Of a stretch of 64,000 nt of DNA, positions 1 to 64,000 are shown piece after piece. A model generated the notes under the pieces. That model was not told the DNA's origin. It ran no database searches and was given only the letters and a program-made list of their open reading frames with translations. The DNA comes from Escherichia coli (lineage in GTDB: Bacteria > Pseudomonadota > Gammaproteobacteria > Enterobacterales > Enterobacteriaceae): the NCBI RefSeq assembly GCF_965641715.1, contig NZ_OZ282453.1; one strand, 5' to 3'. A program made the translations under genes and the position numbers. Positions within the stretch are counted from its first letter, which is position 1. The number at the start of each line of letters is the position of its first letter.

Positions 1-186
1 GCAGTAACACAGCCCAAAAATACCGTTGAACAAAGTCTTCTTGATCAGGTACTCATTTCAGAAAAAAACATATATACCGTTAATGGTTATGGCACTGATA
101 GTGATGTTCTGCAAGCCATGATTTCTGCTAAAATTGATAACAATGAATACCTTAAGCAATACGATATCAGCAAAAAGAAGGTATAG
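1..186 (+). CDS. 3' end of an unknown ORF (5' end outside window), AT-rich
   Basis: Open frame 1 from the window edge to TAG at 184-186; the next ORF starts 4 nt later. Confidence 0.3.
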   Translation, partial: AVTQPKNTVEQSLLDQVLISEKNIYTVNGYGTDSDVLQAMISAKIDNNEYLKQYDISKKKV

Positions 187-189
187 GAT

Positions 190-633
190 ATGTTATTGAA
201 ATACTTAAGAAACCTGATTGTAAGTGTTTTTTGCACCTTGTTCCTACTGAGGTATATCCCTCAGATGGGGCATGCTGACATACTTACAGCCTCCGGGGTT
301 ATTTCAACTGTATCCGGTATTTTATTTGGTTTTATTTTAGCCACAATATCAATTTTTAGTGCTGCTAGCGAAAACTCAAATGGAATAATAAAAGCATTAA
401 AAAACAACAACATACTTCAAGTTATTATTGTAAATCTATTAACCGCAGGTGCATCTTTAATTACGGCATGCGTTATTGCTTTGATAGCAATGTTTGCCAA
501 TGAAAAGACATTGTTACATGGAGAAAAAATAGAATTTATTTTAATTATCGAATCTTTATCTCTTCTTATCATTTCAGTAATAACTTTTGCCTTTACATGG
601 AGAAAAGTAAACTGGATACTCCCCCACATTTAA
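190..633 (+). CDS. Small hydrophobic membrane protein (about 4 predicted TM segments), AT-rich cargo gene
   Basis: 147-aa ORF with hydrophobic stretches; low GC; convergent with the Q-like gene. Confidence 0.45.
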   Translation: MLLKYLRNLIVSVFCTLFLLRYIPQMGHADILTASGVISTVSGILFGFILATISIFSAASENSNGIIKALKNNNILQVIIVNLLTAGASLITACVIALIAMFANEKTLLHGEKIEFILIIESLSLLIISVITFAFTWRKVNWILPHI

Positions 634-656
634 AAAGGGCAGAAATGCCCTTTTTT
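634..656. terminator. Rho-independent terminator hairpin between convergent genes
   Basis: GGGCA-GAAA-TGCCC stem-loop followed by TTTTTT, immediately after the TAA stop at 631-633. Confidence 0.5.
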
Positions 657-1034
657 CTACTCCATTTCAAGTTTAACATCCAGCATTGAAAGGCATCCAT
701 CAATAAACCCTTCAGCCATCTGTATCTCTATACGTATCAATTTCTCATCTTTTTTGCGAGCTCTTGCAAGCTTTCTTTTCGAGATGCCATACAGGTAATG
801 GGCCACAATCAAAGAATGCTCGTACGGTTTTCGCTTTTTAAGAAGAGCAAGACAACCTTCAATAATTAATGCATCACTATCTGAACAAGCCTGACGTGTT
901 TTGCTTGTATAGGGAAGAAGCCCTTTAAACCCAGCAGCTATAGGAGAATAGTCTACTCCTGAACTATCACTCGCCGCCCATGCTCCCCAACGATCCAGAA
1001 CCATTTGAATATCACGCATCAACTTTCTCCACAA
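657..1034 (-). CDS. Phage antitermination protein Q family
   Basis: 125 aa; N-terminus MRDIQMVLDRWGAWAA and cysteine-rich middle match recalled prophage Q-like antiterminators. Confidence 0.55.
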   Translation of the reverse strand: MWRKLMRDIQMVLDRWGAWAASDSSGVDYSPIAAGFKGLLPYTSKTRQACSDSDALIIEGCLALLKKRKPYEHSLIVAHYLYGISKRKLARARKKDEKLIRIEIQMAEGFIDGCLSMLDVKLEME

Positions 1035-1036
1035 AA

Positions 1037-2032
1037 TCAGGCCAGCACGCCAATTGCCAGCGCACGATCGATAAAACGAAATATCAGCTCCAGCTGGGAG
1101 CCATACCTCTCTTCAAATGCCACGGTATCCGCATGCAGCTCGTCGTGATGCTTTCTGCACAAAGGCAACACAAAAAGGTCATGCGCTTTTGTACCCATTC
1201 CACACTGACCGTGGCCTATCAGGTGGTGGGGATCATCAGCGGGCTTTCCACAACATGCACACGGCTGTGTCTTAACCCAGCGCGTGTACTTTTCATTAAC
1301 CCAGCGGCGACGTTTTGGGCGTAACATAAAAGACTCCGGCGACTCCGGATCCACTTTCAGCGCCAGCACCTTTTTCGCTTTATCCTGGATGATGCTGGTG
1401 GCAGGAACCGAAGGCACAAGGTCACTTTCCCGGGTGACAGACGGCACAACAGGCTTCGGTAATCTCAGTGCCTTACGGGCTGCACTTTCCGGTAAGGCAT
1501 CCGCCAGATCATTACGAATCAGCCACCAGCACAGTTCCGGCATTGTCACAACGTGACTGTCATCAAAACCGAGATCCCGACGCACAACAGACAACACCCA
1601 GCGGGCACAGTTATCCGTTGCCATTGATTCCAGCCGTTCCGTGAACTGATCGCGCAGCTGGTTATCGCAGTGCCAGCACAGACGGATTGCGCCCGGAGCG
1701 TGTCGCATTGTGGTCATGTTCTCGCTGTGCCAGTCGGAATGAGGCCACTGGCAGCCTTTTTCACGAAGTAACCAGCTTTCAAGACATTCCACGCCACCAG
1801 CACGACGGATCACTGCCTCATTGCGGAACACGGCCCGAACGGCAGGATCATCCGCCAGCGGTTGTGATGCCGCCGGAACGGCACCACTGGCGAAAGATGA
1901 ATAACGTTCCGGCTCAGGCTCCAGCAGGACACGCCCCTGCATAAACAGGGGCATCAACTCTGAACCTGGCCTGAACAATACGATCCCCATACGCGGGGCA
2001 ATTTCAGGGGTCAGTAGTGCTCTCACGGTCAC
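1037..2032 (-). CDS. DUF968-family phage protein (YdfU-like)
   Basis: 331 aa; C-terminal cysteine/histidine cluster (CACCGKPADDPHHL ... CRKHHDELH) typical of DUF968. Confidence 0.5.
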   Translation of the reverse strand: MTVRALLTPEIAPRMGIVLFRPGSELMPLFMQGRVLLEPEPERYSSFASGAVPAASQPLADDPAVRAVFRNEAVIRRAGGVECLESWLLREKGCQWPHSDWHSENMTTMRHAPGAIRLCWHCDNQLRDQFTERLESMATDNCARWVLSVVRRDLGFDDSHVVTMPELCWWLIRNDLADALPESAARKALRLPKPVVPSVTRESDLVPSVPATSIIQDKAKKVLALKVDPESPESFMLRPKRRRWVNEKYTRWVKTQPCACCGKPADDPHHLIGHGQCGMGTKAHDLFVLPLCRKHHDELHADTVAFEERYGSQLELIFRFIDRALAIGVLA

Positions 2033-2033
2033 C

Positions 2034-2831
2034 TCAATGAACGGTATCGAGCAGCTTTAACAGCTCAGGGAATCGGGATTCGAAGAAATGCGGCTGCGTC
2101 TCGCGCGGATTTGCGGGACTGGTGATATTCTTGCCGAACATGCAGCCTTTCGCTGTCAGCGACCAGAATTTTTTGATGTTGTTAATCGCGGTACGGCTGT
2201 ATCGTTCGCGCTGCTCGACGATCCCCAGCTTCACCATCTGGTGATATGCCTGATTAGCTGTCAGGCGGATACCATACTGCTTCAGCAGTGCACTCAGTGA
2301 CAGCGTGGGGCGGCTTGAGCCATCAGGCGCGTCAGCAGGAGCATCAATGGCATAGCGCGGTGCCAGATTCGGTAAGCCAACAGCCTCCTGAAGCTTCTGA
2401 CAGGCTCCAAGCACTGATGAGTTAGACAGGTTTAATTCCCGGCGCATAAAGTCCAGCAGGATCACACCAGCCTGCATCTTGTCAGCAGCCTGTCCGGATA
2501 ATTTTTCCGGTGCGCTGGTTACCATGTCGAAAGTACGGATCACCTTCAGATGGAATGACGGGCTGATCCACATTGCATAGGCATACACCAGTTCTTTGCA
2601 GACATACGTCCCCTGGTTATTTCCGCCACGAATAACGTTAACTGGCTCTATATTGACCGAGTTGCAAATCTGCAACTCGCTTATTAAACGCTCAGTTTGC
2701 TCATTGCGGAGCCAGAATGCAGGCTTATGCTTATCCAGAGAACCAGCAGCCCTGTGCAGATCGTTCAGGCTGTAACGCCCATAAGCATCACGACGAACTT
2801 CAATACCATCAATAACCATCAGATTATTCAT
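2034..2831 (-). CDS. KilA-N domain protein (putative antirepressor)
   Basis: N-terminus VIDGIEVRRDAYGRYSLNDLHRAAG matches the KilA-N DNA-binding domain signature. Confidence 0.6.
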   Translation of the reverse strand: MNNLMVIDGIEVRRDAYGRYSLNDLHRAAGSLDKHKPAFWLRNEQTERLISELQICNSVNIEPVNVIRGGNNQGTYVCKELVYAYAMWISPSFHLKVIRTFDMVTSAPEKLSGQAADKMQAGVILLDFMRRELNLSNSSVLGACQKLQEAVGLPNLAPRYAIDAPADAPDGSSRPTLSLSALLKQYGIRLTANQAYHQMVKLGIVEQRERYSRTAINNIKKFWSLTAKGCMFGKNITSPANPRETQPHFFESRFPELLKLLDTVH

Positions 2832-2850
2832 ACTTCGTTTCTCCTCTTAA

Positions 2851-3240
2851 TCAGGCGGCTGCACCCGCCGGTTTCTCATACTTACTGATAGTGATCTCGA
2901 CCTTCCCTTTCGGGATAACCGGTCCCCACTCCACCAGCATTCTTTTCACCTGTCTGTCGTCTTCCCACACACCCGCGTGGGTCAGGGCGTCAAACAGCGC
3001 CTTGTTATAGTTGTCCAGATCGCGGATCCGGTTATCCGGAGGAAACAACACGATCTCCACTGAAGCAGGTGCCGACGTTGGTTTCGGCAGACGACGTAAC
3101 TGCTCAACTATTGCTGCGCATGCCGCGCTCTGGAATTTGCGCCCCGCTGCGCTTATCAGACTCTTACCAGCAAACGCCCCTTTGTTGGGGTGTCGCCAGT
3201 ACGTGTTCACGCTGGGCGGGAAAGGCAGGATCAGCTTCAT
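2851..3240 (-). CDS. rusA: Holliday junction resolvase RusA
   Basis: 129 aa; LPFPPSVNTYWRH ... IRDLDNYNKALFDALT motifs of the RusA family; lambdoid position upstream of Q. Confidence 0.75.
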   Translation of the reverse strand: MKLILPFPPSVNTYWRHPNKGAFAGKSLISAAGRKFQSAACAAIVEQLRRLPKPTSAPASVEIVLFPPDNRIRDLDNYNKALFDALTHAGVWEDDRQVKRMLVEWGPVIPKGKVEITISKYEKPAGAAA

Positions 3241-3596
3241 ACTTTCAGGCCCCTCTCATGTAACCAGTGGGCTGCACGCAGTCTGGCGTTTTCCTCACCG
3301 GCAAGCAGTGCGCGGATAATCCCGGCTGCCTCGCTGTCGTCGTCCTTCACTGTGGTATGAAGCGTGATACCCCGGGCCACGCCACGCTTTATCGTGATGA
3401 CGCCTTTTTTCTCCAGTGCGCGAAGATGCTCCACCGCTGCATTCACCGAACGGTATCCCAGCATGGCTGCCACCTCCTGATTGGTTGGCGGGAAACCACG
3501 TTCTTTCTGATAAGAAATCAGCATATCCAGCACCTGCTGCTGGCATTGAGTTAACGTCGTCATTAAGCCCCCACGTAATTCCCTGACAGATACCAC
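3237..3596 (-). CDS. LexA-like winged-helix DNA-binding protein (phage regulator)
   Basis: 119 aa; segment QQVLDMLISYQKERGFPPTNQEVAAMLGYRSVNAAVEHLRALEKKGVI resembles the LexA N-terminal DNA-binding domain. Confidence 0.4.
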   Translation of the reverse strand: MVSVRELRGGLMTTLTQCQQQVLDMLISYQKERGFPPTNQEVAAMLGYRSVNAAVEHLRALEKKGVITIKRGVARGITLHTTVKDDDSEAAGIIRALLAGEENARLRAAHWLHERGLKV

Positions 3597-4057
3597 TCAT
3601 CACCCGATACAGCGCGCTTGCTGCTTTTCCGTAAACACTGCTCACGACGCGCCAGAAAATTGTTTCGTTCTGGCTGGGAGTGGCTTTCACGGAATGCCGC
3701 CATCCACACCGTTGCAGCACGACGGTATAAGCCCCTGGACTCCAGTTCTTCAGCCTGGCGGGTCAGGCACAAAATCACACGGGGATCGTTAGTGCCGACA
3801 TAGAAATTGCGCACAGGTCTGGTTTCACGAACAGATTGTGGTTCCGGCTCCTGCGCTCTCTCAGTCAGGCGCGGGAAATGTCTGCGTGTATCTCCTTCAC
3901 AACGGTGAGCCACACGCCCACTCTGACGTAACTTGCTTGCTGACTGCAGAACGCGCTGCCGTGAGTAACCAGCAAAAGCATCCGCAATGTCTCCGGAAGT
4001 ACACCCCGGATGGGCTTCAATGAATTTCTGAACTTCATTCAAAAGACTCATAATCAC
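3563..4057 (-). CDS. PerC-family-like transcriptional activator (start codon uncertain)
   Basis: Motif AEELESRGLYRRAATVWMAAF resembles the recalled PerC/Pch signature (LE.KGLWRRAA.RW). Confidence 0.35.
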   Translation of the reverse strand: MIMSLLNEVQKFIEAHPGCTSGDIADAFAGYSRQRVLQSASKLRQSGRVAHRCEGDTRRHFPRLTERAQEPEPQSVRETRPVRNFYVGTNDPRVILCLTRQAEELESRGLYRRAATVWMAAFRESHSQPERNNFLARREQCLRKSSKRAVSGDEWYLSGNYVGA

Positions 4058-4872
4058 CCCCTGAATCCTGCCGGGATCTGGCTGTAGTCCACGTTGTCGT
4101 AACTGGCTTTGAAGTACGGGTCCTCGCGTCTGGCTGCAGATACCGCAGGAACTTCCCAGGATTCTTCGAAATGACGATCCGGACCAAAGAACGTGACAGC
4201 CTGTTTCACAAATTGTGTGCCGCTGTTACCCATCGCAGATACCCAGCCCGCGTAGCGTTTCACACCTTCCAGCATGGTTTCGGGGTTTACCCCCTCATTC
4301 AAACGGGCTTTCCAGGCTTTGAAGGCTGCAGATTTTGAATTACCACCAGCACGTTTGGGATATGCCAGCCATGCCTGCTCAAACTCCGGAGAGTATTCCG
4401 GCCGGTTTGAACGAACTCGCACGGACTCATCAACTGATGCACCAACAGCTATTGGTTCATTGACTGGTTCTTTGACTGGTTCAAAAGAGTGACTGGTTCT
4501 GGGTGAATCTCCTGCACTACCCCCTGGTGCAACTCCTGCACTACCTGGTGAATTTGCTGCACCAGATAGTGAATTATTTGCACTACCCCCTAGTGAATCT
4601 CCTGCACCATCCAGATGAAGGAGATAGATATTACTTGAGTTACCTTTTTCACCTTTCCGGGTGACTTTTTTTACCAGCCCGGACTCACAAAGGGCCGCAA
4701 TATGATTCATCACAGAACGTTTGCTAATCTCGCACTGGTCAGCAATATGCTGGTAGCTGGGCCAGCACTCACCCTGATCGCTGGCATTATCAGCCAGCTT
4801 GATCAGAACCAGTTTTCGCAATGGATTACCCACTCGAATTTTCATCGCTTTAACCATCAGCTCCATACTCAT
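4054..4872 (-). CDS. Phage replication-initiator-like protein with N-terminal HTH and low-complexity Gly/Ser/Ala linker
   Basis: 272 aa; N-terminal wHTH region (NPLRKLVLIKLADNASDQGECWPSYQHIADQCEISKRSVMNHIAAL); internal DNA repeats; lambda O-like position. Confidence 0.5.
   Translation of the reverse strand: MSMELMVKAMKIRVGNPLRKLVLIKLADNASDQGECWPSYQHIADQCEISKRSVMNHIAALCESGLVKKVTRKGEKGNSSNIYLLHLDGAGDSLGGSANNSLSGAANSPGSAGVAPGGSAGDSPRTSHSFEPVKEPVNEPIAVGASVDESVRVRSNRPEYSPEFEQAWLAYPKRAGGNSKSAAFKAWKARLNEGVNPETMLEGVKRYAGWVSAMGNSGTQFVKQAVTFFGPDRHFEESWEVPAVSAARREDPYFKASYDNVDYSQIPAGFRG
4500..4620. repeat. About five imperfect tandem 21-24 bp repeats inside the replication gene (iteron-like), followed by an AT-rich stretch
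   Basis: Repeated unit GTGAAT..CTGCACTACC(CC)CTG visible at 4503-4620; resembles the lambda ori layout within gene O. Confidence 0.45.
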
Positions 4873-5105
4873 GCTGCACCTCCGAGATGCTTCATGTTTT
4901 TTCCGGAGCGAAAGGTTATAAGCGGCATACTGACGCGGTAATTACGGCCCAGCGGTTCACAAATCACCTTCTGACATTCACGGTCCACCAGGCTAACACG
5001 TAGAACATGCCCTGCGGGCGTGGTGTACCACTGACCAACGGTAGGAATTGATGTTTTTTTACGCTGAAGCAAACGGCAAATATTGAGGATCAACGGATTA
5101 AGCAT
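4869..5105 (-). CDS. Small hypothetical phage protein
   Basis: 78-aa ORF overlapping neighbours by 4 and 8 nt in the same operon. Confidence 0.3.
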   Translation of the reverse strand: MLNPLILNICRLLQRKKTSIPTVGQWYTTPAGHVLRVSLVDRECQKVICEPLGRNYRVSMPLITFRSGKNMKHLGGAA

Positions 5106-5934
5106 GACGATGCCCTCCGCTGATATTCAGGAAACGGTGAATATGAAGATTAGCCTTATCCGCCAGACGAATACGTTCAGCCTGCAAGTTAAGAAGGGTT
5201 TCTACCAGAACCTGATGCGCCTGCGGATCCGAAAGAGTTACCTTGCGCAGAGCACGTAGTGCAGTTGTTACATAGCTGAGTTTATGTAAGTCTTCATCAT
5301 TCAGACGAGTGAGGGCTGGGACAGTAGCCATGATGGCAGCCTCCGTATGCAATGGATAACTTCCACCACCGGAAACGCCAATTTCGCTGGTGGTGAACTG
5401 AGCAGGGTTGGCGTAACCGGCGCATACGGAAACCGGCGCACCTTTCGGTGCCCCCACCCAGCCCACCATAATTTGGGTATAGCTGAGTTGTAGCAACAAA
5501 AAAGACGCTAACGCGCCAATTGTCGCCGTATGCAATTCCAGGACGCCAATCCCGGCACCCGCTTTATAAGGTGCCTGAACAGTGTAACGTCCCGGAATGG
5601 CAGAATCAATGTGCTGGTGGTCCTTCACACTCAACAAAATCACGCCTGAATTTCCACAAAGGGCTAAAGCACTCATGCGGGTAGTCTTTGCGAAGATAGA
5701 TAACGCGCTGTGTTTCTGGTTCCCAACGAATAACATGGACATAAAGCCCTCTTCCGTCACGAAACCAGCGGTTAAGTTCCCGCACAACTCGCCCCCCACA
5801 GTCAGGTAAAGTTCTCTGTGGTTACTTACAGCCAGGTGATTTGGTAATCTGCATTCATGCCGTAACAACAGGTGTTCAGCGACACTGACCACCAGCTGTT
5901 GCGACAAACGGTTATTTGCCGTTAAACTGTTCAT
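5098..5934 (-). CDS. Hypothetical phage protein (early right operon)
   Basis: 278-aa ORF, co-oriented and overlapping neighbours; no motif recognised. Confidence 0.35.
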   Translation of the reverse strand: MNSLTANNRLSQQLVVSVAEHLLLRHECRLPNHLAVSNHRELYLTVGGELCGNLTAGFVTEEGFMSMLFVGNQKHSALSIFAKTTRMSALALCGNSGVILLSVKDHQHIDSAIPGRYTVQAPYKAGAGIGVLELHTATIGALASFLLLQLSYTQIMVGWVGAPKGAPVSVCAGYANPAQFTTSEIGVSGGGSYPLHTEAAIMATVPALTRLNDEDLHKLSYVTTALRALRKVTLSDPQAHQVLVETLLNLQAERIRLADKANLHIHRFLNISGGHRHA

Positions 5935-6494
5935 GCGTTAGTTTCTCCACAGACACAAAACGCCACGACGCCCGGAGCTGCACACTCGCGGGCGTCACTC
6001 TTTTCTGGAGCGCAAAAGATTTTGTAGACCAGTGCTGCATGCTCTTGGAGCTTCGAAATTGACAGATACAACTCATCATTAATTGCTGTCTGCTCGTGTG
6101 GCTCCACGACCCCATCTTCGATTGCCGAACGAATCTGCTTTGAGTAATTCCCGATCTGTTCGATGACTTCCAGCAGGCGCTGGTTTATATCGGCGTTCTC
6201 TACTTCCTCAATTTCAGGAAGCGATACGAACACCCCACCAGCAGACTGTGCGACAGCATCCGCAATGTAGTGAGTGCCAGCCGCGCGCTGTAAAACCATT
6301 GCCCATCCCAGCGGGAAAATCTGATCGCCATCGGCACGAAGGCGGTTAAATAATGCGTTCTCTGTTACATCCAGCCAGTCAGCTGCTTCAGCGTAACCAC
6401 CCGGCAACGCTGCGATAGTTTTTCTGACAGCTTTCACGTACCACTCAGGCTGTTTTTCTACTTTCCAGTGATACTTACCCACGGTTAGCCTCAT
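5931..6494 (-). CDS. Hypothetical phage regulatory protein in the CII/YdaT position
   Basis: 187-aa ORF immediately downstream of the cro-like gene; function inferred from position only. Confidence 0.3.
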   Translation of the reverse strand: MRLTVGKYHWKVEKQPEWYVKAVRKTIAALPGGYAEAADWLDVTENALFNRLRADGDQIFPLGWAMVLQRAAGTHYIADAVAQSAGGVFVSLPEIEEVENADINQRLLEVIEQIGNYSKQIRSAIEDGVVEPHEQTAINDELYLSISKLQEHAALVYKIFCAPEKSDARECAAPGVVAFCVCGETNA

Positions 6495-6525
6495 CGTTCT
6501 GTGGTTAAAAATTGAAGGTGTTCTG

Positions 6526-6726
6526 TTAATCTTTCGGATAGATATCCGGCCTTAAGTCAGATTTCGTAATTGCACCTGACGTGCATTGCTCAAGTTTTTT
6601 CGCCAGCACAAAACTGGCTTTTTTATAACCATTGAAAACCAGCCGTAAGTAGCCAGGTGTTGAGCCAACTTTTCCGGCCAACTCGCCCTGCTGTTCTTTG
6701 GTTAAAGAGTCCCAATACGCTTTCAT
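6526..6726 (-). CDS. Cro/YdaS-like HTH regulator
   Basis: 66 aa from an internal ATG with GGAGG 9 nt upstream (the ORF track begins earlier); sequence MKAYWDSLTKEQQGELAGKVGSTPGYLRLVFNG; divergent from cI. Confidence 0.5.
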   Translation of the reverse strand: MKAYWDSLTKEQQGELAGKVGSTPGYLRLVFNGYKKASFVLAKKLEQCTSGAITKSDLRPDIYPKD

Positions 6727-6816
6727 ACAATATGTACCTCCGATATACATATTACATGATTGAAATGAACCTTCAAGATACTTGTACCTTATCGGTACAA
6801 AGGTTTTAATTTCGTT
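6727..6816. promoter_or_regulatory. cI/cro intergenic switch region with operator-like palindromes
   Basis: Inverted repeat CTTGTACC-TTATC-GGTACAAAG at 6781-6802 and further TGTAC-containing sites at 6727-6757. Confidence 0.45.
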
Positions 6817-7491
6817 ATGAAAACAATCCATGACATCCGGCGGTCTAACGCCAGAAAACTGAGAGATGGTGTTGGCGGGAATTCTTCCTTTGCCACCATG
6901 ATTGATCGCGAGCCAACCCAGACCAGCAGGTTTATGGGAGATGGTGCTACTAAAAATATCGGTGACAGCATGGCGCGGCACATCGAAAAATGTTTCGACC
7001 TGCCTGTCGGATGGCTTGATCAAGAACACCAGACCACGAACATCACAAAAAAACCTGATGTTTCAATCACTAACAAACAAATAACGTTAGTCCCTGTCAT
7101 ATCATGGGTACAGGCCGGAGCATGGAAAGAAGTTGGCTATTCTGAGGTTGATTTGAGCACAGCAGAAACTTACCCCTGCCCTGTACCCTGTGGCGAAATG
7201 ACTTATATCTTGCGGGTGATTGGTGATTCAATGATTGATGAGTACCGCCCTGGAGACATGATTTTTGTTGATCCCGAAGTCCCTGCCTGCCACGGTGACG
7301 ACGTTATTGCATTGATGCACGATACAGGCGAAACCACCTTCAAGCGATTGATAGAAGATGGAACACAGCGTTATCTCAAAGCATTAAACCCAAACTGGCC
7401 TGAGCCTTACATTAAGATTAACGGTAATTGCTCTATAATTGGTACAGTGATTTTCTCGGGAAAACCAAGAAGATACACAATAAAGGCCTAA
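6817..7491 (+). CDS. CI-like phage repressor (HTH plus S24 LexA-like peptidase domain)
   Basis: 224 aa; C-terminal ILRVIGDSMIDEYRPGDMIFVDP with the Ser-Lys dyad context of the S24 family. Confidence 0.75.
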   Translation: MKTIHDIRRSNARKLRDGVGGNSSFATMIDREPTQTSRFMGDGATKNIGDSMARHIEKCFDLPVGWLDQEHQTTNITKKPDVSITNKQITLVPVISWVQAGAWKEVGYSEVDLSTAETYPCPVPCGEMTYILRVIGDSMIDEYRPGDMIFVDPEVPACHGDDVIALMHDTGETTFKRLIEDGTQRYLKALNPNWPEPYIKINGNCSIIGTVIFSGKPRRYTIKA

Positions 7492-7949
7492 TCAATATTT
7501 ATGAACCTGCTTCGGCAGGTTTTTTTATACTTGACAATGTACCCATGGGATACATAATGTATCCAAAAGAAACATGAGGCAGGCAAGATTCAAACAAAAT
7601 TTGGTTGTAACACGGCGTATGGCACATGCGTCGTTAGCGGTCTGGGGACGTTAAAGGGGACAATCCACTTCTTGCTCGGGCAAACAAACCAGGTAGCCGG
7701 AATGTGCAAGTCAATGATGATGCTGATAAGACGCCTAACCAGCGTGGCGATCCGGTTTGACGCCTGGGAAGAGACCAGGGTGCAACGATGAGGGCATTTA
7801 TAGAGCCGCGACAAAGTGTGGTGCCGTAACTGGCTAAGTGCTCTCAGCGTTGTGGTAATCCGCGAAATGGCGCGGCGGTAAGTATGGCGGGGTTACTCTT
7901 TCCCCGTTGAGGACACCGGATTGTCAGGTTGACCATACGCCTGAGTGAC

Positions 7950-8025
7950 AACCCCACCACAACAGCCACTGCTTTGGCGGTACCAGTTTGTACACTTGCT
8001 TCCGGCTGGTACCGCTCTTTTTACA
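7950..8025 (+). ncRNA. DicF-like small RNA / terminator hairpin (approximate bounds)
   Basis: TTTGGCGGTACCAGTTT ... CTGGTACCGCT stem followed by CTTTTT; resembles the recalled DicF 3' structure in the analogous operon position. Confidence 0.3.
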
Positions 8026-8159
8026 AAACAGAGAAGAGCATCACCGGACGACGGGCTCATAACCCAATCCATCCGGGCGGCTGCCACCGCAGGTGTTCTT
8101 CTCTGTTTTGTGGAGAAACCAACCGACCTTGCAGGGTCGATATGATGAGGAGCAGCAAA

Positions 8160-8522
8160 ATGGCTAGCGAACGCAGTACTGATGTGCAGGCATTTATCGG
8201 GGAGCTGGACGGCGGCGTATTTGAAACCAAAATCGGCGCAGTTCTCAGTGAAGTCGCTTCCGGTGTGATGAACACGAAAACCAAAGGTAAGGTCTCACTC
8301 AACCTGGAAATCGAACCATTTGATGAGAACCGTGTGAAAATCAAACACAAACTCTCATATGTTCGCCCGACTAACCGCGGGAAAATTTCCGAAGAAGACA
8401 CCACCGAAACGCCGATGTATGTCAATCGCGGTGGTCGCCTGACTATTCTGCAGGAAGACCAGGGACAATTACTGACTCTTGCCGGTGAACCTGACGGAAA
8501 ACTCCGCGCAGCAGGTCATTAA
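8160..8522 (+). CDS. YfdP-like phage protein
   Basis: 120 aa from the ATG after GAGGAG; the ORF track starts earlier at 7929; first gene of the yfdP-T-like module. Confidence 0.4.
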   Translation: MASERSTDVQAFIGELDGGVFETKIGAVLSEVASGVMNTKTKGKVSLNLEIEPFDENRVKIKHKLSYVRPTNRGKISEEDTTETPMYVNRGGRLTILQEDQGQLLTLAGEPDGKLRAAGH

Positions 8523-8587
8523 TATCGTTCTTAATTAACTGATTATTTATCTCATCACTGAATATCTTTATATAGTGAGGACTTATT

Positions 8588-9412
8588 ATGTCTCAGAACT
8601 TAGACGCAACCGCAATTAATCAAATCCATGCCCTTATTTCTGCTCAGGGTGTTAATGAAATTATCAGTAATATTGGTGCCGATGCTGTGGCATTGCCTGA
8701 GAATTTCCGCATTCATGATCTGGAAAAATTTAATTTAAATCGCTTCCGTTTCCGTGGTGCGCTTTCCACTGCCAGCATCGATGACTTTACCCGTTATTCT
8801 AAAGATCTTGCAGATGAAGGCACCCGCTGCTTTATCGATGCTGATAATATGCGTGCCGTCAGTGTACTTAACCTGGGTACTATTGATGAACCAGGTCACG
8901 CAGATAACACCGCCACTCTCAAACTGAAAAAGACAGCACCGTTCTCTGCCCTGTTGTCTGTTAACGGCGAGCGTAACTCCCAGAAGTCACTGGCAGAATG
9001 GATTGAAGACTGGGCCGACTACCTTGTGGGCTTTGATGCTAATGGTGACGCTATTCAGGCAACAAAAGCGGCTGCGGCAGTCCGTAAAATCACGATTGAA
9101 GCAAACCAGACCGCTGATTTTGAAGATAATGACTTCAGCGGCAAACGCTCCCTGATGGAGTCTGTCGAAGCGAAGACCAAAGACATTATGCCAGTGGCAT
9201 TTGAATTTAAATGCGTTCCGTTTGAAGGTCTGAAAGAACGTCCGTTTAAATTACGCCTCAGCATTATCACTGGCGATCGTCCTGTACTGGTTCTGCGCAT
9301 TATTCAGCTGGAGGCGGTGCAGGAAGAAATGGCTAACGAATTTCGTGATCTGCTTGTTGAGAAATTCAAGGACAGCAAAGTAGAAACCTTTATTGGTACT
9401 TTCACCGCCTGA
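8588..9412 (+). CDS. YfdQ-like protein (DUF2303 family)
   Basis: 274 aa; length and sequence match recalled K-12 CPS-53 YfdQ. Confidence 0.5.
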
Positions 9413-9539
9413 TTTCATTACTGCAAATGCCCCTGCGGGGGCATTTATGGAAACGTAATTTACTCAATAATCGCCGGATGGTGAGGGATTCTTTTTACCA
9501 GAATTCAGCGCGGTGCAGCGCATATACGTGGAGAACAAA

Positions 9540-10076
9540 ATGTCATTTATCAAAACTTTTTCTGGGAAGCATTTTTATTATGACAGGATAAATAAAGACG
9601 ACATCGATATTAACGATATCGCGGTTTCCCTTTCAAATATCTGTCGCTTTGCCGGTCATCTTTCGCACTTCTACAGCGTCGCCCAACATGCGGTTCTTTG
9701 CAGCCAGCTGGTGCCGCAGGAATTTGCTTTTGAAGCGTTAATGCATGATGCAACAGAAGCGTATTGCCAGGACATTCCCGCACCACTGAAACGCCTTCTT
9801 CCTGACTATAAACGGATGGAAGAAAAAATAGACGCCGTAATCCGTGAGAAATACGGGTTACCCCCGGTTATGAGTACACCCGTGAAATATGCCGATCTCA
9901 TCATGCTGGCAACCGAACGCCGCGATCTCGGGCTTGATGATGGCTCTTTCTGGCCTGTACTGGAAGGCATCCCGGCAACAGAGATGTTCAACGTGATTCC
10001 ACTGGCACCGGGCCATGCCTACGGGATGTTTATGGAACGTTTTAACGATTTATCGGAGTTACGCAAATGCGCATGA
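9540..10076 (+). CDS. HD-domain 5'-deoxynucleotidase (YfdR-like)
   Basis: 178 aa starting MSFIKTFSGKHFYYD; HD motif region HFYSVAQHAV ... MHDATEAY. Confidence 0.6.
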   Translation: MSFIKTFSGKHFYYDRINKDDIDINDIAVSLSNICRFAGHLSHFYSVAQHAVLCSQLVPQEFAFEALMHDATEAYCQDIPAPLKRLLPDYKRMEEKIDAVIREKYGLPPVMSTPVKYADLIMLATERRDLGLDDGSFWPVLEGIPATEMFNVIPLAPGHAYGMFMERFNDLSELRKCA

Positions 10077-10429
10077 ATGTTTTCGAAATGGAAGGGTTTC
10101 TTCGCGGGAAATGTGTACCGCGAGATCTGAAAGTGAACGAAACAAATGCTGAGTACCTGGTACGTAAATTCGACGCGCTTGAAGCTAAATGTGCGGCACT
10201 GGAAAACAAAATAATACCAGTGTCAACTGAACTGCCACCAGCAAATGAAAGTGTTCTGTTATTTGATGCTAATGGAGAAGGCTGGCTGATTGGCTGGCGT
10301 TCTCTCTGGTACACCTGGGGACAAAAAGAAACCGGAGAATGGCAGTGGACATTTCAGGTCGGGGACCTTGAAAACTTCAATATCACTCACTGGGCAGTAA
10401 TGCCCAAAGCGCCGGAGGCTGGAGCATAA
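10067..10429 (+). CDS. YfdS-like phage protein
   Basis: 120 aa; overlaps neighbours by 10 nt and 1 nt, suggesting coupled translation. Confidence 0.4.
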   Translation: MRMNVFEMEGFLRGKCVPRDLKVNETNAEYLVRKFDALEAKCAALENKIIPVSTELPPANESVLLFDANGEGWLIGWRSLWYTWGQKETGEWQWTFQVGDLENFNITHWAVMPKAPEAGA

Positions 10430-11049
10430 TGACCACATTTACCAATAAAGAACTGATTAAAGAAATCAAAGAACGAATCAGCAGCCTAGAGGTTCGAGAC
10501 GATATTGAGCGCCGTGCTTATGAAATTGCTCTGGCATCGCTGGAAGAGGAGCCGGTGGCATGGCTGCATTCAGACAATGGCTTAGGTATTCCGGCAATAA
10601 CCAGGAGCAAAAACATTGCTGACAGTTGGTTATCAATGGGCTGGTATGTTCAGCCGCTATATATAGCCAAGCCAGTACTGGTGGTGCCAGATGCTCGTCC
10701 GTCTTTAAATAATGGCATAGTCGGTTTTGATGAAGGCTGGAACGCCTGCCGCGCCACCATGCTTCATGGTGCCAAACCTGTAAGCCAGACTTACAAGTTG
10801 AACAAGCTGCCGGGCAACTCTCCGGTAACTCAGGATGGTTGGATAAGCTGTAGTGAGCGAATGCCGAACGATAAACAGTATGTTTGGTGTTGGGGTAAGT
10901 CTTACGGCTGGACTGAGTGCGATACCTTCGAAGGGTATTACGATTGGTCGAGAAACAAATGGTGGGCAGTTACTGACGATGGGGAAGAACCGGCATCGAA
11001 AGTAACCCACTGGATGCCGCTACCGGAGCCACCGCAGGAGGTGAAGTAA
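10429..11049 (+). CDS. Phage protein with DUF551-like C-terminus (YfdT-like)
   Basis: 206 aa; C-terminal WWAVTDDGEEPASKVTHWMPLPEPP resembles DUF551. Confidence 0.4.
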   Translation: MTTFTNKELIKEIKERISSLEVRDDIERRAYEIALASLEEEPVAWLHSDNGLGIPAITRSKNIADSWLSMGWYVQPLYIAKPVLVVPDARPSLNNGIVGFDEGWNACRATMLHGAKPVSQTYKLNKLPGNSPVTQDGWISCSERMPNDKQYVWCWGKSYGWTECDTFEGYYDWSRNKWWAVTDDGEEPASKVTHWMPLPEPPQEVK

Positions 11050-11243
11050 TGAACAACTTAATGACAACTAAACAAGTCGCCGACTTCTGTGGCGTTTCAG
11101 TATCGACCGTTCTTCGCTGGAACAGCGTAAACAGGAGAACTGGCCAGAAATACAGGCCTGACTTTCCAGATCCTGATATTAAATCCTGCCCAAATAAATG
11201 GGCATCACGCAAGATATACAGGTTTGCTGGAGTTATTGAGTGA
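11049..11243 (+). CDS. AlpA-family HTH protein / putative excisionase
   Basis: 64 aa; TTKQVADFCGVSVSTVLRWN HTH typical of AlpA/Xis-like regulators; lies upstream of the int region. Confidence 0.55.
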   Translation: MNNLMTTKQVADFCGVSVSTVLRWNSVNRRTGQKYRPDFPDPDIKSCPNKWASRKIYRFAGVIE

Positions 11244-11278
11244 TGGGTATTAGCTCATATCAGAACTAATACCCATCA
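11241..11278. promoter_or_regulatory. Perfect 13-bp inverted repeat immediately after the xis-like stop codon
   Basis: TGATGGGTATTAG-N12-CTAATACCCATCA; no T-run follows, so a protein-binding site or RNA stem is as likely as a terminator. Confidence 0.3.
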
Positions 11279-11445
11279 ATGACACAGAGCCAACTACCCA
11301 CCCTGTGTCAGGGGCTAACTTTTAACACCATAATTCACCGCTAGATAAAAACTGTATTGCATTGCACGAGCGGCGCAGCATTATCAGTTAGAGTGTCTTT
11401 ACCTTGTTAGGCTCCACAGTTCGCACTGTCCAACGCCTGTCACTT

Positions 11446-14400
11446 TCACACGCTGCGCCTTCGAGAATATTCATTTAATCGCTGATAACGAACATCTTGC
11501 TCCAGTTGTGGAGCAGCTTGAACAATTTGAAGCAAGCATTGCCCCAACTCTCGAGGCCCCCAGTGTTGTTCGGCAATCACGGCATTCAGCAGGGATAGAG
11601 CGTCCGCAGGATATCGGCTGCAAATATCTGATTCTAGCAAAAGGCGAACGTCGTAGCTAAGGTGTTCGAGCGGTTGCAGCCAGTCCTGCACCACTGCCAA
11701 AGCCGCCGGAAATTCACCTCGGGCAGCAATCACCATACGAGTCAACGATTCGGATATGCGTGGGGTGGCCAAGTTGCGGGACTTTGGCCAAACCTGTTGC
11801 CAAAATGGCTGGACACGATTTTTCCAATACTCCTCGCGCTGATCGCCCGCACCTTCAAGTGCCTGGTATAACGCCTGCGCGGCTACCTCCAGACCTTCTT
11901 GTGGAAGAGCACTAATTGCCGTTCGGAACTCCTCCACGGTATATCCCTCGGTAGGGCCCAGAGCTGCATAAGTCAGGAAAATAGCGAATTGCTGCCGGTG
12001 CTCGCCAAGATCAGAATAGTGATTGGCGCTCTCCAAAAAATCTGACTTGAAAGCTATCAGCAACGGTTCATACAGGCGTGGCGACCAGAGGAAGCCTTCC
12101 CACACAGCTTTTGCTTCGACGGGATTACTCCAAGCAAACAAGGGCAATAGATACTGTTCGGTCCAAGGTCGATCTACGCGAAAAAATGCGATCAGCCGCG
12201 ACCCCAGCAACACCCGACCATGGCGGAATAGCTCTATCTGTACATTACACAATTTGGTGAAAAGTGTTTTCAATTCAACAGGAAGCAAATCATTGTCATT
12301 CGGGTTCTGTTTGAACCATAGGGTGATCAGTGATTGCGTGACATGCCCAATGGGATGATTGATCGCCGTAGAAACAGGATCATAGGTCTCAATTCCGTTT
12401 CGAATGGTGCTAGACTCTGGGCTTGTTTCTATCATCAGAACCCGACGACAAAGGGCCAGTAGAATCTCCTCGTGGCAGAGGATGGTCTTCGAAGCCTCCT
12501 CCATCCACCAAGTGACAGCGTGGGAAATCTCCTGAAGTACTGCGTCAGGCATGTCAAGCACCAACGGTGCGGCGTACCGCCACGAACGCAAAATCATCCC
12601 TGGTTCAGCCCAAGTCTGCAGAGCTTCACGCCACCGACCAACAGGCCACACATCATCTTGTGATAGTTTACGTAACGCATACAGACTGTGAAAAAAGCGC
12701 GTACGGCAAACATCACTCCAAGTGTCCTCATAGAAAGGCAGTCTTTCTGGCATAGGCTTTGCGAGCCATTGCACTAATTCCTGCCACTTACGGGGCGCAA
12801 TGTCGACATCTATACTCTCCTCGAAGCCTGGATCACCGGTTCCGCTCATCCAGTGAGAGAATTCATCACGCTCGTTGGTTGCCAGTTGCCATTTTGGGTA
12901 TGCTGTGGATATTTCCGTCAAACGTGTAGCCGCAGACTCTCCCAAAACAAGGCCCGCTCCCCTGAGCTTCTCTAGACACAACCAGACGGAATGAGCCACC
13001 AAATAATGCCACCTGTCTGCTTCCAAATTATCCTCGTACATCTCGCGCGGAGGCCCTGCCAAGATAGCAGTTTCCAGACGCTCTTGTGCAATTCCTGTCA
13101 GATGTCGTCCCTGCAAAACAAACAGTCTGAATACCTCTCGCCGAGTATCCGTGGCCCACAACCACCATGAACCGTCCTCTAACAACCAATTAACCCACCG
13201 CTCAGGTGGTATGCAGTTGTCTTGGCTTGCGGCAAACAGTGCCAGACGTTTGAAGGTGGGATATGGCAACTCAAACCAATTCTGAGCAATGCGCGAGGCC
13301 TGATCGCTGTCTTTGGCTCGAACGGCTAACCATGAATCCCGAAGTAATTCAATCAGGCTCACCCAATCGCGGAACCCCCGGTTCTGCCAGTGCGGAGTGA
13401 TGGACGGCAAATCCCAATGCGAGCGGTCGTGACGATCGTCGGACTCTCCCAACTCCCGCAACAAGTCCAGTGCATCACGCAACAACTGCTGAAAATCTTC
13501 CAACAGGTATGGCAAGGACGATTTCCATGACTCGTCAGCAAGGTCGAACAGGGTTGAACGTACGTAATCAGCAGTCAGCACCAGCTCCCAATCCACCAAT
13601 TGCTTGATTCGCAAGGGTTCATCAGTGCTGCTCGAATCGTCTTCACTATAGCGAAACGGCCGCCTCAACATAACCTTGGGAGAAAGCAACTCGCGTAACT
13701 CCAAGCGCAATGTAGTCGTCAAGCCTTCATTCTTTAAGCGGTTTTGCCAACGATACAAATCCAGGTTCTGCAATGGCGATTTCACACGACCACTAAGCAG
13801 AAGCCGCCATAAAGTAGACATAGGTGGACCAGGAATAGCCAGGGGGGAATGCAAGAGAATTTCATCTAACTCAGAAGTCTTACGCTCCCGCATCAGTGCT
13901 GCTAAGCGATCTAGTTCGCTCTCAATCAGAAACATCCAACGGTCGTGTATTTGTCCGCCGCGTTCAGCAATCCATATGATCAACCTAGGGTCGCCCAGAT
14001 AACGAACTAGCCAACGGGCTATATGGGACATTACGTCATCCCATTTGCTAGCACTGACACATCCAGAAACCAGCGACATCTGCGGGGCCAGCTCATAGGG
14101 CGCAGGACGCTGAACCAGACTGAATCGGAGTTTCGGGTCAATTTCGACATGCGGAGATACACAAAAGCGTGGCAGATCGCTGTATTTAAATCGTTCGTCC
14201 GAGAAAGCTTTCAATAACCAATCCAGCGGCGGTGCAGGATTGAGTTCCGCAAAGCGTTTTGCTGGTAAACCTGATTTATCTGACAAGGCCCACAACATCC
14301 GACCAACGAAATCGTCCTGACGAGTGCTGTCCTGCGGGCGGGCCAGAGCATGTTTGACGACTATAGCCTCTTTGCCCTGTATACCATCTCGATAAGTATC

Positions 14401-15273
14401 TGCCCAAGCGTGCAACGTTTGATGCAGCACTGAATGATCAGTGGAGCTCGCCGGTACGGTGTAAAGGATAGGAGTGACCCCTTTGGCCTCCCACTCGATG
14501 GCTTTCCGGTGCTCCTGCCCCGGCTCACACTCCCCCAGTGCCCATACTTGTGGTGTGACTTCACCGAGCCTCCGATCTGCTGCAAGCGCATCCATCATGT
14601 AGCGCAGTACCGGGTCGTTGATGCTGTAGCCAACGAAGCAGACCACATAGTTACGAAATAACTCACTCACAAAGCGAGCTGCCCAACGCTCAGTGAGATA
14701 AGCCAAGCCAAAGTCACCGCTGGTAACAACCAGACGATTCAGGGCAGTATCATCCGCCTTTTCCGGTAACAGCCCATGCAGGTATACAAGTCCATCCCAG
14801 CGGCTGTTTTTTGGAATTGGCAGCATCGGCGCTACATAGGCCTGAAAAGCCTGGCCTGTACGTTTAGCTGCCACATGAAAGAGACGGTCAAAGTTGGTAG
14901 TGACCAATCGAAGGGCACCCTCGCGGCTACGGGCTAAACGTAACAGCGCCGCCTGAGTATCAATAGCGCCCCTACGACGGAGCTTTGGCTTAAGGGCTTT
15001 TTCCAACGCGCGTCGGACGGCTATACGCTGCCCTGGTAAGCGCCGTTCCAGCAAATCTAATGTGCCGTCAAATTGCCCACGCTCGAAAACCTCACGCTCA
15101 ATTTCTGAAAGTGTTGTTCCGTTCCTCTGGTAAATTAGTTCTACCAACCCTTTGAAACCAGGTAAACCAGCAGGGTAGGAAATGCCTGCTCCACAGAAGA
15201 ACACAACGCGCCCTTCCTCGTGCGCCTGCAAAAGCTCATCAGGAATATCAGGGCCGTTGGTAATGAATTGCAT
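11446..15273 (-). CDS. Large SIR2-like domain protein (N-terminal SIR2-type NADase-like domain plus about 1000-aa C-terminal domain of unknown function); candidate anti-phage defence protein
   Basis: 1275-aa ORF; N-terminal motifs VVFFCGAGISYPAGLP, VTTNFDRL, VYLHG, VCFVGYSINDP; no P-loop seen downstream; sits between xis-like and int. Confidence 0.6.
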   Translation of the reverse strand: MQFITNGPDIPDELLQAHEEGRVVFFCGAGISYPAGLPGFKGLVELIYQRNGTTLSEIEREVFERGQFDGTLDLLERRLPGQRIAVRRALEKALKPKLRRRGAIDTQAALLRLARSREGALRLVTTNFDRLFHVAAKRTGQAFQAYVAPMLPIPKNSRWDGLVYLHGLLPEKADDTALNRLVVTSGDFGLAYLTERWAARFVSELFRNYVVCFVGYSINDPVLRYMMDALAADRRLGEVTPQVWALGECEPGQEHRKAIEWEAKGVTPILYTVPASSTDHSVLHQTLHAWADTYRDGIQGKEAIVVKHALARPQDSTRQDDFVGRMLWALSDKSGLPAKRFAELNPAPPLDWLLKAFSDERFKYSDLPRFCVSPHVEIDPKLRFSLVQRPAPYELAPQMSLVSGCVSASKWDDVMSHIARWLVRYLGDPRLIIWIAERGGQIHDRWMFLIESELDRLAALMRERKTSELDEILLHSPLAIPGPPMSTLWRLLLSGRVKSPLQNLDLYRWQNRLKNEGLTTTLRLELRELLSPKVMLRRPFRYSEDDSSSTDEPLRIKQLVDWELVLTADYVRSTLFDLADESWKSSLPYLLEDFQQLLRDALDLLRELGESDDRHDRSHWDLPSITPHWQNRGFRDWVSLIELLRDSWLAVRAKDSDQASRIAQNWFELPYPTFKRLALFAASQDNCIPPERWVNWLLEDGSWWLWATDTRREVFRLFVLQGRHLTGIAQERLETAILAGPPREMYEDNLEADRWHYLVAHSVWLCLEKLRGAGLVLGESAATRLTEISTAYPKWQLATNERDEFSHWMSGTGDPGFEESIDVDIAPRKWQELVQWLAKPMPERLPFYEDTWSDVCRTRFFHSLYALRKLSQDDVWPVGRWREALQTWAEPGMILRSWRYAAPLVLDMPDAVLQEISHAVTWWMEEASKTILCHEEILLALCRRVLMIETSPESSTIRNGIETYDPVSTAINHPIGHVTQSLITLWFKQNPNDNDLLPVELKTLFTKLCNVQIELFRHGRVLLGSRLIAFFRVDRPWTEQYLLPLFAWSNPVEAKAVWEGFLWSPRLYEPLLIAFKSDFLESANHYSDLGEHRQQFAIFLTYAALGPTEGYTVEEFRTAISALPQEGLEVAAQALYQALEGAGDQREEYWKNRVQPFWQQVWPKSRNLATPRISESLTRMVIAARGEFPAALAVVQDWLQPLEHLSYDVRLLLESDICSRYPADALSLLNAVIAEQHWGPRELGQCLLQIVQAAPQLEQDVRYQRLNEYSRRRSV

Positions 15274-15455
15274 TCCTTTTCCTCCTATCCAATGTGCACG
15301 TTCATTCGAGTAAATGAAGGCAAGGGGTTACATCTTATTATACCGACCGTGCAAATCCGGCTTCCTAGCAAGCTACTTTACTTGCCAACTCATAATGTCC
15401 GAACTCCGAACAAAGCGGACTGCTAGATTTGATTGCGTTCTAGCTACGCAAAATA

Positions 15456-16679
15456 TCATTTCGAGCCTGAACGAGTACAAGTAACAATCGATTCAACTCT
15501 CTCCCACCATGCCTGGTAGGCTTTACGCTGTTCTTCTAGATAATCACTCTTGTCATAAACTTGCCATACACCTGGCAGTTTATGACCGAGCATTATTTCA
15601 GCAATATGAGGCGCAGTAAGATCAGAAAAGTTTGTTCGTGCTGTTCGTCTCAAATCATGAAGAGACCAATGAGGAAATTGATACCCCAAACGCCGCCATG
15701 CGTACTGCATTAAATTGTAAGGCAGCGACTGCAATGATGTCCGACCAACTGGTTCCCTGCTTCCTTCCTTAGTAAAAAGCATATCGGAACCGTTGTTCAT
15801 AGAGATAACGTATTTTATAAGCTCTTCAACCGGTTCAATAATGGGCCGCTTTAGCGGTTTGCCTGTTATATCCCCTGTCTTATGTCGTTCTGGTGGTACA
15901 GTCCATATTTTATTAATGAAATCAAAATCGTCCACCTTGGCAGTAATTAGCTCTGAACTACGGCAACCAAAATGCAGCAATAGTTTAATGAAGGCCCGGT
16001 ATTTAGGAACCATTCGAGAACCATCGATCGCAGCATAAAGGATTTTAATTTCATCATGTGTCAGAAACCGTTTCTTCTGACCTTTACGGATATCCATATC
16101 TTTACCCGTGATATCCGACAGCGGGCGAGTTTCAATGAGCTTTCTCTTATACGCCCAGACATGGGCCTGCTTTGCGTTAATTAGCAATCGGTCTGCTATT
16201 GCTGGAGTCTTAGTGCTAAGAGGCTCCAGGACTTCTAACCAATCATGCAATGTAGCTGCATCGTGAGGGATATTCCCGATTTTAGAGAACAGGTGCAGCT
16301 CAAACGAGCGGAGTATCTGTTCAGAACCTTTTTTATTTTTTACACAATATGCTTCATACCAAGCACGGATCACAGATTCTACCGTCATGGCTTCAGTAGC
16401 TTTACGTTTTTCTGCCAGCTTGACCAATCGTGGATTGCGGTTTGACTCGAGTTCACCACGAAGACGGATAACTTCTTCTCTGGCCTCTTTTAGTCCAGTT
16501 GCCGGGTAAGTTCCGATATCAAGACGCTCACCTTTCCCCGCCCACTGATAACGATATTGGAACACTACGCGACCTTTCGGTGATACTCTAACAGACAGAC
16601 CATCACGATCGGATTTAACCAAAACCTTATCACGTTCCTTTCCAACGACTGAACGCAACCACGCATCAGACAGCGCCAT
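15456..16679 (-). CDS. int: Tyrosine recombinase / phage integrase with N-terminal arm-binding domain
   Basis: 407 aa; N-terminus typical of P4/CP4-57-like integrases; catalytic region with HDLRRT and LGHK motifs. Confidence 0.85.
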   Translation of the reverse strand: MALSDAWLRSVVGKERDKVLVKSDRDGLSVRVSPKGRVVFQYRYQWAGKGERLDIGTYPATGLKEAREEVIRLRGELESNRNPRLVKLAEKRKATEAMTVESVIRAWYEAYCVKNKKGSEQILRSFELHLFSKIGNIPHDAATLHDWLEVLEPLSTKTPAIADRLLINAKQAHVWAYKRKLIETRPLSDITGKDMDIRKGQKKRFLTHDEIKILYAAIDGSRMVPKYRAFIKLLLHFGCRSSELITAKVDDFDFINKIWTVPPERHKTGDITGKPLKRPIIEPVEELIKYVISMNNGSDMLFTKEGSREPVGRTSLQSLPYNLMQYAWRRLGYQFPHWSLHDLRRTARTNFSDLTAPHIAEIMLGHKLPGVWQVYDKSDYLEEQRKAYQAWWERVESIVTCTRSGSK

Positions 16680-16685
16680 TACTCA

Positions 16686-16750
16686 CCTTGTACAAATAAC
16701 AAAAAACCTCTGCTGTTTTGTACATTATGTACAAGCACATGTACAGATTT
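16686..16750. promoter_or_regulatory. Cluster of TTGTACA motifs, including a perfect palindrome, upstream of int; possible operator, arm site or att-proximal region
   Basis: TTGTACA at 16688; TTGTACAttaTGTACAA at 16717-16733; TGTACA at 16740; AT-rich region 16680-16900. Confidence 0.35.
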
Positions 16751-17064
16751 TTGATGAAAGTAACCTGATCAATTTAAAGTTACATGAAAGAATTTTCAAT
16801 CAAAGAAATCACATAACATCATGTTATTAAATGAGTTATATAATTATTACTCAATTAATTGAAAGGATTTTGAAAGAGTAAAAGAGCTTTTATTTGGGCT
16901 TAATTATTGGGGTGAGAAATAATGGCAAAAGTGCGGCGCTTCGCCACCTCTTGCAAATAAGGAGACAACGTCATAATTCTTTCTTCTTGAGTAAGCGGCA
17001 TCGCGCCGCGCTTGTTGAAAACGAAAAATTGCGGCTATTTTACCCATCAACGGGGGGGAGGCAA

Positions 17065-17742
17065 TCAGTGTTTACACAGGAGCTGCTCCAGTTCGTGCAA
17101 CGAAGAAACGGTCCAGGTGGGCGCGATGCCTTCTGGTTGCTCGCGATTGTGCGCATTCAGCCAGCAGGTCGCAAGCCCGGCGTTGATGCCACCGAGAATA
17201 TCGGACTCGGCAGTGTCGCCAACCATCAGCACGCGTGAACGGTCAGGATTGCCCGCCTGTTCCAGCGCATAATCGAAAATTTTCTTATTCGGTTTGGCAA
17301 CGCCAACTTCTTCGGAAATCACCAGCAAATCGAAGTAATCACGCAGGCCCGTCCGTTCCAGACGCACTTGCTGCAAGGCACTAAAACCGTTGGTGATGAT
17401 GCCGATTTTGGCGTTGCCACGAATGGCGTTAAGCAGAGAAACCGCGCCCGGCAGCGGCGTGCAGATTTCCGCCATCGCATTAATAAAGGCTTCGTTGAGT
17501 TTACCCGGCTCGACGTTCAGCCGTTCGGCCCAGCTCTCAAACCGCCCGTGCTGAAGCTGTAATGAAGTGATCGCGCCGTTTTGATAATCCACCCACAGTG
17601 GCTTGTTAACGGCCTGATAGTCCTGAAAATCTTCAGCGGTAAAGGTGACGCTGTAATCAAGAAACATCCGCTGCAGGCCGGTGAATGAGTCAAAGGTAAA
17701 CAGCGTTTCATCGGCATCAAAGAAAATCCAGTCCCACTTCAT
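17065..17742 (-). CDS. yjjG: HAD-family pyrimidine 5'-nucleotidase YjjG
   Basis: 225 aa; starts [15 protein letters not shown] (HAD motif I DxD); matches recalled K-12 YjjG and gene order. Confidence 0.85.
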
Positions 17743-17756
17743 TATTCCACCTTGTC

Positions 17757-18203
17757 TTACATACTGATTGGCAACGCCATGATGATGGCGTCTTCGCGAC
17801 CGTCCGTGGTGGGGTAGTAATTGCGGCGAATCGTCGCCTCGTTAAAGCCTAAACTTTCGTACAGGGCAATGGCGGCAGCATTTGAGGCACGGACTTCCAG
17901 CCATAGTGTCGCCACGCCGCGTTTTTCCAGTTCGTCGATCAGATGTTCCAGTAGCGCCCTTCCCAATCCCTGACGCTGATAGTCAGGATCGACCGCAATA
18001 TTGAACAATGTAGCTTCATCCAGCACCACTTGCGTAATCGCAAACGCCGCCATTTTGCCGTTTTGCGTTAACTGAAAGTTGAGATAACGCTCGCCCTGGT
18101 TGCTGGCAAAGGTTTTTTCACTCCACGGAAAGGCGTGGGCGCGTTGTTCAATGTGGTAAGCCGCTGGTAAATCAGTCGTTTCGAGGGAAGAAATCGTGTT
18201 CAT
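17757..18203 (-). CDS. rimI: Ribosomal protein S18 alanine N-acetyltransferase RimI
   Basis: 148 aa GNAT-fold protein ([13 protein letters not shown]); position between holD and yjjG. Confidence 0.85.
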
Positions 18204-18585
18204 ATGTGCAAATTTGTTGCCATAACGCGGCGCGTGCCGTTGGGTTTGCCCGTAAATCGGTGAGCGCCGGTGATGCCACCTGAGCGCCTTCCAGTGATAG
18301 CGGTTCGTCAGTACCCAACCGCCAGCTGTTGCAGCGACTGCCTTGCGGCAGCATCGCGATTTTTTCTGGCGTCAGTTGCAGCACCTGGTCGGGGCTGACG
18401 GTTAATGCGCGCAGAACATCGCTCACTAAAGGATCAGTCAGGGCGGGAAGATCGTTTGCCACCATCACCAGACGGACGTGTGCCGGGATCGCAATGGCAA
18501 TCTCCCCCTGCAACGCGCCAGGGCGACGCAGCGACCACTGGGTAATGCCCAGTTGCTGTAACTGCCAGTCTCGTCGGGATGTCAT
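18172..18585 (-). CDS. holD: DNA polymerase III psi subunit HolD
   Basis: 137 aa starting MTSRRDWQLQQLGITQW; overlaps rimI as in K-12. Confidence 0.8.
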   Translation of the reverse strand: MTSRRDWQLQQLGITQWSLRRPGALQGEIAIAIPAHVRLVMVANDLPALTDPLVSDVLRALTVSPDQVLQLTPEKIAMLPQGSRCNSWRLGTDEPLSLEGAQVASPALTDLRANPTARAALWQQICTYEHDFFPRND

Positions 18586-18687
18586 AGCGAATCGCTCCTG
18601 TTGTCAGGGGCGCAAATATAGCAAATTCGTCGATACCGCGCCAACATATGGCTATAATCGCCGCCAGTATCAATTGAGGAGCATTCC

Positions 18688-19719
18688 ATGTCTGCATTTA
18701 CCCCGGCAAGTGAAGTCTTGCTGCGTCACAGTGATGATTTCGAACAAAGCCGTATTCTGTTTGCCGGAGACTTACAGGATGACCTGCCCGCGCGTTTAGA
18801 TACCGCGGCCAGCCGTGCTCATACCCAGCAATTCCACCACTGGCAGGTATTAAGCCGCCAGATGGGGGATAACGCCCGTTTCAGTCTGGTCGCTACGGCG
18901 GATGACGTCGCAGATTGCGATACTTTGATTTACTACTGGCCGAAGAACAAACCGGAAGCCCAGTTCCAGTTGATGAATTTACTTTCTCTGCTGCCAGTGG
19001 GGACAGATATTTTTGTCGTTGGCGAGAACCGCAGCGGCGTGCGCAGCGCCGAGCAGATGCTGGCAGATTATGCGCCGTTGAATAAAGTCGACAGCGCTCG
19101 TCGCTGTGGACTCTATTTTGGTCGTCTGGAAAAACAGCCAGTATTTGATGCGGAGAAATTCTGGGGCGAATACAGCGTCGATGGCCTGACGGTCAAAACG
19201 CTGCCTGGCGTGTTTAGCCGCGACGGTCTGGATGTCGGTAGCCAGTTGCTGCTCTCGACGTTAACTCCGCACACGAAAGGTAAAGTGCTGGATGTCGGCT
19301 GTGGCGCGGGTGTGCTTTCAGTTGCCTTTGCGCGCCATTCGCCGAAAATTCGTCTCACCTTGTGCGATGTCTCTGCCCCGGCGGTAGAAGCCAGCCGCGC
19401 AACACTTGCGGCCAACGGTGTTGAAGGTGAAGTCTTTGCCAGCAACGTCTTTTCCGAGGTGAAAGGTCGTTTTGATATGATCATCTCCAACCCGCCGTTC
19501 CACGATGGGATGCAAACCAGCCTGGATGCGGCGCAAACGCTGATTCGCGGCGCGGTGCGTCATCTTAATAGCGGCGGCGAGCTGCGAATTGTAGCGAACG
19601 CCTTCCTGCCTTACCCGGACGTGCTGGATGAGACATTTGGCTTCCACGAAGTGATCGCGCAAACAGGGCGATTCAAGGTATATCGCGCCATTATGACCCG
19701 CCAGGCGAAGAAAGGTTAA
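18688..19719 (+). CDS. rsmC: 16S rRNA (guanine1207-N2)-methyltransferase RsmC
   Basis: 343 aa; SAM-methyltransferase motif [12 protein letters not shown] and NPPFH motif. Confidence 0.85.
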
Positions 19720-19735
19720 GTATCTGATATCTGTC

Positions 19736-19905
<170 letters not shown>

Positions 19906-20028
19906 TAGTCTCCTGATGGACATTTTTCCAGCAATTACACATCAGGCGATAATTAACTATTGACGAAAAGCTGAAAACCACTAGAATGCGCCTCCGTGGT
20001 AGCAATTCTTTTTAAGAATTGATGGTAT

Positions 20029-20115
20029 GCGAAGGTGGCGGAATTGGTAGACGCGCTAGCTTCAGGTGTTAGTGTCCTTACGGACGTGGGGGTTCAAGTC
20101 CCCCCCCTCGCACCA
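20029..20115 (+). tRNA. leuQ: tRNA-Leu (anticodon CAG)
   Basis: 87-nt sequence GCGAAGGTGGCGGAATTGGTAGACGCG ... CCCTCGCACCA; anticodon loop CTTCAGGTG. Confidence 0.9.
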
Positions 20116-20143
20116 AAAACCACGTTGATATTGCTCGCACTGG

Positions 20144-20230
20144 GCGAAGGTGGCGGAATTGGTAGACGCGCTAGCTTCAGGTGTTAGTGTTCTTACGGAC
20201 GTGGGGGTTCAAGTCCCCCCCCTCGCACCA
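20144..20230 (+). tRNA. leuP: tRNA-Leu (anticodon CAG), one substitution relative to the flanking copies
   Basis: 87-nt copy; variable-arm difference GTGTTCTTACGG versus GTGTCCTTACGG. Confidence 0.9.
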
Positions 20231-20264
20231 AACGAGGCGATATCAAAAAAAGTAAGATGACTGT

Positions 20265-20351
20265 GCGAAGGTGGCGGAATTGGTAGACGCGCTAGCTTCA
20301 GGTGTTAGTGTCCTTACGGACGTGGGGGTTCAAGTCCCCCCCCTCGCACCA
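20265..20351 (+). tRNA. leuV: tRNA-Leu (anticodon CAG)
   Basis: 87-nt copy identical to the first. Confidence 0.9.
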
Positions 20352-20389
20352 ATTATCTTTACTTCCTTTCTTGTTTCTTCCCTGTTTTG

Positions 20390-20626
20390 TCATCCCTGAT
20401 TCAAATTCATTATCATCAGCATGATGCCAGCAATAAGCGCCAGGCACGATGGTAGCAAAATGTAATGCCGCAACTGTTTGTGATACAGCATCACCGGCGT
20501 CAATACTAATCCCATCAGAATGACAATCCGCCACTGATCCGGCGATAAATCCGCATACATCAGCCCTGCAATCAGCAATCCCGGCAGCAACACTCCCCAG
20601 CCACTGCCCAGCGTACGTTGCAACAT
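20390..20626 (-). CDS. yjjZ: Small membrane protein YjjZ
   Basis: 78 aa from internal ATG (MLQRTLGSGWGVLLPGLLIAGL); the ORF track extends upstream. Confidence 0.55.
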   Translation of the reverse strand: MLQRTLGSGWGVLLPGLLIAGLMYADLSPDQWRIVILMGLVLTPVMLYHKQLRHYILLPSCLALIAGIMLMIMNLNQG

Positions 20627-20766
20627 GGTTTCATCTCTTTCATTGATAATGATAACCAATATCATATGATAATTTTTATCATTTGCAAGCCAGAGAAATC
20701 CCTTGCTATCGGGTAAACCTATCGCTAGGATTAGCAATCATTATCATTTAGATTACTATCCCGATT

Positions 20767-21555
20767 ATGGCCTATCGTTCCGCACCGCTCTATGAAGATG
20801 TCATCTGGCGAACACATCTCCAGCCGCAGGATGCTGGGCTTGCACAAGCCGTACGGGCGATGATCGCCGAACATCGTGAACATTTGCTCGAGTTTATCCG
20901 CCTGGATGAACCCGCTCCGCTTAACGCCATGACGCTGGCGCAATGGTCATCACCGAATGCGCTAAGTTCTCTACTCGCGGTCTATTCCGATCATATCTAT
21001 CGCAACCAACCAACGATGATCCGCGAGAACAAACCGCTGATCTCACTATGGGCACAATGGTATATCGGCCTGATGGTGCCACCATTAATGCTGGCGCTAC
21101 TGACGCAGGAAAAAGCATTAGATGTGTCGCCGGAACATTTCCATGCTGAGTTTCACGAAACCGGACGCGTCGCCTGTTTCTGGGTCGATGTGTGTGAAGA
21201 TAAAAACGCAACACCACATTCGCCGCAGCAGCGAATGGAAACGTTAATCAGCCAGGCGCTGGTTCCGGTTGTGCAAGCACTAGAAGCGACCGGAGAGATC
21301 AACGGCAAACTTATCTGGAGTAATACCGGTTATTTGATCAACTGGTATCTCACTGAGATGAAGCAACTGCTCGGCGAGGCTACTGTTGAATCGCTGCGCC
21401 ATGCCCTCTTTTTTGAGAAAACGCTCACGAACGGTGAAGATAATCCACTCTGGCGTACCGTGGTACTGCGCGACGGCCTGCTGGTGCGCCGCACTTGCTG
21501 CCAGCGTTATCGCTTACCGGATGTGCAGCAATGTGGCGATTGTACGCTGAAATGA
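20767..21555 (+). CDS. fhuF: Ferric-siderophore reductase FhuF (2Fe-2S)
   Basis: 262 aa; C-terminal C-C-x10-C-x2-C cluster (RRTCCQRYRLPDVQQCGDC). Confidence 0.8.
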   Translation: MAYRSAPLYEDVIWRTHLQPQDAGLAQAVRAMIAEHREHLLEFIRLDEPAPLNAMTLAQWSSPNALSSLLAVYSDHIYRNQPTMIRENKPLISLWAQWYIGLMVPPLMLALLTQEKALDVSPEHFHAEFHETGRVACFWVDVCEDKNATPHSPQQRMETLISQALVPVVQALEATGEINGKLIWSNTGYLINWYLTEMKQLLGEATVESLRHALFFEKTLTNGEDNPLWRTVVLRDGLLVRRTCCQRYRLPDVQQCGDCTLK

Positions 21556-21592
21556 AAGCACTGCCGGGGAAGTAAACCCGGCATCATGCGGA

Positions 21593-22270
21593 TTAATAGG
21601 GATGCAACACATTACTTGCTTCGCAATGCCGCATACATAACAGAATATCTGCGGCCTCCAACAACCCTGCGTCAGAACTGACGCCCAGTTTCGACATCAC
21701 ATTAAATTTATGTGCACGGATCGTTTTGATATTGCGTTTAAGCTGCTCGGCAATTTGTGTCATTGAGTAGCCACGTGACATAAAGCGCAATATTTCTCTC
21801 TCCGTCGGGCTTAGCGTCCGGCTTTGGTTAATGTACCACTGATTGTTCAGTCGGTCGGTCGCCTGACGTACACCATTTAATGACAAAAAGAGTTCCTGAT
21901 GAAAAATCTCCAGCGTTGACGCTTTACTTAATACACCGTCCAGCGGTGATGGCGACAATGAACCAATCAGCCGAGCTTCAATATCATCATCCGCAATAAC
22001 TAAACGCCGGGTACGCGGAAACTTAATCGCCAGTTCAGTCAGGCAAGATAATCCCTCTCTGCGCTCACTTCTCATGGCAGAAAAAGAAAAAATGACCGCC
22101 GCAAACGAGATCCGCGACATGGCATCCTGAAATGACTCCTGACTGGTATAGGTATGGAGCTTATAAGGGTTACCCGCAAACTTTCTGAATAAACTCTCAA
22201 TACCGATACTACTCATGACGCATTTTTCTATGAGTGCGACATTTCTCTTCTTAATTCGGCTGTGTTCCAT
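21593..22270 (-). CDS. bglJ: LuxR-family transcriptional regulator BglJ
   Basis: 225 aa with C-terminal LuxR HTH; overlaps yjjQ as in the yjjQ-bglJ operon. Confidence 0.75.
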
Positions 22271-22953
22271 TCTGCGGCATCTCCATAAACAGAAGGCAAG
22301 TTAAGTTCTCTTGCACCCTGCGCGCTATTTATCCATGCATACATTTCAGCGTTGCTGTGAATTGCCAGTCGACGCATCGCACTGTTTTTTTGGGCGCTGA
22401 TAGTTTTATTACTTTTCTTAAGCAATGAAGCTATCTGGTTGATGCCCCATCCTTTACCTAATAGCCGCAGTACCTTGCGCTCTGAAAGAGTGAGAATGAC
22501 GGAGCGATAGCTAAAATCATGAGTTTCAGTCATTGCCGGAGAGGTCAGCATGGCGCTGATACGCTCTGCGTGCGTATTGCCGGAACGTACGGTCTTGACC
22601 AGATTCTCAATGGGTTCAACATCAGACAATAACGTCGCCGTAGGGCACATGAGCAGTTCTACTGCCTGGGAATACCAGGAGCGTGACACCATGAAAACCC
22701 AGTGAATTTCCCGATATTGTGAGATTAAAGAATAATAATGTTCACAAACAGAACGTGGATCTTCACTTTCACCGGCTAAATCAGCAATGACTAATCCGGA
22801 ACGACGTAATTGTAATAAGGTAAGGTCCTCCGCAGAGGCGCTGGATATTATTTCATATTCAGGGAAGTGAGTCCTCATGACCTCTTTTAACCCTGCTTGC
22901 ATAACAGGTATTTTACTGATAACAATTCCATTTTTGCAGCATCCTGGCAACAT
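22228..22953 (-). CDS. yjjQ: LuxR-family transcriptional regulator YjjQ
   Basis: 241 aa with C-terminal LuxR HTH ([23 protein letters not shown]). Confidence 0.75.
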
Positions 22954-23571
22954 ATTTCCTCCACATCCACTGTCTAAAAATTATGATGGTTTATTCAGGA
23001 TATTCATTCCTTAAATGTTTCCAGCAAATTAATAGATTAAGCGAATAAATTATCCTTAGCATTCACTTTCATATCAGCATACTCCTGCTGCACAACAACT
23101 CCACTGCATGTGTCAGAAGGTTAGCATCAAATGATAACCTGGTGAAATAGCCTGGAGACATTTAAAATATCTACATTAAGTTGTTAGGAATACTTAATGA
23201 AAAACAGAAATCACATTCATTTAATTTATAATTAAATGATATCCCTTCCCGCAGAATGAAAAATCACACAACCAATATTTATTCAATGAAATCTGATGGT
23301 TTTAACTTGTTAACATTAAAAAACGCGCCCGGTTATCTATTATCCTGACTCGTAAAGGCCAAACAATAAATTCATTATAGTGATAATATTCATGCGATAG
23401 TTTGTTTACGGCGAGAGATAATTCGCTTTTTATCACCAAGCGTCTCCCGATAACCAGGATTAATCAGCGCAATTTTGATCTTAACCTACCGCAAAACAAC
23501 CGTGCTTCATGATACAAATGGATTCTCATTATCTGAACAATACGCAGCACGTCTATGACAAAGGGCGAGTT

Positions 23572-24342
23572 ATGCAAACTGAGCAACAGCGAGCCGTAAC
23601 ACGGCTTTGTATCCAGTGTGGATTATTTCTTTTGCAACATGGTGCGGAAAGCGCGTTGGTTGATGAGCTTTCCTCACGACTGGGTCGGGCGCTGGGAATG
23701 GACAGCGTCGAAAGTTCTATCTCTTCGAACGCCATAGTGCTGACAACTATTAAAGATGGGCAATGCCTGACATCGACACGTAAAAATCACGATCGCGGCA
23801 TTAATATGCATGTGGTGACTGAAGTCCAGCACATTGTGATTCTTGCGGAGCATCATCTGCTGGATTACAAAGGCGTAGAGAAACGATTTAGCCAAATTCA
23901 GCCATTACGTTACCCAAGATGGCTGGTAGCCTTAATGGTTGGCCTTTCTTGCGCCTGTTTCTGTAAACTCAATAACGGTGGCTGGGATGGTGCCGTCATC
24001 ACCTTCTTTGCCAGTACGACCGCGATGTATATCCGCCAGCTGCTGGCACAACGTCATCTTCATCCACAGATCAACTTTTGCCTTACCGCTTTCGCCGCCA
24101 CCACCATTTCCGGATTGCTTTTGCAACTCCCCACTTTCAGCAATACCCCCACCATTGCGATGGCCGCCAGCGTTCTGCTGCTGGTGCCGGGCTTTCCGTT
24201 GATTAATGCCGTCGCCGATATGTTTAAAGGCCACATCAATACCGGACTGGCACGCTGGGCGATCGCCAGTCTGCTGACACTGGCTACCTGCGTCGGCGTG
24301 GTGATGGCACTGACGATTTGGGGGCTACGCGGATGGGTGTGA
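23572..24342 (+). CDS. yjjP: Inner-membrane protein YjjP (threonine/serine exporter family)
   Basis: Start chosen at [13 protein letters not shown] to match recalled K-12 N-terminus; overlaps yjjB. Confidence 0.7.
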
Positions 24343-24806
24343 TCGAATTTCTGTTTGCATTGGCGCAGGATATGATCCTCGCCGCCATTCCTGCGGTCGG
24401 CTTTGCGATGGTGTTCAACGTTCCCGTGCGGGCGTTACGCTGGTGTGCGCTGCTTGGCTCGATAGGTCATGGTTCCCGAATGATCTTGATGACCAGCGGG
24501 TTGAATATTGAGTGGTCAACCTTTATGGCTTCTATGCTGGTCGGCACCATTGGTATTCAATGGTCGCGCTGGTATCTGGCGCATCCGAAAGTGTTTACCG
24601 TGGCGGCCGTTATCCCTATGTTCCCGGGCATATCGGCTTATACCGCAATGATTTCGGCGGTAAAAATCAGCCAGCTAGGTTACAGCGAACCGTTGATGAT
24701 TACCCTGTTAACCAACTTTCTTACAGCTTCATCGATTGTTGGTGCGTTATCTATCGGTCTTTCCATTCCTGGATTATGGTTGTACCGCAAGCGCCCTCGC
24801 GTATAA
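24333..24806 (+). CDS. yjjB: Inner-membrane protein YjjB
   Basis: About 157-aa hydrophobic protein coupled to yjjP. Confidence 0.7.
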
Positions 24807-24913
24807 AATTGCCTCGCTTAAAGCACGCGGATGAGAGACAGCCTCCTCTCCTCCGTGTGTTACTATAAAAGTTATCTCCCTTCTCGTTCATCGTTCCATA
24901 TTTGAGAAACAGT

Positions 24914-25453
24914 ATGTCTTCCAGAGTTTTGACCCCGGACGTCGTTGGTATTGACGCCCTGGTAAACGATCACCAAACCGTTCTGGCAAAAGCTGAAGGC
25001 GGTGTGGTTGCCGTATTTGCTAACAATGCCCCGGCGTTTTATGCCGTCACGCCTGCACGCCTGGCTGAACTGCTGGCGCTGGAAGAAAAGCTGGCGCGTC
25101 CGGGAAGCGATGTCGATCTGGACGATCAACTCTATCAGGAACCGCAAGCCGCTCCCGTTGCTGTACCCATGGGGAAATTCGCCATGTATCCGGACTGGCA
25201 ACCCGATGCCGATTTTATCCGCCTGGCGGCGCTATGGGGCGTGGCGCTAAGAGAGCCGGTGACCACCGAAGAACTGGCCTCATTCATTGCCTACTGGCAG
25301 GCGGAAGGTAAAGTTTTTCACCATGTGCAGTGGCAACAAAAACTGGCGCGCAGCCTGCAAATCGGTCGTGCCAGCAACGGCGGACTGCCGAAACGAGATG
25401 TGAATACGGTCAGTGAACCTGACAGCCAAATTCCACCAGGATTCAGAGGGTAA
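24914..25453 (+). CDS. dnaT: Primosomal protein DnaT
   Basis: 179 aa starting [17 protein letters not shown]; 3 nt upstream of dnaC. Confidence 0.85.
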
Positions 25454-25455
25454 CG

Positions 25456-26193
25456 ATGAAAAACGTTGGCGACCTGATGCAACGCCTGCAAAAAATGATG
25501 CCTGCCCATATCAAACCTGCATTCAAAACGGGTGAAGAGCTACTGGCCTGGCAGAAAGAACAAGGGGCGATCCGCTCCGCCGCTCTCGAACGTGAAAATC
25601 GGGCGATGAAAATGCAGCGCACCTTTAACCGCTCCGGTATTCGTCCACTGCATCAGAACTGCTCCTTTGAGAACTATCGCGTTGAGTGTGAAGGGCAGAT
25701 GAATGCGTTAAGCAAAGCGCGCCAGTATGTCGAAGAGTTTGACGGCAACATCGCCAGCTTCATCTTTTCTGGTAAGCCAGGAACCGGCAAAAACCATCTG
25801 GCGGCGGCAATCTGCAACGAGCTGCTGCTACGCGGTAAATCCGTATTGATCATCACCGTGGCCGATATTATGTCGGCGATGAAAGATACCTTCAGGAATA
25901 GCGATACCAGCGAAGAACAACTGCTTAACGATCTGAGCAACGTTGATCTGCTGGTGATCGATGAGATCGGCGTGCAGACCGAATCGAAATACGAAAAAGT
26001 GATCATCAACCAGATCGTCGATCGCCGCTCTTCTTCCAAACGCCCAACCGGGATGCTGACCAACAGTAATATGGAAGAGATGACCAAGTTGCTGGGCGAA
26101 CGCGTGATGGACCGTATGCGCCTGGGTAACAGTTTGTGGGTGATCTTCAACTGGGATAGCTACCGTAGCCGTGTAACAGGTAAAGAGTATTAA
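25456..26193 (+). CDS. dnaC: DNA replication helicase loader DnaC
   Basis: 245 aa; Walker A GKPGTGKNHLA. Confidence 0.9.
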   Translation: MKNVGDLMQRLQKMMPAHIKPAFKTGEELLAWQKEQGAIRSAALERENRAMKMQRTFNRSGIRPLHQNCSFENYRVECEGQMNALSKARQYVEEFDGNIASFIFSGKPGTGKNHLAAAICNELLLRGKSVLIITVADIMSAMKDTFRNSDTSEEQLLNDLSNVDLLVIDEIGVQTESKYEKVIINQIVDRRSSSKRPTGMLTNSNMEEMTKLLGERVMDRMRLGNSLWVIFNWDSYRSRVTGKEY

Positions 26194-26238
26194 TCCCCGT
26201 TTCTGGCGGTATACTGCGACACAATTCCACCTTGAGTA

Positions 26239-26736
26239 ATGATGATGAAAACTGTTAAACATCTTCTGTGCTGTGCCATTGCCGCCAGCGCATTAATTTC
26301 CACCGGGGTGCATGCTGCGTCCTGGAAAGATGCGCTCTCCAGCGCCGCCAGCGAACTTGGCAACCAAAACAGCACGACACAGGAAGGCGGTTGGTCGCTC
26401 GCGTCATTAACTAACTTGCTTAGCAGCGGGAACCAGGCCTTAAGCGCAGATAACATGAACAATGCCGCAGGCATTCTGCAATACTGCGCGAAGCAAAAGC
26501 TGGCGTCGGTAACCGATGCCGAAAACATCAAGAATCAGGTGCTGGAAAAGCTGGGCCTGAACAGTGAAGAGCAAAAAGAAGACACCAACTATCTGGACGG
26601 CATTCAGGGTTTGCTGAAAACCAAAGATGGTCAGCAACTCAATCTGGATAACATCGGAACGACTCCGCTGGCAGAAAAGGTGAAAACCAAAGCCTGCGAT
26701 CTGGTGTTAAAGCAGGGGCTGAACTTCATTTCCTGA
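26239..26736 (+). CDS. yjjA: Periplasmic protein YjjA (DUF2501)
   Basis: 165 aa with signal peptide MMMKTVKHLLCCAIAASALISTGVHA. Confidence 0.7.
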   Translation: MMMKTVKHLLCCAIAASALISTGVHAASWKDALSSAASELGNQNSTTQEGGWSLASLTNLLSSGNQALSADNMNNAAGILQYCAKQKLASVTDAENIKNQVLEKLGLNSEEQKEDTNYLDGIQGLLKTKDGQQLNLDNIGTTPLAEKVKTKACDLVLKQGLNFIS

Positions 26737-26989
26737 ACCGCGAAACGCCGCGTTTTAGCTGTTACCCGGCTGACGCGGCTCTCTCCTGCCCTTTTCCCTG
26801 CTCCTGGACGGTTTTCCCCCTGTTACACGGGAAGCGACCGCGATCAAAAAAGTCTGTTTATAAACTAATTCCTAACAACATCGCATTTTTTTGACACTAG
26901 AATTGCAGCAATATGGCGACGCCATTACATTGTGCTTCTCAAAAAGCTTAAACGTTGGCTAAACGGCCCGGTTTAGTGAGGATCGCCCG

Positions 26990-29281
26990 TTGTCAGAACT
27001 ACTCTCTTTCGCCCTTTTTCTCGCCTCTGTGCTGATTTACGCATGGAAAGCGGGACGTAACACCTGGTGGTTTGCAGCCACATTAACGGTGCTGGGGCTA
27101 TTTGTCGTTTTAAATATCACCCTGTTTGCCAGCGACTATTTTACTGGCGATGGTATTAACGACGCGGTTCTCTATACCTTAACCAACAGCCTGACCGGTG
27201 CTGGCGTCAGCAAATACATCCTGCCGGGTATCGGCATTGTGCTGGGGCTGACGGCGGTGTTCGGTGCGCTGGGCTGGATCCTGCGCCGTCGTCGCCATCA
27301 TCCGCACCATTTTGGTTACAGCCTGCTGGCGCTCTTACTGGCGCTGGGTTCGGTGGACGCCAGCCCGGCATTTCGTCAGATAACGGAACTGGTGAAATCC
27401 CAGTCACGCGATGGCGACCCGGACTTTGCGGCTTATTATAAAGAGCCGTCGAAAACTATCCCTGACCCGAAACTCAACCTGGTTTATATCTACGGCGAAA
27501 GTCTCGAGCGGACCTATTTTGATAACGAAGCTTTCCCGGATCTCACGCCTGAACTGGGCGCGTTGAAAAATGAAGGCCTGGATTTCAGCCACACGCAGCA
27601 GCTGCCAGGAACGGATTACACGATTGCGGGCATGGTGGCTTCTCAGTGCGGCATACCGCTGTTTGCCCCCTTTGAAGGCAACGCCTCCGCCTCTGTCTCC
27701 AGCTTCTTCCCGCAGAACATCTGTCTGGGCGATATCCTGAAAAACTCGGGTTATCAGAACTATTTCGTGCAGGGCGCAAATCTGCGTTTTGCCGGTAAAG
27801 ATGTGTTCCTGAAATCGCACGGCTTCGATCACTTATACGGCTCAGAAGAGCTGAAAAGCGTGGTGGCCGACCCGCACTATCGCAACGACTGGGGATTCTA
27901 CGACGATACCGTTCTCGATGAAGCGTGGAAAAAGTTTGAAGAGCTTTCCCGTTCTGGTCAGCGATTCTCACTGTTTACCCTGACAGTCGATACCCATCAC
28001 CCGGATGGTTTTATCTCTCGTACCTGTAACCGCAAAAAATATGATTTTGACGGTAAGCCGAATCAGTCATTCAGCGCGGTAAGTTGCAGCCAGGAGAATA
28101 TCGCGACGTTTATCAATAAAATCAAAGCGTCACCGTGGTTTAAAGATACTGTCATCGTCGTCTCTTCTGACCATTTAGCGATGAACAACACGGCGTGGAA
28201 ATACCTCAATAAGCAGGATCGCAATAACCTGTTTTTTGTCATTCGTGGCGACAAGCCGCAGCAAGAGACGCTGGCAGTGAAGCGTAACACGATGGATAAC
28301 GGCGCGACGGTGCTGGACATTCTCGGTGGCGATAACTATCTCGGACTTGGTCGTAGCAGTTTATCCGGGCAGTCGATGTCGGAAATCTTCCTCAATATCA
28401 AAGAGAAAACATTGGCGTGGAAGCCAGATATCATCCGCCTGTGGAAATTCCCTAAAGAGATGAAAGAGTTCACCATCGACCAGCAGAAAAACATGATTGC
28501 CTTCTCGGGTAGCCATTTCCGTTTGCCGCTGCTGTTGCGGGTTTCAGACAAACGCGTGGAACCGCTGCCGGAAAGCGAATACTCAGCACCGCTGCGTTTC
28601 CAGCTGGCCGATTTCGCTCCACGCGACAATTTCGTCTGGGTTGACCGTTGCTACAAGATGGCACAACTCTGGGCTCCGGAACTGGCACTTTCCACCGACT
28701 GGTGTGTCTCGCAGGGGCAGCTTGGCGGTCAGCAAATTGTTCAGCATGTTGACAAAACAACATGGAAGAGCAAGACGGCATTTAAAGATACGGTCATCGA
28801 CATGGCGCGTTACAAAGGCAATGTCGATACGCTGAAGATTGTTGATAACGATATTCGCTACAAAGCCGACAGTTTCATCTTTAACGTCGCCGGTGCGCCA
28901 GAAGAGGTGAAACAGTTTAGCGGGATTTCCCGTCCGGAGTCGTGGGGCCGCTGGTCCAACGCGCAGCTGGGCGATGAAGTAAAAATCGAGTACAAGCATC
29001 CGCTGCCGAAGAAATTTGACCTGGTGATTACCGCCAAAGCATACGGCAATAACGCCAGCCGTCCTATTCCGGTACGCGTAGGCAATGAAGAACAAACTCT
29101 TGTGCTGGGCAATGAAGTGACCACCACCACACTGCATTTCGATAACCCAACCGATGCCGACACACTGGTAATTGTGCCGCCGGAACCTGTCTCAACCAAC
29201 GAAGGGAATATCCTCGGACACTCGCCGCGTAAGCTCGGGATCGGCATGGTGGAAATTAAAGTGGTAGAACGTGAAGGGTAA
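26990..29281 (+). CDS. opgB: Phosphoglycerol transferase I OpgB (MdoB)
   Basis: 763 aa starting [24 protein letters not shown] from a TTG start; sulfatase-like domain. Confidence 0.85.
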
Positions 29282-29291
29282 TTCCTGACTG

Positions 29292-29330
29292 ATGTGTAGG
29301 TCGCATAAGGTGCGACCTACACGCCTTCTA
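29292..29330. repeat. REP-like palindrome / probable opgB terminator
   Basis: TGTAGGTCGCA-TAAGG-TGCGACCTACA perfect inverted repeat. Confidence 0.4.
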
Positions 29331-29418
29331 CGGCTTACAACACATTATTAAGAAACAAAAAAAACAGCGCCCAACACTTCCCCGGACGCTGCATGGCAAC
29401 TTTAATAATCTCGCCTTA

Positions 29419-30441
29419 TCAGAAAGTAATTACACCCTTAATCAACTCACGATTGTTAATCACATCGCGCTCGTAGGTTTCTGCCAGCGTGGCGAACGGG
29501 TAGCGATGGGTTAACATCATGTCGGCAGTGATTTTTCCTTCCGCCATCAGTCGACCGACTTTAGCGAAATCTTCCGGCGTGGCGTTGCGGCTGCCCATCA
29601 TCGTCGTTTCTTTTTTATGGAATTCCGGATCGGAGAACTGCAACTCACCTTTAAACAGGCCGACAAATACCACCGTGCCGCCGTGACGAATCAGATTCAC
29701 GGTGTTATTCATCGCATGTTGATTACCTGTCGCGTCGATCACTTTCTGCGCCAGCGAACCACCAAACTGCGCCCGCAGCTGCGCGTCAAAATCTTCGGCT
29801 GACGGGTCCAGCACGGGCAACTCCAGACGCGTTGCCACATGTTCACGGCGCGCCGGACTGGTATCCGCCACCACCACCTGTGCGCCATCGGCTTTAGCGA
29901 TTGCCGCCGCGCCCAGACCGATTGGCCCCGCCCCGACCACCAGCACCTGCTCGCCGGGAGCAATGGCTGCGCGACGCACCGCATGAGCGCTAATAGCGAA
30001 AGGTTCAATCAATGCGGCCGCCTGCGGGTCAATACCGTCTGCGGGCAAAATGTTCGCCACCGGCACGCTCAAATACTCACTAAAACCGCCATCCTGATGC
30101 ACGCCGATGACTGAAATTTTTTCACAGCAATTGGTACGCCCGCTTTTACACGCCGGGCATTGCTGACAGGCAACATAAGGGATCACAGCAACTTGCTGAC
30201 CATTTTTAAGATCAGCAATATTTTTACCCAGCCCAACAATCTCCCCACATATTTCATGGCCTAAAACCCGTGGATAACTAAAAAATGGTTGATTTCCACC
30301 CCAGGCATGAATATCGGTACCGCAAATCCCGACAGACTTAATTTTTATTAATGCTTCATTGTCACCCGGAATAGGTATCTCGCGTTGTTTCCAGACTAAT
30401 TCTTTCGGCTGCTGGCAAATTAAAACATTCATCGTAGACAT
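29419..30441 (-). CDS. lgoD: L-galactonate oxidoreductase LgoD (YjjN), Zn-dependent alcohol dehydrogenase family
   Basis: 340 aa from MSTMNVLICQQ; GHEICGEIV zinc motif and GAGPIGLGAAA Rossmann motif. Confidence 0.8.
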   Translation of the reverse strand: MSTMNVLICQQPKELVWKQREIPIPGDNEALIKIKSVGICGTDIHAWGGNQPFFSYPRVLGHEICGEIVGLGKNIADLKNGQQVAVIPYVACQQCPACKSGRTNCCEKISVIGVHQDGGFSEYLSVPVANILPADGIDPQAAALIEPFAISAHAVRRAAIAPGEQVLVVGAGPIGLGAAAIAKADGAQVVVADTSPARREHVATRLELPVLDPSAEDFDAQLRAQFGGSLAQKVIDATGNQHAMNNTVNLIRHGGTVVFVGLFKGELQFSDPEFHKKETTMMGSRNATPEDFAKVGRLMAEGKITADMMLTHRYPFATLAETYERDVINNRELIKGVITF

Positions 30442-30579
30442 GATTCGGCTCTCCATTTTTTGTTGCCTTAGATATCAATGAAAATGAAAAATGGCAGCGG
30501 AACGGAAAATCTGTTTTGTGAAAACACACGCATAAAAATGTTTTAAATCGGGTTTTAATGGACTCACAAGGAGGAAAAT

Positions 30580-31494
30580 ATGAGTCGTTCACAAAATTTA
30601 CGCCACAATGTGATTAACCAGGTCATTGATGATATGGCGCGGGGTCATATCCCTTCCCCACTTCCATCGCAAAGTGCGCTGGCGGAAATGTACAACATCA
30701 GCCGCACTACAGTGCGTCATATTCTCAGCCACTTACGCGAATGCGGCGTCTTAACGCAGGTTGGAAACGACTATGTTATTGCGCGTAAACCTGACCATGA
30801 TGACGGTTTCGCCTGTACTACCGCTTCAATGAGTGAACAAAACAAAGTGTTTGAGCAGGCTTTTTTCACGATGATAAACCAGCGTCAGTTACGCCCTGGG
30901 GAAACTTTTTCTGAACTGCAACTGGCGCGGGCCGCGGGTGTCAGCCCGGTGGTTGTAAGAGAATATCTTTTAAAATTCGGCCGTTATAATCTTATTCAAA
31001 GCGAAAAGCGCGGCCAGTGGAGCATGAAGCAATTCGATCAATCCTACGCCGAGCAGCTGTTTGAGCTACGCGAAATGCTCGAAACACATTCACTTCAGCA
31101 CTTTCTCAACCTGCCTGATCATGATCCCCGCTGGCTGCAGGCGAAAACCATGCTCGAACGTCATCGGCTACTGCGTGACAACATCGGCAATAGCTTTCGC
31201 ATGTTCTCGCAACTTGACAGAGATTTTCACTCCTTACTGCTTTCAGCTGCCGACAATATCTTTTTTGATCAATCGCTTGAGATCATCTCAGTCATCTTTC
31301 ATTTTCACTATCAATGGGACGAAAGCGATCTTAAACAGCGCAATATCATTGCCGTCGATGAGCATATGACCATTCTCAGCGCTCTGATTTGCCGCAGTGA
31401 CCTTGATGCCACCCTTGCGCTCCGTAACCATTTGAATTCAGCGAAACAATCAATGATTCGATCCATTAATGAGAACACGCGTTATGCTCATTAA
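30580..31494 (+). CDS. lgoR: GntR-family regulator LgoR (YjjM)
   Basis: 304 aa; N-terminal HTH; position between lgoD and lgoT. Confidence 0.75.
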   Translation: MSRSQNLRHNVINQVIDDMARGHIPSPLPSQSALAEMYNISRTTVRHILSHLRECGVLTQVGNDYVIARKPDHDDGFACTTASMSEQNKVFEQAFFTMINQRQLRPGETFSELQLARAAGVSPVVVREYLLKFGRYNLIQSEKRGQWSMKQFDQSYAEQLFELREMLETHSLQHFLNLPDHDPRWLQAKTMLERHRLLRDNIGNSFRMFSQLDRDFHSLLLSAADNIFFDQSLEIISVIFHFHYQWDESDLKQRNIIAVDEHMTILSALICRSDLDATLALRNHLNSAKQSMIRSINENTRYAH

Positions 31495-31708
31495 GTACGG
31501 ATTAAAAACAGCAAACTATTAGCGGGTGCACGGTTTTATCAAAAGATAAATACCGGGAAATTCCCGCTTACCTATGCTCACAATCAGTCGACTAAAAATG
31601 TTTTTGTGAGCGGTAGTAAAGTCCTAAAACTTTAACCTGCCGTTAATGTCAACCTTGCGTAATGCACAATTACGTAAACAATTAAAATTATAAATACAGG
31701 AGTCCGGC

Positions 31709-33070
31709 GTGGAAAAAGAAAATATCACCCTCGATCCGCGTTCTTCATTTACTCCATCTTCGTCGGCAGATATTCCCGTGCCACCAGATGGATTAGTTCA
31801 ACGCAGTACCCGAATTAAACGCATTCAAACCACCGCCATGTTGTTATTATTTTTTGCGGCGGTAATCAATTATCTCGACCGCAGTTCGCTGTCGGTAGCA
31901 AATTTAACGATTCGTGAAGAATTGGGATTAAGTGCCACCGAAATCGGCGCTTTGCTCTCCGTGTTTTCACTCGCTTACGGCATTGCGCAACTTCCTTGCG
32001 GCCCACTATTGGATCGTAAAGGCCCACGCCTGATGCTGGGACTGGGGATGTTCTTCTGGTCACTGTTCCAGGCCATGTCTGGCATGGTGCACAGCTTTAC
32101 GCAGTTCGTGTTGGTGCGTATCGGTATGGGGATTGGTGAAGCGCCGATGAACCCATGCGGTGTAAAAGTCATTAACGACTGGTTCAACATCAAAGAGCGC
32201 GGACGCCCGATGGGCTTCTTCAACGCAGCTTCTACCATTGGCGTTGCCGTAAGCCCACCGATTCTGGCGGCGATGATGCTGGTGATGGGCTGGCGCGGGA
32301 TGTTTATTACCATTGGTGTACTGGGGATTTTTCTCGCCATCGGCTGGTATATGCTCTATCGCAACCGCGAGCACGTAGAACTGACTGCCGTTGAACAAGC
32401 TTATCTCAATGCAGGTAGCGTCAATGCCCGCCGAGATCCGCTCAGTTTTGCCGAATGGCGCAGCCTGTTCCGTAACCGCACAATGTGGGGAATGATGCTC
32501 GGATTCAGTGGCATCAACTACACTGCGTGGCTGTATCTGGCCTGGCTTCCTGGTTACCTGCAAACAGCCTATAACCTGGATTTAAAAAGCACAGGGTTGA
32601 TGGCGGCTATCCCTTTCCTGTTTGGGGCTGCCGGGATGCTGGTCAACGGTTACGTTACTGACTGGCTGGTCAAAGGGGGAATGGCTCCGATTAAAAGCCG
32701 TAAGATCTGCATTATTGCCGGGATGTTCTGTTCTGCCGCCTTTACGCTGATAGTACCACAAGCGACAACATCCATGATGGCGGTTCTGCTGATTGGCATG
32801 GCACTGTTCTGTATTCACTTTGCCGGAACATCCTGCTGGGGCTTGATCCACGTCGCAGTTGCTTCTCGCATGACTGCGTCGGTGGGCAGTATCCAGAACT
32901 TTGCCAGCTTCATCTGCGCCTCTTTCGCGCCGATCATTACTGGTTTTATTGTTGATACAACCCACTCATTCCGTCTGGCACTAATCATTTGCGGTTGCGT
33001 CACCGCAGCGGGAGCACTGGCGTACATCTTCCTGGTTCGTCAGCCGATCAACGACCCGCGTAAAGATTAA
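31709..33070 (+). CDS. lgoT: MFS L-galactonate transporter LgoT (YjjL)
   Basis: 453 aa, 12-TM MFS profile. Confidence 0.8.
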   Translation: MEKENITLDPRSSFTPSSSADIPVPPDGLVQRSTRIKRIQTTAMLLLFFAAVINYLDRSSLSVANLTIREELGLSATEIGALLSVFSLAYGIAQLPCGPLLDRKGPRLMLGLGMFFWSLFQAMSGMVHSFTQFVLVRIGMGIGEAPMNPCGVKVINDWFNIKERGRPMGFFNAASTIGVAVSPPILAAMMLVMGWRGMFITIGVLGIFLAIGWYMLYRNREHVELTAVEQAYLNAGSVNARRDPLSFAEWRSLFRNRTMWGMMLGFSGINYTAWLYLAWLPGYLQTAYNLDLKSTGLMAAIPFLFGAAGMLVNGYVTDWLVKGGMAPIKSRKICIIAGMFCSAAFTLIVPQATTSMMAVLLIGMALFCIHFAGTSCWGLIHVAVASRMTASVGSIQNFASFICASFAPIITGFIVDTTHSFRLALIICGCVTAAGALAYIFLVRQPINDPRKD

Positions 33071-33118
33071 ACTCCCTATGCCCGATAACATTTTGCTTAT
33101 CGGGCATTTTTATGGCGA

Positions 33119-34783
33119 TTAAAACGTTTCCCAGTTCTCCCCGCTATCTGCCACTGCCATTTTACGCGGCGTAGCTGGCGTCACGGTTTTTACCACAGCC
33201 GATGTTTCACGCTGCTGTTGCTGCTGTTGCTGAATCCGGAACACTGCCACAGCTTCGGTCAGGCGACTGGCCTGCTCTTCCAGCGCGGCGGCGGCAGCGG
33301 CAGATTCTTCCACCAGCGCGGCGTTCTGTTGAGTTACCCGGTCCATCTCAGCAACCGCTAAGCCAACCTGATCGATACCACGGCTCTGCTCATCAGAAGC
33401 AGAAGCAATTTCGCCCATAATGTCCGTCACGCGGGTCACAGCACTGACAATCTCCGCCATTGTTTCCCCGGCGCTTTCGACCAGCGTAGAGCCAACATCC
33501 ACTTTCCCCACCGAGTCTTCAATCAGGCTTTTAATTTCACGAGCCGCCTGGGCGCTACGCTGGGCCAGATTACGCACTTCACCCGCGACCACCGCAAAAC
33601 CGCGCCCTTGCTCACCCGCACGCGCAGCCTCAACCGCCGCGTTCAAAGCCAGAATATTGGTCTGGAAAGCAATGCCGTCAATTACGCTGATAATATCGGC
33701 GATTTTCTGCGAACTGGTGGAGATATCGCGCATAGTCTGCACCACGTTATCTACCACTTTGCCGCCGCGTTGCGCCGTTTCAGAAGCACTTAATGCCAGA
33801 TGGCTGGCCTGGCGCGCATTCTCGGCGTTCTGTTTCACCGTTGCGGTCAGTTGCTCCATGCTGGCTGCCGTCTCTTCCAGCGAAGCGGCCTGTTGCTCGG
33901 TGCGCGAAGAGAGATCGTTATTGCCGGTAGCGATTTCGCTGGCACCGCTATAGATGGCATTGGCCCCGTTGCGCACATCACCGACGGTACGCATCAGTTC
34001 TCCCTGCATATGGCGCAAACTCTCTGCCAGTTGCCCCATCTCATTAGAGCCATCCACCTCAATCGGTTTCACCAGATCGCCGCCTGCAATATGACGGATG
34101 CTGTCAATCAGGCGATTCATTGGCGCTACCAGCGAGGCTTTAATACCGAACCAGACGGCGAAGATGACCGCCAGTACCACGATCATCACGCCCACCAGAA
34201 TCCACATCGCCTGGCTGTAGGAGGCATTGTTATCGCTGACGGCGATATCATAGAGCCGATCGTTTTGCTCCATGTAAGCCACATACTGCTTCTCGAAACC
34301 GTCTTGATATCCCTGGGTCGGCTGATCAAAGAACTCGTTGATTTTGCCTGCACCTAACAGTTGGATCAGCTCCGCCAGCGCATTGTGATAAATATCGTAA
34401 TTACGTTTGATCTCTGCCGCTGCGGCGGTGCTCTGACGCGGGTCACGCGGCAACGCTTCGTAATCCGCCCAGTTTTTTTCCGCCTGTTTCAACGAAATAC
34501 TGGCACTCTGCATCAGCTCAGCAACGGTTGAACCGCTACCAATATTATTCTGATCCATCATGTAGCGGATACCCGCGCGGTTGAGGGTGTTACGCGTCTG
34601 CAACAACGCGACCCAGCTGCCATTCAGCGTGGATTGCTGCTGGCGAATGGTTTGTAAAACAGTGAAATTTTCTTTGTCATTCTTTAAGGCATTAAAGAAC
34701 AGACCGCCTGATGTCAGTTGTAAAAGGCCAAAAACGGCCAAAACCAGCAGTAAGCTGGTCACGATCTTGATACGTTTTAACAT
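33119..34783 (-). CDS. tsr: Methyl-accepting chemotaxis protein I (serine chemoreceptor Tsr)
   Basis: 554 aa; highly conserved MCP signalling domain; C-terminal NWETF pentapeptide. Confidence 0.9.
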
Positions 34784-34901
34784 GGTTTCTCTTTCCTGTG
34801 GACCGATGCAAGATTTTCGGCCTGGAAAGCAAAAACTTTATGAAAAGGTGTAACCCGCCATCCATGGAAAAACCAGGCGCTGGTTATCAGATACTAAAAA
34901 G

Positions 34902-35348
34902 TTATTCATTATCGCCCGGGATGTCTTCTTGTCGGGAATTGCCCAGAGCAATAAATTCCTCTAACAGATGGGTTAACTGTTGCATTTTCTCGGCAGTAAA
35001 CTGAGCTTCAATCTGCCGATAGGCTTCTTCAATCTGTGTCTGAGCGCGGTTATACAGCGCCTGCCCCTCTTTGGTCAGCGAGATATAGAGCTTCCGCTGA
35101 TCATTGATCGGCTTTAATCGCAACACTAGACCGTCGCGTTCCATCCGCGTGAGGATCCCGGTCAGGCTTGGGCGCAAAATGCAGGCGCGATACGCCAGAT
35201 CGTGAAAATCCATTGATGGGCTTTCCGCCAGAATACGCACGATGCGCCACTGTTGCTCAGTCAAATTATGCCGTTTAACGATTGGGCGAAAATAACTCAT
35301 CGCCGCTTCTCGCGCCTGGAGCAACGCAATGGTTAGTGAGTCGTGCAT
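34902..35348 (-). CDS. hpaR: MarR-family repressor HpaR of the hpa operon
   Basis: 148 aa from MHDSLTIALLQ; MarR wHTH; divergent from hpaG. Confidence 0.75.
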   Translation of the reverse strand: MHDSLTIALLQAREAAMSYFRPIVKRHNLTEQQWRIVRILAESPSMDFHDLAYRACILRPSLTGILTRMERDGLVLRLKPINDQRKLYISLTKEGQALYNRAQTQIEEAYRQIEAQFTAEKMQQLTHLLEEFIALGNSRQEDIPGDNE

Positions 35349-35619
35349 TATCTTTCCCCTGAAAAATTCAAAATCATTAATATAGAAACAGTTAATCGTC
35401 ACGTTACCGGGACTGCGCTGTCCCTGCAATTCCTGATTTTATCAAAATTGATGATATTTTATTAACTTACTGATATTTAATATTTTATTATCTTTAAATG
35501 TAAATAGTTTGTTAATTAGATCACATTTACATCACTTACTTTTGCCAAACTACGCAATCGGGAATAAAAGTAATCATTAACATATTAATGATTAAGATGA
35601 TCGAATCCGAGGAGTGGTA

Positions 35620-36909
35620 ATGAAAGGCACTATCTTCGCCGTAGCGTTGAACCATCGCAGCCAGCTTGATGCATGGCAGGACGCGTTCCAGCAATCCCCC
35701 TACAAAGCCCCGCCTAAAACTGCGGTCTGGTTTATTAAACCGCGCAATACGGTGATTGGTTGCGGTGAACCGATTCCCTTTCCACAGAGTGAAAAGGTAC
35801 TGAGCGGTGCGACAGTTGCGCTGATTGTGGGAAAAACGGCGACGAAAGTACGTGAAGAAGATGCGGCAGAGTACATCGCCGGATATGCGCTGGCTAACGA
35901 CGTCAGCCTGCCGGAAGAGAGCTTTTACCGTCCGGCAATCAAAGCAAAATGTCGTGATGGATTCTGCCCCATTGGCGAAACCGTGGCTCTCAGCAATGTC
36001 GATAATCTGACTATCTATACCGAGATCAACGGGCGTCCTGCCGATCACTGGAATACCGCCGATTTACAACGTAACGCCGCACAGCTGCTGAGCGCCCTGA
36101 GCGAATTTGCCACGCTGAATCCAGGCGATGCTATTCTGCTCGGCACGCCACAGGCGCGCGTGGAAATACAGCCAGGCGATCGCGTGCGTGTTCTCGCAGA
36201 AGGTTTCCCGCCGCTGGAAAATCCGGTAGTGGACGAACGTGAAGTGACCACGCGCAAGAGCTTCCCAACGCAGCCACACCCGCACGGCACGCTGTTTGCC
36301 CTCGGCCTGAACTACGCCGACCACGCCAGCGAACTGGAATTTAAGCCACCGGAAGAACCGCTGGTGTTCCTGAAAGCGCCGAATACCCTCACTGGCGATA
36401 ACCAGACCTCCGTGCGCCCGAACAATATTGAATACATGCACTACGAAGCGGAGCTGGTGGTGGTGATTGGCAAGCAGGCGCGTAACGTCAGCGAAGCCGA
36501 TGCCATGGATTATGTCGCGGGCTACACCGTGTGTAACGACTACGCCATTCGCGACTATCTGGAAAACTACTACCGCCCTAACCTGCGGGTAAAAAGCCGC
36601 GACGGACTGACGCCGATGCTTTCAACCATCGTGCCGAAAGAGGCGATCCCGGACCCGCATAATCTGACCCTTCGCACCTTCGTCAACGGCGAGTTACGCC
36701 AGCAAGGCACCACCGCCGATCTGATCTTCAGCGTGCCCTTCCTGATCGCCTACTTAAGCGAATTTATGACCCTGAATCCGGGCGACATGATCGCCACCGG
36801 CACACCAAAAGGCTTATCTGACGTGGTGCCTGGCGATGAAGTAGTGGTGGAAGTAGAAGGCGTGGGCCGCTTGGTGAACCGAATTGTGAGTGAGGATACA
36901 GCGAAATGA
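35620..36909 (+). CDS. hpaG: Bifunctional HpaG isomerase/decarboxylase (FAH family, two domains)
   Basis: About 429 aa; tandem fumarylacetoacetate-hydrolase-like domains. Confidence 0.8.
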   Translation: MKGTIFAVALNHRSQLDAWQDAFQQSPYKAPPKTAVWFIKPRNTVIGCGEPIPFPQSEKVLSGATVALIVGKTATKVREEDAAEYIAGYALANDVSLPEESFYRPAIKAKCRDGFCPIGETVALSNVDNLTIYTEINGRPADHWNTADLQRNAAQLLSALSEFATLNPGDAILLGTPQARVEIQPGDRVRVLAEGFPPLENPVVDEREVTTRKSFPTQPHPHGTLFALGLNYADHASELEFKPPEEPLVFLKAPNTLTGDNQTSVRPNNIEYMHYEAELVVVIGKQARNVSEADAMDYVAGYTVCNDYAIRDYLENYYRPNLRVKSRDGLTPMLSTIVPKEAIPDPHNLTLRTFVNGELRQQGTTADLIFSVPFLIAYLSEFMTLNPGDMIATGTPKGLSDVVPGDEVVVEVEGVGRLVNRIVSEDTAK

Positions 36910-38372
36910 AAAAAGTAAATCATTGGATCAACGGCAAAAATGTCGCAGGTAACGACTACTTCCAGACCACCAATCCGGCAACCGGTGAAGTGCTGGCGGA
37001 TGTGGCCTCTGGCGGTGAAGCGGAGATCAATCAGGCGGTAGCGGCAGCGAAAGAGGCGTTCCCGAAATGGGCCAATCTGCCGATGAAAGAGCGTGCGCGC
37101 CTGATGCGCCGTCTGGGCGATCTGATCGACCAGAACGTGCCGGAGATCGCCGCGATGGAAACCGCTGACACGGGCCTGCCGATCCATCAGACCAAAAACG
37201 TGTTGATCCCACGCGCTTCCCACAACTTTGAATTTTTCGCGGAAGTCTGCCAGCAGATGAACGGCAAGACCTATCCGGTTGACGACAAGATGCTCAACTA
37301 CACGCTGGTGCAGCCGGTGGGCGTTTGTGCGCTGGTATCGCCGTGGAACGTGCCGTTTATGACCGCCACCTGGAAGGTCGCGCCGTGTCTGGCGCTGGGC
37401 AATACCGCGGTGCTGAAGATGTCCGAACTCTCCCCGCTGACCGCTGACCGCCTGGGTGAGCTGGCGCTGGAAGCCGGTATTCCGGCGGGCGTGCTGAACG
37501 TGGTACAGGGCTACGGCGCAACCGCAGGCGATGCGCTGGTCCGTCATCATGACGTGCGTGCCGTGTCGTTCACCGGCGGTACGGCGACCGGGCGCAATAT
37601 CATGAAAAACGCCGGGCTGAAAAAATACTCCATGGAACTGGGCGGTAAATCGCCGGTGCTGATTTTTGAAGATGCCGATATTGAGCGCGCGCTGGACGCC
37701 GCCCTGTTCACCATCTTCTCGATCAACGGCGAACGCTGCACCGCCGGTTCGCGCATCTTTATTCAGCAGAGCATCTACCCGGAATTTATAAAGCGCTTTG
37801 CCGAACGCGCTAACCGTCTGCGCGTGGGCGATCCGACCGATCCGAATACCCAGGTGGGGGCGCTTATCAGCCAGCAACACTGGGAAAAAGTCTCCGGCTA
37901 TATCCGTCTGGGCATTGAAGAAGGCGCAACCCTGCTGGCGGGCGGCCCGGATAAACCGTCCGACCTGCCTGCGCACCTGAAAGGCGGCAACTTCCTGCGC
38001 CCAACGGTGCTGGCGGATGTCGATAACCGCATGCGAGTGGCGCAGGAAGAGATCTTCGGGCCGGTCGCCTGCCTGCTGCCGTTTAAAGACGAAGCCGAAG
38101 GTCTGCGCCTGGCAAACGACGTGGAGTACGGCCTCGCGTCGTACATCTGGACACAGGATGTCAGCAAAGTGTTACGCCTGGCGCGTGGCATTGAAGCAGG
38201 CATGGTGTTCGTCAACACCCAGAACGTGCGTGACCTGCGCCAGCCATTTGGCGGCGTAAAAGCCTCCGGCACCGGGCGTGAAGGCGGTGAGTACAGCTTC
38301 GAAGTGTTCGCGGAAATGAAGAACGTCTGCATTTCCATGGGCGACCATCCCATTCCGAAATGGGGAGTCTGA
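36906..38372 (+). CDS. hpaE: 5-carboxymethyl-2-hydroxymuconate semialdehyde dehydrogenase
   Basis: 488 aa aldehyde dehydrogenase (ELGGKSP, catalytic Cys context GERCTAGSR). Confidence 0.85.
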   Translation: MKKVNHWINGKNVAGNDYFQTTNPATGEVLADVASGGEAEINQAVAAAKEAFPKWANLPMKERARLMRRLGDLIDQNVPEIAAMETADTGLPIHQTKNVLIPRASHNFEFFAEVCQQMNGKTYPVDDKMLNYTLVQPVGVCALVSPWNVPFMTATWKVAPCLALGNTAVLKMSELSPLTADRLGELALEAGIPAGVLNVVQGYGATAGDALVRHHDVRAVSFTGGTATGRNIMKNAGLKKYSMELGGKSPVLIFEDADIERALDAALFTIFSINGERCTAGSRIFIQQSIYPEFIKRFAERANRLRVGDPTDPNTQVGALISQQHWEKVSGYIRLGIEEGATLLAGGPDKPSDLPAHLKGGNFLRPTVLADVDNRMRVAQEEIFGPVACLLPFKDEAEGLRLANDVEYGLASYIWTQDVSKVLRLARGIEAGMVFVNTQNVRDLRQPFGGVKASGTGREGGEYSFEVFAEMKNVCISMGDHPIPKWGV

Positions 38373-38373
38373 T

Positions 38374-39225
38374 ATGGGTAAGTTAGCATTAGCAGCAAAA
38401 ATCACACACGTACCGTCGATGTATCTCTCTGAACTGCCTGGGAAAAACCACGGTTGTCGCCAGGGCGCGATCGACGGGCATAAAGAGATCAGCAAGCGTT
38501 GCCGGGAAATGGGCGTCGATACCATTATCGTTTTCGATACCCACTGGCTGGTCAACAGTGCTTATCACATCAACTGTGCAGACCATTTTGAAGGCGTCTA
38601 CACCAGCAACGAGCTGCCGCATTTTATTCGTGACATGACCTACAACTACGAGGGCAACCCGGAGTTGGGGCAGCTTATTGCCGATGAAGCCTTAAAGCTC
38701 GGCGTGCGGGCGAAAGCGCACAACATTCCCAGCCTCAAACTGGAGTACGGCACGCTGGTACCGATGCGCTACATGAATGAAGACAAGCGCTTCAAAGTGG
38801 TCTCCATTTCGGCTTTCTGCACGGTTCACGATTTTGCCGACAGCCGCAAGCTGGGCGAAGCGATTCTGAAAGCGATCGAACAGTACGACGGCACCGTGGC
38901 GGTCCTTGCCAGCGGTTCGTTATCGCACCGCTTTATTGACGATCAGCGTGCGGAAGAAGGGATGAACAGCTATACCCGCGAGTTCGACCGCCAGATGGAC
39001 GAGCGTGTGGTGAAGCTGTGGCGCGAAGGCCAGTTCAAAGAGTTTTGCAATATGCTGCCGGAGTACACCGACTACTGCTACGGCGAAGGCAATATGCACG
39101 ACACGGTGATGCTGCTGGGGATGCTCGGCTGGGATAAATACGACGGCAAGGTGGAGTTTATTACCGAGCTGTTCCCAAGCTCTGGCACCGGTCAGGTTAA
39201 CGCTGTTTTCCCGCTGCCCGCGTAA
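38374..39225 (+). CDS. hpaD: Homoprotocatechuate 2,3-dioxygenase (extradiol)
   Basis: 283 aa; position within the hpaGEDFHI operon. Confidence 0.85.
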   Translation: MGKLALAAKITHVPSMYLSELPGKNHGCRQGAIDGHKEISKRCREMGVDTIIVFDTHWLVNSAYHINCADHFEGVYTSNELPHFIRDMTYNYEGNPELGQLIADEALKLGVRAKAHNIPSLKLEYGTLVPMRYMNEDKRFKVVSISAFCTVHDFADSRKLGEAILKAIEQYDGTVAVLASGSLSHRFIDDQRAEEGMNSYTREFDRQMDERVVKLWREGQFKEFCNMLPEYTDYCYGEGNMHDTVMLLGMLGWDKYDGKVEFITELFPSSGTGQVNAVFPLPA

Positions 39226-39234
39226 GGACGTTTT

Positions 39235-39615
39235 ATGCCGCACTTTATCGTGGAATGTACTGAAAATATTCGTGAAGAAGCCCGCTTACCTGAGCTGTTT
39301 GCCAGTGTTAACACTGCACTGGCGGCAACGGGGATTTTTCCGCTTGGGGGAATACGTAGCCGGGCGCACTGGATCGATACCTGGCAAATGGCTGATGGCA
39401 AGCACGATTACGCCTTTGTGCATATGACGCTAAAAATCGGCAGCGGACGCAGTCTGGAAAGCCGTCAGGAAGTGGGCGAAATGCTGTTTGATCTGATTAA
39501 AACGCACTTCGCCTCACTGATGGAGAGCCGTTACCTGGCGCTTTCATTTGAGATTGCAGAGCTGCACCCGACGTTGAATTTCAAACAGAACAACGTACAC
39601 GCGTTGTTTAAATAA
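39235..39615 (+). CDS. hpaF: 5-carboxymethyl-2-hydroxymuconate isomerase
   Basis: 126 aa, MPHFIVECT tautomerase-like N-terminus. Confidence 0.8.
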
Positions 39616-39682
39616 ATTTGCACCAGCTTCCAGGCCGGATGATAAGGCGCTGCCGCATCCGGCAATGCCACAGGATATCGCT

Positions 39683-40486
39683 ATGTTCGATAAACACACC
39701 CACACCCTGATCGCCCAGCGTCTGGATCAGGCAGAAAAACAGCGCGAACAGATCCGCGCGATCTCCCTGGATTATCCGGAGATCACCATCGAAGACGCTT
39801 ACGCGGTGCAGCGTGAATGGGTTCGACTGAAAATCGCCGAAGGTCGCACGCTGAAAGGCCACAAAATCGGCCTGACCTCGAAAGCGATGCAGGCCAGCTC
39901 GCAGATCAGCGAACCAGATTACGGTGCCCTGCTGGATGACATGTTCTTCCACGATGGCAGCGATATCCCGACCGATCGCTTTATCGTGCCGCGCATTGAA
40001 GTGGAGCTGGCTTTCGTGCTGGCAAAACCGCTGCGTGGGCCAAACTGCACGCTGTTCGACGTTTACAACGCCACGGACTATGTGATCCCGGCGCTGGAGC
40101 TGATCGACGCTCGCTGCCACAACATCGATCCGGAAACCCAGCGCCCGCGTAAAGTGTTCGACACCATTTCTGATAACGCCGCCAATGCCGGGGTGATCCT
40201 CGGTGGTCGTCCCATTAAGCCCGATGAGTTGGATCTACGTTGGATCTCCGCCCTGATGTATCGCAATGGCGTGATTGAAGAAACCGGCGTCGCCGCTGGT
40301 GTGCTGAATCATCCGGCAAACGGCGTGGCCTGGCTGGCGAACAAACTCGCACCCTATGACGTACAACTGGAAGCCGGGCAAATCATTCTCGGCGGTTCGT
40401 TTACCCGCCCGGTTCCGGCGCGTAAGGGCGACACCTTCCACGTCGATTACGGCAACATGGGCTCCATTAGCTGCCGCTTTGTTTAA
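39683..40486 (+). CDS. hpaH: 2-oxo-hept-3-ene-1,7-dioate hydratase
   Basis: 267 aa from MFDKHTHTL; the ORF track starts 18 nt upstream. Confidence 0.8.
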
Positions 40487-40496
40487 GGAGAGAACG

Positions 40497-41300
40497 ATGG
40501 AAAACAGTTTTAAAGCGGCGCTGAAAGCAGGCCGCCCGCAGATCGGATTATGGCTGGGGCTGAGTAGCAGTTACAGCGCAGAGTTACTGGCCGGAGCAGG
40601 ATTCGACTGGTTGTTGATCGACGGTGAACACGCGCCGAACAACGTGCAAACCGTGCTCACCCAGCTACAGGCGATTGCGCCCTATCCCAGCCAACCGGTA
40701 GTACGTCCGTCGTGGAACGATCCAGTGCAAATCAAACAACTGCTGGACGTCGGTACACAAACCTTACTGGTGCCGATGGTACAAAACGCTGACGAAGCCC
40801 GTGAAGCGGTATGCGCCACCCGTTATCCCCCCGCCGGTATTCGCGGTGTGGGCAGTGCGCTGGCTCGCGCCTCGCGCTGGAATCGTATTCCTGATTACCT
40901 GCAAAAAGCCAACGATCAAATGTGCGTGCTGGTGCAGATCGAAACGCGTGAGGCAATGAAGAACTTACCGCAGATTCTGGACGTGGAAGGAGTCGACGGC
41001 GTGTTTATCGGCCCGGCGGATCTGAGCGCCGATATGGGTTATGCCGGTAATCCACAGCACCCGGAAGTACAGGTCGCCATTGAGCAGGCGATCGTGCAGA
41101 TCCGCGAAGCGGGCAAAGCGCCGGGGATTCTGATCGCCAATGAGCAACTGGCAAAACGCTATCTGGAACTGGGCGCGCTGTTTGTCGCCGTCGGCGTTGA
41201 CACCACCCTGCTCGCCCGCGCCGCTGAAGCGCTGGCAGCACGGTTTGGTAATAGTTCTTCTATTTCGATGGCGAAGCAAAACAACAACTCTGTCTACTAA
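40497..41300 (+). CDS. hpaI: 4-hydroxy-2-oxoheptanedioate aldolase
   Basis: Start at [19 protein letters not shown], class II aldolase family; the ORF track extends upstream. Confidence 0.8.
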
Positions 41301-41321
41301 ACGTACGATGTGGAGCGCATC

Positions 41322-42677
41322 ATGACGACCTCTACCCTGCAATATAAAGATAATAAAACTGTTGAAATTGAACATCGTGTCATTAATAAATTATTTCGTC
41401 GCCTAATCATTTTTCTTTTTATTCTGTTTGTTTTTTCGTTTCTTGATCGCATCAATATAGGATTTGCCGGACTGACAATGGGCAAGGATCTTGGCCTGAC
41501 GTCCACAATGTTTGGCCTCGCCGCGACACTCTTTTATGTCACGTACGTCATGTGCGGGATCCCCAGTAATATGATGTTAGCGAAAATTGGCGCTCGTCGA
41601 TGGATCGCTGGGATCATGGTGGTCTGGGGAATTGCTTCCACCTGCACAATGTTTGCAACAAGCCCCGAAACACTCTATCTACTGCGTATGCTGGTTGGTA
41701 TTGCTGAGGCGGGTTTTTTACCTGGTATTTTGGTTTATCTGACCTGGTGGTTCCCGGCATATCATCGGGCCAGAGCCAATGCCTTATTTATGATAGCGAT
41801 GCCAGTCACTATGATGCTGGGATCGATCCTTTCAGGCTACATTCTGGCCTTGGATGGACTGTGGAATCTAAAAGGCTGGCAATGGCTCTTTTTGCTGGAA
41901 GGTCTGCCATCGGTCATTCTTGGTGTCGTCACCTGGTTTTATCTCAACGACACACCAGACCAGGCGACCTGGCTTGATGAAAACGAAAAACAGGCTTTAA
42001 AAACGATGATTCTCCGTGAACAAGAGAGTGCATTTGCCCATGCATCTGTTCCACGCTCAACCTTACGTGAAGTCCTGACCCCAGCCATCATGCTATATAC
42101 ACTTGCTTATTTTTGCCTGACCAATACTCTGAGTGCGATTAATATCTGGACGCCGCAAATCCTACAGAGTTTCAATACTGGCAGTAGCAACATCATGATT
42201 GGTTTGCTGGCGGCCATCCCCCAATTCTGCACAATTTTTGGCATGATCTGGTGGAGTCGTCGTTCCGACCGTCTTAAAGAACGCAAAAAGCATACGATTC
42301 TTCCCTACCTGTTTGCCGCTGCCGGATGGTTACTCGCTTCTGCGACAGATCACAGCCTCATTCAACTGAGCGGCATCATTATGGCCTCAATGGGATCATT
42401 TACCGCGATGGCTATCTTTTGGACAACACCGGATCAAGTTATAAGCTTGCAATCGCGTGCCGTTGCGATGGCTGTCATCAATGCTGTCGGCAATGTAGGT
42501 TCAGCAGTCAGTCCATTACTTATCGGTATTTTGAAAGATGCAACCGGCAGTTTTAGCTCAGGTTTGTGGTTTGTAGCAGGATTGCTGGTACTGGGCGCGT
42601 TAGTCATGACCCGAATCCCTATGGGGAGTCGGGAACACTCTCTTTCATCTGAACTTATCGCACCAAAACCGCAATAA
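41322..42677 (+). CDS. hpaX: MFS 4-hydroxyphenylacetate transporter
   Basis: About 451 aa, 12-TM MFS; start could be 41310. Confidence 0.75.
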   Translation: MTTSTLQYKDNKTVEIEHRVINKLFRRLIIFLFILFVFSFLDRINIGFAGLTMGKDLGLTSTMFGLAATLFYVTYVMCGIPSNMMLAKIGARRWIAGIMVVWGIASTCTMFATSPETLYLLRMLVGIAEAGFLPGILVYLTWWFPAYHRARANALFMIAMPVTMMLGSILSGYILALDGLWNLKGWQWLFLLEGLPSVILGVVTWFYLNDTPDQATWLDENEKQALKTMILREQESAFAHASVPRSTLREVLTPAIMLYTLAYFCLTNTLSAINIWTPQILQSFNTGSSNIMIGLLAAIPQFCTIFGMIWWSRRSDRLKERKKHTILPYLFAAAGWLLASATDHSLIQLSGIIMASMGSFTAMAIFWTTPDQVISLQSRAVAMAVINAVGNVGSAVSPLLIGILKDATGSFSSGLWFVAGLLVLGALVMTRIPMGSREHSLSSELIAPKPQ

Positions 42678-42683
42678 GGAGTC

Positions 42684-43577
42684 ATGATGTCCAGTGAAGC
42701 TATCTTTGAACATGGTTATGAAAATATTGATTTGGTCCGGGAATATGATGCCCGCTACGCTGGTGAAGATGTGCATTATGAAACATTTGCCCGGTTAGCG
42801 AATTTCTTTGGACGCGATATGCGCCCTCACTGGCACGATAGATATTTTCAACTCCATTATCTGGTCACTGGACGCATTACTTTACAACTGGATGAGCACT
42901 TCTATTCTGTGCGCGCACCGCTTTTTGTACTAACACCACCATCGGTGCCACATACTTTCTTTACTGATCCTGATAGCGATGGGCATGTTCTGACCGTACG
43001 TCAGGAGTTAATTTGGCCCCTGGTAGAAAAGCTCTGGCCTGGTAGTGGAGATGCCGCAATGCTACAAGGTATCTGTCTGTCACTGGAGGGAATGGAACAT
43101 ACACTGGCGGCATTAAATCATTATTGGCCGATAATATCCCGGGAGTTTCAACAAAATAAGCCAGGACGGGAAATTCTATTGCAATCACTGGCGCAAAGTA
43201 TTTTTACAATCCTACTGCGTGAAGCACCACCAAATGATATTTCAACATGCAGCGTGCGCGGCGAGATGTGTTTATTCCAGAAGTTTAATCGGCTGATTGA
43301 CGAAAATTATCGCCAACATTTAATGGTCCCTGAATATGCAACAATGCTCGGTATGAGTGAATCACGGCTTACCGAGCTGTGCCGACGTTTTGCCAATCAA
43401 TCGCCGAAGAGATTGATTTTCGAACGAGTGAGCCGGGAAGCCAGACGGCTTCTGCTCTATAGCGAGCAAAGCATCAACCAGATAGCCCTTGATCTTGGCT
43501 ACAAAGATCCCGCCTATTTCGCCCGTTTTTTCAACCGAATGATGGGTTGCTCACCAACACAATTCCGTGGTCGCTGA
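42684..43577 (+). CDS. hpaA: AraC/XylS-family activator of hpaBC
   Basis: 297 aa; C-terminal AraC HTH. Confidence 0.75.
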   Translation: MMSSEAIFEHGYENIDLVREYDARYAGEDVHYETFARLANFFGRDMRPHWHDRYFQLHYLVTGRITLQLDEHFYSVRAPLFVLTPPSVPHTFFTDPDSDGHVLTVRQELIWPLVEKLWPGSGDAAMLQGICLSLEGMEHTLAALNHYWPIISREFQQNKPGREILLQSLAQSIFTILLREAPPNDISTCSVRGEMCLFQKFNRLIDENYRQHLMVPEYATMLGMSESRLTELCRRFANQSPKRLIFERVSREARRLLLYSEQSINQIALDLGYKDPAYFARFFNRMMGCSPTQFRGR

Positions 43578-43602
43578 CCATTTATCAACCTGAGAGACTC
43601 GA

Positions 43603-44542
43603 CATGAAAATATCTTTACGCTCACTATTTGTGGCGTGCCTGATTGCGCCAGTGGCATTCACCTACGCCTCCGAACCGCAAGAAATGAAAATTGTACTAC
43701 TTGGAACGAAAGGTGGCCCTTCTTTATTAAAAGCTGACCGTTTACCGATGGCAACGGCACTTATTATTGGCAATAAAACCTGGTTAATTGATGCTGGTTA
43801 CGGGGCCAGCTTACAACTGGTAAAAAATAATATTCCACTGCGCCAGATTGATAATATTTTACTCACCCATTTACACAGTGATCATATTCTGGACTATCCA
43901 TCAGTCTTAATGAATGCATGGGCTAGCGGTCTGCAGGACAAAACTATTCATGTGTTCGGTCCGCCAGGCACCCGAGCCATGACCGCTGCCAGTTGGCAGG
44001 TCTTCGATCGGGACATCACACTGCGTATGGAAGAAGAAGGAAAACCCGATCCTCGCAAACTCGTTACAGCTCAAGATGTTGGTGAAGGCGTAGTTTATAA
44101 AGATGATACCGTGACCGTGACTGCATTAAAGGTCCCTCATTCTCCTTTCCCTGACGGTGAGGCTTTTGCTTATCGCTTCGACACACAAGGCAAGCGAATT
44201 GTCTTCTCAGGAGATACCTCGTACTTTCCCCCACTGGCAACTTTCTCAGAAGGCGCTGATATACTTGTGCATGAGGCCGTACATGAGCCCTCCGTCGCTA
44301 AGCTGGCAGACAGTATTGGCAATGGTAAAACACTGGCAAAAGCCATTGCTTCTCACCATACGACTATTGAGGATGTAGGCAAAATTGCCAATGAAGCAAA
44401 AGTGAAAAAACTCATCCTTAGCCACCTGGTACCAATCACCGTTCCGGATGAAACATGGAAGCAAGAAGCACAGAAAAACTATTCAGGCCCTATCGTCGTT
44501 GGTCATGAAAATATGACGATTACCATTCCATTCGCCCCATAA
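43603..44542 (+). CDS. Secreted MBL-fold metallo-hydrolase (unknown substrate)
   Basis: Signal peptide MKISLRSLFVACLIAPVAFTYA; HxHxDH motif LLTHLHSDHILDY; low GC relative to flanking hpa genes. Confidence 0.55.
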
Positions 44543-44768
44543 AAAATTCCGTCCCCGTTAGCCCTTGTTAGCGGGGAATATTATGATTTGCCTTACTGTA
44601 AGTTGATCACGATCGCAGTTTACTATTTAACTCCACCTTGCTGGCGAAAAGTACCAACGTTCGCCTGAAACGTCTCTTCCCGACAACCGCGTTCAACGCT
44701 TCAATTAAATAACAAAAACAACACACAAAATTAACAATCGTATTCCGATTAATACTGTAGAGGTCGAC

Positions 44769-46331
44769 ATGAAACCAGAAGATTTCCGCGCCAGTACCCA
44801 ACGTCCGTTCACCGGGGAAGAGTATCTGAAAAGCCTGCAGGATGGTCGCGAGATCTATATCTATGGCGAGCGAGTGAAAGACGTCACCACTCATCCGGCA
44901 TTTCGTAATGCGGCAGCGTCTGTTGCCCAACTGTACGACGCGCTGCACAAACCGGAGATGCAGGACTCTCTGTGTTGGAACACCGACACCGGCAGCGGCG
45001 GCTATACCCATAAATTCTTCCGCGTGGCGAAAAGTGCCGACGACCTGCGCCAGCAACGCGACGCCATCGCTGAGTGGTCACGCCTGAGCTATGGCTGGAT
45101 GGGCCGTACCCCAGACTACAAAGCCGCTTTCGGTTGCGCACTGGGCGCGAATCCGGGCTTTTACGGTCAGTTCGAGCAGAACGCCCGTAACTGGTATACC
45201 CGTATTCAGGAAACTGGCCTCTACTTTAACCACGCGATTGTTAACCCACCGATCGATCGTCATTTGCCGACCGATAAAGTGAAAGACGTTTACATCAAGC
45301 TGGAAAAAGAGACTGACGCCGGGATTATCGTCAGCGGTGCGAAAGTGGTTGCCACCAACTCGGCGCTGACTCACTACAACATGATTGGCTTCGGCTCGGC
45401 ACAAGTGATGGGCGAAAACCCGGACTTCGCACTGATGTTCGTTGCGCCAATGGATGCCGATGGCGTCAAATTAATCTCCCGCGCCTCTTATGAGATGGTC
45501 GCGGGTGCTACCGGCTCGCCATACGACTACCCGCTCTCCAGCCGCTTCGATGAGAACGATGCGATTCTGGTGATGGATAACGTGCTGATCCCATGGGAAA
45601 ACGTGCTGATCTACCGCGATTTTGATCGCTGCCGTCGCTGGACGATGGAAGGCGGTTTTGCCCGTATGTATCCGCTGCAAGCCTGTGTGCGCCTGGCAGT
45701 GAAACTCGACTTCATCACGGCACTGCTGAAAAAATCACTCGAATGTACCGGCACCCTGGAGTTCCGTGGTGTGCAGGCCGATCTCGGTGAAGTGGTAGCG
45801 TGGCGCAACACCTTCTGGGCATTGAGTGACTCGATGTGTTCAGAAGCGACGCCGTGGGTCAACGGGGCTTATTTACCGGATCATGCCGCACTGCAAACCT
45901 ATCGCGTACTGGCACCAATGGCCTACGCGAAGATCAAAAACATTATCGAACGCAACGTTACCAGTGGCCTGATCTACCTCCCTTCCAGTGCCCGTGACCT
46001 GAACAATCCGCAGATCGACCAGTATCTGGCGAAGTATGTGCGCGGTTCGAATGGTATGGATCACGTCCAGCGCATCAAGATCCTCAAACTGATGTGGGAC
46101 GCCATTGGCAGCGAATTTGGTGGTCGTCACGAGCTGTATGAAATCAACTACTCCGGTAGCCAGGATGAGATTCGCTTGCAATGTCTGCGCCAGGCACAAA
46201 GCTCCGGCAATATGGACAAGATGATGGCGATGGTTGATCGCTGCCTGTCGGAATACGACCAGAACGGCTGGACTGTGCCGCACCTGCACAACAACGACGA
46301 TATCAACATGCTGGATAAGCTGCTGAAATAA
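44769..46331 (+). CDS. hpaB: 4-hydroxyphenylacetate 3-monooxygenase, oxygenase component
   Basis: 520 aa starting MKPEDFRASTQRPFTGEEYLKSLQDGREIYIYGERV. Confidence 0.9.
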   Translation: MKPEDFRASTQRPFTGEEYLKSLQDGREIYIYGERVKDVTTHPAFRNAAASVAQLYDALHKPEMQDSLCWNTDTGSGGYTHKFFRVAKSADDLRQQRDAIAEWSRLSYGWMGRTPDYKAAFGCALGANPGFYGQFEQNARNWYTRIQETGLYFNHAIVNPPIDRHLPTDKVKDVYIKLEKETDAGIIVSGAKVVATNSALTHYNMIGFGSAQVMGENPDFALMFVAPMDADGVKLISRASYEMVAGATGSPYDYPLSSRFDENDAILVMDNVLIPWENVLIYRDFDRCRRWTMEGGFARMYPLQACVRLAVKLDFITALLKKSLECTGTLEFRGVQADLGEVVAWRNTFWALSDSMCSEATPWVNGAYLPDHAALQTYRVLAPMAYAKIKNIIERNVTSGLIYLPSSARDLNNPQIDQYLAKYVRGSNGMDHVQRIKILKLMWDAIGSEFGGRHELYEINYSGSQDEIRLQCLRQAQSSGNMDKMMAMVDRCLSEYDQNGWTVPHLHNNDDINMLDKLLK

Positions 46332-46348
46332 CGCAGCAGGAGGTTAAG

Positions 46349-46861
46349 ATGCAATTAGATGAACAACGCCTGCGCTTTCGTGACGCGATGGCCAGCCTGT
46401 CGGCAGCGGTAAATATTATCACCACCGAGGGCGACGCCGGACAATGCGGGATTACGGCAACGGCCGTCTGCTCGGTAACGGATACACCACCGTCGCTGAT
46501 GGTGTGCATTAACGCCAACAGTGCGATGAACCCGGTTTTTCAGGGCAACGGCAAGTTGTGCGTCAACGTCCTCAACCATGAGCAGGAGCTGATGGCACGC
46601 CACTTCGCGGGCATGACGGGCATGGCGATGGAAGAGCGTTTTAGCCTCTCGTGCTGGCAAAAAGGTCCGCTGGCGCAGCCGGTGCTAAAAGGTTCGCTGG
46701 CCAGTCTTGAAGGTGAGATCCGCGATGTGCAGGCAATTGGCACACATCTGGTGTATCTGGTGGAGATTAAAAACATCATCCTCAGTGCAGAAGGTCACGG
46801 ACTTATCTACTTTAAACGCCGTTTCCATCCGGTGATGCTGGAAATGGAAGCTGCGATTTAA
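46349..46861 (+). CDS. hpaC: 4-hydroxyphenylacetate 3-monooxygenase, flavin reductase component
   Basis: 170 aa flavin-reductase-like protein directly downstream of hpaB. Confidence 0.85.
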   Translation: MQLDEQRLRFRDAMASLSAAVNIITTEGDAGQCGITATAVCSVTDTPPSLMVCINANSAMNPVFQGNGKLCVNVLNHEQELMARHFAGMTGMAMEERFSLSCWQKGPLAQPVLKGSLASLEGEIRDVQAIGTHLVYLVEIKNIILSAEGHGLIYFKRRFHPVMLEMEAAI

Positions 46862-47253
46862 GCTCCAGCCCCTTCACGCATTCGTCGAAGGGGCATTTTT
46901 ATTGTGATCTCAATCACATATCCACCCGATGAATAATTCTTGCCCAACCGCTCACCGCCATTCCTGACCGCTTACATCCCTAAAATAACCACTCAGTTAT
47001 TTACCTTACTTTACGCGCGCGTATCTCTGGCAACATCACTGCAGGATAGCGGTCAATTTACCTCCTCAAACGCAACGCAAACCTAGAACGGCTTCGGCCT
47101 ATGATTAACAAATTACTCTATGGATTTTGGTTTGCAGGAAGGCAGCAAGTGAGTGAATCCCCGGGAGCTTACAACAGTAAGTGTCAGAGGTGAACGAACG
47201 CAGCTGCCGCACCTGTAAGCCAAAAGACGACGAGTAAAATGCCAGGTTTTACT

Positions 47254-49404
47254 ATGGATACGAAAAAACTATTCAAGCACATACCCTGGGTGATTCTCGG
47301 AATCATCGGTGCATTCTGCCTCGCGGTAGTTGCATTACGTCGGGGGGAGCACGTCAGCGCCCTGTGGATCGTGGTCGCCTCTGTGTCGGTGTATCTGGTG
47401 GCGTATCGCTACTACAGTCTGTACATCGCCCAGAAGGTGATGAAACTCGACCCCACACGCGCGACGCCTGCGGTTATTAACAACGACGGTCTGAACTACG
47501 TTCCGACCAACCGTTACGTGTTGTTTGGTCACCACTTCGCCGCTATCGCCGGTGCTGGTCCGCTGGTTGGTCCGGTGCTCGCCGCGCAGATGGGCTACCT
47601 GCCTGGCACGCTGTGGCTGCTGGCGGGGGTAGTGCTGGCCGGTGCGGTACAGGACTTTATGGTGCTGTTTATCTCCTCTCGCCGTAACGGCGCATCTCTC
47701 GGTGAGATGATCAAAGAAGAGATGGGGCCAGTACCGGGGACTATCGCGCTGTTTGGCTGTTTTTTAATCATGATCATCATCCTCGCCGTTCTGGCGCTGA
47801 TTGTGGTTAAAGCCCTGGCCGAAAGTCCGTGGGGTGTCTTCACCGTTTGCTCAACCGTACCAATTGCGCTGTTTATGGGTATCTACATGCGCTTTATCCG
47901 TCCGGGGCGTGTGGGTGAAGTCTCTGTCATTGGTATCGTGCTGCTGGTTGCCTCTATCTACTTCGGTGGCGTGATTGCTCACGATCCGTACTGGGGTCCG
48001 GCACTGACCTTTAAAGACACCACCATTACCTTCGCGCTGATTGGCTATGCGTTTGTTTCCGCACTGCTGCCGGTGTGGCTGATCCTCGCACCGCGCGATT
48101 ATCTGGCAACCTTCCTGAAAATCGGCGTTATCGTCGGCCTGGCGCTGGGTATCGTGGTGCTGAACCCGGAACTGAAAATGCCTGCGATGACCCAGTACAT
48201 TGACGGTACTGGCCCGCTGTGGAAAGGCGCTCTGTTCCCGTTCCTGTTCATCACCATCGCCTGTGGTGCGGTATCTGGCTTCCACGCGCTGATCTCTTCC
48301 GGTACGACGCCGAAACTGCTGGCTAACGAAACCGACGCGCGTTTCATTGGCTACGGCGCAATGCTGATGGAGTCCTTCGTGGCGATTATGGCGCTGGTTG
48401 CTGCGTCCATCATCGAACCGGGTCTTTACTTCGCGATGAATACCCCGCCTGCGGGCCTTGGCATCACCATGCCTAACCTGCATGAAATGGGTGGCGAGAA
48501 CGCGCCGATCATCATGGCGCAGCTGAAAGACGTTACCGCACACGCGGCGGCGACCGTCAGCTCCTGGGGCTTCGTGATTTCGCCAGAGCAGATCCTGCAA
48601 ACCGCGAAAGACATTGGTGAGCCTTCTGTCCTGAACCGTGCAGGTGGTGCGCCGACGCTGGCGGTAGGTATCGCTCATGTGTTCCACAAAGTGCTGCCGA
48701 TGGCTGACATGGGCTTCTGGTATCACTTCGGTATTCTGTTCGAAGCCCTGTTCATCCTGACCGCGCTGGATGCGGGTACCCGTTCTGGCCGCTTTATGCT
48801 GCAAGACCTGCTGGGTAACTTCATCCCGTTCCTGAAAAAAACCGACTCTCTGGTTGCCGGTATCATCGGTACTGCGGGCTGTGTGGGTCTGTGGGGCTAC
48901 CTGCTGTATCAGGGCGTGGTCGATCCGCTGGGCGGCGTTAAGAGCCTGTGGCCGCTGTTCGGTATCTCCAACCAGATGCTGGCAGCCGTAGCGCTGGTAC
49001 TGGGCACCGTTGTGCTGATTAAGATGAAGCGCACCCAATACATCTGGGTAACTGTTGTTCCGGCTGTATGGCTGCTTATCTGCACCACCTGGGCGCTGGG
49101 TCTGAAACTGTTCAGTACCAACCCGCAGATGGAAGGCTTCTTCTACATGGCAAGCCAGTACAAAGAGAAGATTGCTAACGGTACTGACCTGACGGCGCAG
49201 CAGATTGCCAACATGAACCACATCGTTGTGAACAACTACACCAACGCAGGCCTGAGTATTCTGTTCCTGATTGTGGTGTACAGCATCATCTTCTACGGTT
49301 TCAAAACCTGGCTTGCGGTGCGTAACAGCGACAAACGTACTGACAAAGAAACACCGTACGTTCCAATCCCGGAAGGCGGCGTGAAGATCTCTTCGCACCA
49401 CTAA
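47254..49404 (+). CDS. btsT: CstA-family pyruvate/H+ symporter BtsT (YjiY)
   Basis: About 716 aa from MDTKKLFKHIPW; polytopic membrane protein of the CstA family. Confidence 0.8.
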   Translation: MDTKKLFKHIPWVILGIIGAFCLAVVALRRGEHVSALWIVVASVSVYLVAYRYYSLYIAQKVMKLDPTRATPAVINNDGLNYVPTNRYVLFGHHFAAIAGAGPLVGPVLAAQMGYLPGTLWLLAGVVLAGAVQDFMVLFISSRRNGASLGEMIKEEMGPVPGTIALFGCFLIMIIILAVLALIVVKALAESPWGVFTVCSTVPIALFMGIYMRFIRPGRVGEVSVIGIVLLVASIYFGGVIAHDPYWGPALTFKDTTITFALIGYAFVSALLPVWLILAPRDYLATFLKIGVIVGLALGIVVLNPELKMPAMTQYIDGTGPLWKGALFPFLFITIACGAVSGFHALISSGTTPKLLANETDARFIGYGAMLMESFVAIMALVAASIIEPGLYFAMNTPPAGLGITMPNLHEMGGENAPIIMAQLKDVTAHAAATVSSWGFVISPEQILQTAKDIGEPSVLNRAGGAPTLAVGIAHVFHKVLPMADMGFWYHFGILFEALFILTALDAGTRSGRFMLQDLLGNFIPFLKKTDSLVAGIIGTAGCVGLWGYLLYQGVVDPLGGVKSLWPLFGISNQMLAAVALVLGTVVLIKMKRTQYIWVTVVPAVWLLICTTWALGLKLFSTNPQMEGFFYMASQYKEKIANGTDLTAQQIANMNHIVVNNYTNAGLSILFLIVVYSIIFYGFKTWLAVRNSDKRTDKETPYVPIPEGGVKISSHH

Positions 49405-49453
49405 CCGTGTTTAGCCCCGCTTCGGCGGGGCTTTGTTCTTATCAGAGTGAACT

Positions 49454-49657
49454 ATGTTTGGTAACTTAGGACAGGCAAAAAAATATCTCGGCCAGGCGGC
49501 GAAGATGTTGATTGGCATTCCAGACTACGACAACTACGTCGAGCATATGAAGACCAACCATCCCGACAAGCCGTACATGAGCTATGAAGAATTCTTCCGC
49601 GAACGCCAGAACGCGCGCTACGGCGGCGATGGTAAAGGCGGTATGCGCTGTTGTTAA
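49454..49657 (+). CDS. yjiX: YjiX (DUF466 small protein)
   Basis: 67 aa ending GGMRCC; K-12 order btsT-yjiX-yjiA. Confidence 0.75.
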
Positions 49658-49667
49658 TGGAGAGAGC

Positions 49668-50624
49668 ATGAACCCGATTGCAGTTACCCTACTCACCGGT
49701 TTTTTAGGCGCGGGAAAAACCACCCTGCTGCGCCATATTCTTAACGAACAACACGGCTACAAGATTGCCGTGATTGAAAACGAATTCGGCGAAGTCTCCG
49801 TTGATGATCAACTGATTGGCGACCGCGCCACGCAGATCAAAACGCTGACCAACGGCTGCATCTGCTGTTCGCGCTCCAACGAGCTGGAGAACGCGCTACT
49901 CGACCTGCTGGATAATCTCGACAAGGGCAATATTCAGTTCGATCGTCTGGTCATTGAATGCACCGGCATGGCCGATCCTGGCCCGATTATTCAGACCTTT
50001 TTCTCCCATGAGATTTTATGCCAGCGCTACCTGCTGGACGGCGTGATTGCGCTGGTGGATGCGGTACATGCCGATGAGCAGATGAACCAGTTCACCATCG
50101 CCCAGTCCCAGGTTGGCTACGCCGACCGTATTCTGCTGACTAAAACCGACGTCGCAGGCGAAGCAGAAATACTGCGTGAACGTCTGGCACGCATCAACGC
50201 CCGTGCACCGGTCTACACCGTCACCCACGGCGACATCGACCTGGGCCTGCTGTTCAACACTAACGGTTTTATGCTGGAAGAAAACGTCGTCAGCACCAAA
50301 CCGCGTTTCCACTTTATCGCGGATAAACAAAACGATATTTCGTCGATTGTGGTGGAACTGGATTACCCGGTAGATATCAGCGAAGTTTCCCGCGTGATGG
50401 AAAACCTGCTGCTGGAATCGGCGGATAAACTGCTGCGTTACAAAGGGATGCTGTGGATTGACGGCGAACCTAATCGCCTGCTGTTCCAGGGCGTCCAGCG
50501 CCTCTACAGCGCCGACTGGGACCGCCCATGGGGCGATGAAAAACCGCATAGCACGATGGTGTTTATCGGGATTCAGTTGCCGGAGGAAGAGATTCGGGCG
50601 GCGTTTGCGGGGTTGAGGAAGTAA
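49668..50624 (+). CDS. yjiA: CobW/COG0523-family GTPase YjiA
   Basis: 318 aa from MNPIAVTLLTGFLGAGKTTLL (Walker A); CxCC motif GCICCS. Confidence 0.8.
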   Translation: MNPIAVTLLTGFLGAGKTTLLRHILNEQHGYKIAVIENEFGEVSVDDQLIGDRATQIKTLTNGCICCSRSNELENALLDLLDNLDKGNIQFDRLVIECTGMADPGPIIQTFFSHEILCQRYLLDGVIALVDAVHADEQMNQFTIAQSQVGYADRILLTKTDVAGEAEILRERLARINARAPVYTVTHGDIDLGLLFNTNGFMLEENVVSTKPRFHFIADKQNDISSIVVELDYPVDISEVSRVMENLLLESADKLLRYKGMLWIDGEPNRLLFQGVQRLYSADWDRPWGDEKPHSTMVFIGIQLPEEEIRAAFAGLRK

Positions 50625-50710
50625 TCGTGAAAGGTTGAGTGTAAAGCAGCTCAATGCCCCATTTAGCAGTGAGGGGGGAAACAGAACGACGTGCTCCCCT
50701 CCGCTAAGTT

Positions 50711-50902
50711 TTATTGCGCGTGAATACCTGGATCTGGCAAAAAATTGCCGCGTTTGGCGTCAGACCATGCTTCGCTACCAGAAGCAGGAATGTCGCTGTA
50801 ATCAATGTCTTCGTCGGATTTATTAACCAAAGCCATGAGTTCAGCTTCTTGCTGCACATCAAGTGTGTAGAGTGTGCCCCGTTTATGTTTAACCATGCTC
50901 AT
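50711..50902 (-). CDS. Small ORF with possible antitoxin-like motif (weak)
   Basis: 63 aa; DEDIDYSDIP ... WSDAKRG is reminiscent of BrnA-like antitoxins; no partner toxin seen. Confidence 0.2.
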   Translation of the reverse strand: MSMVKHKRGTLYTLDVQQEAELMALVNKSDEDIDYSDIPASGSEAWSDAKRGNFLPDPGIHAQ

Positions 50903-50941
50903 TTATGACCAGAACCTTTACGATTTAATTATAAAGATGAC

Positions 50942-51943
50942 TTATTTCAGCCATCCAGGCACGTTATATTCTGAGACATTCTCAATGGAATATGCATCTC
51001 TCCTGTCAGAACCTTTCTTACACTTCAACTCATTGAACCCCCATTTACCCTCTCTATTGGAATAAAATACAGTATATTTATCAGTATTAAACCCGAAATA
51101 TCTTTCATCCGGACGTGAAATATTCAACTCTCCACATTTAACCTGACTGCGCCATTCAAAATCTATGGTGCTTTTTAAAACGTAGTACGAAATATTCTCT
51201 ACATTTTTTGAAGCAAAAACTACTAAAATAGTAGATACTATAAATGCTCCGGCAAGTATAAATAACCTATACACACTTAATTTAGTCCCCAGAGTTAAAA
51301 AAGCAAAATAGATAATAAGTTGCATCAACATGAAGAAAATCAACAAAAAAGCCATCCCTTTCCAGAAATACTCAACCCATGGTGATAGTGTGATATTTAG
51401 ATTACTCAAACTTAAAAATAAACTGGAAGAAAAACTACTTGAGAATAAATATATAATTGGTATGACAGCTAAAGTCATAGACCTAATAATCATTAATTTT
51501 TTATTATTTTTAAATTCCAACTCTAATATAATAAAAACACCTCCCAGAAAAACAAATACTGAAAAAGCACTAAAAACGTATACAGAGACACTGACTGGAA
51601 AAATATTAATTGAAAGCACAAAAAACAAAAATATAAACCATGCAATAAGTGAACACCAGGCAGCACAACTATTCAAACTGTTTTTATTACTGAACTTGAC
51701 AAAATACCCCATATATTCTGTAATGCGATTTTCTTCCACTAATGCATAAAGAAGAATACCAACAAAGCACAGAGATAAAATAATATCTTTCCACAGATAT
51801 TTATAAGGGAGAAGTATAAAACCAAGGAGTAGATAAATTAGCAGAATGACATCTAATGCCTTAGTACAAAAATATTGTTTCACTCCTTGCAAGAACCGAA
51901 CATTCTCCATATGAATCCTTCTCCAGCTATTGATGAAACTCAA
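50942..51943 (-). CDS. AT-rich polytopic membrane protein (about 6-7 TM) with about 80-aa C-terminal soluble tail; occupies the mrr slot
   Basis: 333-aa ORF with visibly low GC (AT-rich); multiple long hydrophobic segments; no motif recognised. Confidence 0.5.
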   Translation of the reverse strand: MSFINSWRRIHMENVRFLQGVKQYFCTKALDVILLIYLLLGFILLPYKYLWKDIILSLCFVGILLYALVEENRITEYMGYFVKFSNKNSLNSCAAWCSLIAWFIFLFFVLSINIFPVSVSVYVFSAFSVFVFLGGVFIILELEFKNNKKLMIIRSMTLAVIPIIYLFSSSFSSSLFLSLSNLNITLSPWVEYFWKGMAFLLIFFMLMQLIIYFAFLTLGTKLSVYRLFILAGAFIVSTILVVFASKNVENISYYVLKSTIDFEWRSQVKCGELNISRPDERYFGFNTDKYTVFYSNREGKWGFNELKCKKGSDRRDAYSIENVSEYNVPGWLK

Positions 51944-52050
51944 GAATACCTTTAAAACAGTGACTTAACGCTGATAATACTCTTTGAACAGATGAATTCA
52001 TCTATTTTTCTGTGTAGAATTTGCGCATCGCATTTAGATGAGAACACCCC

Positions 52051-54483
52051 ATGGCGGAACTGAACCTAAGTAACCTGACGGAAGCAGACATCATTACCAA
52101 ATGCGTTATGCCAGCCATTCTCAATGCAGGCTGGGACAACACAACGCAAATCAGACAGGAGGTCAAACTCCGGGACGGTAAAGTCATCGTACGTGGTAAA
52201 GTTGCGGCACGCAGAACGGTAAAATCTGCTGACATCGTGCTGTACCACAAGCCAGGCATTCCCTTAGCCGTGATTGAAGCAAAAGCCAACAAACATGAAA
52301 TTGGCAAAGGGATGCAACAGGGCATTGAATATGCGCGCCTGCTGGACGTTCCTTTTGTTTTTGCCACCAATGGTGATGGCTTTATCTTCCGCGATGCCAC
52401 CGCAGCTGAAGGTGAATGCCTTGAAAAGCAAATAACGCTGGATGACTTCCCCTCCCCCGCTGAACTCTGGCAAAAATTCTGCCTCTGGAAAGGATACACA
52501 CAAGCTCAGCTTCCGGTGATTACTCAGGACTATTACGACGATGGTAGCGGTAAATCGCCTCGTTATTATCAACTTCAGGCAATCAACAAAACCATTGAAG
52601 CCGTCTCCAACGGGCAAAACCGCGTTCTGCTGGTCATGGCGACCGGAACAGGGAAAACCTATACCGCATTCCAGATCATCTGGCGCCTGTGGAAATCAAA
52701 AAATAAAAAACGCATTCTGTTCCTTGCCGATCGCAACATTCTGGTCGACCAAACCAAAAATAATGATTTCCAGCCATTTGGTACGGCAATGACCAAAGTC
52801 AGCGGACGCACCATTGATCCCGCTTATGAAATTCACCTCGCGCTCTATCAGGCTATAACTGGCCCGGAGGAAGACCAAAAAGCGTTTAAACAAGTCGCAC
52901 CAGATTTCTTCGATCTGATCGTGATCGACGAATGCCATCGCGGCAGCGCATCCGAAGACAGCGCCTGGCGAGAGATCCTTGATTATTTCAGTTCCGCCAC
53001 CCAAATTGGCTTAACCGCCACGCCAAAAGAGACGCATGAAGTCTCCAGCACGGATTACTTCGGCGATCCGGTTTACGTCTACTCGCTAAAAGAAGGGATC
53101 GAAGACGGCTTCCTCGCCCCTTATAAAGTTGTCCGTGTTGATATTGATGTTGATCTGCAAGGCTGGCGCCCAACCAAAGGGCAAACTGACTTAAACGGCG
53201 AAGTGATCGACGATCGTATCTATAACCAGAAAGATTTCGATCGCACGATGGTAATCGACGAACGCACAGAACTGGTTGCCAGAACCATTACCGACTACCT
53301 CAAGCGCACCAATCCGATGGATAAAACCATCGTCTTCTGTAACGACATCGATCATGCAGAACGTATGCGCCGCGCCCTGGTTAATCTCAACCCGGAGCAG
53401 GTGAAAAAGAACGACAAATACGTCATGAAAATCACCGGCGATGATGAAATTGGCAAAGCTCAGTTGGATAACTTCATCAACCCGAAAAAACCGTACCCGG
53501 TTATCGCGACCACTTCAGAGCTGATGACCACCGGTGTGGATGCTAAAACCTGCAAACTGGTAGTACTGGACCAGAACATCCAGTCGATGACCAAATTCAA
53601 GCAGATTATCGGTCGTGGTACACGCATCGACGAACGTTACGGCAAACTCTGGTTTACCATCCTCGACTTTAAAAAAGCCACCGAACTGTTTGCCGATGAG
53701 CGTTTCGATGGCATTCCCGAAAAAGTCATGGATACCACACCAGAGGATATCGCCGATCCAGACTCTGATTTTGAAGAGAAACTCGAAGAAATCAGCGAAC
53801 ATGTCGACGAACAGGTAACAGGCGTTGATGAACCGCCTGCGCCACCATACCAGGTTAAAGATACCGATGATGTCGGCCCACTTCCGGAAGAAGACGAGAA
53901 GAAAATCCGCAAGTTTCACGTCAACGGTGTAGCGGTGGGCGTTATTGCCCAGCGTGTTCAGTATTACGACGCCGACGGTAAACTGGTTACCGAATCCTTT
54001 AAAGATTACACTCGCAAAACACTGCTCAAAGAATATGCCTCGCTGGATGACTTTACCCGCAAGTGGCAGGACGCCGATCGCAAAGAAGCGATCATTCACG
54101 AGCTGGAGCAACAGGGGATCATCTGGGAAGTACTGGCAGAAGAAGTCGGTAAAGATCTCGACCCATTCGACATGCTTTGCCACGTAGTGTATGGTCAGCC
54201 GCCGTTAACCCGCAAAGAGCGCGCCGAGAACGTGCGCAAGCGGAACTACTTCACAAAATACTCTGAAGCAGCGCAAGCCGTGCTCGATAATCTGCTGGAT
54301 AAATACGCCGATGCGGGCGTACAGGAGATCGAAAGTATTCAGGTGCTGAAACTTAAGCCATTCGACAGCATGGGCACCTTACCGGAGATTATTAAAACCG
54401 GATTTGGCGACCGTAACGGGTATAATCAGGCGCTCAGCGAGCTGGAAAACGAAATCTACCAATTACCGCCCCGCTCTGCTTAA
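52051..54483 (+). CDS. hsdR: Type I restriction enzyme R subunit (non-EcoKI size class)
   Basis: 810 aa; PD-(D/E)xK-like N-terminus; helicase motif [14 protein letters not shown] and motif II DECHRG. Confidence 0.85.
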
Positions 54484-54549
54484 CAACTCTCTTTTGTGCC
54501 TTCTGCAACCATCATGTTGCAGAAGGCCTTGTTTTTCATGGAATACAAC

Positions 54550-56019
54550 ATGTCTATCAGCTCAGTAATCAAATCATTACAAGATATTATGCGCAAAGAT
54601 GCCGGTGTGGACGGCGATGCGCAGCGTCTCGGTCAGCTCTCCTGGCTGCTATTTTTGAAAATCTTCGATGCCCAGGAAGAGGCGCTGGAACTGGAGCAGG
54701 ATAACTATCAATATCCGATCCCACAGCGTTATTTGTGGCGCAGTTGGGCCGCCAACGCGCAGGGCATTACCGGTGATTCCCTGCTGGAATTCGTTAATGA
54801 TGATCTGTTCCCGGCGTTGAAAAACCTCACTGCGCCTATCGATAAAAACCCACGCGGCTACGTGGTAAAGCAGGCGTTCAGCGATGCCTATAACTATATG
54901 AAAAACGGTACGCTACTGCGTCAGGTGATCAACAAGCTGAACGAAATTGACTTTACCAGCGCCAGCGAACGCCATCTGTTTGGTGATATTTACGAACAGA
55001 TCCTTAAAGATCTGCAATCTGCGGGCAATGCTGGCGAATTCTATACTCCACGCGCCGTCACTCGCTTTATGGTGGATCGCGTCGATCCGAAACTCGGCGA
55101 ATCCATTATGGACCCGGCCTGCGGTACGGGCGGTTTTCTTGCCTGCGCATTTGATCATGTAAAGAACAAATACGTGAAGAGCGTCGCCGATCATCAGACG
55201 CTGCAACAACAGATCCACGGTGTTGAGAAAAAACAGCTTCCGCACCTGCTGGCGACCACCAATATGCTGCTGCACGGCATTGAAGTACCGGTACAAATTC
55301 GTCACGACAACACCCTGAACAAACCGCTTTCCTCCTGGGATGAACAACTGGATGTCATTGTTACCAACCCGCCGTTTGGTGGCACGGAAGAAGATGGTAT
55401 TGAGAAGAACTTTCCAGCAGAGATGCAAACCCGCGAAACGGCGGATTTGTTCCTGCAACTGATTGTGGAAGTACTGGCGAAAAACGGTCGCGCGGCGGTG
55501 GTATTGCCGGATGGCACACTATTTGGCGAAGGCGTTAAAACCAAAATCAAAAAGCTACTTACCGAAGAGTGCAACCTGCATACCATCGTGCGCTTACCGA
55601 ATGGTGTGTTTAACCCCTATACCGGCATTAAAACCAACCTGTTGTTCTTTACCAAAGGTCAGCCAACCAAAGAGATTTGGTTCTATGAGCATCCGTATCC
55701 GGCGGGCGTGAAAAACTACAGCAAAACCAAGCCGATGAAGTTTGAAGAGTTTCAGGCGGAGATCGACTGGTGGGGTAACGAGGCCGATGGTTTTGCCAGC
55801 CGCGTCGAGAATGAGCAAGCGTGGAAAGTCAGCATTGATGACGTGATTGCGCGTAACTTCAATCTGGATATTAAAAACCCACATCAGGCGGAAACCGTCA
55901 GCCATGATCCGGACGAACTGTTAGCGCAGTATGCAAAGCAACAGGCGGAGATCCAGACGCTGCGTAATCAACTGCGCGATATTCTCGGCGCTGCGCTGTC
56001 TGGCAAGGAGGTTAACTGA
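54550..56019 (+). CDS. hsdM: Type I restriction-modification N6-adenine methyltransferase M subunit
   Basis: Motif IV NPPFGG; SAM-binding DPACGTGGFL; start could be 54496 or 54538. Confidence 0.85.
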   Translation: MSISSVIKSLQDIMRKDAGVDGDAQRLGQLSWLLFLKIFDAQEEALELEQDNYQYPIPQRYLWRSWAANAQGITGDSLLEFVNDDLFPALKNLTAPIDKNPRGYVVKQAFSDAYNYMKNGTLLRQVINKLNEIDFTSASERHLFGDIYEQILKDLQSAGNAGEFYTPRAVTRFMVDRVDPKLGESIMDPACGTGGFLACAFDHVKNKYVKSVADHQTLQQQIHGVEKKQLPHLLATTNMLLHGIEVPVQIRHDNTLNKPLSSWDEQLDVIVTNPPFGGTEEDGIEKNFPAEMQTRETADLFLQLIVEVLAKNGRAAVVLPDGTLFGEGVKTKIKKLLTEECNLHTIVRLPNGVFNPYTGIKTNLLFFTKGQPTKEIWFYEHPYPAGVKNYSKTKPMKFEEFQAEIDWWGNEADGFASRVENEQAWKVSIDDVIARNFNLDIKNPHQAETVSHDPDELLAQYAKQQAEIQTLRNQLRDILGAALSGKEVN

Positions 56020-57776
56020 TGAGTGTGGAAAAGCTGATCGTTGATCATATGGAAACCTGGACCTCGGCGTTGCAAACCCGTTCCACCGCCGGGCGCGGCA
56101 GCTCCGGTAAGATTGATTTGTATGGTATTAAGAAATTGCGTGAGCTGATTCTGGAACTGGCGGTGCGCGGTAAACTGGTGCCGCAGGATCCGCATGATGA
56201 ACCGGCGTCGGAGCTGCTGAAGCGTAATGAAGAACGGAAAAAAGAATTAGCGCGCAATAATGGTATGAAAACCACAGCAAGCACTAATATCCATGGAAAT
56301 GAATATTATATCGATACCCCCGAAAAGTGGTCATGGATAAGACTTGGTAATTTAGCTAAATTCATCGATTACCGAGGAAAAACACCACATAAAAAAGAAA
56401 ATGGTATAAGGCTTATAACAGCAAAAAATATCAGAAAGGGCTATATTGATCTCAATCCAGAAGAGTTCATATCTGAAGAAGATTACATATCATGGATGAC
56501 AAGAGGCTTTCCTAAATGTGGTGATATTTTATTCACAACTGAAGCACCACTGGGGAATGCAGCGATTATTGATTTAGACGGAAAGTTCGCTCTTGCTCAA
56601 CGTTCTATCTGTTTTCAATGGCATACTCCAGAGATAAGCCCTTTTATGCTTATTCAAATCCTGGCGATCCCCTTCCAGTCACAACTAAGTGACAAATCTA
56701 CAGGCATGACCGCAACAGGAATAAAAGCGTCTAAGTTAAAAGAGATCCCTGTTATTTTACCACCTTACCAAGAACAAATACGTATTGTATCCAAAGTACA
56801 GGAGTTCATGTCCCTATGTGACCAACTGGAACAGCAATCCCTGACCAGTCTGGACGCACATCAGCAACTGGTTGAAACCCTGTTGGAAACACTTACAGAC
56901 AGCCAAAACGCCGAGGAACTGGCTGAAAACTGGGCGCGTATTAGCGAGCATTTCGACACCCTATTTACCACTGAAGCCAGCGTGGATGCGTTAAAACAGA
57001 CCATTCTGCAACTGGCCGTAATGGGTAAACTTGTGCCGCAGGATCCGAATGACGAACCAGCCTCTGAACTGCTCAAACGAATTGCGCAGGAAAAAGCTCA
57101 ACTGGTGAAAGAAGGGAAAATAAAAAAACAAAAACCGTTGCCGCCAATTAGCGATGAGGAAAAGCCGTTTGAACTGCCGGAAGGTTGGGAGTGGTGTCGA
57201 TTGGGTTCTATTTATAATTTTTTAAATGGATATGCCTTTAAAAGTGAGTGGTTTACCTCTGTCGGTTTACGTTTATTGCGGAATGCTAACATTGCTCATG
57301 GAGTTACCAATTGGAAAGATGTTGTACATATACCAAATGACATGATATCCGATTTTGAAAATTATATTTTGTCAGAAAATGATATTGTTATTTCATTAGA
57401 CAGACCAATTATTAATACCGGGTTAAAATATGCTATCATTAGCAAATCAGATTTACCCTGTTTACTGCTCCAACGAGTAGCAAAATTTAAAAATTATGCA
57501 AACACTGTGTCTAACTCCTTCTTGACAATATGGTTGCAATCTTATTTCTTCATAAATTCAATTGATCCTGGAAGAAGTAATGGAGTTCCACATATATCTA
57601 CGAAACAGTTAGAGATGACACTATTTCCTCTTCTACCGCAAAGTGAACAAGATCGTATTATTTCAAAAACGGATGAATTAATACAAACCTGTAATAAACT
57701 GAAATATATTATCAAAACCGCCAAACAAACCCAACTGCACCTTGCAGACGCACTGACTGACGCAGCGATAAACTAA
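56019..57776 (+). CDS. hsdS: Type I restriction-modification specificity subunit with two AT-rich target-recognition domains
   Basis: 585 aa; duplicated conserved spacer (ELAVRGKLVPQDPHDEPASELLKR and LAVMGKLVPQDPNDEPASELLKR) flanking low-GC variable regions. Confidence 0.8.
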   Translation: MSVEKLIVDHMETWTSALQTRSTAGRGSSGKIDLYGIKKLRELILELAVRGKLVPQDPHDEPASELLKRNEERKKELARNNGMKTTASTNIHGNEYYIDTPEKWSWIRLGNLAKFIDYRGKTPHKKENGIRLITAKNIRKGYIDLNPEEFISEEDYISWMTRGFPKCGDILFTTEAPLGNAAIIDLDGKFALAQRSICFQWHTPEISPFMLIQILAIPFQSQLSDKSTGMTATGIKASKLKEIPVILPPYQEQIRIVSKVQEFMSLCDQLEQQSLTSLDAHQQLVETLLETLTDSQNAEELAENWARISEHFDTLFTTEASVDALKQTILQLAVMGKLVPQDPNDEPASELLKRIAQEKAQLVKEGKIKKQKPLPPISDEEKPFELPEGWEWCRLGSIYNFLNGYAFKSEWFTSVGLRLLRNANIAHGVTNWKDVVHIPNDMISDFENYILSENDIVISLDRPIINTGLKYAIISKSDLPCLLLQRVAKFKNYANTVSNSFLTIWLQSYFFINSIDPGRSNGVPHISTKQLEMTLFPLLPQSEQDRIISKTDELIQTCNKLKYIIKTAKQTQLHLADALTDAAIN

Positions 57777-57996
57777 TTCCCTCGCCCTCAAAAAACCAAT
57801 AAAGCGGCTAAATAGCCGCTTTATTCACATCACCAAAAATTATATTTCACGCTAAACTTCATCTTATTTTCATTAATTTTTAGCTGGACTTCCCCTGTAT
57901 TTACTGATGATATATCCAGGTATTTAGCGCGGTGCGGATGTGCGCCAACACACCCGCACCGCTAATCACAATCCCTATTTCTAAGGAATAGTAATC

Positions 57997-58338
57997 ATGA
58001 CTGACACGCATTCTATTGCACAACCGTTCGAAGCAGAAGTCTCCCCGGCAAATAACCGTCAATTAACCGTGAGTTATGCGAGCCGCTACCCGGATTACAG
58101 CCGTATTCCCGCCATCACCCTGAAAGGTCAGTGGCTGGAAGCCGCCGGTTTTGCCACTGGCACGGCGGTAGATGTCAAAGTGATGGAAGGCTGTATTGTC
58201 CTCACCGCCCAACCCGCCGCCGCCGAAGAGAGCGAACTGATGCAGTCACTACGCCAGGTGTGCAAACTGTCGGCGCGTAAACAAAAGCAGGTGCGGGAAT
58301 TTATTGGGGTGATTGCGGGTAAACAGAAAGTCGCCTGA
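57997..58338 (+). CDS. symE: SOS-induced toxin-like protein SymE
   Basis: 113 aa starting [34 protein letters not shown]; matches recalled K-12 SymE; adjacent to hsdS as in K-12. Confidence 0.8.
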
Positions 58339-58384
58339 TACATTGACCCGGTAGCGCCAGTGCTACCGGGTATTATTCGCCGCG

Positions 58385-60478
58385 TTATACCAAGGCGCTC
58401 TCCATCTGTTTTTCAAATGCCTGACGAATTAATCCCATAATGTAAGGAAGTTGTGCGAGGTCACTGAAACCAATTTCCACATCACCATTACCCCAGCGCC
58501 CAACATTTGTCACATCTTTGGCAATACCTTTCGGATCGACCAGTTCATGAAACTGCATATTAAGCGACAATCGCAGTCGGCTTTTTTGCGGCACAACATC
58601 AACAAAATTCGTTTCCGCTTTAAACGCAATATATAGCTTCAATACTTCCTGCGTGATCCCTGCGTCCAGGCGCATAACTTCATCGCGAAGATGATCGAAT
58701 AACACCCGGCTATGCGAACCATCAGCAAGAAAAGGATAATCACTCAGGCTGTAACTGGTTTTGTTTTCAGGCTGTCCCCGATAAACAGCTAAAACCTCTT
58801 CAGGAAGAGAAGGCGCTTGCCAGACCTGAACCGCGAGATCGGCCAGACGATCGGCTCGGGCGTGAATGGCGGCTTCATCCCATTTTTCGCACTGTCCAAG
58901 ACCGATATTCAAATAGAGCGGGCTATGCTTAAAGCCGTCTTCAATATCGCGTTTTTCTGCGAAAGGTCTGTCACTGTAACGGGAGTTATAGCGCGTTAAA
59001 GTGAGATTCCCCAACGTATGCAACAGTTCTTTATGAATACGCTGCCAGTCGCTTCCCAGCTCTTCGCGCCATTTAGCCGACAAATTTTCGTTCTGCGGCA
59101 TAATATGTTCAATCGTAAACTCTTCCACGCGCTCTCTGCGTTTATCGTTTTCCAGTCGTCGTAACCAGTAGCTGCGACTACGGAAGTTATAGAGATCGCG
59201 AACTTTTAATTCCCGTTTAAATTCATCATCGTTGGGGAAACGACGATATGAAGGTAGATTCAAAAAATGTACCTGAATACTTTCCAGATAATTTTCTTTA
59301 TTAATAACTTTATAAAAAGTGGCAAATGTCTTGTTCAAAGAATTTGTCGGAATTGCACATACTGCACGGCGGAAAACATAAGATTCAATTAAACGAATTA
59401 TGCTCAGGAAATCTTCGTGAGACAAAACGCCATTTTTATAGTCATGATAAAGCGCCAGTAAGAAAGGATACACCACATCGACCTTTAACTCGCGCAAATC
59501 CTGAAAAGCCGTAGCAAGCAATTTGTCACTTTCTTTTCCCAATGCCATTGCACAGTAATACTCCGCGTAGATATGAATATCTTCAACCAGCCGATCTACG
59601 CCTTTTTCAGCAACACTCTGGCTGCGGGCATGGAGTTTAAATGCCTCATAGACTTCATCTGTCCGAGGGATCTCCCCCGTTTTTACCGTCAGATAATGAC
59701 GCATAAAACTGTCAAAATATTCGCTGTAACCTTGCTGACCAAAGGCGACTTCCATTGGACGCCAGTGATCTTCATACAACCGGGTTTGATGCTCTGGTTC
59801 GAGGCCCATCAGAATAAAATTGCGCACCAGATCGGCCTGACTTAACGCCTTACCGGTGGAGTTCATACTTTCAAAAATCAGTTGCGGATTATCCTGACCA
59901 CGATTAAGCGCCACATCGACAATTAATAACTTTGCTAACCCACGACATAAGGGGATCAAGTCATCACCGAGTTTGGCAATTTGTTCATCAAAGAAAGTAA
60001 AGTTTTCCATTATTCGATGGGAATAGTTTTCTGGCATTGGTCTTTGTTTTATTAACGCCAGTAAACTGTCTTTATCAGTCTCGGTCAGCAGTAATTTAAA
60101 ACCTTTCTCGCCGGACTCATAAGGATTGAGCAAATAATAATTACGCAATTTCATTGCCGAAAAGCCATCAAAAACTTCGTCTTCGCCAAGATGGCGCGAT
60201 AAAGCCTCAATCAGCAACATTGCGGTCGTCAGCCGCTGCTGACCATCAATGACCAGCAACGGAGAAATACCAGAAACCTGATACAATCCCTGCTCTATAT
60301 AAACAACCGAACCGATAAAATGCGCTGATATATCGTCACGCTTTCCTGCACGAATGATGTCGTCCCAAAGTTGCCGACATTGTTGCCCGGTCCATGAATA
60401 AGTCCGTTGATAAATGGGAATAACAAACTGCTGCGAACGTTTTAAAAAATCGAGTAGGCGAGCTTCTGTAGCTTTCAT
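58385..60478 (-). CDS. GmrSD-family type IV (modification-dependent) restriction endonuclease candidate (DUF262 plus DUF1524)
   Basis: 697 aa; N-terminal DUF262 motifs (IPIYQRTYSW, DGQQRLTT); C-terminal His-Me finger-like TIEHIMPQ. Confidence 0.65.
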   Translation of the reverse strand: MKATEARLLDFLKRSQQFVIPIYQRTYSWTGQQCRQLWDDIIRAGKRDDISAHFIGSVVYIEQGLYQVSGISPLLVIDGQQRLTTAMLLIEALSRHLGEDEVFDGFSAMKLRNYYLLNPYESGEKGFKLLLTETDKDSLLALIKQRPMPENYSHRIMENFTFFDEQIAKLGDDLIPLCRGLAKLLIVDVALNRGQDNPQLIFESMNSTGKALSQADLVRNFILMGLEPEHQTRLYEDHWRPMEVAFGQQGYSEYFDSFMRHYLTVKTGEIPRTDEVYEAFKLHARSQSVAEKGVDRLVEDIHIYAEYYCAMALGKESDKLLATAFQDLRELKVDVVYPFLLALYHDYKNGVLSHEDFLSIIRLIESYVFRRAVCAIPTNSLNKTFATFYKVINKENYLESIQVHFLNLPSYRRFPNDDEFKRELKVRDLYNFRSRSYWLRRLENDKRRERVEEFTIEHIMPQNENLSAKWREELGSDWQRIHKELLHTLGNLTLTRYNSRYSDRPFAEKRDIEDGFKHSPLYLNIGLGQCEKWDEAAIHARADRLADLAVQVWQAPSLPEEVLAVYRGQPENKTSYSLSDYPFLADGSHSRVLFDHLRDEVMRLDAGITQEVLKLYIAFKAETNFVDVVPQKSRLRLSLNMQFHELVDPKGIAKDVTNVGRWGNGDVEIGFSDLAQLPYIMGLIRQAFEKQMESALV

Positions 60479-60574
60479 TCTGACGTCTTTCCGTGAAACG
60501 ATGATTTCGCAATAATAACCACTTCCTTGTGGAGGTTATAGAGAAATCCTGTTTATCCGCGACGAACATACCCC

Positions 60575-60739
60575 TCACTCCACATCCTCCCTGCGTAACC
60601 CAATATCCCTCAACCGCTCATCACTCATCTGCTGTAACACTCGTCGGGTCTGCATTTGCCACCGCCAACGCCTCATCGCCTGCCAGAGTTGCACAAGTCT
60701 GATAAACGGCGTTTTGGCTTTGTTTTCGTGAAATTCCAT
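60575..60739 (-). CDS. yjiS: DUF1127 small protein YjiS
   Basis: 54-aa ORF MEFHENKAKTPFIRLVQLWQAMRRWRWQMQTRRVLQQMSDERLRDIGLRREDVE; below the ORF-track size cut-off. Confidence 0.55.
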   Translation of the reverse strand: MEFHENKAKTPFIRLVQLWQAMRRWRWQMQTRRVLQQMSDERLRDIGLRREDVE

Positions 60740-60915
60740 CTGCTGCCTCCTCATCTTTCAGAGGCTTCATCATCCGCCTTCTGGCAGTTCACAATACAGA
60801 TGCAAATATTAGTTTTATTTAACATACAGACAGGTTAAAACAGCATCTGCATCCGGTTTTTTAGCTTCATCTGTACCGGTTTTTCTCTCTGTATGGTCTA
60901 AATAAGGAATACAGC

Positions 60916-62328
60916 ATGACGCGTTATCAACATCTGGCAACTCTGCTTGCCGAGCGGATTGAGCAAGGGCTGTATCGTCACGGGGAGAAATTGCCGTCGG
61001 TGCGCAGCTTAAGTCAGGAGCACGGCGTCAGCATCAGCACCGTGCAGCAGGCGTATCAGACGCTGGAGACGATGAAGCTCATCACTCCGCAGCCGCGTTC
61101 GGGGTATTTTGTCGCACAACGTAAAGCCCAGCCGCCAGTGCCGCCGATGACGCGTCCGGTGCAGCGCCCGGTGGAAATTACCCAGTGGGATCAGGTACTG
61201 GATATGCTGGAGGCGCATAGCGACAGTTCCATTGTTCCGTTAAGCAAAAGCACGCCGGATGTCGAAACGCCCAGCCTGAAACCACTCTGGCGGGAGCTAA
61301 GCCGGGTGGTACAGCATAATCTGCAAACCGTTCTCGGTTATGACTTGCTAGCCGGTCAGCGGGTATTGCGCGAGCAGGTTGCCCGCCTGATGCTCGACAG
61401 CGGCTCGGTGGTCACCGCCGATGACATCATTATCACCAGCGGCTGCCATAACTCGATGTCGCTGGCGTTAATGGCGGTGTGTAAACCGGGCGATATTGTC
61501 GCGGTCGAATCCCCCTGTTATTACGGTTCGATGCAGATGCTGCGCGGCATGGGCGTGAAAGTGATTGAAATCCCAACCGATCCAGAAACTGGCATCAGCG
61601 TTGAAGCGCTGGAACTGGCGCTGGAACAGTGGCCGATTAAAGGCATCATTTTGGTGCCAAACTGTAATAATCCGCTGGGATTTATTATGCCGGACGCGCG
61701 CAAACGGGCCGTTCTCTCTCTCGCTCAGCGTCATGATATTGTGATTTTTGAAGATGATGTCTACGGCGAACTGGCAACGGAGTATCCGCGCCCGCGGACC
61801 ATTCATTCATGGGATATCGACGGGCGAGTGCTGTTGTGCAGCTCGTTCAGTAAAAGTATTGCTCCAGGCCTGCGCGTGGGTTGGGTCGCACCGGGGCGTT
61901 ATCACGATAAACTGCTGCATATGAAATACGCCATCAGCAGCTTTAATGTGCCGTCCACGCAAATGGCGGCAGCAACGTTTGTGCTGGAAGGTCACTATCA
62001 TCGCCATATCCGGCGGATGCGGCAGATCTATCAGCGCAATTTGGCGCTTTATACCTGCTGGATACGGGAATATTTTCCCTGCGAAATCTGTATTACGCGC
62101 CCGAAAGGCGGATTTTTACTGTGGATAGAATTGCCTGAACAGGTCGATATGGTCTGCGTCGCGCGGCAGCTGTGCCGCATGAAAATCCAGGTGGCGGCAG
62201 GCTCGATTTTCTCAGCTTCCGGCAAATACCGTAACTGCCTGCGCATCAACTGCGCTTTGCCGCTCAGCGAAACCTATCGCGAAGCACTGAAGCAAATTGG
62301 CGAGGCCGTGTATCAGGCAATGGAATGA
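60916..62328 (+). CDS. yjiR: MocR-family regulator (GntR HTH fused to aminotransferase-like domain) YjiR
   Basis: 470 aa; N-terminal GntR HTH and class I aminotransferase-like body. Confidence 0.8.
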   Translation: MTRYQHLATLLAERIEQGLYRHGEKLPSVRSLSQEHGVSISTVQQAYQTLETMKLITPQPRSGYFVAQRKAQPPVPPMTRPVQRPVEITQWDQVLDMLEAHSDSSIVPLSKSTPDVETPSLKPLWRELSRVVQHNLQTVLGYDLLAGQRVLREQVARLMLDSGSVVTADDIIITSGCHNSMSLALMAVCKPGDIVAVESPCYYGSMQMLRGMGVKVIEIPTDPETGISVEALELALEQWPIKGIILVPNCNNPLGFIMPDARKRAVLSLAQRHDIVIFEDDVYGELATEYPRPRTIHSWDIDGRVLLCSSFSKSIAPGLRVGWVAPGRYHDKLLHMKYAISSFNVPSTQMAAATFVLEGHYHRHIRRMRQIYQRNLALYTCWIREYFPCEICITRPKGGFLLWIELPEQVDMVCVARQLCRMKIQVAAGSIFSASGKYRNCLRINCALPLSETYREALKQIGEAVYQAME

Positions 62329-62444
62329 ATTCGAATCAGTGGCGAGGCCCCTGATTTCCTCTCACGAATCGCCTGTGACTCGTTTTATCTTTGCAGGGGC
62401 ATCACCACGTTCCAGCATGGCTTAGGCAAAGTGTGCTTTGTTCA

Positions 62445-62545
62445 TACCGGATGCGGCGTGAACGCCTTATCCGGCTTACAAATCGCGCAAATTCAATAGA
62501 TTGCAGAGGTAATGTAGGTCTGATAAGCGTAGCACATCAGGCAGC
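62445..62545. repeat. REP/BIME elements
   Basis: CCGGATGCGGCGTGAACGCCTTATCCGG and GTAGGTCTGATAAGCGTAGCACATCAGGC units. Confidence 0.55.
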
Positions 62546-62569
62546 TTTGCGTTTGTCATCAGTCTCTGA

Positions 62570-63514
62570 TTAGTACTCGATCCATGGATCGCGCTTGCTT
62601 TCAGGCAAGGGTTGCTCTAATGCCTGCATTTGCTCTGCCGAAAGTCCAGTATATCGTTGTATCCATTCAGGATCCGCACCGTTCTGCAAAAGCAATCTAA
62701 GGAGGCGTTGTTCCCCTTCTTCTTTCCCCTTTTCCATCCCTAACAGCCATCCATCATTATGAATTCGCTCTGCAATCGTCATTATTCGCTCCCTGTGTTG
62801 TGGCATTCGACGGGTAAGTTCACTGATAAACTCATTAAAACGCGCTTCATCGCCAGTCAGTAAAATGTAATTTAACAGCGCGGTTATCTGGCTGTCATTA
62901 GCGCACCCTGTAACCAGTAATACTGCCAGTTGATCAATAAGCCCCATTAGATCGCGCTGGCGAATATGCTTTTGGATCAACTCCAACAGGGCGACTCTGC
63001 GGTGCTGCACAATCTCGTCGTCTGGCACGACAGTGATATCCACCAGCGGGAACGCGGCATTATAAAGTTTCCGTGCGGTAGTCGGGTCGGCAAATTCGTC
63101 CAGCCAGCACAGGGACCAGGGGTAAGGACTACGGCTACCGTGATAAAACAGCATCGGGATGACCAGCGGTAGCTGCCGGCGTTTATCATGCTCGATATGG
63201 CGCTGCATCACCGCCATGGAATAGCGCATCAGGCGAAACGCCATATGAATATCCTCGCGGCTCTGATGTTCAATCACTACGTAAATATAACCATCACCTT
63301 CACGGGTCTTTACCGACCACAGAATATCGGAGTGTAGCGCCCGCAATTTTTCATCGACAAAGCTGGCTGACTCCAGTTTTAAGCTGTCGAGATCGCACAG
63401 TTCACGTAAATCTTTGGGTAAGTGGATCTCCATAAAATCCCGCGCGGTGTCAGGGTGAGTGAGAAAGGATTTAAATAATGCGTCATGTGGCGTGCTGGTC
63501 GTGAAGTTTGTCAT
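62570..63514 (-). CDS. rpnD: Rpn-family recombination-promoting nuclease (YhgA-like), apparently intact RpnD
   Basis: 314-aa uninterrupted ORF; corresponds to the K-12 yjiP/yjiQ locus. Confidence 0.65.
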
Positions 63515-64000
63515 GGCGATCCGTCACCTGTAGATAAGATGGCCCGACTTTAGCGACTAACAAAACCATTCTCACCCGGCAATTTCTCGTTCCCCGAGGT
63601 GCTTTCCAGGCTATTTTTGTTCGTCTGCAAACGATACATTTTTCCGGAAACAGGCTCGCGTTTTACATTTCCTGTACCCGGCAGATATTCCCCTTTCCAC
63701 CGCGCTCTTTTGATTAACCGCAAATTTTAATTACACTTAAGGTGTATATTTTCTATGCAACCCATCAATTAAAGAGGTGTAATGTGCTGATGACTATTTG
63801 TAATCGTTATACATTCTGACCTGGAGTCAGAAGGTATTTCTCTGTCTGTGTGTTCACAGGCAGTGTGATTGATTACATGAAATTCAGTACATTTGCCCTT
63901 CTCGCCTGCCTTTCGTCATTACCGACGGTATTGAATTTCGTTTTCCCCGTTGGGGTTCTCCGGACAAGGAGTTGTTTGTTATGCCACGTTTTTTTGCCCG

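Follow-up and report, generated by a model that had tools for sequence, protein, structure and literature searches.

In the stretch of Escherichia coli DNA analysed here (64,000 nucleotides, referred to as the window), the interval between yjiR and mdtM carries an intact rpnD gene that is, in all likelihood, a functional module of a long toxin form (RpnD-L) and a short form (RpnD-S) at the edge of a defence island. Its reading frame is open, the catalytic residues are retained, orthology and synteny are those of rpnD, an internal methionine with a ribosome-binding site (RBS) is conserved, and its alleles differ in repeat number. The gene is real, was correctly read in the preliminary description of this DNA, and is already known. 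In effect, because the K-12 stop codon, the activity of the repaired gene, the internal antitoxin and the hypervariability of the repeats have all been published, and the protein is in RefSeq, there is nothing new in this copy, and it opens no new question. Its value lies mainly in correct annotation, as a strain with a complete RpnD toxin–antitoxin module, unlike K-12, BL21 and O157:H7.

Genomic position and family assignment

The preliminary description had proposed an uninterrupted 314-aa Rpn/YhgA-like ORF adjoining yjiR. The list of ORFs and the matches to Pfam and NCBIfam bear this out in coordinates, length, family and neighbour (Table 1). The Pfam profile PF04754 (Transposase_31/YhgA-like) is aligned over positions 1-202 of 203 with E=8.4e-87 and 290 bits (cutoff 21), and TIGR01784 of NCBIfam (Rpn family recombination-promoting nuclease/putative transposase) scores 172 bits (cutoff 52). 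Such matches are far beyond chance, and the predicted protein is assigned on this basis to the Rpn/YhgA-like family (PF04754, TIGR01784, COG5464). There are 8897 representative clusters at E<=1e-3, and the set used for conservation consisted of 91 near-full-length, diverse representatives taken from clusters at 50% identity.

Table 1. Features of rpnD and of the neighbouring region, in window coordinates
Feature	Position	Strand	Remarks
yjiA	49584-50624
ORF, 333 aa	50942-51943	−	TTG start; between yjiA and hsdR
hsdR	52051-54483		type I restriction-modification (R-M), EcoEI-type C-terminal domain
hsdM	54496-56019
hsdS	56019-57776
symR	57926-58002	−	sRNA
symE	57997-58338
GmrSD-type type IV restriction enzyme	58385-60478	−	DUF5655 tail
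yjiS	60575-60754	−
yjiR	60916..62328	+	GntR and aminotransferase domains (Pfam)
rpnD, full-length ORF (RpnD-L, 314 aa + stop)	62570..63514	−	ORF list; ATG start; predicted nuclease toxin form
Predicted RpnD-S from Met245 (70 aa + stop)	62570..62782	−	in-frame internal ORF; intragenic antitoxin candidate
Three 4-aa repeat units, residues 259-270	62705..62740	−	from 14 residues after Met245; hypervariable specificity region
GGAG, Shine-Dalgarno-like motif	62789..62792	−	6 nt upstream of Met245 ATG
Candidate internal sigma-70-like promoter	62869..62898	−	ATGACA-18 nt-TAAATT, TG-extended; ~87 nt upstream of internal ATG
YhgA-like/Transposase_31 domain, residues 8-210	62885..63493	−	Pfam coordinates; holds D11, D63, E82-H83-Q84, R94, PDDE 164-167
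Codon 104	63203..63205	−	CAG (Gln) in window, TAG (amber) in K-12; DNA alignment, translation, 61-mer comparison
mdtM	starts at 63982	+	on the other side of rpnD from yjiR

Between yjiR and the ORF are 241 nt. The order yjiS–yjiR–rpn–mdtM in the window is that of K-12, and the arrangement yjiR–rpn–mdtM was found in 3556 complete E. coli genomes with a 1.7-kb query around the gene. The protein is identical to RefSeq WP_000181175.1, which is annotated in the nearest genome, that of strain A16, and is recorded on 237 contigs; its cluster at 90% identity has 3918 member sequences. In K-12, the paralogue RpnA (YhgA), which is the biochemical exemplar of the family, is encoded at a different locus (feoC–rpnA–bioH) and is 60% identical to the window protein overall. 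Synteny, together with 94.9% nucleotide identity to K-12 rpnD as against this 60% amino acid identity to RpnA, marks the window gene as the RpnD orthologue and not as a paralogue.

Database names for this family, such as "putative transposase", "Transposase_31" and "ISNCY family transposase" (PF04754 and PRK09956), would suggest an ISNCY-type or other insertion-sequence transposase. This reading was rejected, and it is extremely improbable. Neither terminal inverted repeats nor target-site duplications were found flanking the gene, and in thousands of genomes it sits at one fixed site, flanked by yjiR and mdtM, with one copy in each (median 1 place). Furthermore, the window protein scores below the cutoff of PRK09956, the RpnA equivalog model (about 391-395 against 583), and Zhong et al. 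(2023) saw no evidence of autonomous transposition; nor is any autonomous transposase known with this fold.

The intergenic regions on both sides of rpnD have features of their own. Between yjiR and rpnD lies a REP/BIME-like repeat (62424-62565) with many matches per genome, and a 1.7-kb query that includes it matches a median of 17 places per genome; over this region, the identity to K-12 is as low as 81.7%. On the other side, ytiE, an ORF of 11 aa (VLMTICNRYTF; 63784-63819, +), matches K-12 exactly. It overlaps a terminator-like hairpin (63814-63832) located ~150 nt upstream of mdtM and resembles a leader peptide or attenuator.

The premature stop codon of K-12

According to the preliminary description, K-12 carries a disrupted copy of this gene, and both annotation and sequence agree. 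The orthologue in the K-12 strain BW2952 is a pseudogene flagged "internal stop", and that of MG1655 is annotated as "rpnD, b4584, pseudogene" (4568998-4569918). Alignment and translation locate an in-frame TAG at codon 104, and this change from CAG alone accounts for the pseudogene status of K-12 rpnD. The name yjiQ presumably denotes the downstream half of the split K-12 gene. It is known that yjiP was renamed rpnD by Kingston et al. (2017), a paper in which the name yjiQ does not occur. The same authors reported the premature stop and used a repaired gene, "rpnDcomplete", in all experiments (Kingston et al. 2017, Table S1 footnote); thus, both the defect of K-12 rpnD and its repair had already been published. 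With repaired K-12 RpnD, CFU fell by 94%, SOS induction was among the earliest, and RecA-independent recombination rose 4.7-fold (Kingston et al. 2017). Amber suppression was considered as the main source of this activity, as the hosts carry glnX44, and was rejected because the authors state that the stop codon was removed.

Apart from the stop codon, the window and K-12 genes share their position between yjiR and mdtM, the catalytic residues, the internal Met245 and the GGAG motif that precedes it. Over codons 1-244, they are 94.9% identical in nucleotides and 97.5% in amino acids. By contrast, the part that corresponds to RpnS is only 68.6% identical as protein; in this part, the window gene is longer by two 4-aa repeat units (24 nt) and has a C-terminal tail that differs from the …PERERYSWLKS of K-12. 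At the DNA level, identity to K-12 is 98.0% for yjiR, 94.9% for the toxin-only part of rpnD, and 86.7% plus a 24-nt indel for the RpnS part. In the first 255 codons, there are 28 synonymous and 7 non-synonymous differences, one of the latter being the amber codon, and this ratio of 28:7 is consistent with purifying selection on rpnD.

Catalytic residues and predicted structure

Whether the frame encodes a working enzyme depends in part on residues that have been defined by mutagenesis in RpnA. RpnA loses all phenotypes through D11A, D63A, E82A or Q84K, and its phenotypes are altered by R94A and Q84A; replacement of D165 in the PDDE motif (D165A) makes it hyperactive (Kingston et al. 2017). In the window protein, D11, D63, E82, H83, Q84, R94 and P164-D-D-E167 are all present, numbered as in RpnA. 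This is a PD-(D/E)xK-type set in which a family-specific Q replaces K, and its columns are conserved in 80-89 of the 91 family representatives (at least 88%). The catalytic residues and PDDE are invariant between the window protein and RpnA, and the alignment to the K-12 gene identifies the amber codon as the lesion of that strain. Thus, no inactivating substitution was found among the residues defined in RpnA (D11, D63, E82, Q84, R94 and D165). Truncation was not observed either: the ORF covers the whole Pfam domain and the full length of intact orthologues, those of UTI89, ERL06-2503, A16 and Nissle, which span 306-318 aa. The open frame and intact catalytic residues support the cautious suggestion of the preliminary description that this strain may retain a functional nuclease.

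The structure predicted by AF2 from an alignment of the 91 representatives (pLDDT 91.4, pTM 0.75) replaced a run on a 5-sequence alignment, which reached a pLDDT of 55.8 and was left unused. The model appears to have an αβββαβ core, as in restriction-endonuclease-like folds, with strands at residues 40-47, 62-70 and 73-83, a helix at 91-110 and a further strand at 117-125. In this core, D63 is on the second strand, and E82 and Q84 are on the third. A long helix (238-277) and two short ones (282-289 and 293-300) form the C-terminal part. A Foldseek search with the model gave no significant match.

The window protein has further similarities to RpnA. The internal start is in the same MTIAER motif (M244 in RpnA, M245 in the window), and a C-terminal architecture of three helices is common to both. 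By contrast, the window protein has a segment, from H252 to the end of the second 4-aa repeat, that is missing in K-12 RpnA, which also ends 13 residues earlier. It has been shown in vitro that RpnA is a Mg2+-dependent DNA endonuclease (Kingston et al. 2017). By analogy with RpnA and with repaired K-12 RpnD, we infer that the window protein would have nuclease activity.

The predicted internal start and RpnS antitoxin

The preliminary description overlooked that rpn is a gene-within-gene with an internal antitoxin, RpnS. It is known that rpn genes encode a toxic long protein, RpnL, and a short C-terminal antitoxin, RpnS, that is translated from an internal start (Zhong et al. 2023). In the case of RpnA, RpnA-S is translated from Met244, off an internal transcript, and an internal transcription start site has been found in all five K-12 rpn genes (Zhong et al. 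2023). The specificity between L and S is set by hypervariable 4-aa repeats that start 8-20 residues after the internal methionine; each repeat has a single hydrophobic residue, the others being charged or Gly, and the number of copies varies by strain (Zhong et al. 2023). Neutralisation by the cognate RpnS has been shown for RpnA, RpnB, RpnC and RpnP2, and phage defence for RpnP2 only (Zhong et al. 2023). RpnP2, which is plasmid-borne (ECOR13) and protects against T-even phages and BASEL #40, is the only Rpn for which such protection has been shown; it belongs to the same family and follows the same L/S gene-within-gene logic (Zhong et al. 2023), and its likeness to RpnD is drawn here from its description.

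In the window, Met245 lies in the conserved MTIAER motif and is aligned to Met244 of RpnA, a validated internal start. It is preceded by the 20 nt CACAACACAGGGAGCGAATA. The column of Met245 is occupied by Met in 82 of the 91 family representatives, and the family consensus from the internal methionine reads MTxAxxLxxxGxxxGxxxGxxxGxxx. The GGAG motif is retained in the window, K-12, A16, Nissle, CT30, BL21, UTI89 and 51489, and is AGAG in the ERL06/O157 alleles. In addition, the crystal structure of RpnA-S (PDB 7TH0), a dimerisation domain of three helices, begins exactly at the internal methionine. A search of PDB with the single window sequence gave no match, and the link to 7TH0 required the family profile, which includes the window protein and recovered the structure over positions 246-305 with E=2.7e-7. 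The long helix at 238-277 and the two short helices in the AF2 model match the description of RpnA-S (Zhong et al. 2023). The window gene carries all the sequence hallmarks of an intragenic RpnL/RpnS toxin–antitoxin system, namely an internal methionine with an RBS, the repeats and a 7TH0-like domain. The gene rpnD is better described as a two-product toxin–antitoxin gene (RpnL/RpnS) of a defence island than as a "recombination-promoting nuclease" alone.

The internal promoter candidate (Table 1) is a lead only, because the scan for the sigma-70 consensus found 2 sites in the region where 2.6 were expected by chance.

Repeat-number alleles

The sampled intact alleles of RpnD vary by whole 4-aa units, from 1 to 4. 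The shortest form, of 306 aa, is found in UTI89, in 51489 and, if its stop codon is read through, in K-12, with the repeat region …HNDG-YIK-GEQR…. ERL06-2503 encodes 310 aa (WLL-GREE-GEQR), the window and A16 have three units and 314 aa, and Nissle 1917 has 318 aa (WLL-GRER-GRKE-GKEE-GEKS). The match length in ST131 is 957 nt, as in the Nissle class. There are also two types of C-terminal tail, one of them similar to …PERERYSWLKS; the window carries the other. The intact alleles WP_000181180.1 (Nissle), WP_000181144.1 and WP_000181195.1 are 92-96% identical to that of the window and share its locus and architecture, differing only in repeat number and tail type. Against the window allele, protein identity is 97% over residues 1-244 and only 64-88% in the RpnS part. 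This variation in repeats and RpnS is the published hypervariability pattern (Zhong et al. 2023) and is not new.

It is conceivable, if rather doubtful, that RpnD in E. coli falls into mutually orthogonal L/S specificity classes, defined by the number of repeats and the type of tail, with the window in the three-repeat class. Lesions that destroy L and keep S might then leave orphan antitoxins, which would give immunity against the same class or be exploited by phage. The RpnD-S frame is kept in four of the lesions described below: the amber at codon 104 in K-12, those of CT30 and MB52, and the 25-nt duplication of O157:H7. This S-sparing pattern is not distinguishable from chance, because five lesions were examined and ~78% of the gene is toxin-only.

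Proposed mode of action

From the features of the window gene and from the published systems, the following sequence of events may be proposed. RpnD-L, of 314 aa, would be a Mg2+-dependent DNA endonuclease of the PD-(D/E)xK type with little sequence specificity. If unrestrained, it would damage the chromosome, induce SOS and kill the cell, with an increase in RecA-independent recombination as a by-product. RpnD-S, of 70 aa, would be made in the same frame from Met245 and would fold into a domain of three helices, the first of them long and bearing the three 4-aa repeats. It would pair with the segment of RpnD-L that has the same sequence and so keep the nuclease inactive, with the number of repeats deciding which L a given S can neutralise. 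A trigger such as phage infection might then shift the S:L balance and free the nuclease, resulting in a defence of the abortive-infection type. In K-12, the toxin form has been lost through the single CAG→TAG mutation. For the window allele itself, we infer expression, nuclease activity, neutralisation of L by S and a role in defence.

Distribution in E. coli and lesions

In general, rpnD is common in the species, being present in 4242 of the 5426 complete E. coli genomes. An exact match to the K-12 61-mer with the TAG is found in 338 genomes, of which the sampled ones are mostly laboratory derivatives of K-12, and at least one base of this 61-mer is different in BL21, strain C and wild isolates. 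Match lengths were tallied in 60 evenly spaced genomes: 52 of them have in-frame lengths, a measure in which point nonsense mutations are invisible, and at least 3 of these are K-12 amber alleles. Among the 52, the length is 957 nt in 20, 945 nt in 14 and 933 nt in 1, with the rest of the 921-nt type. The other 8 genomes comprise 6 frameshift lengths, 1 insertion and 1 remnant of 106 nt. An intact rpnD appears to be the usual state in E. coli and K-12 the exception, which refines the contrast with K-12 drawn in the preliminary description and has been published before (Kingston et al. 2017, Table S1 footnote).

Independent lesions were found at several sites of the gene. In O157:H7 (Wll001; L006, 1133-1182), a 25-nt tandem duplication starts at the internal ATG. 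It frameshifts the long form after D254 and leaves the second ATG in frame with an intact RpnS of 66 aa. This restored RpnS frame may be an orphan antitoxin. A count of the duplication with a 70-nt junction query (2364 genomes at least 80% covered) was discarded, as two overlapping pieces were joined in genomes that lack the duplication. CT30 has a frameshift near codon 133, and in BL21, IS1 is inserted after codon 255 (L008, ~1386-1444). MB52 has an insertion of ~125 nt near codon 151 (L003, 2731-2869), which resembles an ERIC element. In MB50, the match is split into two pieces, and this strain probably carries the same insertion. Finally, in Ec-050 (L011), the whole yjiA–mdtM interval is gone, next to an IS1 remnant.

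Repeated inactivation in K-12, BL21, O157:H7, CT30, MB52 and Ec-050 would be expected if the window frame were open and the gene nevertheless silent or decaying, with the long form unexpressed or crippled by substitutions at sites other than the known catalytic ones; RpnS alone, or nothing, would then matter. In line with this, the scan for promoter consensus found no convincing site upstream of the full-length rpnD ATG, and in MG1655, neither RpnA-L nor RpnD-L could be detected under the conditions used (Zhong et al. 2023). Low basal RpnL is, however, what is expected of a toxin. The 28:7 ratio relative to K-12, the N-terminal domain that is 97% identical across alleles, the retention of all residues defined by mutagenesis and the occurrence of an identical protein on 237 contigs also argue against silence or decay, which is an unlikely account of the window gene. 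A functional L/S module is the preferred reading.

The defence island next to rpnD

The window features located upstream of yjiR (Table 1) are those of the "immigration control region", a defence island whose borders are yjiA and yjiN. Its three toxin–antitoxin systems, according to an EcoSal review of 2025, are rpn, brnAT and symE/symR. The 2023 library of PADLOC has no model for Rpn and hence gives no defence-system call for rpn. The 333-aa ORF next to hsdR has no match in Pfam, even at E<=1, and none in PADLOC; thus, it is an unannotatable gene of the island. Identity between the window and strain A16 is 99.3% from 60571 to 64000, but their R-M islands are unrelated. Because an A16-like flank abuts an unrelated island, a recombination breakpoint is placed at ~60571, ~2 kb from rpnD.

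The proximity of this breakpoint, in a highly recombining region that rpnD adjoins, and the 4.7-fold effect of repaired K-12 RpnD would also fit a gene whose main role is RecA-independent recombination and horizontal gene transfer instead of phage defence as a toxin–antitoxin system. Nevertheless, deletion of all four active rpn genes left basal recombination unchanged, and the effect of RpnD required overexpression and tracked with DNA damage. As RpnS, the repeats and the association with a defence island are explained by the toxin–antitoxin and defence model, a primary role in recombination is quite improbable, and the toxin–antitoxin reading is retained.

As an RpnD module at the border of a restriction and defence island, the window gene could aid resistance to phage or recombination driven by DNA damage. 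In addition, a natural, full-length allele with three repeats is a convenient substrate for asking whether RpnD acts like RpnA, RpnC and RpnP2.

Other features of the window

Far from rpnD, matches in Rfam to the C4 antisense RNA and to isrK, which are prophage-type RNAs, are found at 5386-5574 (−), and suggest a prophage or a remnant of one near the start of the window. A naRNA4 (CssrE) element is found at 19807-20348 beside a tandem array of three tRNA genes, annotated in A16 as tRNA-Leu.
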